Shown: piece by piece, positions 1 to 64,000 of the stretch
Layout: each line of letters begins with the position of its first letter
How positions within the stretch are numbered: position 1 is the stretch's first letter
DNA from: Dehalococcoidia bacterium
GTDB lineage: Bacteria; Chloroflexota; Dehalococcoidia; Lucifugimonadales; UBA3495
Length of the DNA: 64,000 nt
Assembly (NCBI GenBank): GCA_965232845.1
Contig: OZ247428.1
Coordinates: forward strand, 1,159,535 to 1,223,534
Reading direction: 5' to 3'
Position numbers and translations under genes: made by a program
The notes under the pieces: generated by a model
Seen by the model: the letters and a program-made list of their open reading frames with translations, nothing else
The model's database searches: none
What the model was told of the DNA's origin: nothing

Positions 1-3000
1 GCCCACGGATACACTAACTTCCTCGGCTGATAGCGGGTTGCCACGCACATCATGCAGGAAGCCTTCAATCCTGAAGCTTTCTTCCACCTCCACCTGGCCG
101 AGGGATACCCCGCCAAAGACTGTAGGGAGCACCGCAAAAAGATCCAGGCGGGCCGAATTCGCCCTCAGCAGGTCACTCCCCTCAAACAGAACCTTCACCT
201 CATGAGGGCCCGGATCAGTGAAGGTGTGAAGGAAGGCAAATTCACCGGCCGGTCCGGTGGTCAGGGGAGGCAGGTTGCGACTGTCCACGCTAGCTACCAG
301 TTCCAGGTTGGCAATTCCTGACCCGGTGTCGTCAAACAGCCGACCTTCAAAAACGGCTTCGTTGTCGACTTCCACCTCATTGACGCCCGTAAGTTCCATC
401 CCTGCCTGGGAATACACGGAAATTCCCGGGTCGCTCCAGGACTCCAGGTAGTTGTCGTTGGAAATGGCATGCGCCAGCAGCTGGTAATTGCCACGATCCA
501 TTGAAAGTGGAAGCTTTACGCTGGCCTCAAATACACCATTTCGCGCCACGGTTTCGCCCAGTTTCGTGCCACCGTGCTCCTTGGTTTCGTTCACGAATAT
601 TTCGACCGCAACACCATCAACATTGCTTCCTCCAACAGTTAAGACAGCGCCGCCCACCGTGAATTCCAGGCCACGCTCTATTTCCAAAGGCCAATGGAGA
701 ATCTCGATAACCGTTGCAACGGGCGGCTGAGGAGCAGGCGATGGCGCTGGCTCAGATTCTTCTGGAATCGGGTCCTGCTGCTCCGGATCTTCCTCCTGAG
801 CAATCTCCGGGATCTCGCTTGACTCTGGTCCACCTTCTTCACTTCCGAAGTTGCCGTCTGGCTCCGGCTGCTGCCCCTGACCCTGTGGCGCCTGTAATGA
901 ACCGTTGTTTAAAGACTCCGCAGCGGCCAAATCGGCGCGGGAGGGCGCTCCTCCAGAGCCGGTAGGTTCGAAGGTTAGCCAGCCCAACCCTTCAAAGGCG
1001 ACCTCAGCCCACTGGTGGGCTTGATTGACCTTCACCGTCTGGGGCTCCTCGGTTTCGCTAACCGCCCATCCCGATACCACCCTGGCAGGAAGACCTATAG
1101 ACCTGGCCATGACCACGAAAGCGGAACTGAATACACCACAAGTTCCTTCCTTGTGGTCAAACAGGAACCAGTCAACCGGGTCTCGGCTTGAGGGCGGGCG
1201 GCCTCCGCCAGAGGGATCGGCAAAAGCATACGCATAGTTGGTTTTGAGATAGGTCTCCAGGGCCCCCGCCTTACCGTATGGCGAAGTTTGACCTTTGGTT
1301 ACCTCCAGGGCCAAGGTACGAATCCGTTCAGGCAGGTTATCGGGAAGCTGGGTGAATTGAGGATCGGACACAGCCCTGGCGGCAGAAAGTTGTCCGGGCG
1401 AGAATTGTGGTATTTGAGCTACCCAAGTGTAGTTGTCGGTACCCTCGTTAAGGGAGAAGGTGGCGCTAAAGGGCATGAACTTGCCTGATCGGTCTAACTG
1501 GTCCAGAAAAAGTGAAGTTGGGGCAAGCCCCGACAAGATTTTCCCCGCCCCTTCTACGGGTTCGATCCTAATAGTATCTGTGTAAGTGACCGGTGGGTTA
1601 ACCTCAAATCTGGACAATAACTCTGTATTGCTTTGACTCTGGGATCCGCCCGAGAAGGAACCACTCAAAATCTCGTCATGAACCAGGCTGGGAATACTGG
1701 TTTCTGATTGGTATGCCAGCGATACCCCGTTCAGGGGTTGCCAACTGCCGTCCGCATACACCTCGCCCACGCCCTCCCGCAGGTACCTGGTGTGGCCGCT
1801 TCCGGTAACTACGAACAATGGCGTTTGAGACGGTTCGGCGGCTTGCGAGGTCGTGGTGCCAGCAGAAAAACCAACCGTTTGCCCGTCCCTGGAAACGAGG
1901 TTCCCTCCTGTTTCCGTATCCTGCACTTCGGCGCCCAGTTCTTCCAGTTCTTCCCTGGCCTGTGCCTGAGCTTCCGGAGCAGCGACCGCTAATTCTTCGA
2001 CGAGGGACTCCAATTCCTGCTGCTCACTTTGTTCCTGGACTCCGCCAGCTTGGGAGTTTCGGGTCGCCCGGTTGGGGGCGCTTCCGGATGCGGTAGGTTC
2101 AAAAAGAATCCAACCCAACCCCTCAAAGGCAACTTCGGCTCTCTGGTGAGCCTGATCGGAATATACTACCTGGGCGTCAGCAGTTGGAGTAATCGCCCAG
2201 CCCGAAACCACCCGGGCCGGCAATCCTACGGAACGGGCCAGAACCACGAAGGCGGTGCTGAAATTACCGCAGGTCCCTTCCAGGCCTTCAAACAGGAACC
2301 AGTCAACCGGGTCACTGCCTGGCGGGATGCCACCGGTGAGCGGATCTGCAAACCGATAGGTGTAGTTGGCCTTCAGGTGTTGTTCGATAGCCACCGCCTT
2401 CGCATAGGGCGCAACGTGGCCTTCCGTAATCTCCTCTGCCAGCAGCCGGACCCTTTCCGGCATCTCGCTGATAGCGGAAGTATGTTCGTATTGAGAGGAG
2501 TCCGCTGCAGTGTTAAGCTGCCCCGACGAGAAGGCAGGCATCGTCGCCGTCCAACTATAGCTCTCAACATTCGTGCCTATAGTGAACGTCATGCTGGCGG
2601 CGCGGAAAGTGCCGTCCGCGGTCACTCCAGTCAGCAGAGGCGAAGTGGGGACAATCCCACCTGGTATTTTTCCTCCTTCCTCAGGGGGCGCTACTGTCAC
2701 GCGCACCGTATGTTGCTGGGCCGGTGAAACAGTTATAAAGGAAACCGGGTTTGGGCTGGTGATGGTTGACCCTGATGAATACTGCAACTTAGTGGCTTCC
2801 AAGGGAATCCAGGCGCCATTGTCATAGCGGTCCCCCACGGCGGTACGAAGAAAATCTATACCGGCCGCCCCTTCCACCTCGAAAACCGGCAAGCGGGGAA
2901 GCTCCGAGGCCTGTTGTGAAGTCGCGCCAGGAATGAAGGTCTGGCCGTCGGGAAGGGCCAACAATCCCCCGCCGTTCTCCAGCGGGGCCACTGGACCCAA

Positions 3001-5742
3001 TTCCTGGAGTCCTTCGACCGCAGCGTCCCGTACCGATTCCTCCGGGTCGCTGAGGCTTTCAATCAAAGGCCCGGCAGCCTCCGGGAGTCCCCGCTCTCCC
3101 AGTAGTTCTGCTGCGGCAGCCCTAACTTCCGCATCTTCAGACCCCAGCAATGCCCCGGCTAACTCAGGGAGTTCGAAACTATCCAGCGCGGCGCTGGCGG
3201 CCCCCATTACTTCCGGGGAGCCATCCCCATCGACTGCCTGCTGTAACCCGGGCAGGGCACCAGGATTTTGAATATCGCCCAGGGCTTCGGCAGCCGCGGC
3301 ACGTACGAAAGAATCATCTCCTTCCAGCAGAGCATCAACCAGACCGTCAGTTGCGCCGTCAAGGCCCAGTTCACCAAGGGCTTTCGCTGCCGCCGCCTGT
3401 ACCGCCGGATCCTGGTCAGCGGCCAAAGCCTGCAACAATGGCGGCAGGGCACCATCCAATTCGAGGTCAGCCAAGGCGCTGGCGACAGCAGCCCGTACCT
3501 CTTCATTTGTTTCAGTTCCCGACAAGAGAGATTCCACCAATGGATCCAAGGCGCCTTCCGCCGCCAATTCACCCAAAGCCTCAGCAGCGGCAATCTTTAC
3601 CTCAGGGCTCAGGTCATTGGCGAGCGCTTCAATCAGTTGCGCCAGGGCGGCAGGATCATCTCCCTGAGCCAGCGCGGCTGCGGAGGCAATCCGAAGCAGA
3701 GCATCTTCATCCTCCAGGAGCGTCCTGGCCAATAACTCAAAGTCCATCCGGCCCAAGGCTTCCAGTGCAGCTTCCTGGACCAACGGATGCGGATCTTGCA
3801 ACATTGCCATCGCGAGACCTTCGAAGGCTTCGCCGGCCCCTATTTCACCCAATAGCCTGGCTGCCTCGGCCCGTGTCTCGGGGTCCACGTCCCCCGCCAA
3901 CTCCAATAGGGCAACTGCCATTTTCGCGGTGGCAGCTACGCCTAATCCCAGGGCTTTTTCCTTCAGGCCTGACTCGTTCCCGGCTTCGCCCTTCTGATCG
4001 GTAGCAGTGTCATCGCCGTCCTCTACATCTGCCGAAGCAGCCCCCAATGGATCGTCCAGTTCGTTGGGTACGAGGTCGAAAGTAACCCAACCAACTCCCT
4101 TCAGCCCTATCTCAGCCCATTGATGCGCTTGACTGTAAGTTACCTCCTGCTCCTCTGCAATCGGATTTATCGACCACCCAGCAACGACTCTTGCAGGCAC
4201 GCCGACCGCTCTGGCCAAAATAACGAATGCGCTGCTAAAGGTGGAAGACCTGCCTGTGGAGTGCTCAAACAAGAACCAATCAACGGGGTCTGCGTTTACA
4301 GGAGCCTGAACGGAAGTGTTGTTCGATGTCAGAGTGATCACTGAATACTCGGTCTTGAGAAAATCGGCTATGGCTGTTGCCTTTGCATAAGGTGTATCCA
4401 GGCCGGCGGTGACCTCACTTGCCAACTGCGCAACACGTACGGGGAGGTCTTCAGGCAAGGCCAAATAAGCAGGGTCCTCAACAGGCTCCACACTCGACAA
4501 TTCGCTTTCACTAAGCCTTGTTACCAGGGAAATGGACTGGTTGCTCGTTGCCGGCTGAGAAGTAACGAAGGTCCCGCTGAAGGGACGCATTTCTCCCGCA
4601 AGCCCTACCTGGCGCATTAGCGCGGGAACTGGCAGGACACCCTGATCAAGCTGTTCAAACTGGGGCGCAGGAGAGACCATGATGAATTCCTCAATGGCGT
4701 CACCTATTGAAGAATCAGGTCCAACAAGGAGTTCTCCCCCCTCAAACTTGTAGGAATGCTCCGTAGCAGATCCGGTGCCCTCGGAAGGATCGACAACTAT
4801 CCCTTCAGTGATCAAGGCTTTAGTCTGCGCCGGCAGATCAGACCCGGCAATCGCTTCGAAAGCCATGGGATCCAATTGGGTCCAGGCGCCATTCCGATAC
4901 ACATCACCCGTAGCGGTACGCAGCAATGTAGTGTGTTCAGCGCCGGTCACGACAAACTGTTGTTCTGCAATGCGGGCCGGAGAGGGGCCGGCAATGACAC
5001 GCGGCCCCACAAAAAGAGGTGAGTCAGGTTCCAGAGGCGACTCGATACTCCGGCCGGTTTGGCCGCCTTCTTTGGCTATTGCTTCCCCAAATTCAGATTC
5101 AGCATTCTGGCCCCGATGCTTTTCGACTTCAGCTGCAAAAGCGGCGGACACCGGCATCTGTTGAGGCTGGTTGACGAGGCCGAGGTCCTGAAGCCTTGAG
5201 TAGTCAAACAATCCTGAGAATAGACCGAATACCAACCAGACCACCAACACTATGGGAAGCAATCGAGTGGCGAATGCGCCTACCAGAGCCAGGGAAAAGA
5301 AGAAGCAGGTGAGCATCACCACCCATTTTGTATCAACACTGCGCTTTACCGGAAGAGACTCCCCACCTCCTGAGAAAAAAACTATCTGTTCAATGGGCAG
5401 AAAATAATAATAGAGACCCACGGCAGCTACCGGGACCAGCACGTAAATGAGGAACCGGAGGAGACGGCCACGCCGCCCTGGCTGTGACCAGTGGAAAAGT
5501 GTAGACAGCACAATGACTGCCACCACCAGTCCCATTGCAGTGACGGTGTATGCAAACATCTGGGCGCTGCTGGGAAGGGTGAAGTAGTCCCCGGAGGCAG
5601 GCTTGGAAGCCAGGAGGTCATCGGGGCCGGAAGCAGTGAGGGAACCGAGGAAATTAATGAGCAGGACGAAGCCGGCCAGGGCGCCAATCAACAAGAGCGG
5701 CAATGCTGCCCTGCGTCCAAATTCGAAGAAGGAAAGTCTCAT
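1..5742 (-). CDS. Giant membrane-anchored protein with three transglutaminase-like cores, a HEAT-repeat block and Ig-like C-terminal repeats. The C-terminus runs off the window.
   Basis: By hand translation, the minus strand from ATG 5742-5740 stays open to position 1 (1914 codons). The frame is absent from the ORF track because it has no stop inside the window. The N-terminus reads MRLSFFEFGRRAALPLLLIGALAGFVLL and is followed by about 5 hydrophobic helices. There are three copies of DPVDWFLF..G(T/R)(C/S)..F..AFV.(L/M)AR..G.PARVV.GW...AHQ(W/R)AE, which is the transglutaminase-core pattern. Confidence 0.8.
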   Translation of the reverse strand, partial: MRLSFFEFGRRAALPLLLIGALAGFVLLINFLGSLTASGPDDLLASKPASGDYFTLPSSAQMFAYTVTAMGLVVAVIVLSTLFHWSQPGRRGRLLRFLIYVLVPVAAVGLYYYFLPIEQIVFFSGGGESLPVKRSVDTKWVVMLTCFFFSLALVGAFATRLLPIVLVVWLVFGLFSGLFDYSRLQDLGLVNQPQQMPVSAAFAAEVEKHRGQNAESEFGEAIAKEGGQTGRSIESPLEPDSPLFVGPRVIAGPSPARIAEQQFVVTGAEHTTLLRTATGDVYRNGAWTQLDPMAFEAIAGSDLPAQTKALITEGIVVDPSEGTGSATEHSYKFEGGELLVGPDSSIGDAIEEFIMVSPAPQFEQLDQGVLPVPALMRQVGLAGEMRPFSGTFVTSQPATSNQSISLVTRLSESELSSVEPVEDPAYLALPEDLPVRVAQLASEVTAGLDTPYAKATAIADFLKTEYSVITLTSNNTSVQAPVNADPVDWFLFEHSTGRSSTFSSAFVILARAVGVPARVVAGWSINPIAEEQEVTYSQAHQWAEIGLKGVGWVTFDLVPNELDDPLGAASADVEDGDDTATDQKGEAGNESGLKEKALGLGVAATAKMAVALLELAGDVDPETRAEAARLLGEIGAGEAFEGLAMAMLQDPHPLVQEAALEALGRMDFELLARTLLEDEDALLRIASAAALAQGDDPAALAQLIEALANDLSPEVKIAAAEALGELAAEGALDPLVESLLSGTETNEEVRAAVASALADLELDGALPPLLQALAADQDPAVQAAAAKALGELGLDGATDGLVDALLEGDDSFVRAAAAEALGDIQNPGALPGLQQAVDGDGSPEVMGAASAALDSFELPELAGALLGSEDAEVRAAAAELLGERGLPEAAGPLIESLSDPEESVRDAAVEGLQELGPVAPLENGGGLLALPDGQTFIPGATSQQASELPRLPVFEVEGAAGIDFLRTAVGDRYDNGAWIPLEATKLQYSSGSTITSPNPVSFITVSPAQQHTVRVTVAPPEEGGKIPGGIVPTSPLLTGVTADGTFRAASMTFTIGTNVESYSWTATMPAFSSGQLNTAADSSQYEHTSAISEMPERVRLLAEEITEGHVAPYAKAVAIEQHLKANYTYRFADPLTGGIPPGSDPVDWFLFEGLEGTCGNFSTAFVVLARSVGLPARVVSGWAITPTADAQVVYSDQAHQRAEVAFEGLGWILFEPTASGSAPNRATRNSQAGGVQEQSEQQELESLVEELAVAAPEAQAQAREELEELGAEVQDTETGGNLVSRDGQTVGFSAGTTTSQAAEPSQTPLFVVTGSGHTRYLREGVGEVYADGSWQPLNGVSLAYQSETSIPSLVHDEILSGSFSGGSQSQSNTELLSRFEVNPPVTYTDTIRIEPVEGAGKILSGLAPTSLFLDQLDRSGKFMPFSATFSLNEGTDNYTWVAQIPQFSPGQLSAARAVSDPQFTQLPDNLPERIRTLALEVTKGQTSPYGKAGALETYLKTNYAYAFADPSGGGRPPSSRDPVDWFLFDHKEGTCGVFSSAFVVMARSIGLPARVVSGWAVSETEEPQTVKVNQAHQWAEVAFEGLGWLTFEPTGSGGAPSRADLAAAESLNNGSLQAPQGQGQQPEPDGNFGSEEGGPESSEIPEIAQEEDPEQQDPIPEESEPAPSPAPQPPVATVIEILHWPLEIERGLEFTVGGAVLTVGGSNVDGVAVEIFVNETKEHGGTKLGETVARNGVFEASVKLPLSMDRGNYQLLAHAISNDNYLESWSDPGISVYSQAGMELTGVNEVEVDNEAVFEGRLFDDTGSGIANLELVASVDSRNLPPLTTGPAGEFAFLHTFTDPGPHEVKVLFEGSDLLRANSARLDLFAVLPTVFGGVSLGQVEVEESFRIEGFLHDVRGNPLSAEEVSVSVG
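960..1822 (-). other. Transglutaminase-like module 3 of the giant ORF
   Basis: PLFVVTGSGHTRYLREGVGEVYADGSWQPL ... DPVDWFLFDHKEGTCGVFSSAFVVMARSIGLPARVVSGW ... AHQWAEVAFEGLGWLTFEPT. The Cys codon is at 1138-1140. Confidence 0.7.
2095..2895 (-). other. Transglutaminase-like module 2 of the giant ORF
   Basis: LPVFEVEGAAGIDFLRTAVGDRYDNGAWIPL ... DPVDWFLFEGLEGTCGNFSTAFVVLARSVGLPARVVSGW ... AHQRAEVAFEGLGWILFEPT. The Cys codon is at 2269-2271. Confidence 0.7.
2995..3895 (-). other. HEAT / PBS-lyase-type repeat block inside the giant ORF
   Basis: About ten tandem ~30-aa repeats of the type D.(E/A)VR.AAA.ALGE(L/I)G...A...L...L. Examples are DPETRAEAARLLGEIGAGEAFEGL, SPEVKIAAAEALGELAAEGALDPL and DSFVRAAAAEALGDIQNPGALPGL. 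Confidence 0.7.
4075..4965 (-). other. Transglutaminase-like module 1 of the giant ORF, with Ser at the catalytic Cys position
   Basis: QQFVVTGAEHTTLLRTATGDVYRNGAWTQL ... DPVDWFLFEHSTGRSSTFSSAFVILARAVGVPARVVAGW ... AHQWAEIGLKGVGWVTFD. A TCT (Ser) codon at 4246-4248 aligns with the Cys of modules 2 and 3. Confidence 0.65.
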
Positions 5743-6023
5743 CGGAATGTCATTCCCTCCGAAAAAGACCGGGCAAGTAAACCAGCCTATTCATCCCCTG
5801 GTTGGAGAAAACCTGAATGCCCTTTCAGGTTTGGCCTAGTATAGACCATTTCCCTTCGCTTTTCCCACCCATTACGAGGTATTGGGACTCTGCACAAGAA
5901 TTCGCCGTTGCACATAAATTCAACGTCCTGCAGAAAAAGTCTCGTCGGGGGAGAGGTCTGGCCTTGCCAGAAAAAATGCGAGCAGAAGGGGTATCAGCAC
6001 GGGCCGATTTCGGGAGAATAGCA

Positions 6024-6338
6024 ATGTCTAAGCTGACTCGGGACTGTCTTGAGGAGCTAGAATCTCTCTTGCGGGATTACATCATCGAAGTGGGGGAATC
6101 TGGTCTAACTTCCAGCATTAAGAGAACCTACATACGTCATGCCAGCACATTTGTGCGCTGGGTGTCAGATGACTTCACGCCAGGGGAAAGAGCTTCAACG
6201 TCGTCGAGAAAGAGATTTGCAGACAGCCGAAACCCAACGGCGCCACATGGGAATGTGATCAATAGAACCATCTCAAGGAGGAATAGTGGAAAGCCAGAAA
6301 GGCTGTGTTCATTACTTTATCGATATAACACAACCTAA
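6024..6338 (+). CDS. Hypothetical small protein, possibly a degraded or frameshifted remnant
   Basis: An internal ATG of track ORF 5817..6338 gives MSKLTRDCLEELESLLRDYIIEVGESGLTSSIKRTYIRHASTFVRWVSDDF. The first ~55 aa look helical. The remainder is low-complexity and overlaps the next ORF by 52 nt. Confidence 0.35.
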   Translation: MSKLTRDCLEELESLLRDYIIEVGESGLTSSIKRTYIRHASTFVRWVSDDFTPGERASTSSRKRFADSRNPTAPHGNVINRTISRRNSGKPERLCSLLYRYNTT

Positions 6339-6471
6339 GTCCGAAGAACGAGCTTCTTACTACCATATCCCTGGGGCTGACCAAATAGTCACCACGATAG
6401 CTCTTGAACAGGCTGGATTTACAGTTCTGAGCGTGGAAGAAGAGCTTAACAATAGCTACGAGAGAATCTGA
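6286..6471 (+). CDS. Hypothetical 61-aa protein
   Basis: GTG start at 6286 with AGGAGG at 6276-6281. I recognise no family. Confidence 0.4.
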   Translation: MESQKGCVHYFIDITQPKSEERASYYHIPGADQIVTTIALEQAGFTVLSVEEELNNSYERI

Positions 6472-6837
6472 GCTACCCTCATGTGGATACGCGGTCACAT
6501 GGGGTTTCGGCAACATCCCATAATCGGAGGTGGAACACGGAGTTATTACTTCAGTGACGCCAACTGCGCCCAAGCAGATAAATCGCTGGAAGAATCTGGG
6601 TTAAGAAACTTGACAGGTTAACTGAAATCGATTGCCCGTTGAACATACTATAGAACGACTTTAGCCCCGCCGGCCATTGCTTGGACTTGGGACGCCGGAT
6701 GGTTGGGGTCGGCAGACGGTGCGCGATGTTGAGACTATAGGAATGGCTAATTTGCAACAAGTACGGACGGCGCAGTTTGGTGTTTGAAAAGTAATTCCGG
6801 TTCGTAACTGAATTAACTAAGAGGAGGCAGAGAACAA

Positions 6838-8223
6838 GTGCCAACACAGGAAAAATCCCTATTCTTCCCTGTTGTACCATCCGACGAATACCATCCGTAC
6901 TTTAAACGCTTAATGGATGGTCCTGTTTACCACCCCGCGCGGGCCATGATGGATTATATCTACCAAGACTTCATAGACCTTGATAAGAATTTTCTCCAGC
7001 AGTTTCAAACCAAAGCATTCGATGCCAGGCTATTTGAACTATATCTGTTTGCCTACTTCTCCAAATCAGGTTTTGAGATTGACCATACCCAACAGAGGCC
7101 GGATTTCATAGTTACCCGGGACGGAGTTACTGTTGCTGTTGAAGCAACTACTGCCGGACCTTCAGATGCAGCACATGCTGAGCGTAATGTACTCCCATCA
7201 GAGCTCGGACCGGAAGAACTCGAGCATTACCTGCATAATGACTTCCAGATAAAGTTGGGGAGCGCCCTTTTTTCCAAGTTGAAGGAAGAGTACTGGAAAC
7301 TCGACCAATGCAAAGGCAAACCACTTGTCCTGGCTATTGAAGCATTCATTAATGAAGAGTCATTAACACTTACCGATGCCTATATCTCCGAATACTTGTA
7401 TGGACATCGACAATCAGCCGAGTGGACGCCTGAAGGGGTGTTAGAGATTCACACAGAAAACGTAGATAGACACATTTCAGGCGACAAGTCCATCCCATCA
7501 AACTTTTTTGCTCAGGAAGGGGCAGAGTACATTAGTGCCGTTATGTTCACCAATAGTGGCACTCATGCCAAGTTTAGCAGGATGGGTTTTCAGCAAGGTC
7601 TTGGAACTGACTATTTTGAGATTATTCGGCGAGGGTACTCTTATACACCTGACCCCGATGCCAGAGACCCATCGTTGTTCTCTTACAGTCTTTCACATCC
7701 TCCAATCGTTGAATGGTGGGGGCAGGGACTGTCGGTCTTTCATAATCCGAATGCCCTTTTCCCTCTTCCAAGGAATTTTATTGCTGGTGCCCTACAGTCC
7801 TACATAGAGGACGGACTCTATAAGTCAGATGCTCCCGACTGGCATCCTTATTCGTCAATTTCAACCCTTATTCCTTTTCATGAAAAAAGAGAGATGCTGC
7901 TCCCTCTGGCACCGACAATATTGGTAACACCAATATCAAAGAGCGAGTTCAGAGATATATGTCCATTCACTAGGTTGGAAGAAATGGGGGTCATTACTGA
8001 GGACGGATGGTTCGTGGATGAATCTGGGGGCTTCTTTGGAGCAATATTCAAGGACAATGTTGACGGCAATTGGGGTTGGATTATTCTTGCACGAGATGAA
8101 TATTACGTATTTCGGGCAATTGAAACGAGTCACTCTCTGCCAAGCCGTGACTTTGCTCGTCGCATGTTGCAATTTGCAATAATGGAGCTCATTACAAAAG
8201 GGCAACGGATTTTCCCTCAATAG
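6838..8223 (+). CDS. Hypothetical 461-aa protein with a possible PD-(D/E)xK-like nuclease motif in the N-terminal third
   Basis: GTG start with GAGGAGG at 6821-6827, and a clean 461-codon ORF. The motif is FELYLFAYF (E67) ... RPDFIV (D89, nt 7102-7104) ... VAVEATT (E102, nt 7141-7143). The spacing is typical of the restriction-endonuclease fold, but the K is replaced by T. Confidence 0.7.
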   Translation: MPTQEKSLFFPVVPSDEYHPYFKRLMDGPVYHPARAMMDYIYQDFIDLDKNFLQQFQTKAFDARLFELYLFAYFSKSGFEIDHTQQRPDFIVTRDGVTVAVEATTAGPSDAAHAERNVLPSELGPEELEHYLHNDFQIKLGSALFSKLKEEYWKLDQCKGKPLVLAIEAFINEESLTLTDAYISEYLYGHRQSAEWTPEGVLEIHTENVDRHISGDKSIPSNFFAQEGAEYISAVMFTNSGTHAKFSRMGFQQGLGTDYFEIIRRGYSYTPDPDARDPSLFSYSLSHPPIVEWWGQGLSVFHNPNALFPLPRNFIAGALQSYIEDGLYKSDAPDWHPYSSISTLIPFHEKREMLLPLAPTILVTPISKSEFRDICPFTRLEEMGVITEDGWFVDESGGFFGAIFKDNVDGNWGWIILARDEYYVFRAIETSHSLPSRDFARRMLQFAIMELITKGQRIFPQ

Positions 8224-8510
8224 ATAGCTGTGTGTTTTTGCACAAATAGTCTCGTTCCTGCACAAGAACGCATCGTTATCGATCAATTATTGCGCAAAGT
8301 CAGGTATTGGTGTGAGGAAGCACGAGCCATTGCGATAAACAACAATAGCTACCTGTAATATTGCTCATAAAGGGCACATGAAAAGTCGTACCCCTGTCAT
8401 CGCTAACCAAGGGAGAACTTGCGGTCCCCTTTTGCGGGCATCTGAAAAGGGAAAGCCAGGGATGCAGAGGGGGCCAAGCAAGAAGTACGACAGAAGCAGC
8501 CGGTGACGCA

Positions 8511-8559
8511 TACGCGGCTAACCGTCTTGAGTGGTTAGCCGCGTACACTTCTTTTTGTT
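8511..8559 (+). terminator. Intrinsic terminator
   Basis: A perfect 13-bp stem TACGCGGCTAACC / GGTTAGCCGCGTA (8511-8523 and 8533-8545) with a 9-nt loop, followed by CACTTCTTTTTGTT. Confidence 0.6.
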
Positions 8560-8658
8560 CAGCTTTGTTGCTGGCTTCGATTCAGGAACTGAGGATCATC
8601 CCGCCTTCCCAATCACTTCAAAAAGAATTTCAAGAGCGAGTGAATTTGTTTGCTTTAT

Positions 8659-10314
8659 CTATCTCCCTACCCACTCGCCGTATACAGGAAATTGACTGCA
8701 AAGGAATTCGATGTAGGCTGGCCGGTTAGACTGATTGACCTCCAAAGCGCGACGCAGCGCGGGTTCCACCTCCGAAGGCTCCGAAACCCGCTCGGTGTGA
8801 AAGCCCAATTCGCCTATCACCCTGGACATATCAACATCATCCGGGCCCAGGACGGAGTGGGTGAACGGGTCGTGGCCTGGCCCCCAGAAGCCGGGACCGT
8901 AACCGGCAAAGCCGCCATTACTGATGTGAACCACGGTAACACCCAGGTTCTGGCGCAGGGCAACTTCCAAATTGCCCAGCATGTAGCCCAGTCCCGCCTC
9001 GCCGGTTACAGTTACCGCGGGGCGATTCTGGTCTGCCATTCTTGCGGCAACAGAAGCTGCCCAACCGAAGCCCAGCGTTGAAACATTGCCCCAGCCAAGG
9101 AATGCCCGTGGCACCAGGGTTTCGTACATGGTACTGAGCTGGTCACGGGTATTACCGGACTCGTGAGTGATGAAAGAGTTGTAAGGGTCCAACACTTCCA
9201 TCAGGCCCGCGTACACCCGGTAAGGATTAATGGGCTTGTCCTCTGAGGCCATGGCTTCCCGGTACGGGGCCATTCCGGCATCCCGCTCATTCCTGACTTC
9301 GAGTGCAACGTCTTCCCGAGATCTTACGGCCTGGACCGGCCTTGTGGACAGCTCTTCGGTCAACGCTTGCAAGGATTGACGGGCATCGCCAATGACGGCC
9401 TGGGCCGTGGGATAAACCTTGTTAATATGGAGATCATCGACGTCGCAGTGAACGATAGTCTTTCCAACAGCGTTGGGAATCCGATGACTAAACCTGCCGG
9501 GCGAAAGACTGGTACCGACCGCGAAGATCAAGTCGCTGTCGTTCAGATAGTTGGTAACCTGACCACCGCGGACACCGACAAACAGAGGATGATTCTCGGG
9601 AAAGGCGCCCTTTGCCTTAAGGGTGGTAACCACCGGCGCGTTAGCCATCTCAGCCAGGGACAACAGTTCTTCAGAAGCACCGGCATAGATTACGCCTTCC
9701 CCAGCATAAATGAGGGGCTTCTGGGCCTGCGTGAGCAAGTCTATCGCCATGCCCACATCCTCCCGCGCGGGTCCGTGCTTCCAACCCTTCACGGGAGTAT
9801 AGGGATCGGCCGTTTCATCGTAAGTGCCGGCAGGATCTGGAACAGCCAGGATGACGGGCCCAGGCCGGCCGCTCCTCAAGAGGGTGAAGGCTCGCCGCAT
9901 GAATTCCGGGACCCGTTCCGGCCGGTCGATATAGCCAAACCACTTCGAAACGGTGGTCATACTTCTGAAGACATCAAACTGGGTGTTTTCAGAGCTCCCC
10001 GCAGGGATGCCATCGGTGATGCAAAGCACCGGGGAACCGTCCTCAAACGCCTGGGCCATACCGGCGTACGCGTATTGCATACCGGCGGCATTTACACCCC
10101 CCTGGAAAGTGCAAACACCTATCTGGCGTCCAGCAGTTATTCGGGAAAAGGCATCGGCCACGGCGACTGCATAACGGTCGTCGCGCATCATGAGCATAGG
10201 GATACCTTCCCGACCGAGGGCGTTGTTTACCCGGCAAACTGGGAATGTGGAAACCCACTCCACCCCTTCCTGTTTCAAAATTCGAGCTATGCCGGTAGCT
10301 GCGTCGATAGTCAT
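8659..10314 (-). CDS. Thiamine-diphosphate-dependent enzyme (acetolactate synthase large-subunit-like family)
   Basis: 551 aa. The N-terminal pyrimidine-binding domain reads TGIARILKQEGVEWVSTFPV...VCTFQGGVNAAGMQYAYAGMAQAFEDGSPVLCI. A C-terminal ThDP-binding GDG-like region TVTGEAGLGYMLGNLEVA is also present. Confidence 0.85.
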   Translation of the reverse strand: MTIDAATGIARILKQEGVEWVSTFPVCRVNNALGREGIPMLMMRDDRYAVAVADAFSRITAGRQIGVCTFQGGVNAAGMQYAYAGMAQAFEDGSPVLCITDGIPAGSSENTQFDVFRSMTTVSKWFGYIDRPERVPEFMRRAFTLLRSGRPGPVILAVPDPAGTYDETADPYTPVKGWKHGPAREDVGMAIDLLTQAQKPLIYAGEGVIYAGASEELLSLAEMANAPVVTTLKAKGAFPENHPLFVGVRGGQVTNYLNDSDLIFAVGTSLSPGRFSHRIPNAVGKTIVHCDVDDLHINKVYPTAQAVIGDARQSLQALTEELSTRPVQAVRSREDVALEVRNERDAGMAPYREAMASEDKPINPYRVYAGLMEVLDPYNSFITHESGNTRDQLSTMYETLVPRAFLGWGNVSTLGFGWAASVAARMADQNRPAVTVTGEAGLGYMLGNLEVALRQNLGVTVVHISNGGFAGYGPGFWGPGHDPFTHSVLGPDDVDMSRVIGELGFHTERVSEPSEVEPALRRALEVNQSNRPAYIEFLCSQFPVYGEWVGR

Positions 10315-10411
10315 TAGTCAGTCTCCCTTCCCGTTGTATTTGAACCTTTCAGTCAATGCGAGCTTACTCTAACACCAAGGCCGATAGCTGTCATCCAACC
10401 GGTGCCTCCAT

Positions 10412-10427
10412 GCAGGGCAATCGCGTT
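10412..10427. repeat. Left boundary repeat GCAGGGCAATCGCGTT, inverted copy of 11360-11375
   Basis: The reverse complement of 10412-10427 equals AACGCGATTGCCCTGC at 11360-11375 (16/16). It overlaps a local hairpin CAATCG-N9-CGATTG at 10418-10438. Confidence 0.8.
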
Positions 10428-10435
10428 ATAAACGA

Positions 10436-10470
10436 TTGTCATGCTGAGCGAAGCCGAAGCATCTGAATCC
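10436..10470 (+). repeat. Single inverted-orientation copy of the array core motif
   Basis: Plus-strand TGTCATGCTGAGCGAAGCCGAAGCATCTGAATCC aligns with the minus-strand array core TGTCACCCTGAGCTTGCCGAAGGGTCTAAAGTCC. Confidence 0.7.
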
Positions 10471-11322
10471 AACCCAGCAACCTTGTTTCGGGCCTTGAGC
10501 CTGACTCCTGTCAGGGACTTTAGACCCTTCGGCAAGCTCAGGGTGACTGTTTTAAGCTCAGGGTGACATGTTTTCCCATCAGTGTTTCGGGCCTTGAGCC
10601 TGACTCCTGTCAGGGACTTTAGACCCTTCGGCAAGCTCAGGGTGACATGACTTATGCTCAGGGTGGCATGTTTTAGGCTCAGGGTGGCATGTTTTAGGCT
10701 CAGGGTGGCATGACTTTTTCCAGCGGGGTTTCGGGGGTTGAGGGTGACTGCTGTCGGGGAGTTTAGGCCCTTCGGCAAGCTCAGGGTGACTTGTTTTCCC
10801 AGCAGTGTTTCGGGGGTTGAGGGTGACTGCTGTCGGGGAGTTTAGGCCCTTCGGCAAGCTCAGGGTGACATGTTTTCCCAGCAGTGTTTCGGGCCTTGAG
10901 CCTGACTCCTGTCTGGGACTTTAGACCCTTCGGCAAGCTCAGGGTGACATGTTTTATGCTCAGGGTGACATGTTTTATGCTCAGGGTGACATGTTTTCCC
11001 AGCAGTGTTTCGGGCCTTGAGCCTGACTCCTGTCTGGGACTTTAGACCCTTCGGCAAGCTCAGGGTGACATGTTTTAAGCTCAGGGTGACATGTTTTCCC
11101 AGCAGTGTTTCGGGCCTTGAGCCTGACTCCTGTCCGGGACTTTAGACCCTTCGGCAAGCTCAGGGTGACATGTTTTATGCTCAGGGTGACATGTTTTCCC
11201 AGCAGTGTTTCGGGCCTTGTGCGTGACTCCTGTCATGGACTTTAGACCCTTCGGCAAGCTCAGGGTGACATGTTTTATGCTCAGGGTGACATGTTTTCCC
11301 AGCTTAGGGTGACATGTTTTGC
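10471..11322. repeat. Composite tandem repeat array with 8 long (~58 nt) units interleaved with 18 short (21 nt) units
   Basis: The short unit GCTCAGGGTGACATGTTTTAT starts near 10536, 10556, 10634, 10655, 10677, 10698, 10778, 10858, 10937, 10958, 10979, 11057, 11078, 11157, 11178, 11257, 11278 and 11301. The long unit is CCAGCAGTGTTTCGGGCCTTGAGCCTGACTCCTGTCTGGGACTTTAGACCCTTCGGCAA, present 8 times. Higher-order periods are 79, 100 and 121 nt. Confidence 0.9.
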
Positions 11323-11352
11323 CATCAGAATGAACTTGCACATATCAACACG

Positions 11353-11392
11353 AACTTAAAACGCGATTGCCCTGCGCCTCCAGGGCAATCGC
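11353..11392 (-). terminator. Perfect 12-bp hairpin. It is a likely minus-strand intrinsic terminator and also the right boundary repeat of the array.
   Basis: GCGATTGCCCTG (11363-11374), loop CGCCTC, then CAGGGCAATCGC (11381-11392). On the minus strand the hairpin is followed by GTTTTAAGTT. Confidence 0.5.
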
Positions 11393-11451
11393 ATTTAAAG
11401 GGCAGGGCTTTCCCGGACGGTATGTTCCCATTCCGGGGCAGGGACGAAAAG

Positions 11452-11464
11452 CCCCCCCCCCCCC
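11452..11464. repeat. Homopolymeric C13 tract
   Basis: Read directly as gaaaag-ccccccccccccc-gatattt. It is intergenic. Confidence 0.9.
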
Positions 11465-11749
11465 GATATTTCGGCTCATTTTCATCCACCAACCGGCAGC
11501 CGGCGAAGAGAAGGGGCAAAGGGGGTTACAAAGAAGGCACCACTTTGAACGCCGTAGAAGCGGGTTACGGGAACTGTCCGGTGCCGATTGCCGTTGGACT
11601 GGGCGCACGTTGGTCCACTAAAGAATAGCAAGAGGGTTTATCGAAGAGTCTTCGAAAATGTTCCCAATGAGAATATCAATGCCATAGCCTTATCGTGGCC
11701 TCTTCAGGCAGCCTCCGAAACCAGGTATATGGAGGGCCCAGGCACTTCG

Positions 11750-13300
11750 TCAGGACCGAGAATTGTATTTGGTGAATGGGGCGCCGTCGTCGGGCAAAGT
11801 TCCCAGGTAAAAGGAACGCAAGTAAGGCTCAACCAACCGGGCCAGGTCTCGCCGTTCCAACTCTAGAGGAGTTAACGGCCTGTCGAGCGCTTTCTTCAGT
11901 TCCTTGAACAGGTCCTCCTTGTCTACCCTGGTGTGTTGACCGTCACGGAAGACCACTTCGCCGTCCACAAGGACGGTGTCAACGTCTATGCCCCTCCCCC
12001 GGTGTACCAGGGCATCGACCACAGAAACCTCCGGGTCAAGGTAAGGCTCTTCGATGTTTCTGAGGTCCAGCAGCACCATGTCGGCACGTTTACCCGGCTC
12101 CAAAGTGCCAATCCGGTCACCAAACCAACTGGCGTAAGCCCCATTGACCGTCGCCATTTCCAGCACCTGATACGAAGTAGGCGGTTCGAGGTCTATCCCC
12201 GGAACCCTATGCAGCTTGAGTACCAACCGCATTTCCTGGAAGAGGTCCTTGTCGTCGTTGAGACCTGCTTCGTCGCTGCCTATCGCAACCTTGACGCCGG
12301 CCGCCAGAATACGGCCCACAGGAGCAATTCCGCTTTGCAGTCGCAGGTTGGAGCTGGCATTGTGGCAAATGTTGGTCCCGGTGGACGCCATCAATTGCAG
12401 ATCTTCTTCAGTGGCCCAGACGCTGTGGCCGCATGTAACTTCCGGACCCAGGAAATCCAGATCGTGCAGGTGCTGCAGGGGAGTCTTACCGTAAGCCCGA
12501 TAACCGTAGAGTTTCTGGTAAACGGTTTCCTGGAGATGAATGTGAATGCCGGTGTTGTACCGGTTCGCCAGTTGCTTCAGGGCAATGAGCAATTCGTCAG
12601 AACAGCGATGCACATTGCTGGGGGCCATCGTAACCTGCACACGCTCATGCTGGTTGTTTCCATACTTCCGGCAAATATCATCCAGGACAGGAATCACGTT
12701 CGAAACCGGCCAGTAGCTGGGAGCCATCAGGGACCGATACCGTTCTGCAAGTTCCTGAGGCAGTTGAGCCGCAAAGTCTTCCTCCCCGCCACCAGGGCCA
12801 GCAACCATGGAATTCTGGTCCACCACGGAGGGTGCATAAGAAACCCGCATACCGGAAGTCTGGTATGCACTAACCACCTTGTCAGCTATCTCCATGCTGA
12901 CCGGCCCATACCCTCGACCCGGAGAATGTATCGCCTGCACCGTGGTGGTACCCGTTTCAATCATCTGGATGGCCCCGTAGAGTTGGTCCAAATAGGGGTC
13001 GATAATCCGGGTGCCAATGCGGGCGAGGCTCCACATTTCCAGGGGTAAATCGGGTGCGCCCATTTGGAATGGGGTAAGTCCAACGTGAAAGTGGTCATTG
13101 ACTAAACCCGGCATAACCAGGTGGTGGGTGGAACCGATTAACTCGGCGTCGGGATTTTGCTCGCTGAGCTCCTGGTAGTCGCCTATCGCTTCTATTGCCC
13201 CGTTATTAGCCAGGACTCCACCATCCGTAACAACAATCGCGGAATCCGAACCGGTTACTTTGCAGACCACATACTTTCCACGAACCAGTGTTAGAGTCAC
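11750..13300 (-). CDS. Amidohydrolase-superfamily protein (chlorohydrolase / aminohydrolase-like)
   Basis: 516 aa. It carries the metal-binding HxH motif in LVMPGLVNDHFHVGLTP, then later IHIHLQET and GHSVW, and a C-terminal GSDEAGLNDD. Confidence 0.85.
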   Translation of the reverse strand: MTLTLVRGKYVVCKVTGSDSAIVVTDGGVLANNGAIEAIGDYQELSEQNPDAELIGSTHHLVMPGLVNDHFHVGLTPFQMGAPDLPLEMWSLARIGTRIIDPYLDQLYGAIQMIETGTTTVQAIHSPGRGYGPVSMEIADKVVSAYQTSGMRVSYAPSVVDQNSMVAGPGGGEEDFAAQLPQELAERYRSLMAPSYWPVSNVIPVLDDICRKYGNNQHERVQVTMAPSNVHRCSDELLIALKQLANRYNTGIHIHLQETVYQKLYGYRAYGKTPLQHLHDLDFLGPEVTCGHSVWATEEDLQLMASTGTNICHNASSNLRLQSGIAPVGRILAAGVKVAIGSDEAGLNDDKDLFQEMRLVLKLHRVPGIDLEPPTSYQVLEMATVNGAYASWFGDRIGTLEPGKRADMVLLDLRNIEEPYLDPEVSVVDALVHRGRGIDVDTVLVDGEVVFRDGQHTRVDKEDLFKELKKALDRPLTPLELERRDLARLVEPYLRSFYLGTLPDDGAPFTKYNSRS

Positions 13301-13646
13301 GGTCGATCTCCTTTATGCACTCTTGCATGGAAGCTTTTTGGCCAAAATGGCCGATAACTTCTGCCAATTCAATAGCGGCGTTGAAGATAAGCCTGCGGCC
13401 GTCTCGGCAACCCGCCCAACCCTCCGGTTATATTCTGCAACTTGGGACAAGGTATGGGATAGGGCACTACTAAAAACAAGAACCTCGTAATAACCGAAGT
13501 GTCGACTTGGCGCTAAGGCTTCTTGCTAATGCGCCGAGTTGTTTCGTTCAAGCTTGGCGCTTAAGCTGGGTGATTTTGTTCGGTAAGATTTGGACCCTCA
13601 CGCCGAAGGCCATGACCCTTAATTCAAGCTGACATACCTACGACGA

Positions 13647-14339
13647 TTACTCAAGACAGCATGCCGCACGACACGTAGACAGGCCGAAAAAGCAGCTTCG
13701 GCAAAAGCAAACTTGGCGTGCCTCCTCCTCATCTTCTTCTTCCTCACTGAAAAAATTCTCCCTTCCCTCCTTGATAAAGAACGGGACCAAGATCAGGGCC
13801 GAGACTGGGTCAGCCCACCACCAGGCCAGCAAAGCATTAAACACCAGGCCTACCAATATAGACACGTCCTGAAGGTCGCAAAACAGGCTTTCCATGGCCT
13901 CCGCCCTGAGTGAGCGGGACTGTAATCGGGTGGCGACACGCATCTTGGCTACATAGAGTCCACTCATCACTACGAGACTCGCCACGGCGATACCAACACC
14001 TACAAGGCTCGGCTGAGGCTCAGGAACCCAACCCAACAGGCTGGCCACGGAGTGAACACCTACATAGGCGGCAAGCAAAAAGAAAGTCAGCCCCAAAAGC
14101 TTTTGAGCTCTCTTTTCCGCAGCCTCGCCGTCATGTCCGTCCTGCTCACTTTTCAACCGCCACACCAAGACTCCGCCCGCAAATAGCTCTATGACACTAT
14201 CCGCGCCGAAGGCCAGCAGGACCACGCTACCGACCCGCGCACCTGCCCAGAAAGCCACACCGGCTTCTATTAAATTCCAGGCGAGGCCTACAGACACCAG
14301 AATGAGGGCTGTTCGGCGGAGAGCGTCGGCCTGGAGCAT
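13647..14339 (-). CDS. Cation-efflux (CDF)-like polytopic membrane protein with a poly-Glu and Cys-rich C-terminal tail
   Basis: 230 aa with about 6 hydrophobic helices. The CDF-like TM2 motif is GSVVLLAFGADSVIELFAG. The tail reads FFSEEEEDEEEARQVCFCRSCFFGLSTCRAACCLE. Confidence 0.55.
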   Translation of the reverse strand: MLQADALRRTALILVSVGLAWNLIEAGVAFWAGARVGSVVLLAFGADSVIELFAGGVLVWRLKSEQDGHDGEAAEKRAQKLLGLTFFLLAAYVGVHSVASLLGWVPEPQPSLVGVGIAVASLVVMSGLYVAKMRVATRLQSRSLRAEAMESLFCDLQDVSILVGLVFNALLAWWWADPVSALILVPFFIKEGRENFFSEEEEDEEEARQVCFCRSCFFGLSTCRAACCLE

Positions 14340-14445
14340 TGGATACCATTCTCCTTGATTGCCTACTCTTGGCGTACTGTTTCAGGTAGATAACCGGTCA
14401 CCCTGTTGATCGACAGTAGTCTAACATTGCGGGGAACCAAGTCCA

Positions 14446-14477
14446 CGATAGCCGACGTTTTCGATAGCCGACGTTTT
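14446..14477. repeat. Exact tandem duplication of a 16-nt unit CGATAGCCGACGTTTT
   Basis: 14446-14461 and 14462-14477 are identical. The site is 107-138 nt upstream of the minus-strand CDF-like gene. Confidence 0.9.
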
Positions 14478-14982
14478 AATGTAGCAGGAGGGGAAAGATC
14501 CCAGGAGTTGGGGCCAGGTGAGCTACCGACAAAGGGGTCGAAAAAGACGGGCCCGAATCACCGGGCCAGGAAAGGGGAAATAGATGGGGTTGGCTGTATG
14601 AAACCCAGAGATCAGGAAGCGATTCGTTCGATGGGAAACGAGGAATACGGTATCCAACAAACGAGGATGAAAAAGAGCTTACTTGCTCATTTCTAAGATA
14701 TCGGAAATGCACTGATCCAATATGAAGCGTTTCCGATTAGCCCCTATACCTATCCCTGCCGTTGGCCAAGGCACGCGGGACGCTTCAACAATGGTGTTGA
14801 GCTCATTTCCGTTTACCCGAGAGGAGGGGATTTATAGCCTAGCCATCAGTCTTAAAGCCACCGAATAAGTTGCCAATGTGATACGAACCGTTCAATCGGA
14901 TGGCCCCGGGTTCTGGACTAGTTCAACGTCCCAGACGAAAGAAAACCCTGTCGCCGTAAGTGCATTCCGGAACCCCGAGTAG

Positions 14983-16122
14983 CTACCACTGAACAAACAT
15001 TGGCATTACAACGTGCACGTAGTCGTCGGTGCCGATGGGCTTGAATACGCCAGGGCTGGATGAGGTAGTAGTTTCCAGTGCTACCTGCCCCCGGTCCAGG
15101 ACAGTCAGCACGTCCTGAAGGTACTTGCTGTTGAAGGCAATCTTGGACTCGCCGCCCTCGATGGTTTCGGTGTCGACCTCTCCCTGGTTCTCCCCCACTT
15201 CTTCCGATTTAGCAGAGATCACAGCCTTGCCAATAGCTCCCTCCTCTTCACCCGGCATCATCTGCATCCGGATGATGTTGCTACCGTCGCGGGCAAAAAT
15301 TGCCGCCGTTCGGGCGGCCCGAAGCAGCTTCTGAAGATCAAAAACGCTGCGATTATCGAAATTTTGAGGTATTAGCTGGTCGTAGTTCGGGAAAGTGCCC
15401 TGCAGCAGCTGGGACACAACCTCTATGCCGCCGACTTTGAACAGGACCTGCCCTCGAGCCGGTACCATCATGATTTCCACCGGGTCATCCTGGTCACCAA
15501 GGAGGCGACTCAGTTCGTTGAGGGTCCTTGCCGGAACTATTACACCAATATCGGCTTCAACAGGTTCGGCTAGAGTGCCGTGCTGCACCGCCAATCGGAA
15601 GCCGTCCGCGGCCGCAAGCGTAAATCGATCCCCGGACAACTTGGCCTCTACGCCGGTCAGTACCGGGCGAGACTCTTCAGTCGCCGCCGCGAACACCACC
15701 CGCGAAATTGCCAATTTCAGGTCTTGTGTGCCCACCCGGGCCGAAACTCCTTCTTCCACCTGGGGTATAGGAGGAAAGTCGTCGGCATTGGCTCCGTGGA
15801 TGCGTGCTTCCGCCCGACCGCAAGCCAGCCGCATTACCCCACTTCCAGGCTCCAGTTCCAGGTCAATCCGGTCGCTGGGAAGGGAGTTAACGAATTCTGT
15901 CAACAGTCGGGCCGGAATAGTTATGGAGCCCTCATCCTCAATCATGGCCCCAATCCAAGTGGTTATCGCAATTTCCAGATTGGTGGCGGACAATTTGAGC
16001 ATGGACCGGTCGGTTTCCAGAAGCACATTCTGGGTAATGGGCAACGTAGCCCGGCTGGCAACCGCCCTTCCCACTACGGATAGTCCACGGCTGAGGTTTT
16101 CTTGCAGGCAGGAGAGTTTCAT
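14983..16122 (-). CDS. dnaN: DNA polymerase III beta sliding clamp
   Basis: MKLSCLQENLSRGLSVVGRAVASRATLPITQNVLLETDRSMLKLSATNLEIAI... and ...KIAFNSKYLQDVL. I take Met25 of track ORF 14983..16194 as the start (379 aa). Confidence 0.9.
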   Translation of the reverse strand: MKLSCLQENLSRGLSVVGRAVASRATLPITQNVLLETDRSMLKLSATNLEIAITTWIGAMIEDEGSITIPARLLTEFVNSLPSDRIDLELEPGSGVMRLACGRAEARIHGANADDFPPIPQVEEGVSARVGTQDLKLAISRVVFAAATEESRPVLTGVEAKLSGDRFTLAAADGFRLAVQHGTLAEPVEADIGVIVPARTLNELSRLLGDQDDPVEIMMVPARGQVLFKVGGIEVVSQLLQGTFPNYDQLIPQNFDNRSVFDLQKLLRAARTAAIFARDGSNIIRMQMMPGEEEGAIGKAVISAKSEEVGENQGEVDTETIEGGESKIAFNSKYLQDVLTVLDRGQVALETTTSSSPGVFKPIGTDDYVHVVMPMFVQW

Positions 16123-16359
16123 TGGAAGGTCACCTGAAATTACAGATTGTCGGGGTTGGCCTTTATCAATGGGCCAGGGTTCAATTACAGCCAATTATAT
16201 TATCACAAGCAATTATATGACATTAAGGGCAATGAAGGGAAAGGGGCAATGTCAGAAATGGTCAATCCTCACTCTTGTTTACTTCGTTTACCCCTGATTG
16301 CCTGCCCCTGATTACGATATCTTCCCCAGCTTGCAATGAAACGTGCATAGCTACACATC

Positions 16360-16368
16360 TGCTATAAT
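16360..16368 (+). promoter_or_regulatory. Extended -10 promoter element TGCTATAAT
   Basis: TGnTATAAT at 16360-16368. There is no good -35. It lies 6 nt before ATG 16374 and 42 nt before ATG 16410. Confidence 0.4.
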
Positions 16369-16409
16369 GCTGGATGGGTTTCAAACCCAGAATGAAGGAC
16401 AGACTGCCC

Positions 16410-17120
16410 ATGACAGAGTTGCTGGCCCAGATAGACGCTTATACCCAGGAGTTTTCCGCCAAAGTGATAGATGTAGTTGACGGCGGAGTGGTCCTGGATC
16501 GGACTGTCTTTTATGTTGGCGGCGGGGGGCAACCCTGTGATACCGGAATTCTGAACGATGGCAATCAGAGTTACGTGGTCAAGAAAATGGTCCGTTCAGA
16601 TGGAAAGATAGTCCATCAAATCGATGGAGCGCTGCCCAATGTAGGTGCATCTGTTACAGGGCGAATAGACTGGGAAACTCGATATCGGCTCATGCGGACG
16701 CACACTGCTCTTCACATACTGTGCGGCGTGGTGTGGCGAGACTACGGGGCCAAGGTAACAGGCGGCGATATGCGGCCCGGTGAAGCCCGCATGGACTTTG
16801 AACTGGAACAGATGAGCGCCGAGTTCGCCAGCGAAGTGGAAGAAAAGATCAATGCCGAGGTCGCCGCAAGCCGGCCGATACACGTCCACAACCTCAGCCG
16901 TTCAGAAGCAGAGCAAGTGCCTGACCTCATACGCACGAAAATCAATCTGCTTCCGCCCAACATACAGGAAGTCCGTACGATCGATATATCAGGACTGGAC
17001 CTGCAGGCTGACGGGGGGACCCACGTGGCCAATACATCTGAGGTGGGTGGTATCAGGGTGGTTGGACACGAGAGCAAGGGCCGCATAAACAAACGCTTGC
17101 GAATTGCATTGGTGGACTAG
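16410..17120 (+). CDS. AlaX-type alanyl-tRNA editing domain protein (threonyl/alanyl-tRNA synthetase second additional domain family)
   Basis: MTELLAQIDAYTQEFSAKVIDVVDGGVVLDRTVFYVGGGGQPCDTG ... HTALHILCGVV ... GGTHV. An AAGGA-type RBS precedes 16410. An alternative start lies at 16374. Confidence 0.75.
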   Translation: MTELLAQIDAYTQEFSAKVIDVVDGGVVLDRTVFYVGGGGQPCDTGILNDGNQSYVVKKMVRSDGKIVHQIDGALPNVGASVTGRIDWETRYRLMRTHTALHILCGVVWRDYGAKVTGGDMRPGEARMDFELEQMSAEFASEVEEKINAEVAASRPIHVHNLSRSEAEQVPDLIRTKINLLPPNIQEVRTIDISGLDLQADGGTHVANTSEVGGIRVVGHESKGRINKRLRIALVD

Positions 17121-17255
17121 GGCATTCTATCCAGCCTATAGTGTCTGGTTGCACATTTTACATCCATGTCTCAGACTCCCCCGACTTCCAAAAAATGATT
17201 ACTTGGCCTGAAGAATAGAGCTTCGGGCCACGGATTCCCTAAAGCAAGAGCTAAT

Positions 17256-19256
17256 ATGACGCGAACCATCGTGGGTATTGATGTCGGCGGAACCTTCACC
17301 GACATCGCCATTCTTCGGGATGGCAGCCTTTCAGTCCACAAACTCCCGTCCACACCCTCAGAACCCTCGGAAGGGGTACGCCGCGGCATCTCCGAAATTG
17401 ACGTCGGCGAGGCAGACTACGTCCACGGCTCCACGGTAGCCACAAATGCCCTCCTTGAGGGGAAAGGCGGTCGAACGGCGCTAATAACCACCCTGGGCTT
17501 TGAGGATGTCCTGGAGATTGGCCGTCAAAGCCGATCGGACTTATACGACCTGAACCTGGAACGGCCACCGGCCCTGGCTCCCTGGGAACTGCGCTTCGGT
17601 CTGCCGGAAAGAGTGGACTACAAGGGAGAAATCCTTGAAGACCTGCAGGATGAGGCCATTGAGACTCTATTGACCCTCTTGCAAAAGGCCGACGTGAACG
17701 GAGTTGCCGTTTCTTTCCTGTTCTCGTTCCTGAACCCCCTGCATGAAGAAAAGCTGCTGAACGCCCTGAGACGACTCCCTGATCCCCCCTTCATTTCCAT
17801 TTCATCTCAGGTGATTCCCGAGTTTCGCGAATACGAGCGCACCAGCACCGTGGTGGTAAATTCTTACGTAGGGCCCGTAATGGCACGCTACCTGGGTGAA
17901 TTGGAACAGTCTCTGGGGAGTGGGCTACGCATCATGCAGTCTTCCGGTGGCAGCATCACTGCGCGCCTCGCCGCAGAACAGCCGGTCCGAACCATCCTTA
18001 GTGGGCCGGCAGGCGGAGTGGTTGGCGCATTCCATGTCGGTCGGGAGGCGGGCTACCCGGACATCATCACTCTCGACATGGGGGGCACATCCACGGACGT
18101 TTCATTGTGCCCCGGCCGAATCAAAGAGACTACCTCGGCCAACCTGGGTGGCTACCCGATAAGCGTGCCGATGATAGAGATTCATACGGTGGGCGCCGGC
18201 GGGGGCTCAATCGCACGTGTTGATACCGGCGGCGCTTTGGTAGTCGGCCCTGAGTCGGCAGGAGCTGACCCCGGGCCGGCCTGTTACGGTCAAGGCAACC
18301 ACATAACGGTTACCGACGCCAACCTTGTTCTAGGCAGGCTGCGTCCGGCCCAGTTCCTGGGGGGCAGACTTTCGCTGGACAAGGATCGGTCACTGGGACT
18401 CATTGAGAAACTGGCCAATGAGATTGGATCAACCCCGGAGGAAACCGCCCTGGGCATTATCCGTGTCGTTAACGCCAACATGGAACGCGCCATCCGCACA
18501 ATCTCGCTGGAAAGAGGTTACGACCCTCGCCGGTTTACCTTGGTGCCTTTTGGTGGCGCCGGCCCTATGCACAGTTGCGAACTGGCACAGGAACTGGGAA
18601 TTCCCCGGATACTCATCCCCACCCATCCCGGCATCCTTTCCGCCCTCGGCGTCGCCATTGCGGACGTGGTCAAAGACTACTCCCGTACTGCCATGTTGCG
18701 GGGGGACGACATCAACCAAGCGCGCCTGGATGAGGAATTTCATGGCATGGAAGGCCAGGCCAGGCGGGAACTGCTGCAGGAAGGACTCCCGGCAACAGAA
18801 ATGGTTGCCCGGCGTTACCTGGACGCCCGCTACGTAGGACAATCTTTCGAGCTAACTATTGAGTACCCATCGGCCACCCGCCGAACCGATTTGCAACGGG
18901 CTATAGCCAACAGCTTTTATAGGGCGCATTTGCAGCGATTCGGATATGCCGACCGGAATGAGGCTGTGGAGATCGTCAACCTCCGGCTCAAGCTGGAGTT
19001 GGAAGTGGAAAAGCCCAACATGGTCCCACAGCCATTGGGGGTAGCCGACTCATCCGTAGCCCGCATTGAAGAAGCCACTGTTGTGTTTCAACAGGGCTCT
19101 CTGCCCACCGCTCTATACGACCGGGACCGCCTAACAGCGGGCAACTATGTCGAAGGGCCCGCTCTCTTGCTGCAACTGGACACGACCGTCGTAGTACCGC
19201 CCGGCTGGGGAGGCTCTGTGGACCCATTTGGAAATCTGGTCCTTGAACAGGTCTGA
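17256..19256 (+). CDS. hyuA: Hydantoinase/oxoprolinase family protein, A subunit type
   Basis: 666 aa. The N-terminus is IVGIDVGGTFTDIAILRDG, with the internal motifs DMGGTSTDV and PFGGAGPMH. Confidence 0.85.
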   Translation: MTRTIVGIDVGGTFTDIAILRDGSLSVHKLPSTPSEPSEGVRRGISEIDVGEADYVHGSTVATNALLEGKGGRTALITTLGFEDVLEIGRQSRSDLYDLNLERPPALAPWELRFGLPERVDYKGEILEDLQDEAIETLLTLLQKADVNGVAVSFLFSFLNPLHEEKLLNALRRLPDPPFISISSQVIPEFREYERTSTVVVNSYVGPVMARYLGELEQSLGSGLRIMQSSGGSITARLAAEQPVRTILSGPAGGVVGAFHVGREAGYPDIITLDMGGTSTDVSLCPGRIKETTSANLGGYPISVPMIEIHTVGAGGGSIARVDTGGALVVGPESAGADPGPACYGQGNHITVTDANLVLGRLRPAQFLGGRLSLDKDRSLGLIEKLANEIGSTPEETALGIIRVVNANMERAIRTISLERGYDPRRFTLVPFGGAGPMHSCELAQELGIPRILIPTHPGILSALGVAIADVVKDYSRTAMLRGDDINQARLDEEFHGMEGQARRELLQEGLPATEMVARRYLDARYVGQSFELTIEYPSATRRTDLQRAIANSFYRAHLQRFGYADRNEAVEIVNLRLKLELEVEKPNMVPQPLGVADSSVARIEEATVVFQQGSLPTALYDRDRLTAGNYVEGPALLLQLDTTVVVPPGWGGSVDPFGNLVLEQV

Positions 19257-19319
19257 AATTTCTTACGAGTGGCATAACCATAACTACCAGGAGTTAGAAA
19301 CTACCAGGAGATAGACTTA

Positions 19320-20183
19320 ATGACCTCAGTGCCGGGAGACTTGACTCAGCTTCGTGTTCTGGCCTCATTCGCCCATCCTGACGACGAAGGATTCGGCAGC
19401 GGTGGCACTCTGGCAATGCTGGTTGCCAGAGGTGCACAAGTAACACTCGTTTGCGCTACCAACGGGGATGTGGGCGAAATTAGCGATCCAACGTTGGCTA
19501 CACACGAGACCCTGGCCCAGGTCCGCCAAGAGGAGTTGCGGGATGCCATGCGTGTTACGGGAGTGGCAGACATTCGTTTCCTGAACTACCGCGACTCGGG
19601 CATGGCAGGCACCGAGGAAAACGAACACCCTGAATCTCTCAATCAGGCAGAAGCCGCGACCGTCATTGCCCAACTCAACGACATTATCAAGGAAACAAGG
19701 CCCAACATCGTGATTACACACGACCCCACCGGCGGATACGGGCATCCCGACCACCGTGCCGTCTGTTTACACACTACAGAGGCATTTAAACTCGTTGCCG
19801 ATGAAAAGGGGCACTCCCGGCAGTCAACGCAAGGCAGGGATGACGAGTCTTCCTTTCTTCTCTACTATGTTTGCTTCCCTCGAAGCAACTTCCAAAGAAT
19901 GTGGCGCCAGATGTTGGAATTGGACATCACTCCGCCCTTCGCCAGCCAGGATGTAGATCTGGTGGGAACTCCGGACGAGGAAGTCACCACCACTCTCGAC
20001 CTTGGCTCGTACGTTGACATCAAAATCGCGTCACTCAATTGCCACCGTACCCAAATTGACCCCAACGGGCCCTTCTCTCAATTGCCGGAAGAGATGACCC
20101 GAGAAATCATGAGCAAGGAGTACTACACACTGGTTTTGCCTGAGAATAAGTCCGAAAAGGACGATTTGCTCGCCAGTCTGTAG
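19320..20183 (+). CDS. PIG-L / LmbE family N-acetylglucosaminyl deacetylase
   Basis: LASFAHPDDEGFGSGGTLAML and HPDH motifs. Confidence 0.8.
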   Translation: MTSVPGDLTQLRVLASFAHPDDEGFGSGGTLAMLVARGAQVTLVCATNGDVGEISDPTLATHETLAQVRQEELRDAMRVTGVADIRFLNYRDSGMAGTEENEHPESLNQAEAATVIAQLNDIIKETRPNIVITHDPTGGYGHPDHRAVCLHTTEAFKLVADEKGHSRQSTQGRDDESSFLLYYVCFPRSNFQRMWRQMLELDITPPFASQDVDLVGTPDEEVTTTLDLGSYVDIKIASLNCHRTQIDPNGPFSQLPEEMTREIMSKEYYTLVLPENKSEKDDLLASL

Positions 20184-20271
20184 CCTGTATTCCGCCAAGC
20201 GCAAGCTGAACAAAGATCCTACGATTCAGAGCATTGCCTCAATTTTCGATGGATCAAAAGGGGAAGCATGA

Positions 20272-21864
20272 ATGGCAGTTGACCCCATAAGCCTTGAAGT
20301 CTTCAAGAACATGTTCATCTCGGTATCCGAAGAGATGGGCGTAGCGCTTCTGCGGACCGCTTACTCGCCCAACATCAAGGAACGACGTGATTTCTCTTGC
20401 GCCATCTTTGATCCTTCCGGCCAGATGGTCGCCCAGGCAGCGCACCAGCCTGTCCACCTTGGCGCCATGCCGGCGTCGGTGCAGGCCGCCCTGGAGACGT
20501 TCCCCGGTTCACTGAGACCCGGCGATATGGTAATACTCAACGATCCCTATCTTGGCGGCACCCACTTGCCGGACATCACCCTCGTGGCGCCCGTGTTTGT
20601 GAACCTACAGGGAGAAAAGGAACTGGTCGGCTTTGTTTCCAACCGGGGCCACCACGCCGACGTGGGAGGCATGACTCCCGGCTCGTTGCCGCTTTCCACG
20701 GAACTTTATCAAGAAGGGATGATATTGCCGCCAATCAAGCTGGCACGAGGCGGTCGACTGAACCAGGAAGTAGTGCAGATCATATGCCGCAATTCTCGCA
20801 CACCGGAGGAGCGAAAAGGGGACTTGGCCGCTCAAATAGCCTCGGTCCGGGTCGGTGAAAGGCGGCTCCAGGAAGTTGTAGAACGATACGGGGTCGAAGA
20901 GGCCCGCGAGCACATGGATGCCTTGCTTGACTATTCGGAGCGGGTAACCCGAAACGCTATTAGCAGGATTCCCGACGGAATCTACCGGGTGCTGGATTAC
21001 ATGGACGACGACGGGCTAACCGAGGAACCTGTGCCTATAGCGGTGGCTATCACTATATTCGGCGACACAATGACCATCGATTTCACTGGGACTTCTCCAC
21101 AGCGCCCCGGGTGCATTAACGCTCCCCAGGCAGTAACTGTTTCCGCCAGCCTCTACATGGTCAGATGCGTTGTGGGGGATGAAGCGCCGGCTAACCAAGG
21201 CTGCCTCAGACCCGTAACGATAGTCACACCCAGTGGCACCCTGGTGAACCCCGAGCCGCAGCATGGCGTGGCCGGAGGCAATGTGGAGACTTCCCAACGT
21301 ATTACCGACGTCCTCTTGACTGCCATGGCCCAGGCGCTGCCGGAATTGATCCCAGCGGCCAGCCAGGGAACGATGAACAACTTGCTCATCGGAGGCCACG
21401 ACCTGGACAGGGGTCGCCCGTTCGTTTACTACGAGACTATCGGCGGTGGCATGGGGGCCAGGCCTACCAAGGACGGCATTTCCGGAATCCATACCCACAT
21501 GACCAACACCATGAATACTCCGATAGAGGCGCTGGAGTTTGCGTTCCCCCTGAGGCTGAAGCGTTATGCCCTGAGGCGGGGTTCCGGAGGAGACGGGCTT
21601 CACAAGGGAGGCGATGGACTGGTACGGGATGTGGAATTTCTCAACTCTGCACGGGTCACCATACTATCGGAACGGCGCAAGTTTCACCCCCCGGGCTTCC
21701 ATGGGGGACACCACGGTCATCCGGGTGAGAATGTGCTGCTGAAGGGTGGATACGAGGAGGTCCACCTGGCCGGTAAGGAAACACTGGACGTGGAGCCGGG
21801 CGACATACTGAGTATCCGCACCCCAGGCGGGGGTGGCTGGGGCAGGCCGCCTCAGGATGAATAG
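20272..21864 (+). CDS. hyuB: Hydantoinase B / oxoprolinase family protein
   Basis: 530 aa. Motifs are DPISLEVFKNMFISVSEEMG, NDPYLGGTHLPD and GGGWG near the C-terminus. Confidence 0.85.
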   Translation: MAVDPISLEVFKNMFISVSEEMGVALLRTAYSPNIKERRDFSCAIFDPSGQMVAQAAHQPVHLGAMPASVQAALETFPGSLRPGDMVILNDPYLGGTHLPDITLVAPVFVNLQGEKELVGFVSNRGHHADVGGMTPGSLPLSTELYQEGMILPPIKLARGGRLNQEVVQIICRNSRTPEERKGDLAAQIASVRVGERRLQEVVERYGVEEAREHMDALLDYSERVTRNAISRIPDGIYRVLDYMDDDGLTEEPVPIAVAITIFGDTMTIDFTGTSPQRPGCINAPQAVTVSASLYMVRCVVGDEAPANQGCLRPVTIVTPSGTLVNPEPQHGVAGGNVETSQRITDVLLTAMAQALPELIPAASQGTMNNLLIGGHDLDRGRPFVYYETIGGGMGARPTKDGISGIHTHMTNTMNTPIEALEFAFPLRLKRYALRRGSGGDGLHKGGDGLVRDVEFLNSARVTILSERRKFHPPGFHGGHHGHPGENVLLKGGYEEVHLAGKETLDVEPGDILSIRTPGGGGWGRPPQDE

Positions 21865-22005
21865 GTTTGTGGATTAACAGGATTGTTCGGTGCATAGATT
21901 CGGGCAGCATTGACAACCGAGCGCCCTTTAGTGTACAAATTTTCCACAGCAAGTGATGAGCCGGCGATGGCGCCGAAAATTCTGGTTGTTAATGGAGGAG
22001 GAGAT

Positions 22006-22248
22006 ATGCCAGATGTCTACTACGTGAGGCCGAGTAATTTCTTGTCCGACTCTCGGGACAAGACAATAATAACCGGGGATTCGGAGGATGAAGTGCTGGG
22101 CAAGGTTTATGATTACCTGCGCACGCCGGAAGCACGCCTGCGCTACCCAGCGGTGGAAGACCCGACGGAACTGGAAAACAACATCCGAAGGTGCATTTTT
22201 GTTAAAGGCCAGAAGGTGTTTGGCACCCGAGCTCCGGAAGGCGAGTAA
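22006..22248 (+). CDS. Hypothetical 80-aa protein
   Basis: An internal ATG of track ORF 21910..22248 is preceded by GGAGGAGGAG (21994-22003). The product starts MPDVYYVRPSNFLSDSRDKTIITGDSEDEVLGKVYDYL. I recognise no family. Confidence 0.5.
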   Translation: MPDVYYVRPSNFLSDSRDKTIITGDSEDEVLGKVYDYLRTPEARLRYPAVEDPTELENNIRRCIFVKGQKVFGTRAPEGE

Positions 22249-22297
22249 GTTTCGGACAGGCTATCCGAGCCTGACCCGAAGTCAGAGTTCAATAGAC

Positions 22298-22331
22298 GGG
22301 CCCCGGTCAATGACCGGGGCCCGCAGTTTTT
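22298..22331 (+). terminator. Intrinsic terminator, possibly bidirectional
   Basis: Palindrome GGGCCCCGGTCA-A-TGACCGGGGCCC (22298-22322) followed by GCAGTTTTTC. It sits between convergent genes. Confidence 0.6.
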
Positions 22332-22355
22332 CGGTGTCCTCGTCAACGACTTTCG

Positions 22356-22700
22356 TTAGTTACCGTCGTCGAAGCTCACTATAACTATGGCGTTGGCAAT
22401 CAGGGTCCCATCGGTACCCTCGTCGTTAAGAACTTGCAGCCCGCCTTGTACGACGTTAATGTGCCCCGTACCATGGGGCAGCGTAGCGATTACCGCATCG
22501 CCATCGACCGCACCGGGTTCTGGGACACCAATGGTAACGTCAACCCGCATGTCATCGGCCGTCTTGCCGATGAGCCTCTGAAAACCCAAGCTGCTATGGT
22601 GCAGGGCATCAAATACAGCCCGCTTGGCGGCGTTAGTGTAGTCTAGCCCATGAACGTCCACACCCATTCCCATTTCCGTAACGCATCTTACCAGTGCCAT
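22356..22700 (-). CDS. Lin0512-family small conserved protein
   Basis: 114 aa: VTEMGMGVDVHGLDYTNAAKRAVFDALHHSSL ... ATLPHGTGHINVVQGGL ... LIANAIVIV. From memory this resembles the Lin0512_fam (TIGR02058) pattern. I have not verified it. Confidence 0.55.
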   Translation of the reverse strand: MALVRCVTEMGMGVDVHGLDYTNAAKRAVFDALHHSSLGFQRLIGKTADDMRVDVTIGVPEPGAVDGDAVIATLPHGTGHINVVQGGLQVLNDEGTDGTLIANAIVIVSFDDGN

Positions 22701-22807
22701 TATTTCCCCTCCTCAATTAGATTCACTTGCCAAGACTTCTTTCAAGTTTGATTGTTCCCTTCGACAAGGCCCGCACGGGCTGCCGACCCATGTTAAACAG
22801 GTAGCGA

Positions 22808-24229
22808 CTAACCCCCGCCGCCGCGTACTTCCAGGCTTGGCTTGGTCATTTCTTCGGGATTCAGCAGCGAACCAAGTTCTTCGTCGCCGATTTCGGTGCG
22901 CAGCTTGGCAACCTCCCGGATAGTCTGCCCGGTTGACGCCGCTTCCTTCGCAATAGCGGCGGCGGCATCGTAGCCAATGGCCGGCGCCAGAGCGGTGCCC
23001 AGCATTAATCCATTCTCGACCATGGCGGGGCCCACATCGGTTGCCTCGATTCCCTTGACACATTGCTCGGCGAAGTTGTTGGCTGAAGCAGCCAGCAAAG
23101 AGATGGACTGCAGGATGTTGTAAGCGGCTACCGGCATCATGGTATTGAGCTCAAAGTATCCGCCCTGACCTGCCAGGGTGACGGTGGCGTCGTTACCAAC
23201 TACCTGAGCGGCCACCTGGATAACCGACTCCGCGATGACAGGATTGACCTTGCCCGGCATTATTGAACTACCCGGCTGCACCTCGGGGACCGTTATCTCG
23301 CCAAGGCCAGCCCTTGGCCCGCAGGCAATGAACCGGATGTCGTTGGCAATCTTATGCAGGCTGATAGCAATGGTCTTTAGTTCCCCGCTGGCCTCCACCA
23401 CCGCGTCAAGACTGGCCTGCGCCTGAAAGTGATTGTCGGTTTCACGGACACTTACGCCGGTAACCTCGCTTAGGGAATGGCAGGTGCGGGCCGAAAACTC
23501 GGGGTGAGTGTTTACTCCCGTCCCTACCGCTGTACCGCCCAGAGCCACTTCCGACAGAGCATCCTGGGCACGGCGAAGCCTGCGGATTCCGTTTTCGGCC
23601 TGGCCCGCATAACCAAGAAATTCCTGTCCCAACCGGACAGGTGTAGCATCCTGTAGATGGGTGCGCCCGGTCTTGATAACCGGCCAGAATTCGTCCGACT
23701 TCTTTTGCAATTCGTCTCGCAAAAACTCAAGGCCAGGAATCAAGTCTTCCTTGATGGCCAGCAGCGCCGCAAGGTGCATCGCCGTGGGAATGACATCATT
23801 GGATGACTGGCCCAAATTGACATGGTCGTTGGGATGAACCAGCCTAGACCCCAAATCTCCTCCCTTAATCTGGGAGGCCCGGTTGGCGATTACTTCGTTG
23901 GCGTTGGTGTTGGTGGAAGTTCCTGAGCCCGTTTGGAAGACGTCCAGAACGAAATGGTCGTCGAACTTGCCTTCAATTACCTCTTGGGCGGCCTCAACAA
24001 TGGCGGCGCCAAGAGATTCGTCAAGCGCACCAAGCGACATGTTGGTTTTGGCCGCAGACTGCTTTATCAAGCCAAGAGCCCGGATAAAGGTGCGGGGGAA
24101 GCGCAGGTCGCTGATGGGGAAGTTCAGGACTGCGCGCATGGTGGATGCCCCGAAGAGGGCGTCCGCGGGCACTTCCATTTGGCCCATCGAGTCCCGCTCT
24201 ATTCTTACGTTTGAGTTGCTGGTAGTCAT
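22808..24229 (-). CDS. Class II fumarase / aspartate ammonia-lyase family lyase (aspartase-like signature)
   Basis: 473 aa with IERDSMGQMEVPADALFGASTMRA. The signature GSSIMPGKVNPVIAE has the NPV variant I associate with aspartases rather than FumC. Confidence 0.85.
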   Translation of the reverse strand: MTTSNSNVRIERDSMGQMEVPADALFGASTMRAVLNFPISDLRFPRTFIRALGLIKQSAAKTNMSLGALDESLGAAIVEAAQEVIEGKFDDHFVLDVFQTGSGTSTNTNANEVIANRASQIKGGDLGSRLVHPNDHVNLGQSSNDVIPTAMHLAALLAIKEDLIPGLEFLRDELQKKSDEFWPVIKTGRTHLQDATPVRLGQEFLGYAGQAENGIRRLRRAQDALSEVALGGTAVGTGVNTHPEFSARTCHSLSEVTGVSVRETDNHFQAQASLDAVVEASGELKTIAISLHKIANDIRFIACGPRAGLGEITVPEVQPGSSIMPGKVNPVIAESVIQVAAQVVGNDATVTLAGQGGYFELNTMMPVAAYNILQSISLLAASANNFAEQCVKGIEATDVGPAMVENGLMLGTALAPAIGYDAAAAIAKEAASTGQTIREVAKLRTEIGDEELGSLLNPEEMTKPSLEVRGGGG

Positions 24230-24289
24230 GGCTGCATAACCATCCTCTTGGATTGTTTTCTTTGTTGGGCCAACTTGCGGAAGACGAAG

Positions 24290-25840
24290 CTATTTCCCTT
24301 CACTAATCCAGTCGGCCACTCTCTCACCGATCATAATCGTGGTGGCGTTGGTGTTGGCTCGGATTACGTCGGGCATCACTGAGGCGTCCACTACCCTAAG
24401 GCCTTCCATACCGTGAACCCGGCAATACTGATCCACTACAGCCAGGGGGTCGTCGGCCGGTCCCATTTTGCAGGTTCCCGAAGAATGGTGCTGGGTGCCC
24501 ACGTTTCGCAGCATCCAGTTGTCCAGGGCTTCGTCAGACTCCAGGTCTGCGTCGGTGGGGTTCAACCGTTCGACTATGATGTCGGCGAACAAAGGATGGT
24601 CGGCAATTCGCAGGCCTGTACGTATGGCTCCCCGCATTCGTTCCCGATCGTAAGGGCTGGAAAGGTAGTCATAGTTCAAAACCGGCTGTATCTTGGGGTC
24701 AGTTGAAGCCAGACGCAAGTGTCCTGCGCTCACCGCATTCTGGATAGCCGCGCTAAAACCGAAATGGAATCCCTCACCTTCTATGGTAACGTTGGCCGGG
24801 CGGTGTTCACTATTCATCAAAATCGGCGCCAACTGGATATCACCGGTCGTGGGCGAACCCTCCAGGCTAAAGCGCAGGCCCACCTGAATGCTGGGGGCCA
24901 AATCGTCGGGCGCTTCGCCATTACCTCTGAAGAGGGTAAAACAGGACGGGTGATCCCGGAGGTTCTGTCCGATTCCGGGCAAGTCGTGAACAAGTTCTAT
25001 TCCCATTTCCTGGAGATGGTCGGCGGGCCCGACACCTGAGAGCAACAGAATCTGCGGAGACGCAATGGCGCCACTGCTGACAATTATCTGTTCTCCTTCC
25101 AGCACAAAGGTGTCCCCCCCGCTCTCGGCCTCTACACCGACGGCGCGCCTGCCCTCAAACACAACCCTCCGCGCCGTGACATTGCCGCGAACCGTCAGGT
25201 TAAGTCGATTACGTACCGGGTTTAGGTAGGTTATGGCAGTGCTCATCCTGACGCCGTCGATGTTGTTCAAGGGCCTGGCTGCGATGCCGCTGGAGTCCGG
25301 GTGATTCTGGTCGGCGTCCTGGCGGAAACCCAAGTCGACGCAGGCATCATAAAAGGAAGTTGCATGGGGAAGCCACTCTTCACGCTTGTAGCGCCTAACC
25401 GGGATAGGGCCATCGCTTCCGTGGAAGTCGTCACCCGGAAAGTCCAGATCCGTTTCCAGCTTGCGGAAATAGGGAAGCACCTTTAGGTACTCCCATTCAT
25501 TATTGCCCCAGGCCGCCCAGTTGTCGTAATCGCCGGGAACTCCGCGAAAGAGCACCTGCCCGTTTATGGAAGTGGACCCGCCAATGGTCCGGCCCCGGGG
25601 AATCTGCACCTGTTCGGCCATCAACGGTGTACCAGTGGCCGTGTAGCCCCAGTTATGGGGGCCATAGGCCGAACGCCACATATTGTTGCCTTCCTTCAAA
25701 TCCAGAGGCAACTGGTCAAAGTCCGGATAATCTGGGCCTGCTTCCAGCAACAGCACGGACCGGTCCGGGTCCTGGGACAGACGGGCCGCCAGCACACAAC
25801 CAGCAGCACCTGCTCCAATGATGATGACATCGTATTTCAT
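24290..25840 (-). CDS. GMC-family FAD oxidoreductase (choline dehydrogenase-like)
   Basis: MKYDVIIIGAGAAGCVLAARLSQDPDRSVLLLEAGPD, plus GGSTSINGQV and the C-terminal HHSSGTCKMG. Confidence 0.85.
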   Translation of the reverse strand: MKYDVIIIGAGAAGCVLAARLSQDPDRSVLLLEAGPDYPDFDQLPLDLKEGNNMWRSAYGPHNWGYTATGTPLMAEQVQIPRGRTIGGSTSINGQVLFRGVPGDYDNWAAWGNNEWEYLKVLPYFRKLETDLDFPGDDFHGSDGPIPVRRYKREEWLPHATSFYDACVDLGFRQDADQNHPDSSGIAARPLNNIDGVRMSTAITYLNPVRNRLNLTVRGNVTARRVVFEGRRAVGVEAESGGDTFVLEGEQIIVSSGAIASPQILLLSGVGPADHLQEMGIELVHDLPGIGQNLRDHPSCFTLFRGNGEAPDDLAPSIQVGLRFSLEGSPTTGDIQLAPILMNSEHRPANVTIEGEGFHFGFSAAIQNAVSAGHLRLASTDPKIQPVLNYDYLSSPYDRERMRGAIRTGLRIADHPLFADIIVERLNPTDADLESDEALDNWMLRNVGTQHHSSGTCKMGPADDPLAVVDQYCRVHGMEGLRVVDASVMPDVIRANTNATTIMIGERVADWISEGK

Positions 25841-26037
25841 GCCTTTTCCTCGCTCTCAATTCCAGACGGCCACTGGAACTGCCAATGTTATACCACAAAC
25901 GCTAACACTGGTGTATGCCAGAAACAGCCGCAAACCTCGTGCCAGAGTGACCTACCGATCATCAAGTGCATATACCTGCTACCTGCACCCATTGACAGCC
26001 ACTGTCAGGTTCAGCATCATATCTCAAATTCGTTCAG

Positions 26038-26057
26038 AGCTTTGAACGTTCAAAGCT
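26038..26057. promoter_or_regulatory. Perfect 20-bp palindrome, a candidate operator or 5'-UTR hairpin
   Basis: AGCTTTGAAC|GTTCAAAGCT ends 4 nt before the GAGGTGGG RBS of the ThDP gene. A second inverted repeat, TGACAG-N3-CTGTCA, lies at 25993-26007. Confidence 0.4.
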
Positions 26058-26071
26058 TGAAGAGGTGGGAA

Positions 26072-27724
26072 ATGCCAAACATGACCGGCGCACAGGCCTT
26101 GGTTCAATCCCTGGTACGAGAGGGAGTGGAGGTCGTCTTTGGCTTGCCGGGGGTTCAGATAATGGAAGCCTATAACGCCTTTTACGATCAACCCGGCATA
26201 CGGCTCATAACGGTTCGCCACGAACAGTCAGCGGGATACATGGCAGACGGCTATGCCCGCACCACGGGCCGGGTGGGTGTAGCCCTGGTAGTGCCGGGCC
26301 CTGGGGCATTGAATGCCGCCGCTGCCATCGGAACGGCCTATGCCACATCATCCCCGGTACTGCTGGTTTCAGGTCAAATTGACAGTAACAGCCTGGGCCA
26401 GCGCAAAGGCGCTCTCCACGAAGTAAACGACCAACTGGACGTCTTTAAGCCCATAACCAAGTGGAATGCCCGGACCACCAGGCCGGAAGAAATTCCTCAC
26501 CTGGTGCACATGGCCATGCAGCATACTCTTGACGGCCGACCCAGGCCCGTTGAGATTGAGATTCCCTTTGACGTTTTGCCGGCATCCGCGGAAATGGAAC
26601 TGTTGGAGCGAGAGGGCACTGTAAAGCAGTCCCCGGATCCTGCCAAGGTGAAACAAGCCGCGGAGTTGCTAGCCAAGGCAGAACGACCCTTAATCTGGGC
26701 GGGCGGCGGATGCAGGGAAGCTGATATCACTACGGAGCTGGCGGACCTTGCCGAGGCCTTGAACGCCCCGGTTATAACTACCCCAGAAGGAAAGGGAGCC
26801 ATCGCCGAAAACCACCCACTGTCCCTGGGTACTTTCTACTATGGGCACGGCCCTGCCTATTATTCATTGCCCCAGGCCGATGTTATCCTGGCGATTGGCA
26901 GCCGAATGAACATGAACCCCCGAACTCCCTGGTCTCTCCATTCCGGCCAGACTGTTATCCAGATCGACGCCGACCCGGAAGAACTGGGACGGAACGTTGA
27001 GCCTCAGGTAGGCATGGTGGCGGACGCAAAACTGGGAGTCACCGAGTTGCTTGCCGAACTGGGGGGCTCTACTAAAGCCAGCCAGTGGAACGACGGAGAA
27101 ATGACCGAGATTCGGCGACAGGCTGCGGAGGACCTCCGAAGACTGGCCCCGCTCCAGGTGGAGATCATTGAAACAATGCGAGAGGAACTGGAGGATGACG
27201 CCATAATGGTGGCCGGGACAACCGAAGTCGCTTATTGGGGTCACCTGGCTTTTCCCGTGCTCAAGCCCAGGTCCTATTTGACCTCCAGCTATTTTGCCAC
27301 GTTGGGCTACGCCTTTCCCACAGCACTGGGCGCCAAGGTGGGCAACCCAGACCGGCAGGTGGTGGCCACAATTGGTGATGGCGGGTTTATGTATGCCAGC
27401 AGCGAACTCTCCACGGCCGTGCAGGAGGGCATTAACGTCGTGACGCTGGTTTTTAACAATGGCTTGTTGGGAGCCTCCAGGGCGGACCAGATGAATCGAT
27501 TCCAGGGGCGCACCATCGGCACGGAACTGCACAATCCCGACTTTGCCCGATTGGCCCAGGTTTACGGCGCGTTGGGACTGAAACTGGACGACCGCCGGGA
27601 ATTGGGTCCGGCACTTCATGATGCACTGAGGGCCAACAGGCCGGCGGTAATAGAGGTACCAATGCCCAATTTGCGACCACCATTCCAGACACCGCCCCAT
27701 GGGCTAGAAGCGGTTGTAGGCTGA
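26072..27724 (+). CDS. Thiamine-diphosphate-dependent enzyme (acetolactate synthase-like), second paralog
   Basis: MPNMTGAQALVQSLVREGVEVVFGLPGVQIMEAYNAF...GPGALNAAAAIGTAYATSSPVLLVSGQ and IGDGGFMY. The start was chosen at ATG 26072 after GAGGTGGG. The track ORF extends upstream over the divergent gene. Confidence 0.85.
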   Translation: MPNMTGAQALVQSLVREGVEVVFGLPGVQIMEAYNAFYDQPGIRLITVRHEQSAGYMADGYARTTGRVGVALVVPGPGALNAAAAIGTAYATSSPVLLVSGQIDSNSLGQRKGALHEVNDQLDVFKPITKWNARTTRPEEIPHLVHMAMQHTLDGRPRPVEIEIPFDVLPASAEMELLEREGTVKQSPDPAKVKQAAELLAKAERPLIWAGGGCREADITTELADLAEALNAPVITTPEGKGAIAENHPLSLGTFYYGHGPAYYSLPQADVILAIGSRMNMNPRTPWSLHSGQTVIQIDADPEELGRNVEPQVGMVADAKLGVTELLAELGGSTKASQWNDGEMTEIRRQAAEDLRRLAPLQVEIIETMREELEDDAIMVAGTTEVAYWGHLAFPVLKPRSYLTSSYFATLGYAFPTALGAKVGNPDRQVVATIGDGGFMYASSELSTAVQEGINVVTLVFNNGLLGASRADQMNRFQGRTIGTELHNPDFARLAQVYGALGLKLDDRRELGPALHDALRANRPAVIEVPMPNLRPPFQTPPHGLEAVVG

Positions 27725-27852
27725 CAGGCGCTCCATCTCGACTCCAATACTTAAGCCAGACCTTTCCGAAAGGACGCAGGATATTGCGCCAAATAGCTAT
27801 GCTAGAATATTGAGACCCGTTCAAGCAAGATCCCCAAAGTCTCAGATATCCA

Positions 27853-28266
27853 ATGACGATACATATTGATGTAGCAAGGATTACCCGCTACCGGAGCCAA
27901 AGTCTTCGCCTTCTCGAAAGCGCCATGTCAGAGCTGCGGGGAGGGCGCTGGAATCGTTCCGAAGAGTTGCTTTGGGGGAGCCTTTCCCTGGCAGTAAAAG
28001 GCGCTGCCCTCAGTCGCGGCGATTCTGTGGACGACGATGCGGCGGTCAAGGCTTATGCTCACCAATTGGGTGGCGACGTTCGGGACCGCCGGGTAAGGGA
28101 AGCATTTGAGCAACTTACCGCCCTTAGTGATGCCCTGGAACGGGCCCGGGAAACCCGCCGACGGGTTGAGGGCGTATTTCGCGCCCTGGATGATATCAGC
28201 GGAGCTATAGAAACACTTTGGGACATGGTGGACTCTAATATGGCTTCACAAGAACATGACATCTGA
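27853..28266 (+). CDS. Hypothetical helical protein, possibly HEPN / PaREP1-like
   Basis: 137 aa. SLRLLESAMSELRGGRWNRSEELLWGSLSLAVKGAALSRG resembles the N-terminal helix pair of PaREP1/HEPN-type proteins. This comes from my recollection only. Confidence 0.45.
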   Translation: MTIHIDVARITRYRSQSLRLLESAMSELRGGRWNRSEELLWGSLSLAVKGAALSRGDSVDDDAAVKAYAHQLGGDVRDRRVREAFEQLTALSDALERARETRRRVEGVFRALDDISGAIETLWDMVDSNMASQEHDI

Positions 28267-29674
28267 TCATATCCATACGCCAAGGCCACCACAGTTCAAC
28301 CTCACCGATATTTCCTCATTCAATAACGCCAAACCAGACACCGGCTTGGCTGGTAAGGTTGTCATCCAGACGCATGGCTGCAAGCTCAACCAGGCCGACA
28401 GCAGTATTCTGGCAAGGCAATTTCGGGAAGCAGGATATTGCGTGGTTGAACATGTTAGGGAAGCCGACATTTATGTGCTGAACACCTGCACCGTAACAGC
28501 CACGGCTGATTCCAAGGCCCGTCAGGCCTTACGCGCTGCCCGGCGGGAGAACCCCGACGCTGTGGTAGTAGCGGCGGGCTGTTATCCACAGCGGGCCGCT
28601 CAAGAATTGGCCCTTATGCCCGCGGTATCGCTCGTCGTAGGCAACGAGAAAAAGGACCAGTTAGTATCCCTGGCCGTTGCCGCTCACCGGGAAAAGGCAG
28701 GCAACCACTGGGAGCAAATGAACTCCGTTGCCGTGCGAAACATCGGGCAGAGCGTCTCCGGCAACCTTCCCGGACGAAGCCGGGGCATGGTGAAAATTCA
28801 GGAAGGCTGTGATCAGGTTTGCGTCTATTGCATTGTTCCCAAAGTGCGCGGACGAGAGCGCAGCATTCCTCCCCAGGAAGTCGTTCGCCAGGTAAGCTTG
28901 CGATTTGATGAGGGTTGTCGAGAAGTGGCATTAACCGGCACCCAACTCGGAACGTATGGTTTTGATATACCGGGAACAGACCTGAGGCAATTGATTGGCC
29001 AGATACTTACTGAGACGGACATCGACCGCTTAAGGGTGTCCTCTCTGCAACCCCAGGAAATTGATTCCGACCTGCTCCAGTTCTGGCTTGATGACTCCCG
29101 GCTATGCCCCCACTTTCACATACCACTGCAAAGTGGGTGCGATCAGACACTGAAAGCAATGAGGCGCCGATATACAACCAGGCAATTCGCAGACACCGTC
29201 TCCCTGGTGAGGCAGGTCATTCCCGGAGTCGCGATTACCGCAGATTTAATTACGGGCTTCCCCGGGGAAGGCGATAAGCAGTTCGAGGAAACCCTGGCTT
29301 TCGTTGAGGCGATGGAATTCAGCGATATTCACGTCTTTCCGTATTCAAAAAGACCGGGAACCTCAGCCGTTTACCTGCCGGGTCAAGTTTCCGAACCAAC
29401 AAAAAAAGAGAGGACGGCACGAGCCATCGAAGTGGGCCGGCAGTCCTTCGAAAACTTCAGGCTGAAACAGTTGGGAACAGAACGCCCGGTACTTTGGGAA
29501 GGAATGGGTGGGTCGAGGGGAGTCAGCCGGTTGCTGGGCCTGACTGACAACTACATCCGGGTGGAATTGCTGCCAAATGAAGGACAAGACAATTTGCACG
29601 AGATAGGCAATACAATCAGCTGGGCTGATTTGAAAGAATTGTCAGGGAATGTAGTCTTGGCGAGGCCTGCCTGA
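28256..29674 (+). CDS. mtaB: MiaB-like radical-SAM tRNA methylthiotransferase (MtaB type)
   Basis: The UPF0004 domain reads VVIQTHGCKLNQADS...NTCTVT. The radical SAM motif is KIQEGCDQVCVYCIVP. A TRAM-like C-terminus is present. Confidence 0.8.
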   Translation: MTSDHIHTPRPPQFNLTDISSFNNAKPDTGLAGKVVIQTHGCKLNQADSSILARQFREAGYCVVEHVREADIYVLNTCTVTATADSKARQALRAARRENPDAVVVAAGCYPQRAAQELALMPAVSLVVGNEKKDQLVSLAVAAHREKAGNHWEQMNSVAVRNIGQSVSGNLPGRSRGMVKIQEGCDQVCVYCIVPKVRGRERSIPPQEVVRQVSLRFDEGCREVALTGTQLGTYGFDIPGTDLRQLIGQILTETDIDRLRVSSLQPQEIDSDLLQFWLDDSRLCPHFHIPLQSGCDQTLKAMRRRYTTRQFADTVSLVRQVIPGVAITADLITGFPGEGDKQFEETLAFVEAMEFSDIHVFPYSKRPGTSAVYLPGQVSEPTKKERTARAIEVGRQSFENFRLKQLGTERPVLWEGMGGSRGVSRLLGLTDNYIRVELLPNEGQDNLHEIGNTISWADLKELSGNVVLARPA

Positions 29675-29756
29675 GTCAAACAGGTCTTTGGCTTTGCATA
29701 CTGAATGGACAAGGGGTGGACTGACCCGGCCAATTAGTGTAGGACCTTGATAGTAG

Positions 29757-29797
29757 AAAATGTAAGGCCCCGGAGAAGTTCCGGGGCCGTACATTTT
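29757..29797. terminator. Bidirectional intrinsic terminator between convergent genes
   Basis: AAAATGTA-A-GGCCCCGGA gaagt TCCGGGGCC-G-TACATTTT. The 17-bp stem has one mismatch and is flanked by an A-run and a T-run. Confidence 0.7.
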
Positions 29798-29834
29798 AGT
29801 ATCAGCGCTTGTGGTAGAAGGATAATTGCCGCTA

Positions 29835-30683
29835 TCAGTTCCTGTTCTTTATGGTCAAATCAACCGGCGTTACGTAAACCATCTCGCCCCGCCGCTCTAG
29901 GTACCCGCTCTTAACGTCGTGGCCGTGGGAGAAGCCCAGCAGCCAGCCATAGCGCTCAGCGTCCGTCAAAACTTCCCGTTTTTGTTCCAAAGTGTCCTGG
30001 GGAGAATAATCAAAGGCTGAGATCACTGGCAGGTTAAGGTGGAAGGGGGTCGGGACCAGGTCTCCCAGGATTACCAGGCGCTCACCACCATGGTTGAAGA
30101 GCACCATCTGGTGACCCTTGGCGGGCCCGTCGCACTGAATAACCTGAAGGCCTGGGAATATCTCGGTGTCTCCGTCCAGCAACTCCAGTTGACCACGTTC
30201 CGCAATGGGCATGAAATTATCTGTCCGATAAGCGTACTTTCCGCGTTCGCTGGGGTCGCATGCTTCTTCCCAAGAAGCACGCTGGACGTAATAGGTAGCC
30301 CTGGAAAAAGTGGGTACTATGGAGCCCGTGCGGTCCATGCGGGTGCAGCCGCCGCTATGTTCAAAATGCAAATGAGTAAGAACTACCGCGCTAATATCCT
30401 TCGGAGTCAGCCCTGCGTTCTTCAGTTCCTTGAACATCCGGCTGGGCACCATGCCATAGTATTCCTTGTCCTTTTCGTCCTGATTCGTTCCTACTCCCGC
30501 ATCAACCAACACCCACTTTCCTGCAACATTTAGAAGCCAACAGTTAAGGCCCAGGGTTATGCGGTTCTTACGGTCAGTTGAAACGATGTTTTCCCAGATA
30601 GTTTTAGGGAGTTGACCAAAGAGGCCTCCTCCGTCGATTTTTAGAGTTCCGTCGCAAACCACCCTTGCTTCAGTCAATACCAT
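29835..30683 (-). CDS. MBL-fold metallo-hydrolase
   Basis: 282 aa with VVLTHLHFEHSGG (an HxHxxH-type motif) and later H/D ligand positions. Confidence 0.8.
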   Translation of the reverse strand: MVLTEARVVCDGTLKIDGGGLFGQLPKTIWENIVSTDRKNRITLGLNCWLLNVAGKWVLVDAGVGTNQDEKDKEYYGMVPSRMFKELKNAGLTPKDISAVVLTHLHFEHSGGCTRMDRTGSIVPTFSRATYYVQRASWEEACDPSERGKYAYRTDNFMPIAERGQLELLDGDTEIFPGLQVIQCDGPAKGHQMVLFNHGGERLVILGDLVPTPFHLNLPVISAFDYSPQDTLEQKREVLTDAERYGWLLGFSHGHDVKSGYLERRGEMVYVTPVDLTIKNRN

Positions 30684-31237
30684 AAGCCCACCTCACTTCC
30701 AATTTCCGCCCAATCCGCTCCTGCACAACGGTGCCATTCTGTAGGATATCGGCTACCATTCCATTGCTATAACATGACTGTTTCCTGTTCTAAGGCGGTT
30801 TTGATTACTTGAGGGGTCGCTGAAAACCGTTTCCGTATTTGAACAGACAGAAACTTTTCCAGCAGACCTGATGGTCTTACTTGAGTGGCCTCACCAACAT
30901 GAAAGGGACCTCTTGAGGGCCCGGAAAGCAGCCAACCTGAGGAAGACGGCATTCAGTGGTAAAAGACCGGGAGCGGATCTGGAACCTTTGCTCCCGAGGG
31001 GACTCAACAATAAGAAATGGCTTTCCCCCTCAGTAACAGGTTAAAAGACTGCCCATTAGAGGTTGTCAAGGCAAATTTTTAAAAGTTTCTCAAAAATGAA
31101 AAAATAATCGTTATTATGTAATCCAAATCTATTTATTAACTTTTCTTACCTGCGAAGCACATTCCAGATACCGGCACAACTACAGGAGTCGAGCTATTTT
31201 CAATCTGTCGACAATCCGGCTGAGGGTCCACGAACTC

Positions 31238-31999
31238 TTGGAAGTGGGACCGGCAGGAGACCGGTTCAACCGGGCAATAGACTTTTTCATCATCACCCTC
31301 ATTGTTATCAACACGTCAGCCGAAATTTTGGAAACGGTTGACACCATCTATGAGGCGGCTCCCTCGTTTTTTCGAGGCCTGGAAATAGTTTCGATGGTGC
31401 TCTTCACCGTGGAATACTTGCTCAGAATTTGGTCCTGCACCGCGGACTCCCGATTCTCCCGTCCGATATATGGTCGACTTCGGTTCGCCGCCACGCCGCT
31501 GATTCTCATCGACTTCATAGCGTTAGTGCCTTTCTACCTGCCCTTCCTTGGACTTGGCGATTTGAGAGTTCTGAGAGCGGTACGACTGCTGGCCTGGGCC
31601 GCCAGGCTGGGAAGGTATTTTGAAGGAATACGAACCCTGGGCACGGTGCTCAGAAGCAAAATGTACGAGCTATTTACCGTGGTGCTTGTATTGGCGGTCA
31701 TGCTGATATTGGCCTCGGCAGTTATGTACTACGCTGAACACTCGGCACAACCGGATGACTTCGCCAGCATTCCTGAAGCAATGTGGTGGAGCATTATTAC
31801 CCTAACTACCGTGGGATACGGTGACGTCTCTCCGGTAACGCCCCTGGGAAAGGCTATGGCCGGCATTATTGCGGTAATGGGGATAGGCATGTTTGCACTG
31901 CCGGCGGGCATCCTGGGATCAGGGTTTCTCGCGGAAATCCAGCGGCAGAACCAGGGGCAGCGAGTTTGTCCTCACTGCGGGGAATTGTTCGACGCCTGA
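31238..31999 (+). CDS. Voltage-gated-type potassium channel (ion transport family)
   Basis: The selectivity filter is TLTTVGYGD. The S4-like helix is LRVLRAVRLLAWAARLGRY. The start is TTG, and the upstream in-frame sequence has no ATG/GTG/TTG. The C-terminus carries CPHCG. Confidence 0.8.
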   Translation: MEVGPAGDRFNRAIDFFIITLIVINTSAEILETVDTIYEAAPSFFRGLEIVSMVLFTVEYLLRIWSCTADSRFSRPIYGRLRFAATPLILIDFIALVPFYLPFLGLGDLRVLRAVRLLAWAARLGRYFEGIRTLGTVLRSKMYELFTVVLVLAVMLILASAVMYYAEHSAQPDDFASIPEAMWWSIITLTTVGYGDVSPVTPLGKAMAGIIAVMGIGMFALPAGILGSGFLAEIQRQNQGQRVCPHCGELFDA

Positions 32000-32001
32000 C
32001 T

Positions 32002-32021
32002 TTTGGCAGCTACCTGCCAAA
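32002..32021 (+). terminator. Hairpin after the K+ channel gene
   Basis: TTTGGCAG-ctac-CTGCCAAA, followed by the weak T tract GTTTGAATAGTT. Confidence 0.4.
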
Positions 32022-32079
32022 GTTTGAATAGTTCCAAGAGGGGCGCCTAGTCGCAACCCGGTCCAGGTGTTGTTATACC

Positions 32080-32102
32080 ATTGAAGAAGGGCACCGAACT
32101 GA
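32080..32102 (-). terminator. Intrinsic terminator after gltX
   Basis: GGGCACCGA-actga-TCGGTGCCC. On the minus strand it is followed by TTCTTCAATGG. Confidence 0.55.
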
Positions 32103-32204
32103 TCGGTGCCCTTGCAACTCTTGATTCAATTTGCTCAGGTCGATCCCATTGATGGGATATTGAGCAACGGTACGAAAGGACGCGTGCGACTACCCTTCAA
32201 ATAA

Positions 32205-33752
32205 TCAGCCGTTCAACTGGGACTTAGCCCATGCCAGTCGTGACATTACTCTGTCCCGGCCCAGCACTTCCATAGTTTCAAACAACGGAGGAGAGACATT
32301 GCGCCCGGTAACTGCCCAACGAAGAGTCCCAAAGAACCGTCGAGGGGTCAACTCCAGTTCTTCACCCAGGGCCCGGAGCCGCTCCTCCAGCGCGCTGGTG
32401 CTGAAATCGGCGTCCTCCAGCACTGTGAGAGACCGGTCCAGAGCCTTTGCAGCCTCTCCTTCGGACATTCCTCGCTGCACCAGATTAGCGGGATCGTACA
32501 CGGCCTGCTCTTCCAGGAAATAGGCGACCATGTCCGGCGCTTCTGAAAGCAATTTAAGCCTTTCCTGGATTAGCGGAACGATCCGAAGCAGATATTCGGC
32601 GTCCACAGGCAAGAGATCGGGGGCCAATCCCTTTTCAAGGAAGGGGATCATTGCTTCGGCCAAATCCTTAGGCGGCATGTCTCGAACATATATGCCGTTC
32701 ATCCACGACAGCTTTTCCCGATCGAAGATTGCCGCCGGCTTGCCCACCCGGTCGAGGGTAAAACTGTCGACTACTGTCTGGGAAGCCATTATCTCGGTCT
32801 TGTCATCCAGCGACCAGCCCAGCAGGACCATGAAATTCCGCAGTGCATCTGGAAGAAACCCGTCGTCACGGTACTCAAGTATGGACGTCGCGCCGTGTCG
32901 CTTGGAAAGCTTTGCCCGGTCTGGTCCCAATATCATTGGCAGATGCCCGTGCTCCGGAGGTGTATAGCCAAGGGCACGATACAGTTGCAAATGCCTGGGA
33001 GCACTGGACAGCCATTCCTCGGCGCGCAGAACATGGCTGATCTGCATGAGGTGGTCATCGGTCACGACTGCCAAGTGATAGGTGGGGAAGCCGTCCGACT
33101 TCAGCAGTATGAAGTCATCTACCAGTTCGTTTTGCCACTCCACCTCATCTCGAATCAGGTCATTCAACCGGGTAACGCCGGTGTCCGGCATGGCGAAACG
33201 AACTACTGAAGGGGCATTTTCACTCTCGTAGGCGTTCTTTTCGCCGTCGCTGAGGTGGCGGCAGTGTCCGTCGTAGCCCAAGGCCTGCTTGCTCCGTTCT
33301 TGCTCCGTCCTCACGGCAGCCAAACGCTCTCGGGTGCAATAGCATCGATATGCGTCTCCCTGCTGTATCAGCCTCTCGGCCTCGGCGTGGTACAGGTGAA
33401 GTCGTTCGGACTGGAAGTAAGAACCGAAGTCCCCACCCACCCGGGGCCCTTCATCCCAGTCGATATCCAGCCACTCCAGGCCGTCCAGTATACCGTCCAC
33501 TGCACCCGTTACGAGCCTCTCCTGGTCAGTGTCCTCAATACGAACAATGAACTTTCCCCCGTGGTGCCTGGCAAACAGCCAGTTGAAGAGGGCAGTGCGA
33601 ATGTTTCCGATATGGGGCAATCCAGTGGGGCTAGGTGCATACCTGACACGAACTTCGTTGGGCAAAACTTGCCTCCTCGGCAACGGGCGCTGGGGTCCAG
33701 CAACAAGATCTCCAGGTGGAACTGCGGCTTCAGCAGAATCAGGCCGGGTCAC
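32205..33752 (-). CDS. gltX: Glutamate--tRNA ligase
   Basis: VRVRYAPSPTGLPHIGNIRTALFNWLFARHHGGKFIVRIEDTDQER and KLSKRHG (KMSKS-type). Confidence 0.9.
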   Translation of the reverse strand: MTRPDSAEAAVPPGDLVAGPQRPLPRRQVLPNEVRVRYAPSPTGLPHIGNIRTALFNWLFARHHGGKFIVRIEDTDQERLVTGAVDGILDGLEWLDIDWDEGPRVGGDFGSYFQSERLHLYHAEAERLIQQGDAYRCYCTRERLAAVRTEQERSKQALGYDGHCRHLSDGEKNAYESENAPSVVRFAMPDTGVTRLNDLIRDEVEWQNELVDDFILLKSDGFPTYHLAVVTDDHLMQISHVLRAEEWLSSAPRHLQLYRALGYTPPEHGHLPMILGPDRAKLSKRHGATSILEYRDDGFLPDALRNFMVLLGWSLDDKTEIMASQTVVDSFTLDRVGKPAAIFDREKLSWMNGIYVRDMPPKDLAEAMIPFLEKGLAPDLLPVDAEYLLRIVPLIQERLKLLSEAPDMVAYFLEEQAVYDPANLVQRGMSEGEAAKALDRSLTVLEDADFSTSALEERLRALGEELELTPRRFFGTLRWAVTGRNVSPPLFETMEVLGRDRVMSRLAWAKSQLNG

Positions 33753-33781
33753 TCACTATGTACAACGGCGAAAACCGGTTC

Positions 33782-35488
33782 TTAACTACCTTTCGACCCT
33801 TGAGACTGCTCTATTCTGGCCCATGAGTCTCGCAGAGAGACAGTACGGTTGAATACTGGGGAATCTGGCTTGGAATCCCTGGAGTCCACGCAAAAATACC
33901 CTTGCCTCTCGAATTGGAATCTGCTGCCTGGCGTGGCTTGGGACAGGCTGGGCTCCACCCGACAGTCGGCAATAACTTGTAGGGAGTCCGGGTTCAGAAG
34001 AGATATGAAATCTCTGCTGCCCTCTTCGCTCTCGCCTTCCGGGTCCACCAGCAGGTAGTCGTACAGCCGCACTTGAGCCTGTAAAGAGTGTGGCACGGAC
34101 ACCCAATGCAGTGTCCCCCTCACCCGCCGGCCATCGGGGGTTCCACCCCCGACCGACTCAGGGTCGTAGGTGCAGCGCAACTCGGTAATTTCGCCGGTAT
34201 CCGGATCTCTTACAACTTCCCGGCAGGTAATGTAACAGGCATACCGGAGCCTGACTTCCCTCCCTGGAGCCAGTCTGAAGAAACGGGAAGGTGGATCTTC
34301 GCGAAAGTCGTCCCGCTCAATGTAGATTTCTCTTGTGAATGGGACTTTTCGTGTACCCATGCCGGAGTCTTCAGGGTTATTGACAGCCTCAAACTCCTGG
34401 ACTTGCCCTTCAGGATAGTTCTCAATGATGACTTTCAATGGATTCAGTACGGCCATCACGCGAGGAGCGTTGCGGTTCAGGTCCTCGCGAATGCAATGCT
34501 CCAGCAGGGCCATATTAACCACCGTATCCCGCTTGGAAATGCCGATGTGGTCGCAGAAGGTCCGAATCGCCTCGGGAGTGTAACCCCGTCGCCGCAGGCC
34601 GCTTATGGTAGGCATTCTGGGGTCGTCCCAGCCGGAAACATAGCCGCCCTCTACCAACTGAAGAAGGCGCCGTTTGCTCATAATAGTGTTGGTGAGGTTA
34701 AGGCGGGCAAACTCTATCTGCTGGGAGCGGTAGACATCAAGCTCTTCCAGAGTCCAGTCATAAAGAGGGCGATGGTCTTCAAATTCCAGTGTGCACAGGG
34801 AATGAGTAATCTTTTCGATGGAGTCGGAGAGGGCATGGGCGTAATCGTACATGGGGTAAATGCACCACTTATCCCCGGTACGGTGATGGGTGGCCCGGCG
34901 AATACGGTAAAGGGTCGGATCCCGCATGTTGAGATTTGGCGAAGTCATATCAATCTTCGCGCGCAACACGTGGGCCCCATCCTCAAACTCGCCGTCCCGC
35001 ATACGACGGAAAAAATCAAGATTTTCCTCAACGGACCGGTTCCGGAAGGGACTCTCTTTTCCCGACTCGGTTAGAGTCCCCCGGTATTCCCTGATTTCAT
35101 CCGCGGTAAGGCTGTCCACGTAAGCTTTTCCATCGAGGATCAACTGTTCGGCATACCCGTACAATGCCTCAAAGTAGTCGGAAGCGTAGAAAAGGTTGGT
35201 GCCCCAGTCAAACCCCAGCCACCGTACGTCCTCTTGAATCGAGTTGATGTACTCAATGTCTTCCCTGAGCGGGTTGGTATCGTCGAAACGAAGGTGGCAG
35301 ACTCCGCCCGAATACTCGGAGGCCACTCCGAAGTTCAGGCAAATGGACTTGGCGTGACCTATATGGAGGTAGCCGTTGGGTTCGGGTGGAAACCGAGTTA
35401 CAACCCGTCCATCGTACTTCTCGGATTGAAGGTCTCCTTCAACTATGTTGCGAATGAAATCGGTGGTATTGTTGTCCGGGGAGGTCAT
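33782..35488 (-). CDS. glnS: Glutamine--tRNA ligase
   Basis: [45 protein letters not shown] and IMSKRRL, with a C-terminal beta-barrel anticodon-binding region. Confidence 0.9.
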
Positions 35489-35642
35489 TCTGGTCGATTC
35501 CTCTGGCTTGTTTTCGTAGTAATTGGTGTAACGATCTTTCCTATTTTAGCACGTCAGAAAGAGGGAGAAAAAAGTCGATGAGGGTATGTTTATGGAAACT
35601 TGATAGCGGTCGGCAGGGCGGCCTGTCTCAATTGCACCCAAT

Positions 35643-36557
35643 TTAGGCAGAAAGGTCTTGAAGCACCTGTTCAAGTTCTGCGGGCAATCCTGACCTGAAT
35701 GTCGTAGGCTCGGCTGTAACCGGATGGCGAAAGCCCAGGACGTTGGCGTGCAAAAAATGGCGATTCAGATCGGGGCTCCGTCTGCCGTAAACCTCGTCTC
35801 CGAATAGGGGACAACCCATGTAAGCCATGTGTACCCGTATCTGGTGGGTACGCCCCGTTTCCAGCACCAGCTCTACGAGGGAGCAATTCCCGTATTGAGC
35901 AACTACCTGGTAGTGGGTTCTTGCCTCCCTTCCACCAAGGACGACGGCCATTCTTTTTCGGTGCCGGGGGTCTCGGGCGATGGGAGCATCTATCGTCCCT
36001 TTCTCCTGCGGGAGAGTCCCGACGGAAAGAGCCACGTAACCCTTATGGACCTGCCGAGCCCTGATCTGTTCGGAGAGATCATGATGAGCCTTTTCAGTCT
36101 TGGCGATGACCAGCAACCCTGAGGTGTCTTTGTCAAGTCGGTGGACAATTCCGGGTCGTGCAACCCCGCCAATGCCTTCGATGTCGGGACAACGGGCCAG
36201 GAGGGCGTTCACCAATGTACCATCCGGGTGACCGGGGCCGGGATGCACGGAAAGGCCGGCCGGCTTGTCGATGACCGCGAACTCCGAATCCTGATAAACA
36301 ATGTCCAGGGGAATATCCTGGGCAACCAGGTGCGCTTCTCTTACCGGCGGGATGGTTAACACTATACAGTCGCCTGCTTTGACCTTCTGTGACGGGCGGG
36401 GCGGAATACCGTTGAGGCTAACCATGCCTTCCGTGATAAGCGAATGGATGCGACTCCTGGTCAGGCCCTTATCCTTGCTCGCAAGAAAACTATCAATCCG
36501 CGACCCATCCGTGGTCACCCTGAACTTCCTAACCGTTTCGTTCCCTTTTTCCGTCAA
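35643..36557 (-). CDS. rluD: RluA-family 23S rRNA pseudouridine synthase (RluD-like) with an S4 domain
   Basis: Motifs are GLSVHPG and HRLDKDTSGLLVIAK, then GRTHQIRVHM. Confidence 0.85.
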   Translation of the reverse strand: MTEKGNETVRKFRVTTDGSRIDSFLASKDKGLTRSRIHSLITEGMVSLNGIPPRPSQKVKAGDCIVLTIPPVREAHLVAQDIPLDIVYQDSEFAVIDKPAGLSVHPGPGHPDGTLVNALLARCPDIEGIGGVARPGIVHRLDKDTSGLLVIAKTEKAHHDLSEQIRARQVHKGYVALSVGTLPQEKGTIDAPIARDPRHRKRMAVVLGGREARTHYQVVAQYGNCSLVELVLETGRTHQIRVHMAYMGCPLFGDEVYGRRSPDLNRHFLHANVLGFRHPVTAEPTTFRSGLPAELEQVLQDLSA

Positions 36558-36560
36558 TGC

Positions 36561-37415
36561 TTAACCTTGCCGCCGGTAAGCTCGCCGCTGCAGGTAGCGC
36601 CGCCCAGCGGGAATATGCATTGGCATTTGGCATCCACTTCGCCTGCCCGCGTGGTACCTGCCACACCGGGCACACCTGCCCCTTCTCTTAAGCTGATAGT
36701 TTCTAGGCGCAAGTGGCCCTGGGGCCGACACCACATCTTTTTTGCCAGATACCAGCAGTATCCAGCCAAGCAGAACCAGTCCTGAAATTATGGAAGCATC
36801 CGCCAGGTTGAAAATAGGCCAAAGACCGACATCGACGAAGTCGGTTACTGCACCCAAACGGAGACGATCAAGCAGGTTTCCCACGGCGCCTCCTATTTGA
36901 AGGGCCAAGCTCAATCGCAGCAGGTTAGTGACCTTGGGCTGGCTCTGGTAGATCATAGCCAGCACGAAAATTCCCACAAAGGAAACGAAAATCAGAGGCG
37001 TGTTGTTGCCTTGGAGAATTCCAAACGCGCTGCCCGTATTCTCCGCGTGGGTAAACCTGAAGAATCCCGTGCTGGGATAGGAATGACCAAATGGAAGATA
37101 GGCACGTACGAGGAATTTCGTAAGTTGGTCGAGAAGGAAGACTATGCCCGCAAGCTGAAGCAGGTCAAAGTCGAGGAATATTGGGCGTTTTCGAAAAAGT
37201 GCGGGCTCAGGCCTATCAGCATCTGCCTTCTCGGCTGGAGCAGCCGCAGGCACTAGGGAAACAGTCGCCTCAGTATAGGCCGACGTGGTGGTATCGCTGT
37301 CAACTGTTTCGGTCTCCCGGTCGCTGCCCTCCGGATCCCCCGTGACAGTTGCTTCAGGGGCCCCGCCTTCAGAACTCGATCCAGAAACTTCCTCGCAGCT
37401 ATCCCGGTTGGTCAT
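36561..37415 (-). CDS. lspA: Lipoprotein signal peptidase II with unusual N- and C-terminal extensions
   Basis: The core reads LLDQLTKFLV...FRFTHAENTGSAFGIL...IGGAVGNLLDRLRLGAVTDFVDVGLWPIFNLADASI. An acidic leader of about 95 aa precedes it. An Arg-rich tail of about 60 aa follows it. Confidence 0.75.
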   Translation of the reverse strand: MTNRDSCEEVSGSSSEGGAPEATVTGDPEGSDRETETVDSDTTTSAYTEATVSLVPAAAPAEKADADRPEPALFRKRPIFLDFDLLQLAGIVFLLDQLTKFLVRAYLPFGHSYPSTGFFRFTHAENTGSAFGILQGNNTPLIFVSFVGIFVLAMIYQSQPKVTNLLRLSLALQIGGAVGNLLDRLRLGAVTDFVDVGLWPIFNLADASIISGLVLLGWILLVSGKKDVVSAPGPLAPRNYQLKRRGRCARCGRYHAGRRSGCQMPMHIPAGRRYLQRRAYRRQG

Positions 37416-37422
37416 TTGAAAT

Positions 37423-38064
37423 CTACTTCAACTGCTCAGCGAAGAACTCGGCAACCGGCCCTACCAACTGACGTTCCATGCCGCCCCAAAAATGGTCTGC
37501 ACCATTAATGACCTCAAACTTGGGGTTGCGAGCAAATTCGTCAAGATTTGTTTGAAGGTCTTCCGCCTCTACCAGTTTGTCCCGGCTGCCTGTAATGATG
37601 AATGTGGGTGTCTTGGATTTCTTCAGGGGTGTGTCAGACAGCGCGCGAATATTTGGGGAGACCAGAGCTATGGATTTTGCCTTCTTCTGGACAGCGGAGT
37701 TGCCGAGGATTACCGACGTTCCAAAGGAATAACCAACCAGGCCAAGTTTTCGGCCGTCCACGTTAGGCCAAGCCTTGAGCAGCTCAAAGGCCCCCAGAAC
37801 TTCCTGGTATTCCTGCTCTCCCTTGGTGTGTTCTCCGTCGCTGTTGCCAACACCCCGGAAATTGAACCGGATGGTGGCAAATCCCTGTTCGACCAGGGAA
37901 AACGAAACAGCAATCACCACGTTGTTATCCATGTTGCCGCCAAACAGCGGGTGAGGGTGGCAAATTACCACGCCGGGTATTGGGCCGCTTACGTCATCAG
38001 GAGTGGCCACAATGCCCTCAAAATTCAAGCCTTTGGCTTTGAAACTAACTGCGCTCTGTCGCAT
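37423..38064 (-). CDS. Alpha/beta-fold hydrolase
   Basis: VVICHPHPLFGGNMDNNV, with the nucleophile elbow GYSFG. The start is at Met23 of the track ORF, preceded by GGAGGA (complement of 38071-38076). Confidence 0.75.
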   Translation of the reverse strand: MRQSAVSFKAKGLNFEGIVATPDDVSGPIPGVVICHPHPLFGGNMDNNVVIAVSFSLVEQGFATIRFNFRGVGNSDGEHTKGEQEYQEVLGAFELLKAWPNVDGRKLGLVGYSFGTSVILGNSAVQKKAKSIALVSPNIRALSDTPLKKSKTPTFIITGSRDKLVEAEDLQTNLDEFARNPKFEVINGADHFWGGMERQLVGPVAEFFAEQLK

Positions 38065-38177
38065 TTGACGTCCTCCAGTGTGCCATCTGGCGCCTGCGGC
38101 CATATTAGAAGACTCAATAGAGTTTGGCAAGGAATCCTGCTAGAATAGCCCGAATCACCCCTATGGGAGCCGAACAA

Positions 38178-39239
38178 ATGAACGTGATAGACCTGCGAAG
38201 CGATACGATCACCCACCCCACGGAGGCGATGCGAAAAGCCATGTCCGAAGCCGAAGTCGGTGACGATGTTTACGGCGAAGATCCATCCATAAATTTGCTT
38301 GAGCAGCGGGCGGCAGAAATCCTGGGGAAGGAAGCGGGGCTATTGACTGCCAGCGGCACAATGAGCAATCTGGTCGCCGCTCTCACTTATTGCCACCGTG
38401 GCGACGAGATAATCATGGGAGACCAGGCACACATGTTCTGGAACGAATCGGCCGGTGTTTCGGCGTTGGCCGGCGCGCAAGTTCGGTTGGTCCCCAACGA
38501 CGATCAGGGCAAGATAGACCCTCAGGACCTGACCGCTGCCATTCGTCCTCGGGGCAACGTCCATATGCCACCCACAACTCTGGTCTGCCTGGAGAACACT
38601 CATAACCGGTGCAGCGGTGCGGCACTGACACCGCAGGACACCAGAACCGTAGCCGACGTGGCTCACGAGGCGGGAGCAAGCGTACACATGGATGGGGCCC
38701 GCATCTTTAACGCGGCAGTGGCTCTGGAAGTTCCGCCAGCTGAGTTGGTTAAGGACGTGGACGACGTTTCTTTCTGCCTCTCCAAAGCCCTGAGTTGCCC
38801 AGTTGGTTCGGTCCTGGTCGGTTCCGAAGAATTTATAGGCGAAGCTCGCCGATGGCGGAAAATGATCGGCGGGGGCATGCGCCAGGCAGGAGTTTTGGCC
38901 GCCGCCGGCCTGGTAGCCCTTGACACTATGATTAATCGACTGGCCGACGACCACGCCAACGCCCGTCGTCTGGCCCAGGGACTGGCTGATATCGAGGGGC
39001 TTAAAGTTGATCCTGAAAGCATTCAGACGAACATCGTGATTTTCGAAATCGACCCTTCTGTGGGCACTGCTCCGGAAGTCCTTCAAGCTTTGGCCGACGC
39101 AGGTGTCAAGGTTACGCCGTCCCGAACCCAAACCCTGAGAATGGTGACCCACCGCCAGGTTGACAGCGCCGACGTAGAGGAAGCTCTGTCAAGGGTAGCC
39201 GAGGTGGTTGGAAAGCTTCGCGAGCAGAACAATGCTTGA
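38178..39239 (+). CDS. ltaE: Low-specificity L-threonine aldolase
   Basis: MNVIDLRSDTITHPTEAMRKAMSEAEVGDDVYGEDPSINLLEQRAAEILGKEAGLLTASGTMSNL. The start is ATG 38178, after GGGAG. Confidence 0.85.
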   Translation: MNVIDLRSDTITHPTEAMRKAMSEAEVGDDVYGEDPSINLLEQRAAEILGKEAGLLTASGTMSNLVAALTYCHRGDEIIMGDQAHMFWNESAGVSALAGAQVRLVPNDDQGKIDPQDLTAAIRPRGNVHMPPTTLVCLENTHNRCSGAALTPQDTRTVADVAHEAGASVHMDGARIFNAAVALEVPPAELVKDVDDVSFCLSKALSCPVGSVLVGSEEFIGEARRWRKMIGGGMRQAGVLAAAGLVALDTMINRLADDHANARRLAQGLADIEGLKVDPESIQTNIVIFEIDPSVGTAPEVLQALADAGVKVTPSRTQTLRMVTHRQVDSADVEEALSRVAEVVGKLREQNNA

Positions 39240-39303
39240 AGGAACACTAACATCGAAGTATTTGAAGGCACTCTGTTTGCCTGAACCATGAGGTGCCGTA
39301 AGA

Positions 39304-39891
39304 ATGGCTGACATTACTCTGGACAAGTCAACTACCGCATTGCTCATCGCCGACTTTTATGCGGATATGATGAACTCCATTCCCCACGCCATCGAACGGG
39401 GAGTGGTGGCGAAGACCCAGGAAATACAACAAGTGGCCAGAGACGCCGGCGTTATGGTCTGCTACTCGGCAACCGTGTTTCGCCCAGGTTATCCGGAAAT
39501 CAGCGACCGGAATAAGACTTTCAGCCAGCGAAAAGCGTCGGGCCAGCCGGCTGTAAGCGATCCGTTGCAGGTTATCCACGAGGCGGTCAGGCCAATCGAG
39601 GGAGAAGTAGTTGCCGGAAAGCATCGGGTCAATGCCATGTTTGGCACAGACCTGGAAATGGCTTTAAGAGCAAACAACATTGAAACGGTGGTGATGCTGG
39701 GCTATGCCACCAGCGGCGTTGTGTTGTCTACGACCCGTTATGCGGCCGATGCTGACTTCAGGCTCATCATCGTAGAGGACTGCTGTTCCGACCAGGACCC
39801 AGAGGTGCACGACTTCCTTACCCAGCGTATCTTCCCGCGGCAAGCTGATGTGGTAAGTGCGGCCGAGGTAATTCAGGCTCTTTCGGCCTGA
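39304..39891 (+). CDS. Isochorismatase-family cysteine hydrolase
   Basis: TALLIADFY...GKHRVNAMFGTDLEMALRANNIETVVMLGYATSGVVLST...IVEDCCSD. Confidence 0.75.
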   Translation: MADITLDKSTTALLIADFYADMMNSIPHAIERGVVAKTQEIQQVARDAGVMVCYSATVFRPGYPEISDRNKTFSQRKASGQPAVSDPLQVIHEAVRPIEGEVVAGKHRVNAMFGTDLEMALRANNIETVVMLGYATSGVVLSTTRYAADADFRLIIVEDCCSDQDPEVHDFLTQRIFPRQADVVSAAEVIQALSA

Positions 39892-41237
39892 TTAGATTCC
39901 TCGCCGCCCCACCACTTCTGCAGCCTCTCCCGGATTTCCCTCTCTTTTCCTTCCTCGGCCGGGTGATAGTATTTGGCACCCTTCAAAGTCGGAGGTAGGT
40001 AATCCTGTTCAACAAAGTGACCGGGAAAGTCGTGGGAGTAGCGATACCCTTTGCCGTAGTCCATCGCCTTCATCATGCCGGTTACTGCATTTCTCAAATG
40101 TAACGGTACCGGGTCGTTAGGTTTCTTTCTGACATCATCCAGCGCACGTTCCAGAGCCAAGTACGCAGTGTTGCTCTTGGGAGAGGTAGCGAGATACACC
40201 GTTGCTTCGGCCAAAGGAATCCGGGCTTCCGGCATTCCAAGGAAGTGCACCGCCTGTTGTGCCGCAACCGCAATCGGCAAGGCCTGCGGCTCTGCCAGTC
40301 CAATGTCCTCTGACGCCAGAATCACCAGCCGTCTGGCTATGAACAACGGGTCTTCTCCCGCCTCCAGCATACGGGCCAGCCAGTAAAGCGCTCCATCGGG
40401 AGACGACCCGCGCACTGATTTAATGAACGCAGATATGGTGTCATAGTGCCCCTCTCCTGCTTTGTCATATAGCGGAGACCTGCGTTGCAGAGCATCGGAG
40501 ATTACTTCGACAGTGATTTGCGTGCCACTTGAGCCGTCAGCCTGGGTGGCTGCGGCGGCTGTTTCCAGAGCATTCAGCGCAACCCGGGCGTCGCCATTCG
40601 CGATGTTGACCAAATGGTCCAGCGCTTCGGGCGCCATGGTTGCTTTCATGTCCCCCAGGCCACGTTCCTGGTCCTCCATAGCTCGGCCCACAATGCCGGC
40701 AACCTGTTCCTCGAACAGCGCCTGGAGTGTGAATACTCGGCAGCGCGAGAGGAGTGGCGCATTGACTTCGAAAGAAGGGTTTTCCGTGGTTGCCCCAATG
40801 AAAGTAACAGTGCCATCCTCCACGTGGGGCAGAATGACATCTTGCTGGGCTTTGTTGAAACGGTGTATTTCGTCTACGAACAGGATTGTACGCCGCTGGT
40901 ACATTCCTTGCCGGTCGCGGGCCTCGGTCACTATGCGCCGAAGGTCGGCGACTCCGGAAGTTACCGCGCTTATTTGCTCGAAGTGAGCTTCAGTTTCGGT
41001 GGCTACCAGGCGAGCCAGAGTTGTCTTGCCGCTTCCGGGAGGGCCCCAAAGAATTAGAGAGGGCAACCGGTCGGCAGCTATGGCCCGGCGCAGCACACGG
41101 TCCTGTCCGAGGATGTGTTCCTGTCCGACAAATTCTTCGAAACTTCGGGGCCGCATTCGTTCGGCCAGCGGGGCCGTCGCGTCCGCCTGCTTTTGCCGGC
41201 CAAAATCGAACAGAGAACCGGAAGTGGCCAACTGCAC
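39873..41237 (-). CDS. rarA: Replication-associated recombination protein A (AAA+ ATPase)
   Basis: LAERMRPRSFEEFVGQEHILG...LILWGPPGSGKTTLARL...ILFVDEIHRFNKAQQD. Confidence 0.9.
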   Translation of the reverse strand: MQLATSGSLFDFGRQKQADATAPLAERMRPRSFEEFVGQEHILGQDRVLRRAIAADRLPSLILWGPPGSGKTTLARLVATETEAHFEQISAVTSGVADLRRIVTEARDRQGMYQRRTILFVDEIHRFNKAQQDVILPHVEDGTVTFIGATTENPSFEVNAPLLSRCRVFTLQALFEEQVAGIVGRAMEDQERGLGDMKATMAPEALDHLVNIANGDARVALNALETAAAATQADGSSGTQITVEVISDALQRRSPLYDKAGEGHYDTISAFIKSVRGSSPDGALYWLARMLEAGEDPLFIARRLVILASEDIGLAEPQALPIAVAAQQAVHFLGMPEARIPLAEATVYLATSPKSNTAYLALERALDDVRKKPNDPVPLHLRNAVTGMMKAMDYGKGYRYSHDFPGHFVEQDYLPPTLKGAKYYHPAEEGKEREIRERLQKWWGGEESNQAERA

Positions 41238-42251
41238 CTACTTGAAGTGGGGGATTACCTCTTCGGAAAACAATCGCATGGAGGCGTGAACATCTTCGTT
41301 GGGAAGGAGACCGCCAACCGCAAACCAACACATGATTTCGTCCGCCCCTAGCAGTTCTATGATGGACTCGAGCTTATCTATCACTCGTTCGGGACTGCCA
41401 ATGGCAGAAAGCTCGGTGGACACGTGCTCATAGCTCAAGTCCCTGGTTCGGCCAGATATTACCCTGGAACGGTTCCCCTGCAAAATAGACAGATAATTGC
41501 GGAGGCTGGTTTCATAACCCTGTGTGGAGTTCCCGCCCTCGTCTTTAGTGACGTGTACCAGCACATTTACGTTTACTTTCGTTGTGCCTGGGTCATGGCC
41601 GTGCTCAACCAACTTCCTGCGGTATTCTTTCAAACCTGTCTTGGCGCCGTCCAGGGTGACTACGATGGGCGCAATCAAAATGTTTTGCCCTAACTCGCCC
41701 ACCATTGGGAAGGTGTCCACGCTGTTCGATGCAATGTACACCGGTGGATGAGGCTTCTGATAAGGCTTGGGAACCACTCTAATACCAGAAACCTGGTAGT
41801 ACTTGCCCTCATAATTGAGCTCCTCGCTGGTCCAGGCCTTCAGAACCAGGTCCAGGCCCTCGAGAAAACGATCCCTTCCTTCGCCCACCTCTATACCGTA
41901 ACCCGCATACTGTTGGAGCATGGCACCCCGGCCAGTACCCAGAATCGCCCGCCCCTCCGAGATAACGTCCAGGGTGGCGAACTCCTCTGCCAGCCGAACC
42001 GGGTGATGCAAGGGCATCAGGTTGACGGCAGTCGCAATCTTAAGCTTATTCGTCGTTTGCGCTATGGCCGATCCCAAAAGCAAAGGAGCCGGAAGTACTG
42101 AAAAGCGCGGGTTGAAATGGACTTCGGCCAGCCAAACGGTATCGAACCCCAGATCATCGGCCAACTGAGCCTGGGAAATAGTGTCCGCGTACCTAGCCGC
42201 AGGTGACTGGTCTTCGGCACAGGGAAGCTGATAAAAGATTCCAAATTCCAT
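41238..42251 (-). CDS. LLM-class (luciferase-like) flavin-dependent oxidoreductase
   Basis: MEFGIFYQLP...LGFDTVWLAEVHFNPRFSVLPAPLLLGSAIAQTTNKLKIATAVNLMPLHHP. The start is at Met11 of the track ORF, preceded by AGGAG. Confidence 0.8.
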   Translation of the reverse strand: MEFGIFYQLPCAEDQSPAARYADTISQAQLADDLGFDTVWLAEVHFNPRFSVLPAPLLLGSAIAQTTNKLKIATAVNLMPLHHPVRLAEEFATLDVISEGRAILGTGRGAMLQQYAGYGIEVGEGRDRFLEGLDLVLKAWTSEELNYEGKYYQVSGIRVVPKPYQKPHPPVYIASNSVDTFPMVGELGQNILIAPIVVTLDGAKTGLKEYRRKLVEHGHDPGTTKVNVNVLVHVTKDEGGNSTQGYETSLRNYLSILQGNRSRVISGRTRDLSYEHVSTELSAIGSPERVIDKLESIIELLGADEIMCWFAVGGLLPNEDVHASMRLFSEEVIPHFK

Positions 42252-42356
42252 GCAAGGCTCCTGAACAATAAGTGGGTTCACATCTCAGTAAAGAGATTAA
42301 CAGTGGAAACGTAAAGGATTCCGAGAGAGGACTCCAGCGTCAGCATGCGCGTTGTG

Positions 42357-43955
42357 CTACAAAGGTATGTTTCCATGTTTTTTGGCCGGCAGGTTGTCCC
42401 TCTTGTTGCGGAGCATGTCCAGCGCGCCAATTATGCGCGCCCGGGTTTCCGCCGGGTCGATTACATCGTCCAGGAAACCCTGCCCCGCGGCAATGTAAGG
42501 ATTAGTGAATTTCTCCTGGTAATCGGCGATCAATTCCTGCCGCTTGGCCTCGGCGTCCTCCGCCTTGGAAATTTCCTCCCGATAAATAATGTTGACCGCG
42601 CCGTCCGGACCCATAACGGCGATCTCCGCCGAAGGCCAGGCCAGATTGATGTCGGAGCGCAGGTGCTTGCTGCTCATCACGATGTAGGCCCCACCGTATG
42701 CCTTGCGGATAATTATGCTGACCTTGGGCACCGTAGCTTCTGCATAAGCATAAATGAGCTTGGCGCCGTGTCGTATTATGCCGCCATACTCCTGGTCCAC
42801 TCCTGGCATGAATCCGGGAACATCCACCAAGGTAACCAGAGGGATATTGAAACAATCGCAGAATCGGACAAAGCGGGCAGCCTTGGAAGAGGCATCGATG
42901 TCCAAAACACCGGCCAGATATGAAGGCTGGTTTCCAATAATTCCCACCGTGCTGCCATTGAATCTTCCGAACCCAACTACGACATTTGGGGCAAAATCTG
43001 CCTGGACCTCCATGAACTCTTCGATGGGGACTTCTTCCAGTTCCTCTTCGCCACCGATGTCCACAATTCGATAAATCAAGTCACGAATATCGTAGGGGCG
43101 ATTTGGTTCGTCAGGAACAAGGTACCGCAAGTCCGGGTCAATTCGGTCCACAGGGTCGCCCCGGGTGATCAGCGGAGGGTCTGCCAAATTATTGGAGGGG
43201 AGAAAACCCAGCAGCCTCCGCACTTCGGCCAGGCATTCGTCGTCACTATCGAAAACGAAATGGGCTACCCCGCTGCGGGTCGCATGAGAAGTGGCGCCGC
43301 CCAATTCCTCGTGGGTTACTTCGGCTCCGGTCACCGTCTTAACTACGTCAGGGCCAGTTATGTACATCTGTCCGGTACCTTTGACCATGAAAATGAAGTC
43401 TGTGATGGCCGGCGAGTAAACGGCCCCGCCAGCGGAGGGCCCCATGATGACTGAGATTTGCGGTACAACACCAGAATAGAGAGTGTTTCGGAGAAAAATG
43501 TCGCCGTAAGCGCCCAGGCTCATAACTCCTTCCTGGATGCGCGCACCACCCGAGTCGTTGATACCCACCAACGGACAACCGGTCTTCCCGGCGAGATCCA
43601 TCACCTTGCAGATCTTTTCGCCCACAACCTCTGAAAGCGAGCCCCCAAACACAGTAAAGTCCTGGGCGTAGGCGAAGACCTGCCGACCATCCACCCGGCC
43701 GTAACCGGTGACCACCGCGTCGCCAAGAAACTTGCGATTGGCCAAGCCGAAATCCGTGGTCCGATGGGTTACAAAGGAGTCAATCTCCTGGAAGGTACCC
43801 TCATCCATCAGGCGGGTCAGCCTTTCCCTCGCCGTTAATTTGCCCCGACTGTGTTGTTGTTCGACCCGTTGAGCACCGCCACCCTGGCGGGACTGCTGGC
43901 GCATCTCAGTCAGGTTGTCAATTTTCTGGTCTATGACCCGCTTTTCGGTAGCCAA
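42357..43955 (-). CDS. Acyl-CoA carboxylase carboxyltransferase (beta) subunit, propionyl-CoA/methylmalonyl-CoA type
   Basis: 532 aa with RGKLTARERLTRLMDEGTFQEID...GGSLSEVVGEKI...INDSGGARIQEG. Confidence 0.9.
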   Translation of the reverse strand: MATEKRVIDQKIDNLTEMRQQSRQGGGAQRVEQQHSRGKLTARERLTRLMDEGTFQEIDSFVTHRTTDFGLANRKFLGDAVVTGYGRVDGRQVFAYAQDFTVFGGSLSEVVGEKICKVMDLAGKTGCPLVGINDSGGARIQEGVMSLGAYGDIFLRNTLYSGVVPQISVIMGPSAGGAVYSPAITDFIFMVKGTGQMYITGPDVVKTVTGAEVTHEELGGATSHATRSGVAHFVFDSDDECLAEVRRLLGFLPSNNLADPPLITRGDPVDRIDPDLRYLVPDEPNRPYDIRDLIYRIVDIGGEEELEEVPIEEFMEVQADFAPNVVVGFGRFNGSTVGIIGNQPSYLAGVLDIDASSKAARFVRFCDCFNIPLVTLVDVPGFMPGVDQEYGGIIRHGAKLIYAYAEATVPKVSIIIRKAYGGAYIVMSSKHLRSDINLAWPSAEIAVMGPDGAVNIIYREEISKAEDAEAKRQELIADYQEKFTNPYIAAGQGFLDDVIDPAETRARIIGALDMLRNKRDNLPAKKHGNIPL

Positions 43956-43980
43956 TTCCGCTCCTGGGCAGTCAAATGCT

Positions 43981-44022
43981 CCGATTGATTGACCGAGGTT
44001 TGATTAACCGACGCTCAATCGG
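43981..44022. promoter_or_regulatory. Nested repeat element in the divergent intergenic region: an 8-bp inverted repeat enclosing two direct repeats
   Basis: CCGATTGA (43981-43988) and TCAATCGG (44015-44022) enclose TTGATTGACCGA (43985-43996) and TTGATTAACCGA (44000-44011). Confidence 0.35.
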
Positions 44023-44157
44023 GCATTTGCGAAATCTGCCCCATTATAACCTATGGCAAGATATAATATGTGTACGTCTTTCTATGCAGCTGGAACAGGC
44101 TCTACACAACAGACCAGAACGCTCTGCAGACTAATATCCCTCCTTTGTGAGCCCCCT

Positions 44158-45024
44158 ATGAGCGCGCCACTACTGAGACGGTTTGAAGAGTTAACCGTTG
44201 CCCATGGACAGCCCCTGGTCTGGGGCAAGCGCACCTATGTCATGGGCATAATTAACCTTAGCACGGACTCCTTTTCCGGTGACGGACTGGGATCAGACAC
44301 TTCAGCCGTCGTTGACCAGGCCCTGCGATTTCAGGAGGAAGGGGCAGACTTCCTCGACGTGGGAGCCGAATCCACCCGTCCTGGCTCAAACCCCATTGAA
44401 CCTGAGCAGGAAGTTCGTCTGCTCTCGCCCGCCTTGGAGGCTCTTTCCCAAGTAGCCAAGATTCCCATAAGCGTCGACACTTACAAGTCGCACGTGGCAC
44501 GGGAAGCCCTATTACAGGGCGCCGATATAGTTAACGATGTATGGGGTCTCAAAGCGGATCCTGCACTGGCGAGTGTGGCGGCGGAAGCGGAAGCGCCCCT
44601 GATCCTGATGCACAACCAGAAGACCCGCCGGTACAACCAACTATTGCCCGATATTCTCGGCAGCCTTTCCCAAAGTGTAAAAGCCGCGACCAGCGCGGGA
44701 GTCAGACCGGAGAACATTGTTCTTGACCCTGGGATCGGATTTGGCAAGACCCCGGACCACAATCTGGCGATTCTCAGGCAGCTAACTGAGTTCAAAGCCC
44801 TTGGTTTTCCCCTGCTGGTGGGGACTTCCCGCAAGTCCACCATCGGTTTTGTACTGGACTTGCCTGTGGAAGACAGGCTGGAAGGTACCGCTGCTACCGT
44901 GGCCCTGGCCATAGCTGGGGGTGTGGACATCGTCAGAGTGCATGACGTTAAGGAAATGGTACGAGTGTGCCGGATGAGCGACGCCATAGTGCGCAATTGG
45001 AGGCCTGAACCCTGGGAGCACTAG
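44158..45024 (+). CDS. folP: Dihydropteroate synthase
   Basis: VMGIINLSTDSFSGDG...DVGAESTRPG...DPGIGFGKT. The start is taken at ATG 44158, which is Met36 of the track ORF. Confidence 0.85.
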   Translation: MSAPLLRRFEELTVAHGQPLVWGKRTYVMGIINLSTDSFSGDGLGSDTSAVVDQALRFQEEGADFLDVGAESTRPGSNPIEPEQEVRLLSPALEALSQVAKIPISVDTYKSHVAREALLQGADIVNDVWGLKADPALASVAAEAEAPLILMHNQKTRRYNQLLPDILGSLSQSVKAATSAGVRPENIVLDPGIGFGKTPDHNLAILRQLTEFKALGFPLLVGTSRKSTIGFVLDLPVEDRLEGTAATVALAIAGGVDIVRVHDVKEMVRVCRMSDAIVRNWRPEPWEH

Positions 45025-45026
45025 CA

Positions 45027-45539
45027 GTGAATTCCGTTACAGTCTATTTGGGCCTGGGTTCAAATGTGGGTGATCGCCTCGCCAACCTGGTTCGGGCCCT
45101 GGAGGAGTTGGGTGCCTCCGGCGATCTTGAAATCCTGGGCTGCTCCGCAGTTTACGAGACCGAACCATGGGGGTTGACTGACCAGCCCAAATTCCTCAAC
45201 TGCGCTGTAAAGGCCAGGACAACGCTCACGCCGGAGCAACTGCTGGGACTCGCCAAGACAATTGAGCCAAGGATGGGGCGCACGGCCGGCGTGCGATACG
45301 GCCCCCGGCCAATCGACATTGACATCCTGCTGTACGGGGATCTTGTCATCAATCTGGAGGTTCCGGACCTTCAAATCCCACACCCCCGAATGGCTGAACG
45401 AGCTTTTGTCCTGATCCCTCTGGCTGAAATCGCGCCCTGTGTGAATCATCCCACTAAGAAAGTGCTTATTGCCGATATGTCGTCAAATATAGATGGCTCG
45501 AATGAAGTACATTACTGGGGGCAGATAGCCGGACTATAG
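45027..45539 (+). CDS. folK: 2-amino-4-hydroxy-6-hydroxymethyldihydropteridine diphosphokinase
   Basis: VYLGLGSNVGDR...YETEPWG...RPIDIDILLYG...PHPRM. Confidence 0.85.
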   Translation: MNSVTVYLGLGSNVGDRLANLVRALEELGASGDLEILGCSAVYETEPWGLTDQPKFLNCAVKARTTLTPEQLLGLAKTIEPRMGRTAGVRYGPRPIDIDILLYGDLVINLEVPDLQIPHPRMAERAFVLIPLAEIAPCVNHPTKKVLIADMSSNIDGSNEVHYWGQIAGL

Positions 45540-45776
45540 TCTTCAGCCAGGCGGTTGATGCAGGCGGCACTCCTGGGGAATGTCAACACCCGAAACCCGG
45601 CAAGAATCTAGCCACAATCAAGCTCCAACTGTTGACAATCTCTTAGAGCTATCGCATATTGATAGATGTGAAGATGTCGTCAGAATGACGGCGTTTTTCT
45701 TGTGTCTAACAGTTATAAAAGACAAATGTCGCCAGCCACTGTTCAGGCGACAGATTAACGTGGAGGTTTTTCTAGA

Positions 45777-47402
45777 ATGGCAGACAAGCAATTGATTTTT
45801 GACGAGCAGGCCCGGGCCAGCCTGATGACGGGCGTGGATAAACTGGGCAAGGTGGTTGGTCTGACTCTTGGCCCCAGCGGACGAAACGTGCTGTTAAACC
45901 GGATGTGGTCGTTGCCCGTCGTTTGCAGCGACGGAGTCACAATTGCCAAAGAAGTTGAACTACCCGATGTTTATGAAAATATGGGTGCGCAGTTGGTCAA
46001 GGAAGCTGCTTCCAAGACCAACGACGTGGTTGGGGACGGAACCACAACGTCCGTGGTGTTGGCTCGCTCCATCATACGTAACGGTTTCATGAACATCGCC
46101 GCCGGCGCCAACGGCATGGACCTGAAGTCAGGTATTGACAAGGCTGTCAGGGCGGTAGCGAAGGAAATTGCAGAGATCGCTATTCCGGTCGAAAATCGGG
46201 AACAGATCGCCCGGGTGGCAGCCCTCTCCGCTCACGAAGAAGGAATCGCAGACCTTATCGCAGAAGCTATGGACAAGGTAGGTCGAGAAGGCGTTATCAC
46301 CATCGAAGAGTCCAAGAGCATGGTTGACGAGCTTGACTTTGTGGAAGGCATGCGCCTGGACCGGGGTTACTTGTCGCCACACTTCGTTACCGACGCCCAG
46401 CGCATGGAAGTGACGCTGGAAGACCCGCTAATCCTGATAACCGACACCAAAGTATCTTCCGTCAACGACATAGTCCCGACACTGGAAAAAGTCTCCCAGG
46501 CCGGTGGCCGGCCCCTGGCGATTATCGCAGAAGACGTTGACGGTGAGGCCCTGGCGACCCTGGTTGTGAATAAATTGAGGGGGACAATTTCTTGCGTGGC
46601 AGTCAAGGCCCCCGGCTTTGGGGACCGGCGCAAGGCGCTTCTCGAAGACATCGCAATCATGACCGGCGCTACCGTAATAAGCAATGACACCGGCCTTTCC
46701 CTTGACGCGGTGGAAGTCAGCCACCTTGGTTCCGCTCGGCGCATCGTCGCAGTGAAGGACGAAACGACCATTGTAGAGGGGCGTGGCGCACCAGAGGCCA
46801 CTGAGTCCAGGGTCGCGCAGATCCGTGTCCAGGTAGAAGAAACTACCTCCGACTACGACCGGGAGAAACTCCAGGAACGCCTGGCAGCCCTGGTCGGAGG
46901 GGTGGCCGTTATTCGAGTCGGAGCCGCCACCGAACCAGAGATGAATGAACGCAAGTCCCGCACCGAGGACGCTCTTTCTGCTACCAGGGCGGCCGTTGAA
47001 GAGGGAATCGTCCCCGGTGGCGGTGTCACCTTGATCCGCGCAGAAAAGGTCCTCGACGATCTCCAGGCCACTCTGTCCGGGGACGCAGCTTTGGGCGTTC
47101 GCTTGATTCTTGACGCACTGTCGGCTCCCCTGGAACTCATAACTGAGAACGCGGGGCATCCCGGGCAGGTGATTCTGGACAAAGTGCGTGAAGGCGAAGG
47201 TGACTGGGGCTTTGATGCCGAAAAAGGCGAGTATACTCACCTCATGCAATCAGGAATCATAGACCCCGCCAAGGTTACCCGTTCGGCCCTGCAGAATGCC
47301 TGCAGCATCGCGGCGATGTTGCTGACCACCCAGGCTGTGGTGGCTGAGATCCCAGTATTCACGCCCTTACCGGCCGATGTCCAGGACTTCATGCACGATT
47401 AA
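45777..47402 (+). CDS. groEL: Chaperonin GroEL (diverged paralog)
   Basis: GPSGRNVLL...AGDGTTT-type motif as [12 protein letters not shown], plus [14 protein letters not shown] and IVPGGGV. A GGAGG RBS lies at 45762-45766. Confidence 0.9.
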
Positions 47403-47459
47403 ACCTTGATGAAGTTGGAAGCCGACTTCAAACACCCAAAGTGTGTCAGAACTGCATTA

Positions 47460-47500
47460 ACGGGGAGCCAAACCCTGGAACGGCTCCCCGTATTTAATTT
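47460..47500 (+). terminator. Intrinsic terminator after groEL
   Basis: ACGGGGAGCC (47460-47469), a 12-nt loop, then GGCTCCCCGT (47482-47491), followed by ATTTAATTT. Confidence 0.65.
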
Positions 47501-47512
47501 CTGTGAGAAGAC

Positions 47513-48043
47513 GTGAACGGCGCAGCACTAGACCGCGAGAGCATCCTCGAACTGATCAACAACCCTCCAGCAGGACAGCCTCCGCTGGTTGAGAAGCTGT
47601 TGTCTTTGTCTGAACAGATTCAGCCCAGCGGCTTCGACTTCAGCCTTCGGAGAGTTGATCGTCTAACTTCTGCTGGCCGAATGGGACAAGCTTCCAGTGA
47701 CCGCAGCTTGCCCGAAAGCATAATCCTGGATTTCGGTGATGACGGGTGGGTATTTCTGGAGCCAGGGGCATATCTCGCAACCTTCAACGAAGTCGTCAAT
47801 ATTCCCCTGGATTTGATGGCCCTCGCTCGTCCCCGCTCCAGCCTTATGCGTAGTGGTGTAAGCCTGCACACCGCCGTCTGGGATCCGGGATACCAAGGCC
47901 GTTCCCAGGCGCTGCTGATCGTTCACAACTCCGACGGGTTCAGCCTCCAGAAAAACGCCCGACTCATGCAAATGGTCTTTTTTCGCCTGGCCCAACCCTT
48001 GGAACGGGGATATGAAGGTCGTTATCAGGGAGAGCGACCGTGA
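47513..48043 (+). CDS. dCTP deaminase / dUTPase-superfamily protein
   Basis: 176 aa. LEPGAYLATFNEVVNIPLDLMALARPRSSLMRSGVSLHTAVWDPGYQGRSQALL is typical of the DCD/DUT beta-barrel family. Confidence 0.7.
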   Translation: MNGAALDRESILELINNPPAGQPPLVEKLLSLSEQIQPSGFDFSLRRVDRLTSAGRMGQASSDRSLPESIILDFGDDGWVFLEPGAYLATFNEVVNIPLDLMALARPRSSLMRSGVSLHTAVWDPGYQGRSQALLIVHNSDGFSLQKNARLMQMVFFRLAQPLERGYEGRYQGERP

Positions 48044-49248
48044 ACCCTTACCGGGACAAGACAGCCATCACCGCCCGTGTCAAGAAAGAAGCCTTGGCCC
48101 TGGGGTTTGACCTGGTGCGAATCACATCGGCCCAAAGTTTTTCTAAAGACCGGAAAAGAGCACTGCAAAGAATCGACGAGGGGCTGATGGACGGGCTGCC
48201 CTGGTACAACGAGTCACGAGTGCGCCGGGGAACGGAGCCCGAGGAACTGCTGCCAGGCGCCAAGTCTATTATTTGCCTGGCTTTGAATTACTTTCCTGGC
48301 CCTCCGAAAGAGGGCGACAGCGCTGACTTCGAGCCGGGCTCGACGGGCCAAATAGCCCGCTATGCCCGGGGCAGGGACTACCACCGGGTAATGAAGCGTA
48401 AAATGCGAGACCTGGTTGCCGTTTTAAATGAAGCATTTGGTACCACCTTGGCAGCCCGATGGTATGTGGATGACGGCCCGATGCTGGATCGAGCGGCGGC
48501 GGCCCGCGCCGGCCTGGGTTGGTTTGGCAAGAACTCCAACATACTCACCAGCGAGCTGGGTTCATGGGTATTCCTGGGACAAATCGTCACCGACATGGAA
48601 CTGGAAGCCGATTATGAGCTCAGGAAAACTTGCGGCAGCTGCGTCACATGCATCGATTCCTGCCCAACCGGGGCCATCGTAGCCCCATACGTCATAGACA
48701 ACACCCGTTGCATTTCCTATCAGACCATCGAAAACCGGGGCCCCATTCCCCTGGCACTTAGGCCGAAGATGCTGGACTGGGTGTTCGGCTGCGATATATG
48801 CCAGGAAGTTTGCCCCGTCAACCGTAAAGCGCAACCTACCGCCGAACCCTCATTCGCTAATCAGGGTTTGGCAGTCATAGACCTTGTTGAGTTACTGGAT
48901 CTGACTGATGAGGAATTCAAGAAAAGGTTTGCGGGTACCCCGATAATGCGCGCTAAGCGGGTAGGACTGCAACGCAATGCCTGCGTAGCTCTGGGAAACT
49001 TGAGGGAAGCGTCGGCAGTTCCTGCCCTCTCCAAGGCGCTGGCAATCGCAGAACCACTGGTGAAGCAGCACGCCGCCTGGGCGCTGGGTGAAATTGGCGG
49101 GAACGAGGCCTTTGCGTGCCTGGAGCAGGCCGCCGTGGGCGAGAACCAAAGTGAAGTGCTTGCTGAGATAACTACTGCTGTTCGAAATCTTAAAGAGCGC
49201 CTGGAGAAACCTGCCGTCCCGCCCCCTGACAACCATCAACGAACTTGA
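48040..49248 (+). CDS. queG: tRNA epoxyqueuosine(34) reductase
   Basis: Two 4Fe-4S motifs are CGSCVTCIDSCPTGAI and CDICQEVCPVN, with CISYQTIE. A C-terminal HEAT-like region reads VKQHAAWALGEIG. The start overlaps the upstream stop by 4 nt. Confidence 0.85.
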   Translation: MNPYRDKTAITARVKKEALALGFDLVRITSAQSFSKDRKRALQRIDEGLMDGLPWYNESRVRRGTEPEELLPGAKSIICLALNYFPGPPKEGDSADFEPGSTGQIARYARGRDYHRVMKRKMRDLVAVLNEAFGTTLAARWYVDDGPMLDRAAAARAGLGWFGKNSNILTSELGSWVFLGQIVTDMELEADYELRKTCGSCVTCIDSCPTGAIVAPYVIDNTRCISYQTIENRGPIPLALRPKMLDWVFGCDICQEVCPVNRKAQPTAEPSFANQGLAVIDLVELLDLTDEEFKKRFAGTPIMRAKRVGLQRNACVALGNLREASAVPALSKALAIAEPLVKQHAAWALGEIGGNEAFACLEQAAVGENQSEVLAEITTAVRNLKERLEKPAVPPPDNHQRT

Positions 49249-49297
49249 GCCCACTTTGCTACGCATTGACCGCCCCTGCAGAGCGGCCAGTGTTCAA

Positions 49298-49858
49298 CTA
49301 TTCCTCAATGGAAGCGACCTTGGCAGGAGATTCCTTACGCCCTCCTGACCTGCGCTGCTTGCGACTACGCCCTCCAGTTGAAGCCGGCGGCGGCGCATCC
49401 AGCACGTACCTACGTCCGAATTTAAGCTTCTTCATCTCTTCCTCGATGAGGAAGAAGTCCCCCTTGGGAAGCAGATGGAGATTGCCCTGGAAAGCCATGT
49501 ACCAATTCTCCGGGGGCCACCGGCGAATGTAGTCGAGACGGTGGGCCAGCAAACCAGCGGGAATGTATTGTTCTTCCTCCAATATCAGTTCAGGCTTTAT
49601 TTCAACCAGGTAAGGCCAAGTTGCGCTGCCCTCATTTTGCCAAATGTTGGAATCCACTTCCTTGTATGGCACGGTAACGGTGGCGGTAGCAGTGAACTTT
49701 CTAATGCCTGAAACATAGAACAAGAGACGGTCGTCTTTCTCCACCCTCTGTACTTTTCGACGATACTCGGACTTGAGGGCCTGCTTGGTAAAGTCCAGAC
49801 CCACCGTGATATTGAAGTTTTCCTCGTTGGAAGTAATCATCCAGAAGTTACGGGGCAT
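49298..49858 (-). CDS. EVE / PUA-like domain protein with a basic C-terminal tail
   Basis: NFWMITSNEENFNIT...DDRLLFYVSG...FTATATVTVPY...WPYLVEIKPE...RRWPPENWYMAFQGNLHLLPKGDFFLIEEE follows the pattern I recall for stand-alone archaeal/bacterial EVE-domain proteins. The tail is GRSRKQRRSGGRKES. Confidence 0.55.
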   Translation of the reverse strand: MPRNFWMITSNEENFNITVGLDFTKQALKSEYRRKVQRVEKDDRLLFYVSGIRKFTATATVTVPYKEVDSNIWQNEGSATWPYLVEIKPELILEEEQYIPAGLLAHRLDYIRRWPPENWYMAFQGNLHLLPKGDFFLIEEEMKKLKFGRRYVLDAPPPASTGGRSRKQRRSGGRKESPAKVASIEE

Positions 49859-50117
49859 GATGGTCCTCTTTACGGTCCCGGTTCTCCGTACCTCTGCTTT
49901 CTTCCATCTTCTTGGATAGAAGAACCCGAGACCTTACTTCAATCTGGCTTATCTCTAATAATTTTAACATTCCACCAAGTTTTTCGGCACACTTGCGCCG
50001 ATCCGCCAAAGCAACAACTCCCGACAAGCGTTGTTCAACGCTGTGCAATTAGTGTAACATCTTCCCGAACGCTGGCGGCTTTCAGTTTGGAACGTCGCCC
50101 AGGAGGATTAGCAGAAC

Positions 50118-51290
50118 ATGACGTCAAGCTCGTCTCGTGAAAGAGATATTGCAATTGTGGGTGTTGCCGAGTCCGACGAAATGGGAACGGTTCCCAACAA
50201 ATCGTCTTTGCAACACCATGCCGAGGCCGCCTACAACGCGTTAGAAGACGCAGGCATTGCCAAATCGGAGGTCAATGGCCTCTTGACGGCCGGTTTTTCT
50301 ACGTTGGCCACTGCGGAATACATGGGAATTCAGCCAGGTTTTACAGACAACACTTCAGTGGGCGGCTCGTCATTCGTCATCCACGTCGCTCACGCAGCAG
50401 CAGCCATCCGGGCAGGCTATTGCGATACCGTGCTCATTACGCACGGCCAGGCCGGCCGTTCCACCAGGGCCAGAGTGCCCGCCGACCCTAACCTGCCGGT
50501 AGCCCAGTATGAGTCCCCTTACGGTCTCATCGGTCAGCCAATTAACTATTCAATGGCTTGCACCCGCTACATGCACGAATACGGCGAAGACCGCACACGC
50601 CAGGCCATGGCCGAAATCGCCGTTTCCACCCGCAAGTGGGCCAACCTTAACCCCAAGGCAGTAATGCACGAGACTCCAATGAGTTTTGACGACTATCACA
50701 ACTCCCGATGGGTGTCCTGGCCTTTCCACCTGCTTGACTGCTGCCTGGTCACCGATTCCGGCGCAGCCATCGTAGTAACCACGGCCGAAAAGGCCGCAAA
50801 CTGCAGGAAGGCCCCAGTGTGGCTGCTGGGAGCGGCCGAAGGGCATGATCACAACCTGATCAGCGCCATGCCGTCCTACACCTCACTGATAGCCCGGGAA
50901 ACGGGCCCCAATGCCCTGAACCGGGCCGGTGTGACCCATGATGACGTAGACGTAACCCTGATCTACGACTCCTTCACCTACACGGTAATGCTGTCGCTGG
51001 AAGGATTGGGGTTCTGTAAGCCCGGGGAAGCTCCTGATTTTGTGGCCGACCAACGTACCGCTCCGGGCGGGGATTTCCCATTGAACACGGCCGGCGGAGG
51101 CCTTTCCTACACTCATCCAGGGATGTACGGTAGCTTTCTCCTGGTGGAGTCGGTACGGCAGTTGCGCGGCGAGTGCGGCGACCGGCAGGTGAAGGCCAAG
51201 GACGGCTCCGACAGCCCGAAGATTTCCCTCGTAAATGGTACCGGCGGCTCACTCTCTTCGACTGGAACGGTGGTACTGGCAAGAGACTAA
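50118..51290 (+). CDS. Thiolase-fold protein (SCP-x / lipid-transfer type thiolase)
   Basis: 390 aa with DIAIVGVAES...AEAAYNALEDAGI...LLDCCLVTDSGAAIVV...NTAGGGLS. Confidence 0.8.
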   Translation: MTSSSSRERDIAIVGVAESDEMGTVPNKSSLQHHAEAAYNALEDAGIAKSEVNGLLTAGFSTLATAEYMGIQPGFTDNTSVGGSSFVIHVAHAAAAIRAGYCDTVLITHGQAGRSTRARVPADPNLPVAQYESPYGLIGQPINYSMACTRYMHEYGEDRTRQAMAEIAVSTRKWANLNPKAVMHETPMSFDDYHNSRWVSWPFHLLDCCLVTDSGAAIVVTTAEKAANCRKAPVWLLGAAEGHDHNLISAMPSYTSLIARETGPNALNRAGVTHDDVDVTLIYDSFTYTVMLSLEGLGFCKPGEAPDFVADQRTAPGGDFPLNTAGGGLSYTHPGMYGSFLLVESVRQLRGECGDRQVKAKDGSDSPKISLVNGTGGSLSSTGTVVLARD

Positions 51291-51334
51291 ATCCGCTGCT
51301 TCAAGATATTTGAGAGGAAGAGTTGCTATAACCC

Positions 51335-52426
51335 ATGGACATTGGAATCATCGGTCTGCCTCAATCGGGCAAGACCACCGTCTTTAACGCATTGACCCGC
51401 GGCAACGCTGACACCAGCGGCGCCAGCGGGTCTTCCACTGAAATGCACCTGGGCGTCGTGAAAGTCCCCGACTCACGCCTTGAGGTACTCTCCGGTATGT
51501 ATAACCCTCGGAAGGTGGTACCGGCAGAGATCAAGTATTGGGATGTACCTGGACCGGAGTCCCTGGCCAAGTCGCAGGGCATAGTTGGCAGGTACCGAAA
51601 CATTCTGCAGAGCGCCGATGCTTTCCTGGTTGTCATCAGGGCATTTGAAAATCCGGCAGTAGTTCATCCAATGGAGACTCTTGACCCAAGACGGGACCTG
51701 GAGACCATGCTGGGCGAATTGACCTTCGCGGATCTGGAAGTCATGGAACGGGCCACCGAACGGTTGGAAGACGGGATGAACAAGGCCAAACCCGCCGAAC
51801 GCCCGGCAATGGTTCGACAGCTTGAGACAGTGAAAAAGGTCAGGGGGGGACTGGAGGAAGACATACCTGTGCGAGTCCAACAGTTGACCGACTCCGAGGC
51901 CACCATCGTTGAAAATTACCAACTACTTTCGGGAAAACCCGTAATAGTGGCATTCAATACCGATGAAAGTGGGGAAGATCCTTCCCTGGAGCTTCTGGGG
52001 CTAGACTTGCCGGCAGGTGTGCAACTGGGTGAAGTATGCCTGAGCGCCAAACTTGAGGCGGAACTGGCGCTGATGTCGGACGAAGAAGAAGCTGAGTTTC
52101 GCATCGACCTGGGTCTAGACGAGTCGGCCTTGACCAGGGTAATTAGAACCAGTTACGCCACGCTGGGGTTGATTTCATTCCTGACGGTTGGACCCGACGA
52201 GGTTCGCGCCTGGAGCGTACCCGACGGCATTGGAGCGCAAGAGGCCGCTGGAACTATACATTCTGATTTTATCCGCGGCTTCATCCGGGCCGAAGTGATT
52301 CCCTACGATGATCTACACCGGTGTGGCAACATTGCGCAGGGACGCAAAGAGGGGGCCCTGCGTTCGGAAGGAAAGACCTATCAGGTCAAGGACGGCGACG
52401 TCATAAATTTCCTGATCAACGTTTGA
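51335..52426 (+). CDS. ychF: Ribosome-binding ATPase YchF
   Basis: MDIGIIGLPQSGKTTVFNALT, with a TGS-like C-terminus ending GKTYQVKDGDVINFLINV. Confidence 0.9.
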   Translation: MDIGIIGLPQSGKTTVFNALTRGNADTSGASGSSTEMHLGVVKVPDSRLEVLSGMYNPRKVVPAEIKYWDVPGPESLAKSQGIVGRYRNILQSADAFLVVIRAFENPAVVHPMETLDPRRDLETMLGELTFADLEVMERATERLEDGMNKAKPAERPAMVRQLETVKKVRGGLEEDIPVRVQQLTDSEATIVENYQLLSGKPVIVAFNTDESGEDPSLELLGLDLPAGVQLGEVCLSAKLEAELALMSDEEEAEFRIDLGLDESALTRVIRTSYATLGLISFLTVGPDEVRAWSVPDGIGAQEAAGTIHSDFIRGFIRAEVIPYDDLHRCGNIAQGRKEGALRSEGKTYQVKDGDVINFLINV

Positions 52427-52968
52427 ACAACGTCATCGGCTCATCAGCAGTGATCACTATAAGAGAATTTCTGCCGAAAGATACTCCGACGATTCACCGG
52501 CTTTTTGCGGACGGCCAATGGCAATTTGCCGCCGGTGTCGAAGCAGAGATTGAGACCTATATCGAAGAATCCCTGCTAGACGATCTTTCCAACATTGAGG
52601 CCCACTACCGGGACCAGGCTGGCAGTAACTTTTGGGTTGCAGAAGTGGACGGAAAGGTTAGAGGTATGTTCGGCCTGCAGAGACGCAGCGAAAAAGAGGG
52701 GGAACTTCGCCGACTGAGCGTGGACATAGAGTATAGAAGACGAGGGATAGCGCAGATTCTTCTGGAAACGGCCGAAGCTTACGCAAGAGAGCAAGGTTAC
52801 ACAAGGCTGCGCCTGTCCACCATTACGCCTCTGAAACCGGCCATCGCCCTGTACGAAAAGTTTGGCTATTTGAGGTGTGGTGAAGACCGTTACGGAAAAC
52901 TAACAGTCTTGCACTTCACAAAGTACCTTGTCAGTGAGCGGGGGAGTTCAGGGGACGGGCAATGCTAA
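52423..52968 (+). CDS. GNAT-family N-acetyltransferase
   Basis: LRRLSVDIEYRRRGIAQILLETAEAYAREQGYTRLRLST. The TTG start overlaps the ychF stop as TTGA. An alternative GTG start lies at 52450. Confidence 0.7.
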   Translation: MNNVIGSSAVITIREFLPKDTPTIHRLFADGQWQFAAGVEAEIETYIEESLLDDLSNIEAHYRDQAGSNFWVAEVDGKVRGMFGLQRRSEKEGELRRLSVDIEYRRRGIAQILLETAEAYAREQGYTRLRLSTITPLKPAIALYEKFGYLRCGEDRYGKLTVLHFTKYLVSERGSSGDGQC

Positions 52969-53296
52969 GTTCGTGCCCGTCCGGGTCGGTAATGTGGAAA
53001 TAACGTTCGCCCCAGGGTGCGTCAGCGGGGCTGGTATCAGTCTTCAATCCCAGGTTAACCAGCTTTTCGTGAAACTCGTCCACGTCATCAACGTGGAAAA
53101 TAACCCGCCCCCACCATGAGGGCTGCTCTTCACTGGCAATGAGGTTCAGGTAACCTTCTCCCATGCCAAAGCTGGTAAACCCGGCCCACTCACCACCGTA
53201 GAGCATTCTCAATCCCATTTGGTCCCGATAAAAGACCACGGAACGGGCCATATCCCTCACAGCCAGAGTAACAGCGCTTATCCTTTGAACGGTCAC
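52931..53296 (-). CDS. VOC-family (glyoxalase/bleomycin-resistance fold) protein
   Basis: ISAVTLAVRDMARSVVFYRDQMGL...HVDDVDEFHEKL...HITDPDGHEL. GTG start at 53296, preceded by GGGGGAG. The track ORF extends to 53365. Confidence 0.7.
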   Translation of the reverse strand: MTVQRISAVTLAVRDMARSVVFYRDQMGLRMLYGGEWAGFTSFGMGEGYLNLIASEEQPSWWGRVIFHVDDVDEFHEKLVNLGLKTDTSPADAPWGERYFHITDPDGHELSIARPLNSPAH

Positions 53297-53378
53297 CCTT
53301 ATCTCCCCCAATTCGCCTCGCTGGTATAATGGTCTCGCATTAGGACTCTCAATCCATGGTAACAAACGAGTCGAAACT

Positions 53379-54275
53379 ATGGCAAAGCCGCTAGTACAGT
53401 CGCATGAGTCACCGGGCCAAGCGATGGACCGATTAGAATCAATCCTGGCCGAAATGGGATCCGTTATAGTCGCCTACTCCGGTGGCGTTGACAGCGCCTT
53501 GCTGGCTCTTGTGGCCCACCGGACCCTGGGAGAGCGGGCCCTGGCGATAACGGCTATTTCCCCGGCGTTGGCTTCAAGAGAATTGGACGGCGCGGTGCAA
53601 CTGGCAGGAAAGTTCGGATTCGGACACCGCACTATCCAGACAGATGAAATGGACCGGGAAGGTTACGTAGCCAACGCGTCCAACCGGTGCTACTTTTGCA
53701 AGACCGAGCTATATACCAATTTGTGCAAGTTGGCGGAAGATGAGGGATATGCCTGGGTAGCCAACGGGGCAAATCTGGATGACCTGGGCGACTACCGGCC
53801 CGGCCTGCTTGCCGCCACCGAGAACTGGGTGCGCAGTCCCTTGGTAGAGGCAGACCTGGACAAGGAAACCGTGAGGCTCCTGGCCAAGAGCCTGGAGATG
53901 CCTGTTTGGGACAAACCGGCCCAACCTTGCCTGTCGTCGCGCATACCTTACGGTATTCCCGTAACTGCAGAAACGCTGTCCAAGATTGAACGGGCTGAAG
54001 ACTATCTCAAGAGCTTGGGCTTGAAGGAAGTTCGGGCCCGCCATCACGACAACCATTGCCGGGTCGAGGTGGGAGAACCGGAAATGGAATTAGCCTTTGC
54101 CCACCGCAAGGAAATCTCTGCCAACCTCAAGAAGATTGGCTACCTCTGGGTATCCCTGGATATGTCGGGGCTGCGCTCCGGCAGCTTAAACGACCAACTG
54201 GGACCGACAATTTCCATCAAAGCCAACCTCGCGGCAGATTCTGACATGGCCGATTCACAAACCCGCGGTAACTGA
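53379..54275 (+). CDS. larE: ATP-dependent sacrificial sulfur transferase LarE (PP-loop ATP pyrophosphatase)
   Basis: VIVAYSGGVDSALLA (PP-loop SGGxDS), then NRCYFCKTELY and PCLSSRIPYG. Confidence 0.85.
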   Translation: MAKPLVQSHESPGQAMDRLESILAEMGSVIVAYSGGVDSALLALVAHRTLGERALAITAISPALASRELDGAVQLAGKFGFGHRTIQTDEMDREGYVANASNRCYFCKTELYTNLCKLAEDEGYAWVANGANLDDLGDYRPGLLAATENWVRSPLVEADLDKETVRLLAKSLEMPVWDKPAQPCLSSRIPYGIPVTAETLSKIERAEDYLKSLGLKEVRARHHDNHCRVEVGEPEMELAFAHRKEISANLKKIGYLWVSLDMSGLRSGSLNDQLGPTISIKANLAADSDMADSQTRGN

Positions 54276-54283
54276 AGGCCTCC

Positions 54284-55492
54284 ATGAAAGCAGCCTATAT
54301 CCAGTCCATCGGTGGCGCCAGCGGAGACATGCTCCTTGGCGCCCTTCTTGATTTGGGCTATTCGCTGGAGGAACTCCAAAGCGGCCTTTCTCTGCTAGGT
54401 GTGGACGGATACCAACTTTCGGTCGCCGAGGACACACGGTGCGAAGTCAGGGGAACCAAACTGACCGTAACCCAACAGAGCGACCGCCGCTTTTCTCCCC
54501 AGGCCCTTTCTGACATCGTAGGAAACAGCCATTTGCCTGTTGAGGTCAAGGACACGGCCGCCAAAGTCCTGCAAAACCTCTGGCAAGCAGAATGCAGGGT
54601 GCATGGAGAAGACCCGGAAGCCCTGGAACTGGAACAATTGGGCACCGTGGATACTCTAGTTGACGTGGTTGGCTTCGCATTTGGACTGCACAAATTGGGA
54701 ATACTAACCGTATATTCTGCTCCACTGGTACTGGGTGTTTCCGCTCCACCACGCTGGCCTGGCGGATATTCCAATCCTGCACCTGCCACTTTGGAACTCG
54801 TCGCCTTGGCGAAAGCCCCCGTCGCGCCCGAACTTTCCATCCACCAGGGAGCGGGAGAGTTAACCACTCCCACCGGCGCTGCCATCATTGCTTCGCTAGC
54901 CCAGTTTCAGAGGCCGGCAATGACTGTTGAAGGCATCGGCGTAGGGTTAGGCAGCAAAGACCCGGAGGCCTTCCCCAACGTGGTCCGCATATGGGTTGGA
55001 GATGTTCGCGAAAATCCGGCGCAGGACTCAGCCATTGGCCGGGTCCAACAGGGAATTGTGTTGTTGGAAACCAACCTGGACGACGTAACGGGTGAAGTAG
55101 TGGGGTACGCTCAGGAGCGGCTCTTCGACCTCGGCGCCCTCGACGTTTGGCACACGCCTATTCAAATGAAGAAAAATAGGCCAGGCGTTATCCTGTCGGC
55201 ACTCTTACCGCAAAGCCTGGAGCAGGCAGGGGTGGAGCTTATTCTCCGTGAGACACCTACTTTGGGTGTGCGCAGCCGACCGGTAGAAAGGTATGCTGCG
55301 GAAAGGAGTATCGAAACTTTGGAGACCGACCTCGGACAGGTCCGAGTCAAGCTAAAGTACCTGGCCGGTGAGATCGTGGCCGCTGCCCCGGAATACGAAG
55401 ATTGCCGGCGCATCGCATTGGAGAGTGACCGACCGCTAATGGAAATCTATCGGAAGGTGGAGACGGAAGCGCAGGTCAAATTTTTGCCCTGA
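54284..55492 (+). CDS. larC: Nickel-pincer cofactor biosynthesis protein LarC (nickel insertion)
   Basis: MKAAYIQSIGGASGDMLLGALLDLG...ELEQLGTVDTLVDVVG...MKKNRPG. Confidence 0.85.
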   Translation: MKAAYIQSIGGASGDMLLGALLDLGYSLEELQSGLSLLGVDGYQLSVAEDTRCEVRGTKLTVTQQSDRRFSPQALSDIVGNSHLPVEVKDTAAKVLQNLWQAECRVHGEDPEALELEQLGTVDTLVDVVGFAFGLHKLGILTVYSAPLVLGVSAPPRWPGGYSNPAPATLELVALAKAPVAPELSIHQGAGELTTPTGAAIIASLAQFQRPAMTVEGIGVGLGSKDPEAFPNVVRIWVGDVRENPAQDSAIGRVQQGIVLLETNLDDVTGEVVGYAQERLFDLGALDVWHTPIQMKKNRPGVILSALLPQSLEQAGVELILRETPTLGVRSRPVERYAAERSIETLETDLGQVRVKLKYLAGEIVAAAPEYEDCRRIALESDRPLMEIYRKVETEAQVKFLP

Positions 55493-55524
55493 CACTGAAC
55501 CAGGCTGGGGCCAGGGCAGCCCCA

Positions 55525-56670
55525 CTAATAGGATTGGAACAACTTCCCCCACTCGGTCTTAAGGGCTGAGTTGATGCGAGCCTTGCCATGGGTATTAAGC
55601 CAGTACCCATTGTGATATACGTTGGAGGCAAAGAACGCCCACGCCGCAATCGGACTCCTCAGCAAAAAGTTCTCGAGGAATTTCAAGGGGCCCCAGTAAA
55701 TCAGCTTCTGACCGCGGCTGGCAAAGGTGTTTTCCACACCCGAAAACCCCCAATTGACGCCGGCAATGTCCTCGCCCACCACGTCAATTTGCGACAGATC
55801 TCCACAACCGAGTCCCCGCTCGTGGGCCAGCCGGATAAACTTCAGGCTCATCGGGTCAAAGCCCATCATGTGAGCGGCCACGGCGTCAATAGCTACCTGG
55901 TCCGAACTGGCCAGGAACCGGTCCTTGATATGCCAGCGCATGGCGCGAGGGCCAGGCCCGTCACCGGCAAACGTTCCGTCCATAACTGCAAATAAGCCGG
56001 GGTGAATCTCTTGCTGAATCGCCAGCAGGTCCACCAAAGTCTCGTGAATCACAGAATGAGTCCAATGACGCTTGCGATGCAGCAGGCCGCCAAAAGCGTT
56101 CTTCATGGCGCCGGTCATAGTAGTAAAGACATGGGTCTTCATGGTAGGAAGCTGGATGATGTTCTTGCCTGGAAAAATCTCGGGTATCTGTATGCCTTCG
56201 GGAAATATGTCGTCCAGTACCAGCATCTCAGCCCGCGGCTTGTAATCAATCCACACATTCGGTGGTGTATCGAGATGGACCGTAGGCAAGTTGTACTTAT
56301 CCTGAACTGACTTGTGCTTGTTATTCTCCTCGCCCTCGAAAGAGTCCACCACCACCGTACCGTTGTGGGCGGCGATCAATTCCTGGTGTCCAAAGTCATG
56401 CAGTGCTCGAATTACACCTTCCAATTGCCAGGGAGTTGTGGAGCACCCCGGATACCAATGCTGCCAGGAGATGTTTATTTTCAGGAGGGTTGCCAACTCA
56501 GGCGAAAGAACGCGTTCCACTCCTGCCAAGGACATGGCCTTGCCTACGTCCTCCAAAACAGTCTCGGGCCTTGTAGCAACCACGGCCACCACTGAACGGC
56601 CAGCAGGTTTAGGTACCTCCGTCCTGTCTGCTGTCCCTGGAAGCGTTGTCAATTGTTGGGATTCCTGCAT
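55525..56670 (-). CDS. DUF362-like protein
   Basis: 381 aa. LLKINISWQHWYPGCSTTPWQLEGVIRALHDFG...LPTMKTHVFTTMTGAMKNAFGGL...VMDGTFAGDGPGP matches my recollection of the DUF362 pattern. I have not verified it. Confidence 0.6.
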   Translation of the reverse strand: MQESQQLTTLPGTADRTEVPKPAGRSVVAVVATRPETVLEDVGKAMSLAGVERVLSPELATLLKINISWQHWYPGCSTTPWQLEGVIRALHDFGHQELIAAHNGTVVVDSFEGEENNKHKSVQDKYNLPTVHLDTPPNVWIDYKPRAEMLVLDDIFPEGIQIPEIFPGKNIIQLPTMKTHVFTTMTGAMKNAFGGLLHRKRHWTHSVIHETLVDLLAIQQEIHPGLFAVMDGTFAGDGPGPRAMRWHIKDRFLASSDQVAIDAVAAHMMGFDPMSLKFIRLAHERGLGCGDLSQIDVVGEDIAGVNWGFSGVENTFASRGQKLIYWGPLKFLENFLLRSPIAAWAFFASNVYHNGYWLNTHGKARINSALKTEWGKLFQSY

Positions 56671-56699
56671 TGGATAACTCCGACTGAGTTGCCCTGTCT

Positions 56700-57653
56700 C
56701 TAGGGGCTACTGTTAAGCAGCAATATTGCGCCGGCTGTCGCCAGCCAGCCTACTACCGATAATACCATAGGCCAATCCCTGGCAATTAACAGCTCTGGGT
56801 ACTCAGCTTCCTCGCTGATGTGAACCAGGTAAAGGAACCGGAACAGTCCGAAGGCAACCAAGGGAATTGTGAGCAGCATCGCGTCGTTGTCCGGCAAGTT
56901 GGCGGCTTCTATCGTGTAAAGGGCATAACTTACCAGAGCAGTTCCAGCAGAGATATTCAGAAGCTGACCCAAGAATGCTGTTGGATAATCTCGCAAGACA
57001 GGTCTATGAAACTCGGGAGCTTCACCGGCCAGCCTGACCTCAGCGTAACGCCGGCCAATGACAATAAAGAGAGCCGCAGCGCCGGTAGTCGTGTAGAGCC
57101 AGGGAGAAGGGTCCACACCAATGACCAGCGCTCCAACGACTGTCCTGATAACGTACCCGCTGGCTACGAGCAGCACGTCCACCAGCACCAGTCGCTTGAG
57201 CCCCAACGAATAGGACAGGTTTATAACCAGATAAAGCAGCCCGATTCCACCCAACAGTGGCTGAACCACGAACAATACGCCCAGCCCAGCTATCAGGAGC
57301 ACACCAAGAGCAAACATTGCGACCGGGACACTCACTAGACCTGATGCCAGAGGCCGTGATCGCTTTACTGGATGATTGCGGTCTGCCTCCTTGTCCTGGA
57401 GGTCGTTAAATAAATAAACGGCGCCGGACAGGGCGCAAAACGCTGCCGCCGCTACCGCCACCTTTATCAGCAAGGCTGGCACGGCAGTTAGGTCTGAAAG
57501 CGACCAGGCCAGGTTGACCGCGAAGAGAAATGGGAGAAATACGAGGCCGTTCTTTATCCACTGTCGAGGACGCAGTGCACGGAATAATGGGAAGGGGCTA
57601 TAGGAAGAGACTTTGAAGAAGCCATCGCCGGGCAATTGCGGCGGCCTACCCAT
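56700..57653 (-). CDS. UbiA-family prenyltransferase, decaprenyl-phosphate phosphoribosyltransferase-like
   Basis: LRPRQWIKNGLVFLP...YLFNDLQDKEADRNHPVKRSRPLASG (NDxxDxxxD motif), with multiple TM helices. The start at Met40 of the track ORF gives an 8-nt overlap with the upstream gene. Confidence 0.8.
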   Translation of the reverse strand: MGRPPQLPGDGFFKVSSYSPFPLFRALRPRQWIKNGLVFLPFLFAVNLAWSLSDLTAVPALLIKVAVAAAAFCALSGAVYLFNDLQDKEADRNHPVKRSRPLASGLVSVPVAMFALGVLLIAGLGVLFVVQPLLGGIGLLYLVINLSYSLGLKRLVLVDVLLVASGYVIRTVVGALVIGVDPSPWLYTTTGAAALFIVIGRRYAEVRLAGEAPEFHRPVLRDYPTAFLGQLLNISAGTALVSYALYTIEAANLPDNDAMLLTIPLVAFGLFRFLYLVHISEEAEYPELLIARDWPMVLSVVGWLATAGAILLLNSSP

Positions 57654-58644
57654 TGCTTTGGCCCTCGCTGCTGGTTTCAATGGCCGTTCCGCCGGCAAAG
57701 GTTTCATGGCCAGCACCGACTTCCTTCCCTGGTACCAGCCAGTGCAAGCAAGCCCACGCTGCAAACCCAATGACTACGGCGAACCACAAAGTCGCTACGC
57801 GTACCAGCAGAGTACCTGCCGCGGCCACGTCCCGTTCCGCACCTGCTTGCTGAAGGAGAGCTACCATAGCCCCTTCGGTCCCTACCAAGCCGCCAGGCAG
57901 TGTCGTGGCTGCTCCTACCAGTACCGAGCCGGCATAAATGGGCAAGGACAAGAGCAGGGTGACATCTGCGCCAAGGCCCTCCAGAATTACCCACAGGGCT
58001 ATGCCCTCGCTTACCCACGCCAGCAAGGCCAGGACAGTAGCCACCAGAAGCGGCCACGGCCGGGACAACTCCCGGATAGCCTGTTTTGCCTCGCGTATTT
58101 CCCCTACCCAGCGCCGAACTAAGCGCCAGCCAAGTACTCGATCTGTATGTCTTGTAGTAAGCAAGTAAACCAGGGCTCCCACCCCTGCCAGGATAACCGC
58201 CAGAACTACTGAGACAGACGTGGGCACAAGAGCAAGGCCAACTAACCCCATGAGCGCAACCGAAGCCAGATCGGTCAGGCGCTCCATCAACACTACGGGA
58301 GCAGAGGAGGAAACCGCTACACCGGCCCGGTCCCTGAGCGTGTAACTTTTGACCAATTCTCCCACTTTCCCTGGCGTAATGGTCATGGCCAGACCGATCA
58401 GGAACGTAAGACTACTTAAGTGAAAGGGGACGGCCAAGTTAAGAATCCTCAGGTAATAAGCCCAACGAAGAAACCGCAACAAATAGTTGACCAGTGCGAG
58501 CCCAAAGGCCAGACCCAAATGCGTCAAAGGAAGATCTGCCAGGTGTTTCCAGACTTCCCGAAAGTCACCGTAGCCCGCGACACCTGCAAATACGAGACAG
58601 GTTAAGGCCAAAATCAGGAGCAGCTTCTTGCCGCGATTGCCCAC
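57646..58644 (-). CDS. UPF0104 / lysylphosphatidylglycerol-synthase-TM-like (flippase-like) membrane protein
   Basis: 332 aa and polytopic. LVNYLLRFLRWAYYLRILNL...TPGKVGELVKSYTLR. Confidence 0.7.
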   Translation of the reverse strand: MGNRGKKLLLILALTCLVFAGVAGYGDFREVWKHLADLPLTHLGLAFGLALVNYLLRFLRWAYYLRILNLAVPFHLSSLTFLIGLAMTITPGKVGELVKSYTLRDRAGVAVSSSAPVVLMERLTDLASVALMGLVGLALVPTSVSVVLAVILAGVGALVYLLTTRHTDRVLGWRLVRRWVGEIREAKQAIRELSRPWPLLVATVLALLAWVSEGIALWVILEGLGADVTLLLSLPIYAGSVLVGAATTLPGGLVGTEGAMVALLQQAGAERDVAAAGTLLVRVATLWFAVVIGFAAWACLHWLVPGKEVGAGHETFAGGTAIETSSEGQSNG

Positions 58645-58645
58645 G

Positions 58646-59398
58646 CTATTTGCCCATTTGGTTTATTTGGGCTGCCAGGTATCCGGCGCCAAATCCGTTA
58701 TCAATGTTTACCGTAGCTACTCCGGGAGCACAACTGTTAAGCATGCCGAGCAATGCGGAAAGGCCTTCATAACTGGCGCCGTAACCCACGCTGGTTGGTA
58801 CAGCTACCACAGGGGCCGATACCAGGCCCGCGACCACGCTGGCCAATGCTGCCTCCATACCGGCCACCACTACTATTATCCGCGCCTCGCGTAATCGGTC
58901 CAATGAGGCAAGAAGCCGATGCAAACCCGCGACACCCACATCACTTATTCTCTCGGGCGGACTACCCATCAATCTTGCCGTCAACGCTGCTTCTTCGGCA
59001 ACCGGCAAGTCGGCAGTGCCACCCGTAACTATCGTGACACCTTCGCGCACCTTCAACTGATTGTCTCCAGGAACCTCTATGGCTCCTGCCAGACTATGGT
59101 AGATAGCCGCTGACATCACACCGGCAACTGCATTAAATGATTCTTGATCGGCCTTGGTGACCAGCACCGGAGACCCCCGGCCGGCCAGGGACTGGACAAT
59201 ACTGGCTATTTGTTGCGGTGACTTACCGCGCCCAAGCACCACTTCCGGGAATCCGGTTCGCAGCGGACGATGATGATCGATCTTGGCAAAATCAAGATCT
59301 TGATAGGGATAGTCCCGCAGGTATTCCAGCATGTCGTCAACGCTGAGGTCGCCTCTCCTTAGCTCTTCAAGGCGTCGGCGTAATTCGGAAGTAGTCAT
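58646..59398 (-). CDS. larB: Nickel-pincer cofactor biosynthesis protein LarB (PurE-like carboxylase/hydrolase)
   Basis: DLDFAKIDHHRPLRTGFPEVVLGRGKSPQQI...VTGGTADLPVAEEAALTARLMG...VVVAGMEAALASVVAGLV..VVAVPTSVGYG...LNSCAPGVATVNIDNGFGAG. Confidence 0.85.
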   Translation of the reverse strand: MTTSELRRRLEELRRGDLSVDDMLEYLRDYPYQDLDFAKIDHHRPLRTGFPEVVLGRGKSPQQIASIVQSLAGRGSPVLVTKADQESFNAVAGVMSAAIYHSLAGAIEVPGDNQLKVREGVTIVTGGTADLPVAEEAALTARLMGSPPERISDVGVAGLHRLLASLDRLREARIIVVVAGMEAALASVVAGLVSAPVVAVPTSVGYGASYEGLSALLGMLNSCAPGVATVNIDNGFGAGYLAAQINQMGK

Positions 59399-59513
59399 GT
59401 GACCAAGAATTCCTACCTAAAATGAGAAAGGATTCTGGGAAATGATAGGCAGCGCAATTAAAAAGCGTCAAGGAGAGTGGGCCAGAGATTCTCGGCGTAC
59501 TGACCGACGGCCG

Positions 59514-60275
59514 TTAAGAGCTTTGGGCAACGAGCTTGGGGAGGACTGCTTTCTCTATAGCAACCGCCAAGCCGTCTTCCTCCACGGGAGGCGCCACGTA
59601 ATCAGCCAACGATTTCATCTCAGGCGGTGCGGAGGCCATTGCGATTCGATAACCGGCGACTTCCAACATCGGCAAGTCGTTAAAGCTGTCCCCAGCGGCG
59701 ATAAAGAGCCTCGGATCAGTGGAAAGAATACTGGCCAGTTGCTGGGCAGCTTTTCCCTTGTGAACGCCAGCCGCCGTAAAGTCCACAGCCCACCAACCAT
59801 TGTAATGCAGGTAGACTTTGACGACGTTGAGATCAGGTTCAGCAGAAAAAATTGAGGCCAGTTCATCAGCGTCGGATGAGGAAATATCCAAGGCCGATAT
59901 CCTTGTCAGGTCCCAATGCTGGATTTGATCCCTGCTGTTGGCGTCACCTTCCGGGTGGGTGGCGATAAACTCGATTCCCCGCTCGGCTATCAGCTCAATT
60001 ATGCTTTGGGCCCGAACTTCAGGCAGATGGCTGTTCCAGATCAACTTCCCACTGACTGGATCCAACAGAGTGGCGCCTCCGTTGCAGATCTGGGGCGCTG
60101 AAAGATTGAGTTGCCGAGCGTATTCGATGAGGTCCGATGCTCGGCGGCCAGTAGCGATAGACACTGGGATATACCGGGAAACTTCGCCGACGGCCTTAAC
60201 GACTCTCGGCGATATAGTGTCCGTGACCATCAGGGTCCCATCCAGGTCGACCAGCATCGCGGAAAACGATGTCAT
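59514..60275 (-). CDS. HAD-superfamily hydrolase, Cof / IIB subtype
   Basis: MLVDLDGTL (DxDGT motif) ... ATGR ... AAGDSFNDLPML. Confidence 0.8.
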   Translation of the reverse strand: MTSFSAMLVDLDGTLMVTDTISPRVVKAVGEVSRYIPVSIATGRRASDLIEYARQLNLSAPQICNGGATLLDPVSGKLIWNSHLPEVRAQSIIELIAERGIEFIATHPEGDANSRDQIQHWDLTRISALDISSSDADELASIFSAEPDLNVVKVYLHYNGWWAVDFTAAGVHKGKAAQQLASILSTDPRLFIAAGDSFNDLPMLEVAGYRIAMASAPPEMKSLADYVAPPVEEDGLAVAIEKAVLPKLVAQSS

Positions 60276-60367
60276 GTAATTGCTCTCGCCACCTCTGATA
60301 ATCTACCGCTGTACTAAAGAAATAACTCCAGACACCTGTTTTTTTTCGGCCCAGACTCGGACAGGCA

Positions 60368-60757
60368 CTAAGTGGTCTCTCGCGCTTCTCTTTCAGCTTC
60401 AACTTGGGCACGCTGTTGTTCCCTAAGCGCAGAATACATCGCCCCCATAGTGCTCATGCTGCCCGTGTAGAGGGTGAATATACCCGCACCAAGCCAGGCC
60501 AGGACCTTAACTCGAGTGTCTTCAAACAGAGCAGTGACCGTAAACGCCATTATCACCAGAATCATCGCCATGGCGAGGCCCAAAAGCGAACCAAAAATCA
60601 GCCCGTGCAACGCGTAATGCCGTCCTGGATTGGGGGCGTACTGAATGCCCCAATAGCCGGCGAAGAAGGGTCCGGCAGGAGCCAGAACGAAGTGCGCAAT
60701 CGGTATCAGGAAACATCCTACGATAATGGCCAGCCCGACCAGCACTCCCACTAGCAT
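60368..60757 (-). CDS. Hypothetical small membrane protein
   Basis: 129 aa with four hydrophobic segments and a charged C-terminal tail REQQRAQVEAEREARETT. Confidence 0.5.
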   Translation of the reverse strand: MLVGVLVGLAIIVGCFLIPIAHFVLAPAGPFFAGYWGIQYAPNPGRHYALHGLIFGSLLGLAMAMILVIMAFTVTALFEDTRVKVLAWLGAGIFTLYTGSMSTMGAMYSALREQQRAQVEAEREARETT

Positions 60758-60858
60758 TTCAACCTCGGGGTTATCATCTCTCGGTTAGCGGGGCTGATTC
60801 TAGCACAGCCATCGGAGTTTGTGATGCAATATTTTCCCTTTCACGTTGTACCAGTTGG

Positions 60859-60867
60859 TGCTATAAT
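60859..60867 (+). promoter_or_regulatory. Extended -10 promoter element TGCTATAAT upstream of the Rrf2 gene
   Basis: TGnTATAAT at 60859-60867, 34 nt upstream of ATG 60901. It is the same 9-mer as at 16360. Confidence 0.4.
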
Positions 60868-60900
60868 TTGTGATGTTGTTGCGGTTTGGAGGTAAACGTC

Positions 60901-61329
60901 ATGAGAATCCCGATGAAAGTGGACTATGGCGTCCGGGCCCTGGTAGAGTTGGCAATGCACCACGGTAATGGTCCGGTGCAGACCTCTGAAATCGCCTCCA
61001 AGCAGGGCATTCCCGAGTCCTATCTGGTCCAGCTTATGTCCACTCTGAACCACTGCGGCTACGTTCAGAGTCGTCGCGGGCCCCAGGGCGGCCATTCGTT
61101 AGCAATGGAGCCCTCCGACATAAACTTACACATGATAATGACTACGCTGGACGGCAACAGTTCTCCCCTGGACTGCTTGACCTATGTTACGGACTGTATT
61201 TTTGCAGATTCGTGCGCCCAGCAGGAAATCTGGAAGTCCGTCGAAGAAGCAATTGAAAGTGTGCTGGCCAACATTACTCTTGAACATCTGGCCAGGCGCC
61301 AGGAGTACCTCTCCGCACAGAGCGTATAG
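60901..61329 (+). CDS. Rrf2-family transcriptional regulator (IscR/CymR-like)
   Basis: MRIPMKVDYGVRALVELAMHHGNGPVQTSEIASKQGIPESYLVQLMSTLNHCGYVQSRRGPQGGHSLA. GGAGG lies at 60888-60892. Confidence 0.85.
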   Translation: MRIPMKVDYGVRALVELAMHHGNGPVQTSEIASKQGIPESYLVQLMSTLNHCGYVQSRRGPQGGHSLAMEPSDINLHMIMTTLDGNSSPLDCLTYVTDCIFADSCAQQEIWKSVEEAIESVLANITLEHLARRQEYLSAQSV

Positions 61330-61403
61330 TTTTTAGGGGCGTTCTCCGGAACGTCTTAGCCCAGTCTATAGAGGCACCTGTACTTTCTAATGCTCCAGCT
61401 TTC

Positions 61404-61432
61404 TTGACAACCCATTGCCCCAAAGCTAGAAT
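61404..61432 (+). promoter_or_regulatory. Sigma-70-type promoter TTGACA-17 nt-TAGAAT
   Basis: TTGACA at 61404-61409, a 17-nt spacer, then TAGAAT at 61427-61432. The predicted start is near 61439-61440. Confidence 0.6.
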
Positions 61433-61443
61433 CCAGCCAGACG

Positions 61444-61497
61444 ATGAACCAGCACGAGTTAGAACAGAAACAGAATTGCACCTGTCCCCTTACATAG
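61444..61497 (+). CDS. Candidate 17-aa leader peptide MNQHELEQKQNCTCPLT
   Basis: ATG lies about 5 nt after the predicted transcription start, so there is no SD (effectively leaderless). Cys codons are at 61477-61479 and 61483-61485. The TAG stop lies in the loop of the first hairpin. Confidence 0.3.
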   Translation: MNQHELEQKQNCTCPLT

Positions 61498-61523
61498 GGG
61501 GTAGGCTTTCAACAGATACAGGA

Positions 61524-61574
61524 GCCTGCACCCGCCCAAAGTGGGCGACCCTTAATGGGTGCGGGCTTTTTCTT
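61524..61574 (+). terminator. Intrinsic terminator of the leader transcript
   Basis: GCCTGCACCC (61524-61533) pairs with GGGTGCGGGC (61557-61566) over 10 bp, including one G-U. An inner mini-hairpin is CGCCCA-aag-TGGGCG. The tract TTTTTCTT follows. Confidence 0.65.
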
Positions 61575-61704
61575 CGCCTTAATGCAAGAGCATGCCTATA
61601 TTCGATAAGCATGTGATACTACGGGACACATTGGCAGACTCATACCAGGTTGGCCACCCAATACCAAACTGGCCGAACCGCAACTATAGGAGGAACAAGT
61701 CCTT

Positions 61705-62547
61705 ATGACTCAACAACCTCTCGCCCTTACGCCCGAACAAGTCAAGCGCTATAGCCGGCATATCATCATGGGTGACGTCGGCAGTGCGGGACAACGAAAA
61801 CTGATGCAATCGAAGGCCTTGATAGTGGGAGCCGGTGGCCTGGGTTCCCCTTCCGCTATCTATCTGGCGCTGGCCGGCGTAGGAACGGTAGGCATTGTGG
61901 ACTTCGACGTCGTGGAAATATCCAATCTGCAACGCCAGATCCTGCACCACTCCAGCGATATTGGCCGGCCCAAGCTTCAGTCGGCCATCGACAACATCCA
62001 CGCCTACAATCCTGACGTGAATGTGGTTCCCCACGAAGTAAGGCTTGAGTCCGACAACGCCATGGAGATCATCAGCCAGTACGACCTGGTGATTAATGGC
62101 GCGGACAATTTCGCTACCAGGTATCTGGTTAACGATGCCTGCTATTTGCTGAACAAGCCGTTGGTCGATGGAAGCATACTCATCTTTGACGGCCAGTCTA
62201 CGGTGTTCTTGCCCGGTCAGGGCTGCTACCGGTGCCTCTTCCCGTCGCCGCCCCCTCCAGGTATGGTTCCCAACTGTGCCGAGGCCGGCGTGTTGGGCGC
62301 GCTTACCGGACTGGTGGGCAGCATCCAGGCAACCGAGGCACTCAAGTACTTCCTGGGCATCGGTGAAAGCCTGTGCTCCAGGCTGCTGCTGATCGATGCA
62401 TTGAGCATGACGTTCCGCGAGGTCAAATTGAAGCGGAATCCGGCGTGCCCACTCTGCGGTGACAACCCGACAGTCACAGAATTGATAGATTACGAGATAT
62501 TCTGCGGTGTGGCTGCCCTGGAAGCGGCCGGCGTCGCCGACAACTAA
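61705..62547 (+). CDS. MoeB/ThiF-family E1-like adenylyltransferase (no rhodanese domain)
   Basis: RYSRHIIMGDVGSAGQRKLMQSKALIVGAGGLGSPSAIYLALAGVG...ISNLQRQILH, with Zn-site CxxC pairs CYRC and CPLC. A GGAGG RBS is present. Confidence 0.85.
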   Translation: MTQQPLALTPEQVKRYSRHIIMGDVGSAGQRKLMQSKALIVGAGGLGSPSAIYLALAGVGTVGIVDFDVVEISNLQRQILHHSSDIGRPKLQSAIDNIHAYNPDVNVVPHEVRLESDNAMEIISQYDLVINGADNFATRYLVNDACYLLNKPLVDGSILIFDGQSTVFLPGQGCYRCLFPSPPPPGMVPNCAEAGVLGALTGLVGSIQATEALKYFLGIGESLCSRLLLIDALSMTFREVKLKRNPACPLCGDNPTVTELIDYEIFCGVAALEAAGVADN

Positions 62548-62601
62548 GGCGAAGAGATAACAACCCGAACGCGGCGATATAGGCAGGTTTAGGCGAAGAT
62601 T

Positions 62602-63552
62602 ATGGGTTGTCGGCGGGCATACAAGGGTATTCTGGAGACCATTGGCAACACACCAATGGTGGAATTGCAATGGCTTAGCCCCAAACCAGAAGTACGTATA
62701 TTCGCCAAACTGGAAGGGCAGAACCCCACAGGGAGTGTCAAAGATCGCATTGCCCTGAACATGATTGAGCGGGCTGAGGCGAACGGTGAAGTCTCTTCCA
62801 ACCGGACTATCCTTGAGCCTACCAGTGGGAACACTGGCATTTCTCTGGCCATGATCGGAATGCTAAAGGGATACAAAGTAACGGTGGTCATGCCCGAGAA
62901 TGTGAGCGAAGAACGAAGTCAACTGCTCCATGCTTACGGCGCCGAGATCATTTTTTCTGACGGGGAGAAAGGAAGCAACGGGTCTATAGAGGTTGCCCAG
63001 GATTTGGCAGAGAAAAACCCACATGACTACGTGATGATGTACCAGTACGGAAATAGTGGGAACCCTGACGCCCACTATGAAACCACCGGGCCGGAGATAA
63101 TAGAAGCTGTTCCTGACGTGGATACTTTCGTGGCCGGCCTTGGCACCGGCGGCACCCTTATGGGCGTGGCACGCAGCCTGCGGGAACACAGGTCCGACGT
63201 GAGAATCGTCGCCGTAGCCCCTGAACCTGACGACTTCATTTCGGGGTTGCGACGCCTGGAAGATGGGTATATACCCCCTATTTTGGATATCAACATGCTG
63301 GATGCCAGGCTACTGGTGGGCAGCTATCCAGCATTCCGCACCACCAAGGAGCTGTTGCACAAGGAAGGGATATTCGCCGGCATTTCGTCAGGGTCAGTGG
63401 TGCACGGTGCCATCCGCCAGGCAGAACGCATGGAGAACGGTAATATCGTGTGCCTCCTGGCCGATGGCGGATGGAAATACCTTAGCACTAGCCTTTGGAC
63501 CAAGGACTATGAGCAACTGGAGGAGGAAGTGCAGGGGAAGATTTGGTGGTAA
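62602..63552 (+). CDS. PLP-dependent cysteine synthase (CysK/CysM family)
   Basis: IGNTPMVEL...EGQNPTGSVKDRIALNMIE...EPTSGNTGISLA...GTGGT. Confidence 0.85.
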   Translation: MGCRRAYKGILETIGNTPMVELQWLSPKPEVRIFAKLEGQNPTGSVKDRIALNMIERAEANGEVSSNRTILEPTSGNTGISLAMIGMLKGYKVTVVMPENVSEERSQLLHAYGAEIIFSDGEKGSNGSIEVAQDLAEKNPHDYVMMYQYGNSGNPDAHYETTGPEIIEAVPDVDTFVAGLGTGGTLMGVARSLREHRSDVRIVAVAPEPDDFISGLRRLEDGYIPPILDINMLDARLLVGSYPAFRTTKELLHKEGIFAGISSGSVVHGAIRQAERMENGNIVCLLADGGWKYLSTSLWTKDYEQLEEEVQGKIWW

Positions 63553-63636
63553 GCTCCTTCGGCCCACATGCCACAAGGCTAAACTGAGGTCTGACGGCTC
63601 TCTCAAGGGTCTGTATAGCAGGAATTAGACTGATAA

Positions 63637-63674
63637 ACAGGTGCGGATAGGTATCCCGCACCTGTTTTGCTTTT
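63637..63674 (+). terminator. Intrinsic terminator after the cysteine synthase gene
   Basis: ACAGGTGCGG (63637-63646), a 9-nt loop, then CCGCACCTGT (63656-63665), followed by TTTTGCTTTT. Confidence 0.6.
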
Positions 63675-63768
63675 CAGGTTACAACGTTGGTATTCCTGCC
63701 CCACAGACAGAAGAGAACTAACCGAACCGACGGCAAGGTCTGGGGGCTATGCCAGGCCAGGCTCCAAG

Positions 63769-63797
63769 TTGAAAGCAATTGGGGTCAATGTTATACT
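63769..63797 (+). promoter_or_regulatory. Sigma-70-type promoter TTGAAA-17 nt-TATACT upstream of nusA
   Basis: TTGAAA at 63769-63774, a 17-nt spacer, then TATACT at 63792-63797. Confidence 0.45.
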
Positions 63798-63896
63798 GGG
63801 GCAGTGCTTTTTGAAGGTAGCGGGGTTAACCCGCTTTCTTGCTAATTGGCACATAGTTTGTTTGGCGAAAGTCTCATCCAGCTTCAGATTGGGAGA

Positions 63897-64000
63897 ATGG
63901 CAGTGAAGAGCGACTTTTTGATTGCGCTGACTCAGTTGGCCGCCGAACGTCATTTGCCCAAGGAGCAGGTGCTGCAGGCTATAGAAGTAGCCTTGGCATC
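63897..64000 (+). CDS. nusA: Transcription termination/antitermination factor NusA, 5' end only (runs off the window)
   Basis: Hand translation gives MAVKSDFLIALTQLAAERHLPKEQVLQAIEVALA, which matches the conserved NusA N-terminus pattern (..LP.E.....A.E.ALA). GTG at 63903 with GGGAGA at 63891-63896 is an alternative start. The ORF is not in the track because it has no stop in the window. Confidence 0.7.
   Translation, partial: MAVKSDFLIALTQLAAERHLPKEQVLQAIEVALA

Follow-up and report, generated by a model that had tools for sequence, protein, structure and literature searches.

A composite tandem array in a 966-bp insertion as a probable gene-less, locally amplified cluster of a small Ssn-type hairpin

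Anatomy of the array and of its insertion site

In the window, that is, the whole stretch of 64 kb analyzed here, a region of about 0.9 kb between two minus-strand genes is occupied by a composite tandem array. The flanking genes, already recognized as such in the preliminary description, encode a TPP enzyme (8659–10314) and an amidohydrolase (11750–13300), and the neighborhood also contains the genes for a cation efflux protein and dnaN, the latter 3.7 kb away. When the cores were split at GCT[CT]AGGGTG, the array consisted of 8 long units and 18 short cores, with 2, 4, 1, 1, 3, 2, 2, and 3 cores after successive long units, exactly the counts and the series given previously. Tandem Repeats Finder, the run of which had been suggested, recovered the periods of 79, 100, and 121 nt, nested with one of 20/21 nt, between 10534 and 11320 and with 90%–100% matches. 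The long units are ∼58 nt in length, each with GACCCTTCGGCAA at its end, and their start-to-start spacing is 99, 144, 79, 79, 121, 100, and 100 nt. They occur as ordered variants (L1–2; L3–4, the B type; L5–7; and L8), neighbors being the most similar. Across the window, the short unit with up to three mismatches was matched 17 times, against 0.01 expected in shuffles, and the junction 22-mer eight times, all of these matches falling within the array.

On the minus strand, every long/short junction reads as a hairpin, TGTC-ACCCT-GAGCTTGCCGA-AGGGT-C, composed of an unpaired TGTC, a 5-bp stem (ACCCT/AGGGT), and a loop of the form GAGC-N4-CGA, with a C at the end. Of this hairpin, the 21-nt short unit comprises the 5′ half (TGTC, the 5′ arm, GAGC, and 8 nt; that is, TGTCACCCTGAGC plus 8 nt), and the long unit is the 3′ half of a complete hairpin plus an interior of about 45–50 nt. 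The two unit types, presented separately before, are therefore not independent, as the 3′ half that opens the long unit and the short unit are parts of one element. Read this way, the array (10484–11322, minus strand) contains eight full hairpins, each with its ∼50-nt interior, and 10 extra half-sites interleaved with them, all in the same direct orientation; upstream of each complete hairpin, in the minus-strand reading, stand 0–3 extra half-sites. The first full hairpin, (A/T)GTC-ACCCT-GAGCTTGCCGA-AGGGT-C, is at 10521–10548 (30.8 bits with the covariance model R1). It is followed by those at 10620–10647 (36.7 bits), 10764–10791 (29.6 bits; B-type unit, with the 3′ arm AGGGC), 10843–10870 (35.5 bits; also B-type), 10922–10949, 11043–11070, 11143–11170, and 11243–11270 (36.7 bits each), all on the minus strand. 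The extra half-site cores start, in plus-strand coordinates, at 10556, 10656, 10677, 10698, 10958, 10979, 11079, 11179, 11279, and 11302; the first of them (10556–10575, minus strand) exemplifies the 5′ half alone, TGTCACCCTGAGC plus spacer. A ninth full hairpin, TTGTC-ATGCT-GAGCGAAGCCGA-AGCAT-C, has the opposite orientation (10437–10465, plus strand; R1 29.7 bits, E 8e-5, and a pattern match) and was included in the start at 10436 chosen in the preliminary description. The model R1 gave nine matches in the window, all at the array locus, the next best having an E of 0.77.

Every long unit also contains a degenerate segment, GTCAGGCTCAAGGCCCGAAAC (GTCACCCTCAACCCCCGAAAC in the B type; 10886–10906, minus strand, in unit 5), which, as read from the sequence, is suggestive of a second hairpin-like element. 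The long-unit interior had no match in the metagenome scan and is unique so far. On the minus strand, the array unit reads AAAACATGTCACCCTGAGCTTGCCGAAGGGTCTAAAG. Folded as ssDNA, a single hairpin had a predicted energy of −2.6 kcal/mol with a z-score of about 0, which is unremarkable, so that the support for the hairpin comes from the covariation of its stem, described below, and not from thermodynamics.

As previously proposed, the array is non-coding and does not encode a repeat protein, since only short, frame-shifting ORFs cross it, and the longest, of 141 aa, had no homolog among 5.8 billion proteins. Also in agreement with that description, it is not a CRISPR. It shares with CRISPR arrays the short direct repeats, the regular spacing, and the location in a non-coding region, but what lies between the repeats is repeated as well, the "repeat" amounts to half a hairpin, a leader is lacking, and the adjoining genes are metabolic. 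No cas gene was present among the 12 larger ORFs in the 2–19 kb scanned against Pfam, NCBIfam, or PADLOC.

The whole array sits in a 966-bp segment (10410–11375) bounded by 20-nt inverted repeats and missing at the orthologous site of a relative (locus L125), as seen by blastn and a three-way junction alignment. Window positions 11850–11376 correspond to 7426–7911 of L125, and window positions 10409–10250 to its 7906–8065. The 6-bp sequence GGAGGC, present as a single copy in the empty site of L125 (7906–7911), stands here on both sides of the segment (10404–10409 and 11376–11381, minus strand), as a direct repeat resembling a target-site duplication. The left terminal inverted repeat, GCAGGGCAATCGCGTTATAA (10412–10431, plus strand), is 95% complementary to the right one (11356–11375, minus strand), and both are unrelated to the hairpins. 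The repeat search, together with the L125 alignment, revealed a third and more diverged copy of the repeat arm (11381–11400, plus strand), which is part of the flank that existed before the insertion and has its ortholog in L125; with 11356–11375 it forms a long hairpin. Neither the window nor any locus compared contained a further copy of the long unit, the inner flank, or the 20-nt inverted repeat. Flanking inverted repeats other than the hairpins were clear in 1 of 120 arrays, the present one, with locus L113 being marginal (14 nt).

The array was absent from the relatives L120, L124, L125, and L210, and L122 and L123 had no hairpin upstream of the TPP-enzyme gene. A promoter scan indicated a promoter-like site for this gene, ATGACA-17-TAGAGT with a TG (10366–10394, minus strand), which lies outside the element, 16 nt downstream of the insertion boundary; in L120, L124, and L125, the gene is preceded by the same conserved sequence. 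The 966-bp segment is probably a strain-specific insertion, although the same picture would result if L125 had undergone a deletion between the two direct copies of the repeat arm. Like a MITE, the segment has 20-nt terminal inverted repeats (95%) and a 6-bp flanking direct repeat, lacks any ORF with homologs, and is polymorphic in its presence between relatives. Unlike a MITE, it has no second copy in the sequence compared, it is inserted beside pre-existing sequence resembling its own end, and its interior is a tandem array instead of unique sequence. Because the terminal inverted repeats have no second copy in that sequence, the step of a mobile carrier draws on this single case. The locus of the TPP-enzyme gene is a variable hotspot, with the insertion directly upstream of the promoter on one side and a defense-like gene on the other.

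The hairpin class and its association with GIY-YIG genes

The junction hairpin belongs to a class, TGTC-A-N4-GAGC-N4/5-CGA-N4-T, that was found with a covarying stem in many phyla. Among 347 instances in 0.9 Mb of compared loci, the 5′ TGTC was conserved and the stems varied (ACC/GGT, ATT/AAT, ATG/CAT, ATC/GAT, and others); GTCA is invariant in A2 of the family consensus. Among instances selected with no demand for pairing, four of the five stem pairs covaried. There were 28 double-change cells, compared with 8.0±2.1 in shuffles (none of 500 reached the observed value), and 87% of the stem cells were paired, compared with 35%–50% when the partners were slid. The preliminary description had pointed to a likeness to GTCAYCCTGAGC...GAAG elements, which give rise to VILSEAKDL-like junk ORFs, and this was borne out, as the junction hairpin is in that family; one member, GTCATCCTGAGCGCAGCGAAGGATC, flanks a GIY-YIG gene in locus L204. 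Literature searches with the junk-ORF peptides and the 12-mer cores returned only primer coincidences. It had also been anticipated that an abundant dispersed repeat would reduce the array to an ordinary REP cluster. The hairpin core is indeed abundant across phyla, but it is sparse in this lineage, where the rest of the 64 kb has no copy and 88 kb from relatives has one.

Half-sites are not peculiar to the present locus. Of 136 half-site runs, 109 (80%) end in a full hairpin, and the number of copies, 0–3 in this array, reaches about 12 at other loci. The same stutter of a full hairpin and half-sites occurs at the intact cassettes L178 and L186. In L212, whose GIY-YIG protein is labeled Chloroflexi by NCBI, one full hairpin and two half-sites with a 20-nt period are followed by a duplicated block of gene end, hairpin, and half-site, where an intact cassette ends.

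The only small gene family found to abut these hairpins recurrently, in 119 + 80 loci, was GIY-YIG (PF01541). The PF01541-only proteins next to hairpins are single-domain proteins of 94–115 aa, typically ∼95 aa, and such small ORFs adjoin inverted hairpins in L033, L078, and L082; hairpin and GIY-YIG gene also occur together in L204, L165, and L212. The strength of the association was evaluated in 80 metagenome loci with 82 GIY-YIG genes, chosen by the protein alone. A hairpin was present at 250 nt or less from 25 of the 82 genes and on both sides of 16, that is, only 30% of the sampled genes have the strict hairpin class. About 49 of the 54 hairpins were located in the 24% of the sequence that adjoins the genes (binomial P ∼4e-25). 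The dominant layout is an inverted pair around the gene, with TGTC outermost (hp> gene <hp). Close homologs are present in records labeled Chloroflexi and Anaerolineae (P0223 and P0231). At the array itself, neither the 64 kb of the window nor 88 kb from relatives yielded a GIY-YIG gene or a remnant of one; when the insertion and the window were compared by blastx with 130 GIY-YIG proteins, no remnant emerged, the weak matches being translated hairpins.

Relation to the Ssn family and competing explanations

Ssn is a family of GIY-YIG nucleases specific for ssDNA, associated with repeats named NTS or Ssn-related motifs (SRM) (Chenal et al., Nat Commun 2025, PMC11893778). The SRM is a semi-palindromic hairpin with a non-palindromic upstream GTC that gives it orientation and a C just past the palindrome, and its published pattern is HGTCWYN(0-2)YYVSBRHN(0-5)WNVSBRGN(0-2)RNCYNB. 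SRMs accompany single-domain Ssn genes (the Ssn clade is cd10448), typically on both sides and inverted, and the cognate nuclease binds and cuts SRM/NTS exclusively in single-stranded form, on one strand and upstream of the hairpin (PMC11893778).

The array units, TGTC-ACCCT...AGGGT-C, have the same upstream GTC, palindrome, and following C. Like SRM/NTS, the present class consists of short hairpin repeats, oriented by a conserved, unpaired (C/T)GTC at the 5′ side, with a stem closed by A...T and a C beyond the palindrome; it is mostly intergenic and clustered, and it forms inverted pairs around ∼95-aa single-domain GIY-YIG genes, in an IS-like hp-gene-hp arrangement. The association with such genes holds for the hairpin class in other genomes, the array itself having no such gene within the 64 kb. 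At the protein level, homologs in Sphingobium and Shinella, which match the L204 and L165 proteins (blastp 1e-32 and 2e-27), have at their flanks sequences that fit the published SRM pattern exactly. The type-1 proteins matched these SRM-flanked Shinella/Sphingobium genes at 1e-21 to 1e-33, the link to the Ssn family running through these genes; the type-2 proteins are nearer to UPF0213 structures.

The published pattern, searched as a regular expression, matched the canonical NTS and no array unit; its sole match in the window was at 46508 (0.65 in shuffles), and in 199 kb around the 82 GIY-YIG genes it gave one match, apparently unrelated. Membership of the array in the family thus rests on architecture and on protein homology via intermediates. 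There are also differences. Unlike the SRM, the present hairpin class has a stem of only 4–5 bp, the conserved GAGC-N4/5-CGA loop replacing the long GC-rich stem, and its members are also found around UPF0213-like GIY-YIG genes, which fall outside the clade closest to the genes with SRMs at their sides. The loci compared here show half-site stutter, tandem arrays, and composite units of long and short type, features on which the main text of the Ssn paper is silent; there, the word "tandem" does not occur. Furthermore, in contrast to Neisseria, with hundreds of copies (PMC11893778), the host lineage has few copies, and no nuclease gene is near the array. As an array of whole and half hairpins that elsewhere flank Ssn-type genes, the locus is, judging by its sequence, a new architectural variant of this recently described repeat family and not a new kind of system.

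An artifact of assembly, in which the array exists but has a wrong length or unit order through collapse or expansion of its repeats during metagenome assembly, is improbable. The higher-order repeat is 97%–99% identical, the genome is probably a metagenome assembly, and a 13-nt homopolymer 130 nt away (11453–11465) hints at error-prone sequence. Against this, the distinct long-unit variants are ordered, the junctions with the unique flanks, the inverted repeats, and the direct repeat are clean, the 3.75-Mb host contig suggests long reads, and analogous arrays exist in many independent assemblies.

We consider it very improbable that the locus is a transcribed RNA array, a role among those suggested earlier; the hairpins (GA/GA mismatches and GNA-like loops) would then act as processing or stability elements, as small RNAs, or as a read-through insulator between the minus-strand genes. 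The GA-rich version of the hairpin is on the same strand as both flanking genes, and just downstream from the amidohydrolase gene the insertion creates a long hairpin (11355–11400) followed by GTTTTAAG, both of which are in agreement with such a role. However, no Rfam family was detected at the gathering score in the whole 64 kb, and at the locus, with E up to 10, only chance-level matches (mir-190 and PAGEV) were obtained. The 100-nt unit folded no better than shuffles (z-scores of −1.5 to +1.4 on both strands), and the changes between A and B long units break the predicted inner helices without compensation. A strand-specific RNA role would also leave the inverted hairpin pairs around GIY-YIG genes unexplained, Neisseria SsnA does not bind RNA (PMC11893778), and close relatives have the same operon without the array. 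Two RNA candidates were rejected: PAGEV, with 16 bits against a gathering score of 61, extends into the TPP gene and has unpaired stems, and a hammerhead-like CUGAGC...CGAAG did not fit at the core positions on inspection.

Another of the roles suggested before was a BIME-like REP cluster. Taken literally, the hairpins would be REPs and the array a BIME, moved by a REP-associated tyrosine transposase (RAYT, an IS200/IS605-type Y1 enzyme). As an analogy it is the closest of the three roles suggested, and it is one that the Ssn paper itself draws (PMC11893778). As in the REP/BIME/REPIN elements of E. coli and Pseudomonas, associated with RAYT, a conserved unpaired tetranucleotide stands 5′ of a short hairpin, the elements are intergenic and clustered, gene-less inverted doublets exist (here hp> 55 nt <hp), and a small nuclease gene is flanked by inverted repeats. 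REPs consist of a GTAG/GTGG tetranucleotide and a palindrome, alternate in orientation within clusters, and are species-specific. In the present class the tetranucleotide is TGTC, the array units are direct instead of alternating, the loop is near-identical across phyla, half-elements are amplified, and the partner is a GIY-YIG and not an HUH/Y1 enzyme, with no transposase-like family among the recurrent ORF clusters at the hairpins in the 119 + 80 loci. As a literal identification, a REP/BIME cluster is therefore highly improbable.

Just as slim is the chance of a duplex protein-binding array (iterons, a centromere-like site, or an operator) regulating the TPP-enzyme promoter or serving replication or partition, to which the 21-nt period of two helical turns, the start 16 nt upstream of the −35 hexamer, and dnaN at 3.7 kb could be fitted, but no rep, par, or regulator gene adjoins it, five relatives without the array share the conserved promoter and gene, the same half-site repeats occur beside GIY-YIG genes at unrelated loci of many phyla, and the covarying stem points to a folded single strand instead of a duplex site. 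For the iteron or centromere-like role in particular, as named in the preliminary description, nothing was found in favor, the context being that of chromosomal metabolic genes.

Proposed origin and meaning of the array

The locus is thus most probably a gene-less, locally amplified cluster of one small Ssn-type hairpin, carried by an insertion of 966 bp that separates the amidohydrolase gene from the TPP-enzyme promoter. A gene-less hairpin doublet (hp> 55 nt <hp) may have been carried in on a non-autonomous element bounded by the terminal inverted repeats, which arrived, or was retained, at this position. The right end of the doublet would then have been multiplied as hairpin halves slipped or recombined unequally with each other, which would explain why neighboring units are the most alike and why there is a 100-nt higher-order period. 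The units are putative binding or cleavage sites, as ssDNA, of a nuclease of the Ssn type. If it behaves like Neisseria SsnA, this nuclease would bind the hairpin on the strand carrying TGTC and cut a few nucleotides upstream, which predicts the minus strand as its substrate in the array and the plus strand at the hairpin of 10437–10465. The array is probably selfish or neutral DNA that may incidentally affect the adjacent promoter and the way in which incoming ssDNA recombines.

A more speculative proposal, to which we give a small chance, is that the half-site stutter is a footprint of the nuclease instead of random slippage, left where exposed ssDNA was cut repeatedly, a few nucleotides to the 5′ side of the hairpin, and resynthesized with slippage. 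If so, cassettes of the Ssn type would be active remodelers of genomes, and the arrays would be multi-site barriers restricting ssDNA, or sponges for the nuclease, affecting the recombination of incoming DNA and the neighboring promoter. The Ssn system would then extend to a hairpin class and to UPF0213-like enzymes missed by the published motif.

Independently of this proposal, the analysis identifies a repeat that contaminates gene prediction in many phyla. The repeats behind the VILSEAKDL, VTLSLSKG, and FDKLRVT junk ORFs are hairpins that terminate small cassettes of GIY-YIG nucleases, relatives of the Ssn ssDNA nucleases, and they represent a large cross-phylum hairpin class that the published search motif misses. 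They also display an architecture absent from the main text of the Ssn paper, in which half-sites are amplified with polarity and composite arrays arise; it is seen where intact cassettes end as well as in insertions that have no gene. The class offers many candidate pairs of nuclease and hairpin for the discovery of enzymes, and for genome annotation, a simple covariance model with which such regions can be masked.

Structure of the array

The array lies between two minus-strand genes, one encoding a TPP-dependent enzyme (8659–10,314) and the other an amidohydrolase (11,750–13,300), with a cation-efflux gene and dnaN farther to the right of the latter. Tandem Repeats Finder detected nested periods of 20/21, 79, 100, and 121 nt at 10,534–11,320. 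By splitting the sequence at GCT[CT]AGGGTG, 18 cores and eight long units were counted, with 2, 4, 1, 1, 3, 2, 2, and 3 cores per long unit in order. The preliminary description had given exactly these counts and the three longer periods. In the 64 kb, the short unit (17 matches with up to three mismatches) and the junction 22-mer (eight matches) were found only in the array, 0.01 matches being expected. The ORFs spanning the array were short and frame-shifting, as previously proposed for a non-coding sequence, and the longest had no homologue among 5.8 billion proteins.

At each long/short junction, GACCCTTCGGCAAGCTCAGGGTGACA is a hairpin, which reads TGTC-ACCCT-GAGCTTGCCGA-AGGGT-C on the minus strand. 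The 21-nt short unit, on that strand TGTCACCCTGAGC followed by ATAAAACA, is a half-site: it has the unpaired TGTC and the 5' arm and runs into the first bases of the loop, but lacks the 3' arm. Every run of short units is closed by a complete hairpin. What had been taken for two separate unit types are parts of one hairpin element. A ninth complete hairpin, TTGTC-ATGCT-GAGCGAAGCCGA-AGCAT-C (10,437–10,465), has the opposite orientation and is separated by 55 nt from the first hairpin of the array, so that the array has at its left end an inverted doublet whose TGTC sequences face outward. A stretch in the interior of the long unit (GTCAGGCTCAAGGCCCGAAAC, or GTCACCCTCAACCCCCGAAAC in units 3–4) is suggestive only of a second, decayed hairpin. 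The long units most alike are neighbours (L1–2, L3–4, and L5–7), and the right half of the array is a 100-nt higher-order repeat (97%), the hallmark of tandem duplication in place.

The hairpin class and its GIY-YIG gene

When one genome per species was scanned for pairs of GCTCAGGGTGRC cores spaced by 7–11 nt, at least 119 loci were obtained, belonging to Eremiobacterota, Bacteroidota, Dehalococcoidia, Gemmatimonadales, Nitrospirales, Planctomycetia, Clostridia, and others. Among the matches listed, all loci had the unit grammar of the array, and a complete hairpin ended 109 of 136 half-site runs. The consensus of the hairpins collected from them, TGTC-A-N4-GAGC-N4/5-CGA-N4-T (hereafter the GAGC class), included the stems ACC/GGT, ATT/AAT, ATG/CAT, ATC/GAT, and AGT/ACT, among others. 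The VILSEAKDL-type element named in the preliminary description is this hairpin, GTCATCCTGAGCGCAGCGAAGGATC being translated to VILSAAKD. One possible reading of the loop has tandem G.A/A.G mismatches on either side of a G-C pair, in many cases with GC-GNA-GC inside, which favours the TGTC strand as the structured one. In instances picked without a pairing requirement, four of the five stem pairs covaried, with 28 double-change cells against 8.0 ± 2.1 after shuffling (0/500), and 87% of the cells were paired, against 35–50% with slid partners. The nearest-neighbour DNA energy of a single hairpin was unremarkable. Complex arrays with two stem types in both orientations, plus half-sites, were seen in loci L032 (4100–4800), L096 (6000–6800), and L002 (1–400), the last being a Desulfatirhabdium contig with a composite period of 78 + 23 nt.

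Clustering of the ORFs from the 119 listed loci revealed a single small recurrent family adjoining the hairpins, of ~100-aa proteins, for which GIY-YIG (PF01541) was the sole full-length Pfam match above the cut-off. The association was tested independently in 80 metagenome loci picked by protein similarity alone. A GAGC-class hairpin was present within 250 nt of 25 of their 82 GIY-YIG genes (on both sides in 16), and ~49 of 54 hairpins fell in the gene-adjacent 24% of the sequence (P ~4e-25). The commonest layout was hp> gene <hp (arrows marking hairpin orientation), with TGTC outermost.

Single-domain GIY-YIG nucleases of ~94 aa (Ssn, cd10448) bind hairpin repeats, the NTS of Neisseria and "Ssn-related motifs" (SRMs) elsewhere, only as ssDNA and on one strand only, and their cut is placed upstream of the hairpin, with important roles for the GTC that precedes the palindrome and the C that follows it (Chenal et al. 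2025, PMC11893778). These repeats surround the ssn gene as IS ends do and cluster in BIME fashion, and the Neisseria system modulates transformation (PMC11893778). The main text of that paper makes no mention of tandem arrays, Chloroflexi, or Bacteroidetes. Coded as a regular expression, the published degenerate SRM pattern recognised the canonical NTS but no unit of the array; in the 80 GIY-YIG loci it had a single match, to an apparently unrelated site. By that pattern the array units are not SRMs. The GAGC class and the SRMs have the outer layout (C/T)GTC-A-[stem]...[stem]-T-C in common. In addition, plasmid-borne homologues from Sphingobium and Shinella had pattern-true SRMs on both sides, and their proteins matched those encoded next to GAGC-class hairpins with E-values of 1e-21 to 1e-33. 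A GIY-YIG gene of Methylobacterium bullatum (L206, 1380–1900) has a longer variant of the hairpin, CTCATCCTGAGGTGCCGGAGCGTAGCGGAGGCCTCGAAGGAGG, on its flanks; by appearance this variant stands between the GAGC class and long-stem SRMs. The neighbouring amidohydrolase was rejected as an Ssn nuclease, its NCBIfam match to "putative aminohydrolase SsnA" (140 bits, cut-off 444) being a name clash only.

GAGC-class hairpins accompanied two protein subtypes, flanking 16 of 27 genes near the SRM-flanked ones (type 1) and 10 of 56 UPF0213-like genes (type 2). Type 2 genes with inverted hairpins around them were observed in L033, L078, L082, L115, and L149 (relatives of PDB 1ywl/1zg2, E 1e-13), and therefore the association appears not to be restricted to the clade closest to the published genes with flanking SRMs. 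Directly upstream of the GIY-YIG gene, L178 carries nine half-sites with a 23–25 nt period, and L186 two. In L212, whose protein is labelled Chloroflexi at NCBI, the gene lies between identical inverted hairpins, the right one followed by two half-sites at a 20-nt period and then by a block of duplicated gene 3' end, hairpin, and half-site; the result is a long/short composite array resembling that of the window. More than 7,900 GIY-YIG homologues had E <1e-10, named records including Chloroflexi, Anaerolineae, and cyanobacteria labels. Many of the closest are on contigs of about 1 kb, consistent with repeats breaking short-read assemblies.

The 966-bp segment and its surroundings

Relatives of the locus were obtained as TPP-enzyme homologues, the named matches (78–79% identity) being Dehalococcoidia/Chloroflexi. 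In L125, which shares the gene order of the window (TPP protein 99% identical, nucleotides ~88–92%), the amidohydrolase and TPP genes are only ~430 nt apart. Both blastn and a three-way alignment showed that L125 fuses window position 11,376 to 10,409 across a common GGAGGC, and the extra 966 bp (10,410–11,375), missing from L125, contain the entire array. The segment has 20-nt inverted repeats (95% complementary) and a 6-bp direct repeat at its borders, and a promoter-like site kept in the relatives, ATGACA-17-TAGAGT, lies 16 nt downstream of one boundary. The spacer of L124 is 136 nt; L120 and L210 (TPP enzymes 95% identical) are without the amidohydrolase gene and have the cation-efflux gene, then ~280 nt, then the TPP gene. 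The array was not found in any of these four, and L122 and L123 had unrelated upstream regions, with entirely different genes and no hairpins. A third, diverged copy of the repeat arm is at 11,381–11,400, in the pre-existing flank. The difference may equally be an insertion beside an end-like sequence or a deletion in L125 between the two direct arm copies. No further copy of the 20-nt inverted repeat was detected in the window or the comparison sequences examined, and among at least 120 such arrays, non-hairpin flanking repeats were clear only in the present one (marginal in L113, 14 nt).

A covariance model trained on protein-anchored hairpins gave nine matches in the window, all within 10,437–11,270 (next best E 0.77), and one in 88 kb of close relatives. 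Neither the window nor these 88 kb contained a GIY-YIG gene or remnant. As to whether the units are a dispersed repeat, they are confined to the array locus within the window, while the hairpin class itself is widespread across phyla.

Other features of the region were also observed. In the amidohydrolase–TPP spacer, 130 nt from the array, 13 consecutive C (G on the gene strand) occupy 11,453–11,465; this homopolymer, lacking in the L125 counterpart, may be either prone to slippage or an error of sequencing. The ~370 non-coding nt 3' of the amidohydrolase gene (11,376–11,749) are ~75% conserved with L125 and absent from L124. Just downstream of the TPP-enzyme gene, a 2.5-kb low-GC (0.46–0.48) segment (5886–8435) takes the place of the L125 DDE_5 transposase, and therefore both sides of the TPP gene are variable. 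It contains a 461-aa ORF (6838–8223, plus strand) that has no Pfam/NCBIfam match but matches PD-T7-1, a candidate defence protein in PADLOC (E 1e-128). No dnaA adjoins dnaN (14,983–16,194, minus strand), after which come an AlaX-like gene in divergent orientation and a hydantoinase gene, an order common to L120, L124, and L125; the cumulative GC skew falls steadily through the window without a turning point.

Origin of the array

The best explanation for the array is a cluster of Ssn-type hairpins, without a gene and amplified in tandem, in a strain-specific 966-bp insertion. Of this, the results show the anatomy, the hairpin family and its covarying stem, the association with GIY-YIG genes, the homology of the proteins to those of SRM-flanked genes, and the indel. 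The BIME-like cluster suggested in the preliminary description is the nearest analogy, yet the enzyme family differs, as GIY-YIG genes recur beside this hairpin class. An RNA family is disfavoured, as far as testable, by Rfam (no match in the whole window at gathering scores, only chance-level ones at E up to 10), by the folds of the 100-nt units (z-scores −1.5 to +1.4), and by long-unit variants (GGGCC...GCC to GGGGG...GGG) that disrupt predicted inner helices without compensation. A PAGEV match at 10,268–10,478 (minus strand; 16 bits, gathering score 61), with unpaired stems and extending into the TPP gene, was taken as chance; the left hairpin element is overlapped by the first loop of this match (UUGGAUUCAGAUGCUUCGG).

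For the Ssn-type cluster, the 966-bp segment would have been mobile, and amplification would have occurred through slippage or unequal exchange. A nuclease of the source genome would act on the minus-strand hairpins as ssDNA.

Follow-up and report, generated by a model that had tools for sequence, protein, structure and literature searches.

A putative cysteine-specific leader-peptide attenuator upstream of a MoeB/MoeZ-like and cysteine synthase operon in SAR202/Dehalococcoidia

Introduction

Between an Rrf2 regulator gene and the genes for a MoeB/MoeZ-like enzyme and a cysteine synthase, the 64,000-nucleotide stretch of Dehalococcoidia DNA analyzed here (the window; all features described lie on its forward strand) contains a promoter, a very short ORF with two cysteine codons and several overlapping inverted repeats followed by a U-run. 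Which kind of control, if any, does this leader exert on the genes behind it? The original prediction, made from the window sequence, applied the classical trp/his-type logic of leader-peptide attenuation to cysteine genes. To our knowledge, cysteine is a long-standing and conspicuous gap among the amino acids with leader-peptide attenuators, and SAR202, as far as we know, is an abundant, uncultured ocean and sponge lineage whose gene regulation is almost unexplored. The comparative tests presented below (no Rfam match, Cys codons, helices and their spacing) agree with the trp/his-type logic as far as sequences can tell. We consider it highly probable that the element is a ribosome-mediated, cysteine-specific leader-peptide transcription attenuator controlling the MoeB/MoeZ-like and cysteine synthase operon.

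Promoter and start region

The predicted promoter was found in place: a sigma-70-type site at 61404–61432, composed of the -35 box TTGACA (61404–61409), a 17-nt spacer and the -10 box TAGAAT (61427–61432). It matches the consensus at 11 of 12 positions and is the best promoter-like site within 60700–64000. Among 66 orthologous leaders the -35 box reads TTGACA in 65, the -10 box follows the pattern TAnACT and the spacer measures 17 or 18 nt. Judging from the usual distance between a -10 box and the transcription start site (TSS), transcription would begin at 61438–61443. The distance from the end of the -10 box to the ATG of the small upstream ORF (uORF) is 8–11 nt in 59 of the 66 leaders, so that a 5’ UTR of only about 0–5 nt is predicted. 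A Shine-Dalgarno sequence cannot fit ahead of the uORF in this space, and leaderless-type initiation would therefore be needed. We counted this against the attenuator reading, as we did the three leaders in which a TTG start is required. In Chloroflexi, leaderless genes have been predicted in only 4 of 12 genomes and for about 5% of genes (PMC3160421).

The leader ORF and its cysteine codons

As predicted, the uORF comprises 17 codons plus stop (61444–61497). Its frame opens at the ATG at 61444, reads ATG AAC CAG CAC GAG TTA GAA CAG AAA CAG AAT TGC ACC TGT CCC CTT ACA, ends with the stop codon TAG (61495–61497), and encodes MNQHELEQKQNCTCPLT. The two Cys codons, TGC (61477–61479) and TGT (61483–61485), are separated by ACC and correspond to the conserved Cys positions -6 and -4 relative to the stop.

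Several observations on the orthologues bear on whether this frame is read. In 61 of 62 loci the first ATG past the -10 box shares its frame with the conserved stop, and in 61 of 61 this frame is open. The orthologous uORFs are 14–29 codons long, every length being a multiple of three. Not a single stop occurs in 1031 codons of the uORF frame, whereas the other two frames contain 79 and 24. At its N-terminus the peptide is unconserved and varies freely, while its C-terminus is conserved as C-[T/A]-C-P-x-[T/K]-stop. Cys is found at -6 in 65 of 66 leaders, encoded by TGC in 29 and by TGT in 36, and at -4 in 63 of 66; 19 leaders have an additional Cys at -8. Altogether Cys makes up 14% of the uORF residues but 3% in the other frames. 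The codon between the Cys codons varies (ACC/ACT/ACG/GCC/GCT), and all four third bases are in use in the Pro codon. The conserved frame, the absence of stops and the synonymous variation show that the leader ORF is under selection as a reading frame.

Leaders contain two to four Cys codons, with the exception of L025 and L075, which have one only. Two further leaders deviate: L036 is frameshifted and L007 has no U-run. The window leader itself has only two Cys codons, which are not adjacent, and this was also counted against the attenuator reading.

Could the ribosome pause for another reason? The C-P-x-T-UAG end of the uORFs might cause pausing at Pro or at the stop codon, or the leader might report general translation capacity, making it a translation-dependent attenuator that does not monitor Cys-tRNA charging. 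In most leaders the last Cys is followed by Pro, frequently by two (CPPT, that is C-P-P-T-UAG), and both the last sense codon ACA (49 of 66 leaders) and the stop TAG (64 of 66) are strongly conserved. The Pro, Thr and stop codons, however, lie within segment 1, the loop or segment 2 of the helices described below, so that their conservation is in large part accounted for by RNA pairing. The first conserved Cys codon, in contrast, lies outside all helices, and its T and G are invariant with the third base free. Extra Cys codons build up 5’ of the conserved pair, to at most four per leader, and both operons preceded by such leaders serve cysteine or sulfur assimilation. We therefore regard pausing of this kind as an unlikely explanation.

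For a Cys-specific attenuator the geometry is suitable. The distance between the last Cys codon and the stop codon is constant at 12 nt, and the stop is situated between segments 1 and 2. These 12 nt amount to one step of the ribosome footprint, by which the masked segment would change from 1 to 2, and this fits the trp/his logic.

Three alternative helices and a terminator

All three mutually exclusive helices of the original prediction, together with the U-run, are present in the window. Segment 1 (CCTGTCCCCT, 61481–61490) shares bases with the last Cys codon and with the Pro codon. Segment 2 (AGGGGGTAGGC, 61496–61506) begins within the stop codon and has segment 1 or segment 3 as its partner. 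Segment 3 (GCCTGCACCC, 61524–61533) would serve as the 5’ arm of the terminator or as the 3’ arm of the antiterminator. Segment 4 (GGGTGCGGGC, 61557–61566) and the U-run (TTTTTCTT, 61567–61574) complete, with segment 3, a predicted intrinsic terminator (3’ part at 61557–61574). Helix 1:2 joins 61481–61490 with 61496–61505 in 10 pairs, two of them G-U. Helix 2:3 joins 61497–61506 with 61524–61533 in 9 of 10 pairs, including one G-U, with one G-A mismatch. Helix 3:4 joins 61524–61533 with 61557–61566 in 10 pairs and is followed by TTTTTCTT. One detail has to be amended: the TAG had been placed in the loop of helix 1:2, which is correct for the T only, as segment 2 already starts with the A and the G.

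The sequence from the window, folded by itself, gave z = -2.67, and 2 of 200 shuffles fold equally well. More can be learned from the orthologues. In 65 leaders helix 1:2 is paired in 80.4% and helix 3:4 in 88% of the cells of the pair count; jointly they are 84.2% paired, compared to 35–55% in slid controls. Seventeen cells of these two helices carry double changes, a number matched by 0 of 500 shuffles, and at one pair of helix 3:4 compensatory changes from G-C to A-U were counted 8 times. For helix 2:3 the paired fraction is 83.3%, or 92% if one constant mismatch is left out, versus 36–55% when slid. Here 9 cells carry double changes, again matched by 0 of 500 shuffles, and in 4 loci a C-to-U change in segment 3 is paired with a G-to-A change in segment 2. 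The U-run is kept in nearly all leaders. Median duplex energies are similar for the three helices: -16.8 (1:2), -18.3 (2:3) and -17.0 kcal/mol (3:4), and in 52 of 65 loci the 2:3 duplex ranks among the best 1% of genomic 12-mers.

True covariation is modest, owing to the high sequence conservation. For the same reason the comparison of cognate with non-cognate segment 2/segment 3 duplexes is a weak test: their energies are nearly equal (-17.8 vs -17.3 kcal/mol). In addition, segments 1 and 3 resemble each other, as do segments 2 and 4, so that the 2:3 complementarity is partly a by-product. RNAalifold, applied to an alignment of 61 sequences, recovered the terminator stem alone and did not return helices 1:2 and 2:3, probably because the alternative pairings compete; explicit pair counts were therefore used instead.

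Being a structured 5’ leader that is conserved and has a terminator ahead of sulfur-metabolism genes, the element could also be a metabolite-binding riboswitch, or another structured cis-RNA directly sensing a sulfur metabolite. The search against Rfam 15 that had been proposed as a check returned no match in the whole window at gathering thresholds and none even at E <= 10 in 61300–61760, by which known riboswitches, T-boxes and leader families are set aside. What is conserved in the leader are two plain hairpins; a conserved junction or internal loop from which a binding pocket could be built is absent. Spacers and inner hairpins vary freely, and the codon-periodic conservation indicates translation. 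Direct sensing of a metabolite by the RNA is thus extremely improbable.

Folding with the ribosome in place

Constrained folds were consistent with the switch that an attenuator would need. If the ribosome sits on the last Cys codon and the transcript extends only as far as segment 3, helix 2:3 is obtained in 63 of 65 leaders; a ribosome on the stop codon gives the terminator in 62 of 65. Formation of the antiterminator would accordingly depend on the position of the ribosome, at Cys or at the stop codon, by the logic of sequence and folding. At equilibrium the full-length leader carrying a ribosome on the last Cys codon gives no clean switch, helix 2:3 being present in 31 and helix 3:4 in 33 of 65 leaders. 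Since the equilibrium folds are ambiguous and only the folds of nascent transcripts separate the two states, the switch would have to be kinetic. In free RNA helix 1:2 is present in 51 of 65 folds. The minimum-free-energy fold of the free window leader already holds a partial 2:3 helix, and this was counted against the attenuator, as were the ambiguous equilibrium folds.

Conservation and distribution of the leader

A covariance model was built from the orthologues and scored on 81 related SAR202/Dehalococcoidia sources and on the 64-kb window. In the window the site described here is the sole match (E = 3e-23). Exactly one leader match per locus was found in 65 of the 81 sources, and in these 65 loci the leader is always located directly 5’ of the MoeB/ThiF-like gene of the cysteine synthase pair. 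Neither the window nor the flanking regions of 80 loci contain a second copy of the element. In the lineages without the leader, Rfam scans of the regions upstream of the ThiF-like gene yielded nothing relevant.

In the low-GC relatives L043 and L106/L107 the architecture is kept with entirely different helix sequences (CCUCC/GGAGG type). The C-x-C motif and all three complementarities are retained, and the stop codon is TAA or TGA instead of TAG, still located between segments 1 and 2. Comparison of the orthologous leaders, as the original prediction had proposed, thus found the ORF, the Cys codons, the three helices and the U-run all kept. Each of the comparative tests named beforehand as possible refutations turned out in favor of the attenuator, which appears supported at this level.

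The location of the element downstream of the Rrf2 gene had been part of the prediction as well. Such a gene is located directly 5’ in the window and in most loci, and segments 1 and 2 form a palindrome. The inverted repeats might hence be sites for a regulator protein, e.g. the adjacent IscR/CymR-like Rrf2 protein, acting by repression or protein-dependent termination, with the small ORF being incidental. The neighborhood proved not to be essential: 12 loci have the leader and no upstream Rrf2 gene, and 4 loci have Rrf2 directly upstream and no leader. Because leader and Rrf2 gene occur independently of each other, the operator was rejected. The site would also lie at +40 to +130, 3’ of the promoter, and its palindrome sequence is wholly replaced in the low-GC clade. 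An operator does not account for the ATG being in frame, for the lack of stops, for the synonymous variation of the Cys codons or for the U-run. Regulation through protein binding at these repeats is very unlikely.

Whenever attenuation is on, a small RNA would be made from the strong promoter and ended at the terminator about 130 nt away, which raises the question of whether the element encodes an independent, trans-acting small RNA of about 130 nt with its own promoter and terminator. Yet it is always positioned directly upstream, on the same strand, of a sulfur-assimilation operon without another recognizable promoter, and the coding signature of the uORF would be unaccounted for. A role in trans would supplement the role in cis rather than substitute for it; as the sole function it is exceedingly unlikely.

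Downstream genes and a second operon

The first gene behind the leader (61705–62547) encodes a MoeB/MoeZ/ThiF-family adenylyltransferase of 280 aa and has its own Shine-Dalgarno sequence, AGGAGG. Its ThiF domain (Pfam, E = 5e-82) spans residues 16–249 and is the sole domain; the MoeB and MoeZ models of NCBIfam match under their equivalog cut-offs. The second gene (62602–63552) encodes a cysteine synthase of the CysK/CysM subfamily with 316 aa (Pfam PALP; NCBIfam TIGR01136 cysKM, 360.8 bits with a cut-off of 344). In nearly all related loci the cysteine synthase gene comes next after the ThiF-like gene. Behind the pair, an operon-end intrinsic terminator (CAGGTGCGG-ATAGGTATC-CCGCACCTG plus TTTTGCTTTT) is read at 63638–63674, from which it follows that the organism uses hairpin-plus-U-run terminators.

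The same kind of leader was found in nine metagenomic loci before a gene for a sulfite reductase (NIR_SIR) followed by HemD. These leaders have 3–4 Cys codons, e.g. MESMINLFCRCTCTCPPT. The genes downstream of the leader are thus cysteine-supply genes in both settings: cysK/M with the MoeB/MoeZ-like gene, and sulfite reductase with HemD. The leaders before sulfite reductase-HemD suggest a small cysteine regulon under such control. It is rather likely that SAR202/Dehalococcoidia possess a “cysteine ribulon”, in which near-leaderless C-x-C uORFs govern at least two sulfur-assimilation operons through attenuation by terminator and antiterminator. The 64-kb window contains neither a sulfite reductase gene nor a ThiS/CysO-like ORF ending in Gly-Gly, so that a sulfur-carrier-dependent pathway for the MoeB-like/CysM pair is a guess.

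The tiny ORF directly 5’ of a ThiF-family gene, with a terminator in between, resembles the layout of mccA-mccB. In microcin C clusters MccA is the substrate of MccB, and MccA/MccB-like peptide-adenylate RiPP clusters combine a precursor peptide ending in Asn with a ThiF-like enzyme that has an N-terminal peptide-binding domain. By analogy, the leader might encode a functional peptide, either a substrate of the ThiF-like enzyme or a Cys-x-Cys metal or redox micropeptide, and the hairpin would do no more than set the transcript stoichiometry. An MccA-like peptide was rejected: the C-terminal Asn is absent, the peptides ending in Thr or Lys; the enzyme, with its 280 aa, is of the MoeB/MoeZ type and has no additional N-terminal peptide-clamp domain; and the same kind of uORF precedes the sulfite reductase genes, which lack a ThiF-like partner. 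Variable length and N-terminus likewise argue against a functional peptide, and it would leave the 2:3 complementarity unaccounted for. We consider such a product highly improbable.

Proposed mechanism

The features seen in the sequence and how they are conserved, together with the uORF's coding signature, the complementarities and the associated genes, lead us to propose the following course of a ribosome-mediated attenuator. Transcription would start a few nt 5’ of the ATG, and the 17-codon leader ORF would be translated from a leaderless or near-leaderless mRNA. When Cys-tRNA(Cys) is plentiful, the ribosome would reach the TAG with its footprint over segment 2, and after its release there segments 1 and 2 would pair. 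With segment 2 either masked or paired to segment 1, segment 3 would be free for segment 4, and helix 3:4 with the U-run would terminate transcription at about 61570–61575. When Cys-tRNA(Cys) is scarce, the ribosome would stall with TGC or TGT in the A site, thereby covering segment 1 and leaving segment 2 free. Segment 2 would then pair with segment 3 once this is transcribed, the terminator would be blocked and RNA polymerase would enter the operon. If the uORF is not translated at all, helices 1:2 and 3:4 would form and transcription would terminate. Operon expression is accordingly expected to respond to the supply of cysteine.

Relation to known cysteine attenuators

The original prediction held that Cys-specific uORF attenuation was not well characterized. 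This has to be corrected, as precedents exist. In mycobacteria, attenuation by Cys uORFs has been shown and acts on translation (Canestrari 2020, bioRxiv 10.1101/834739; Mol Microbiol 114:93). Cys-codon uORF attenuators were predicted for Actinobacteria in 2005 (PMC1262725), and in Rhodobacterales a Cys uORF attenuator, uORFC-8-2, was predicted upstream of cysS (Brewer et al. 2021, PMC8632094). The SAR202 element would form an undescribed family within this known class; in the literature on SAR202 and Chloroflexi that we searched, with incomplete coverage, no description of it was found.

The mycobacterial polycysteine sORFs share with the SAR202 leader a Cys-codon uORF at the extreme 5’ end of the mRNA (by the predicted TSS in our case) without Shine-Dalgarno sequence, Cys codons near the 3’ end of the uORF, cysteine or sulfur operons downstream and the use of one device for several operons (“ribulon”). 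Stalling at Cys codons opens an inhibitory RNA structure there, as is proposed for SAR202. The mycobacterial control is translational, however: base pairing joins the Cys tract to the Shine-Dalgarno region of the gene that follows, and an intrinsic terminator is missing. In the SAR202 leader the Cys region pairs with segment 2, competing for the antiterminator, and is followed by a terminator with a U-run. The Shine-Dalgarno sequence of the ThiF-like gene, some 130–200 nt downstream, is uninvolved. Furthermore, the Cys codons are consecutive in mycobacteria and arranged as C-x-C in SAR202, and the leaders belong to different phyla and lack sequence similarity.

Like our element, uORFC-8-2 is predicted to be a transcription attenuator mediated by the ribosome, and its AUG is conserved, as are two Cys codons; these are located near peptide position 14–15 and within the first stem, and a U-run ends the motif. 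Differences are its tandem Cys codons, its host (Rhodobacterales of the Alphaproteobacteria versus Dehalococcoidia/SAR202) and its position in front of cysS, encoding the Cys-tRNA synthetase, rather than biosynthesis genes. It is a separate sequence family, set apart here by its description. The actinobacterial ORFs (PMC1262725) are likewise short, upstream of cysteine genes and equipped with runs of Cys codons near the stop. In contrast to the canonical intrinsic terminator and antiterminator conserved in the SAR202 leader, no terminator or conserved hairpins were found in that group, and Rho-dependent termination was suggested.

Comparison with classical attenuators and implications

The classical leaders (trp of E. 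coli, his of Salmonella, leu, thr, ilv, pheA) have the same design: a short ORF with codons for the pathway's final product, four segments forming 1:2, the antiterminator 2:3 and the terminator 3:4 plus U-run, and a stop codon positioned for the terminating ribosome to mask segment 2. In both, conservation is limited to the regulatory codons and the length of the ORF and does not extend to the remaining peptide, and two regulatory codons would suffice, as in the trp leader. Unlike the classical leaders, which belong to Proteobacteria, the SAR202 leader would sense cysteine and resides in Chloroflexota. Its uORF has no Shine-Dalgarno sequence and lies about 0–5 nt from the predicted TSS, and the Cys codons are one codon apart, the second within segment 1. 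A sequence relationship was not found, the Rfam leader families giving no match.

If our interpretation is true, the SAR202 element would be the first transcription attenuator of the classical type that acts on cysteine biosynthesis genes and, according to the literature searched, the first leader-peptide attenuator family described in Chloroflexota. The sole tested cysteine cases, those of mycobacteria, act on translation, and the SAR202 family would be the textbook trp-type transcriptional version. Leaderless translation initiation would be joined with control by intrinsic termination, and functional use of leaderless-type initiation in Chloroflexota would gain support. By their leaders, the MoeB-like/CysM pair and the sulfite reductase operon would also be recognizable as genes of cysteine supply under common regulation. 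Its covariance model is clean, has at least 65 members and could join RNA family databases and help to annotate MAGs. The compact design (about 130 nt) is testable in vitro.

A further feature that sets the SAR202 leader apart from classical attenuators is its terminator “loop”, which carries extra small hairpins. In the window the 23-nt loop of helix 3:4 contains an inner hairpin, GCCCA-AAG-TGGGC, at 61534–61546, as read from the sequence and its fold. The orthologues have inner hairpins of differing sequence at this position.

Architecture of the candidate attenuator

The candidate Cys-codon leader-peptide attenuator lies at 61404–61574 on the plus strand, and the coordinates and sequences of the original prediction were exact when read from the window sequence. 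Its promoter combines a -35 box TTGACA (61404–09), a 17-nt spacer and a -10 box TAGAAT (61427–32), matches at 11 of 12 positions and is the top promoter-like site within 60700–64000. An ATG at 61444, 11 nt past the -10 box, opens the leader ORF (uORF), which encodes MNQHELEQKQNCTCPLT, has Cys codons at 61477–79 and 61483–85 and ends at a TAG stop (61495–97). All three mutually exclusive helices that had been proposed are present, each at its position: segment 1 (61481–90) can pair with segment 2 (61496–505) in helix 1:2, segment 2 (61497–506) alternatively with segment 3 (61524–33) in helix 2:3, where 9 of 10 positions are pairable, and segment 3 with segment 4 (61557–66) in helix 3:4, which is followed by TTTTTCTT. 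A small extra hairpin (61534–46) sits inside the terminator loop. The leader RNA is more stable than its own shuffles (z = -2.67), and its minimum-free-energy and centroid structures correspond to the two alternative states, at most 2.4 kcal/mol apart. A search of Rfam 15 came back empty both for the complete window at gathering scores and for 61300–61760 at E ≤ 10, so that no known riboswitch family explains the structure.

Downstream of the leader are a MoeB/MoeZ/ThiF-family adenylyltransferase gene (ThiF-like; 61705–62547) with a strong AGGAGG ribosome-binding site and a CysK/M-subfamily cysteine synthase gene (62602–63552). A canonical intrinsic terminator 3’ of the latter (63638–74; 9-bp stem, 9-nt loop, TTTTGCTTTT) escapes a simple scan owing to the length of its loop, and is followed by nusA, starting at about 63899. 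By analogy with mycobacterial MoeZR/CysO/CysM (PMC3227635), such a pair would suggest a sulfur-carrier pathway, for which no CysO-like gene in the window provides support. Upstream of the leader lies a gene for an Rrf2-family regulator (60901–61329) with its own promoter-like site TTCACG-16-TATAAT (60840–67). Three cysteines of the protein, spaced C-x6-C-x5-C within LDCLTYVTDCIFADSC, form a pattern typical of IscR-like members that bind Fe-S clusters; IscR and CymR models score it alike, both below cut-off. Further upstream, a 129-aa hydrophobic ORF on the minus strand (60368–60757) has no Pfam match, and its position upstream of the Rrf2 gene is kept in many related loci.

Conservation among related loci

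Searching with the ThiF-like protein yielded 80 loci with protein identities of 77–99%; the MAGs they come from carry the labels Dehalococcoidia, SAR202 cluster or Chloroflexota. A covariance model built on 61 upstream regions found exactly one strong match (52–101 bits) per source in 65 of 81 sources, invariably just 5’ of the ThiF-like gene, and no other match in the 64-kb window. The ThiF-like/cysteine synthase pair is constant among these loci; the upstream Rrf2 gene is not. The leader had been described as sitting just downstream of an Rrf2 regulator gene, which holds in the window but not as a constant association: the leader is found without an upstream Rrf2 gene in 12 loci, and is missing from four that do have Rrf2 directly upstream.

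The leader ORF behaves like a translated frame

Of 66 leaders, 65 have TTGACA as the -35 box; the -10 box reads TAnACT and the spacer measures 17 or 18 nt. The distance from the end of the -10 box to the start codon is 8–11 nt in 59 of 66 leaders, and the 5’ UTR is therefore predicted to comprise only about 0–5 nt, too few for a Shine-Dalgarno sequence. For some Chloroflexi genomes, about 5% of genes are predicted to be leaderless (PMC3160421).

In 61 of 62 loci the first ATG past the -10 box shares its frame with the conserved stop, and none of these 61 frames is interrupted. Lengths of 14, 15, 16, 17, 18, 19, 23 and 29 codons always differ by whole codons; the uORF frame has no stop in 1031 codons, the other two frames of the same stretches 79 and 24. 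N-terminal residues are unconserved, while the C-terminus reads C-[T/A]-C-P-x-[T/K]-stop. In the first conserved Cys codon, located outside every helix, T and G are invariant and the third base is C or T (29 TGC, 36 TGT). The codon between the two Cys codons varies (ACC/ACT/ACG/GCC/GCT), all four bases occur at the third position of the Pro codon, and many leaders have extra Cys codons at positions -8 and -10 from the stop, up to four in total. As exceptions, three leaders need a TTG start, two have a single Cys codon, one is frameshifted and one has CAG at the stop position. Judged from these patterns, the small ORF behaves like a translated frame, and the uORF and Cys codons of the original prediction are kept among orthologues.

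The loop and last sense codon (61491–61497 in the window, and orthologues) are unusually conserved (ACA in 49 of 66, AAA in 8), the stop is TAG in 64 of 66 leaders, and Pro follows the last Cys, often doubled (CPPT). Base pairing accounts for part of this conservation; termination or ribosome pausing at the stop codon may conceivably play a role as well.

Pairing and covariation of the three helices

Pairs were counted in a model-based alignment of 65 leaders, with partners slid by 1–3 columns and 500 shuffles as controls. The sequences are related and highly conserved, which limits covariation and qualifies these counts. Helices 1:2 and 3:4 are jointly 84.2% paired (35–55% when slid), with 17 cells changed on both sides, a number reached by none of the 500 shuffles. 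Helix 2:3, scored on an alignment not fitted to it, is 83.3% paired (36–55% when slid), or 92% leaving out one position mismatched in 61 of 65 leaders, and shows nine double changes (0/500 shuffles). The three proposed helices are thus also kept among orthologues. Compensatory changes include segment 3 C-to-U with segment 2 G-to-A in four loci, where 2:3 is kept and 3:4 tolerates the change as G-U, and segment 3 G-to-A with segment 4 C-to-U in eight. Median duplex energies are alike (-16.8, -18.3 and -17.0 kcal/mol for 1:2, 2:3 and 3:4), and in 52 of 65 loci the 2:3 duplex ranks within the top 1% of genomic 12-mers.

A low-GC clade encodes MKQISVICACMNLQT with stop TAA (L043) or MENKLNACHCMYPPK with stop TGA (L106/L107), and its helices are of the CCUCC/GGAGG type, replacing CCUGYNCCC/GGGNRCAGG. 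Promoter, C-x-C uORF, stop between segments 1 and 2, 2:3 complementarity and U-run are retained, which makes this clade the best independent evidence for the architecture.

Ribosome position and choice of structure

If a ribosome is taken to cover about 12–13 nt downstream of the first base in its A site, one that has the last Cys codon there would mask segment 1 and the loop and leave segment 2 exposed; one at the stop codon, 12 nt further, would mask segment 2. This geometry would account for the spacing of exactly three codons between the last Cys codon and the stop in the main clade. In constrained folds of all 65 leaders, a ribosome at the last Cys codon on a transcript that ends at segment 3 gave 2:3 in 63, and a ribosome at the stop codon gave the terminator in 62. 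Free RNA folds into 1:2 in 51 and 3:4 in 52 of 65. The stalled full-length RNA divides almost evenly at equilibrium (2:3 in 31/65, 3:4 in 33/65); on this modelling the decision must therefore fall during transcription, as it does in classical attenuators. We infer the transcription start site, uORF translation from a 0–5-nt leader, stalling, termination and the response to cysteine from sequence and folding models.

The leader precedes a second operon

Scanning metagenome contigs for an exact pattern of the leader core gave 25 loci, 13 of them with the ThiF-like gene downstream. Nine others (L082, L088, L090, L092–L094, L096, L097, L099) have a NIR_SIR sulfite/nitrite reductase gene downstream, then uroporphyrinogen-III synthase HemD. 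Their promoter layout and segments 1–3 are the same as in ThiF-linked leaders, and their uORFs have 16–18 codons with 3–4 Cys codons (e.g. MESMINLFCRCTCTCPPT, MKLHPSIFCCCTCPPT, MNRFDSTFCFCTCPPT). The terminator is another one, GCCCACC...GGTGGGC plus U-run, whose 5’ arm overlaps segment 3.

That two sulfur-assimilation operons share a Cys-codon leader argues strongly for cysteine as the sensed signal; a translation-dependent attenuator sensing something other than Cys charging appears very improbable. An Rrf2 operator, a riboswitch, a functional or MccA-like peptide and a trans-acting sRNA are, taken together, somewhat less remote but still unlikely; each fails to account for at least one of three observations, namely the coding signature, the second operon and the occurrence of the leader independently of Rrf2.

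Comparison with known systems

The leader shares its logic with trp/his attenuators. Cys-specific leader-peptide attenuation had been regarded as not well characterised, but precedents exist. Mycobacterial leaderless polycysteine sORFs are experimentally cysteine-responsive attenuators that unmask the next gene’s ribosome-binding site and have no terminator (bioRxiv 10.1101/834739); Cys leader peptides without terminators have been predicted in Actinobacteria (PMC1262725), as has, upstream of Rhodobacterales cysS, a terminator-containing motif with two Cys codons in tandem (PMC8632094). The present family has the near-leaderless uORF and multi-operon use in common with the mycobacterial sORFs, and the terminator logic in common with classical attenuators and the cysS motif, whereas its sequence is unrelated to all of these systems and it belongs to another phylum. 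No description of it was found in the literature searched. Because of the trp/his logic and the Cys-uORF precedents, we regard the SAR202 family as an additional, so far undescribed case of an already known type of control.

Variant and leader-less lineages

L108/L109 represent an abundant marine SAR202 type whose ThiF-like protein is recorded on 148 contigs. Their 29-codon uORF ends in CTCTYPPT, with Tyr in place of the last Cys, changes have occurred in segments 2 and 3 (GGGGUGGGUG / GCCCACACCC) and the 3:4 stem is weaker; in this type the attenuator may be drifting or may have been rewired. SAR202 lineages without the Cys leader (L069, L071, L073 (~2860–3000) and L078–L080 (~2900–3000)) have other conserved-looking structured 5’ UTRs before the ThiF-like gene, one type with CUGCGCC...GGCGCAG stems, the other with a helix of GCCGUUGUC and GACGACGGC that stops at the Shine-Dalgarno sequence. 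Since they match no Rfam family, they may represent a separate regulatory RNA that has yet to be described. In the flank of one related locus (L072, 122–311, minus strand) lies a cobalamin riboswitch (RF00174, 83 bits), which is unrelated to the leader.
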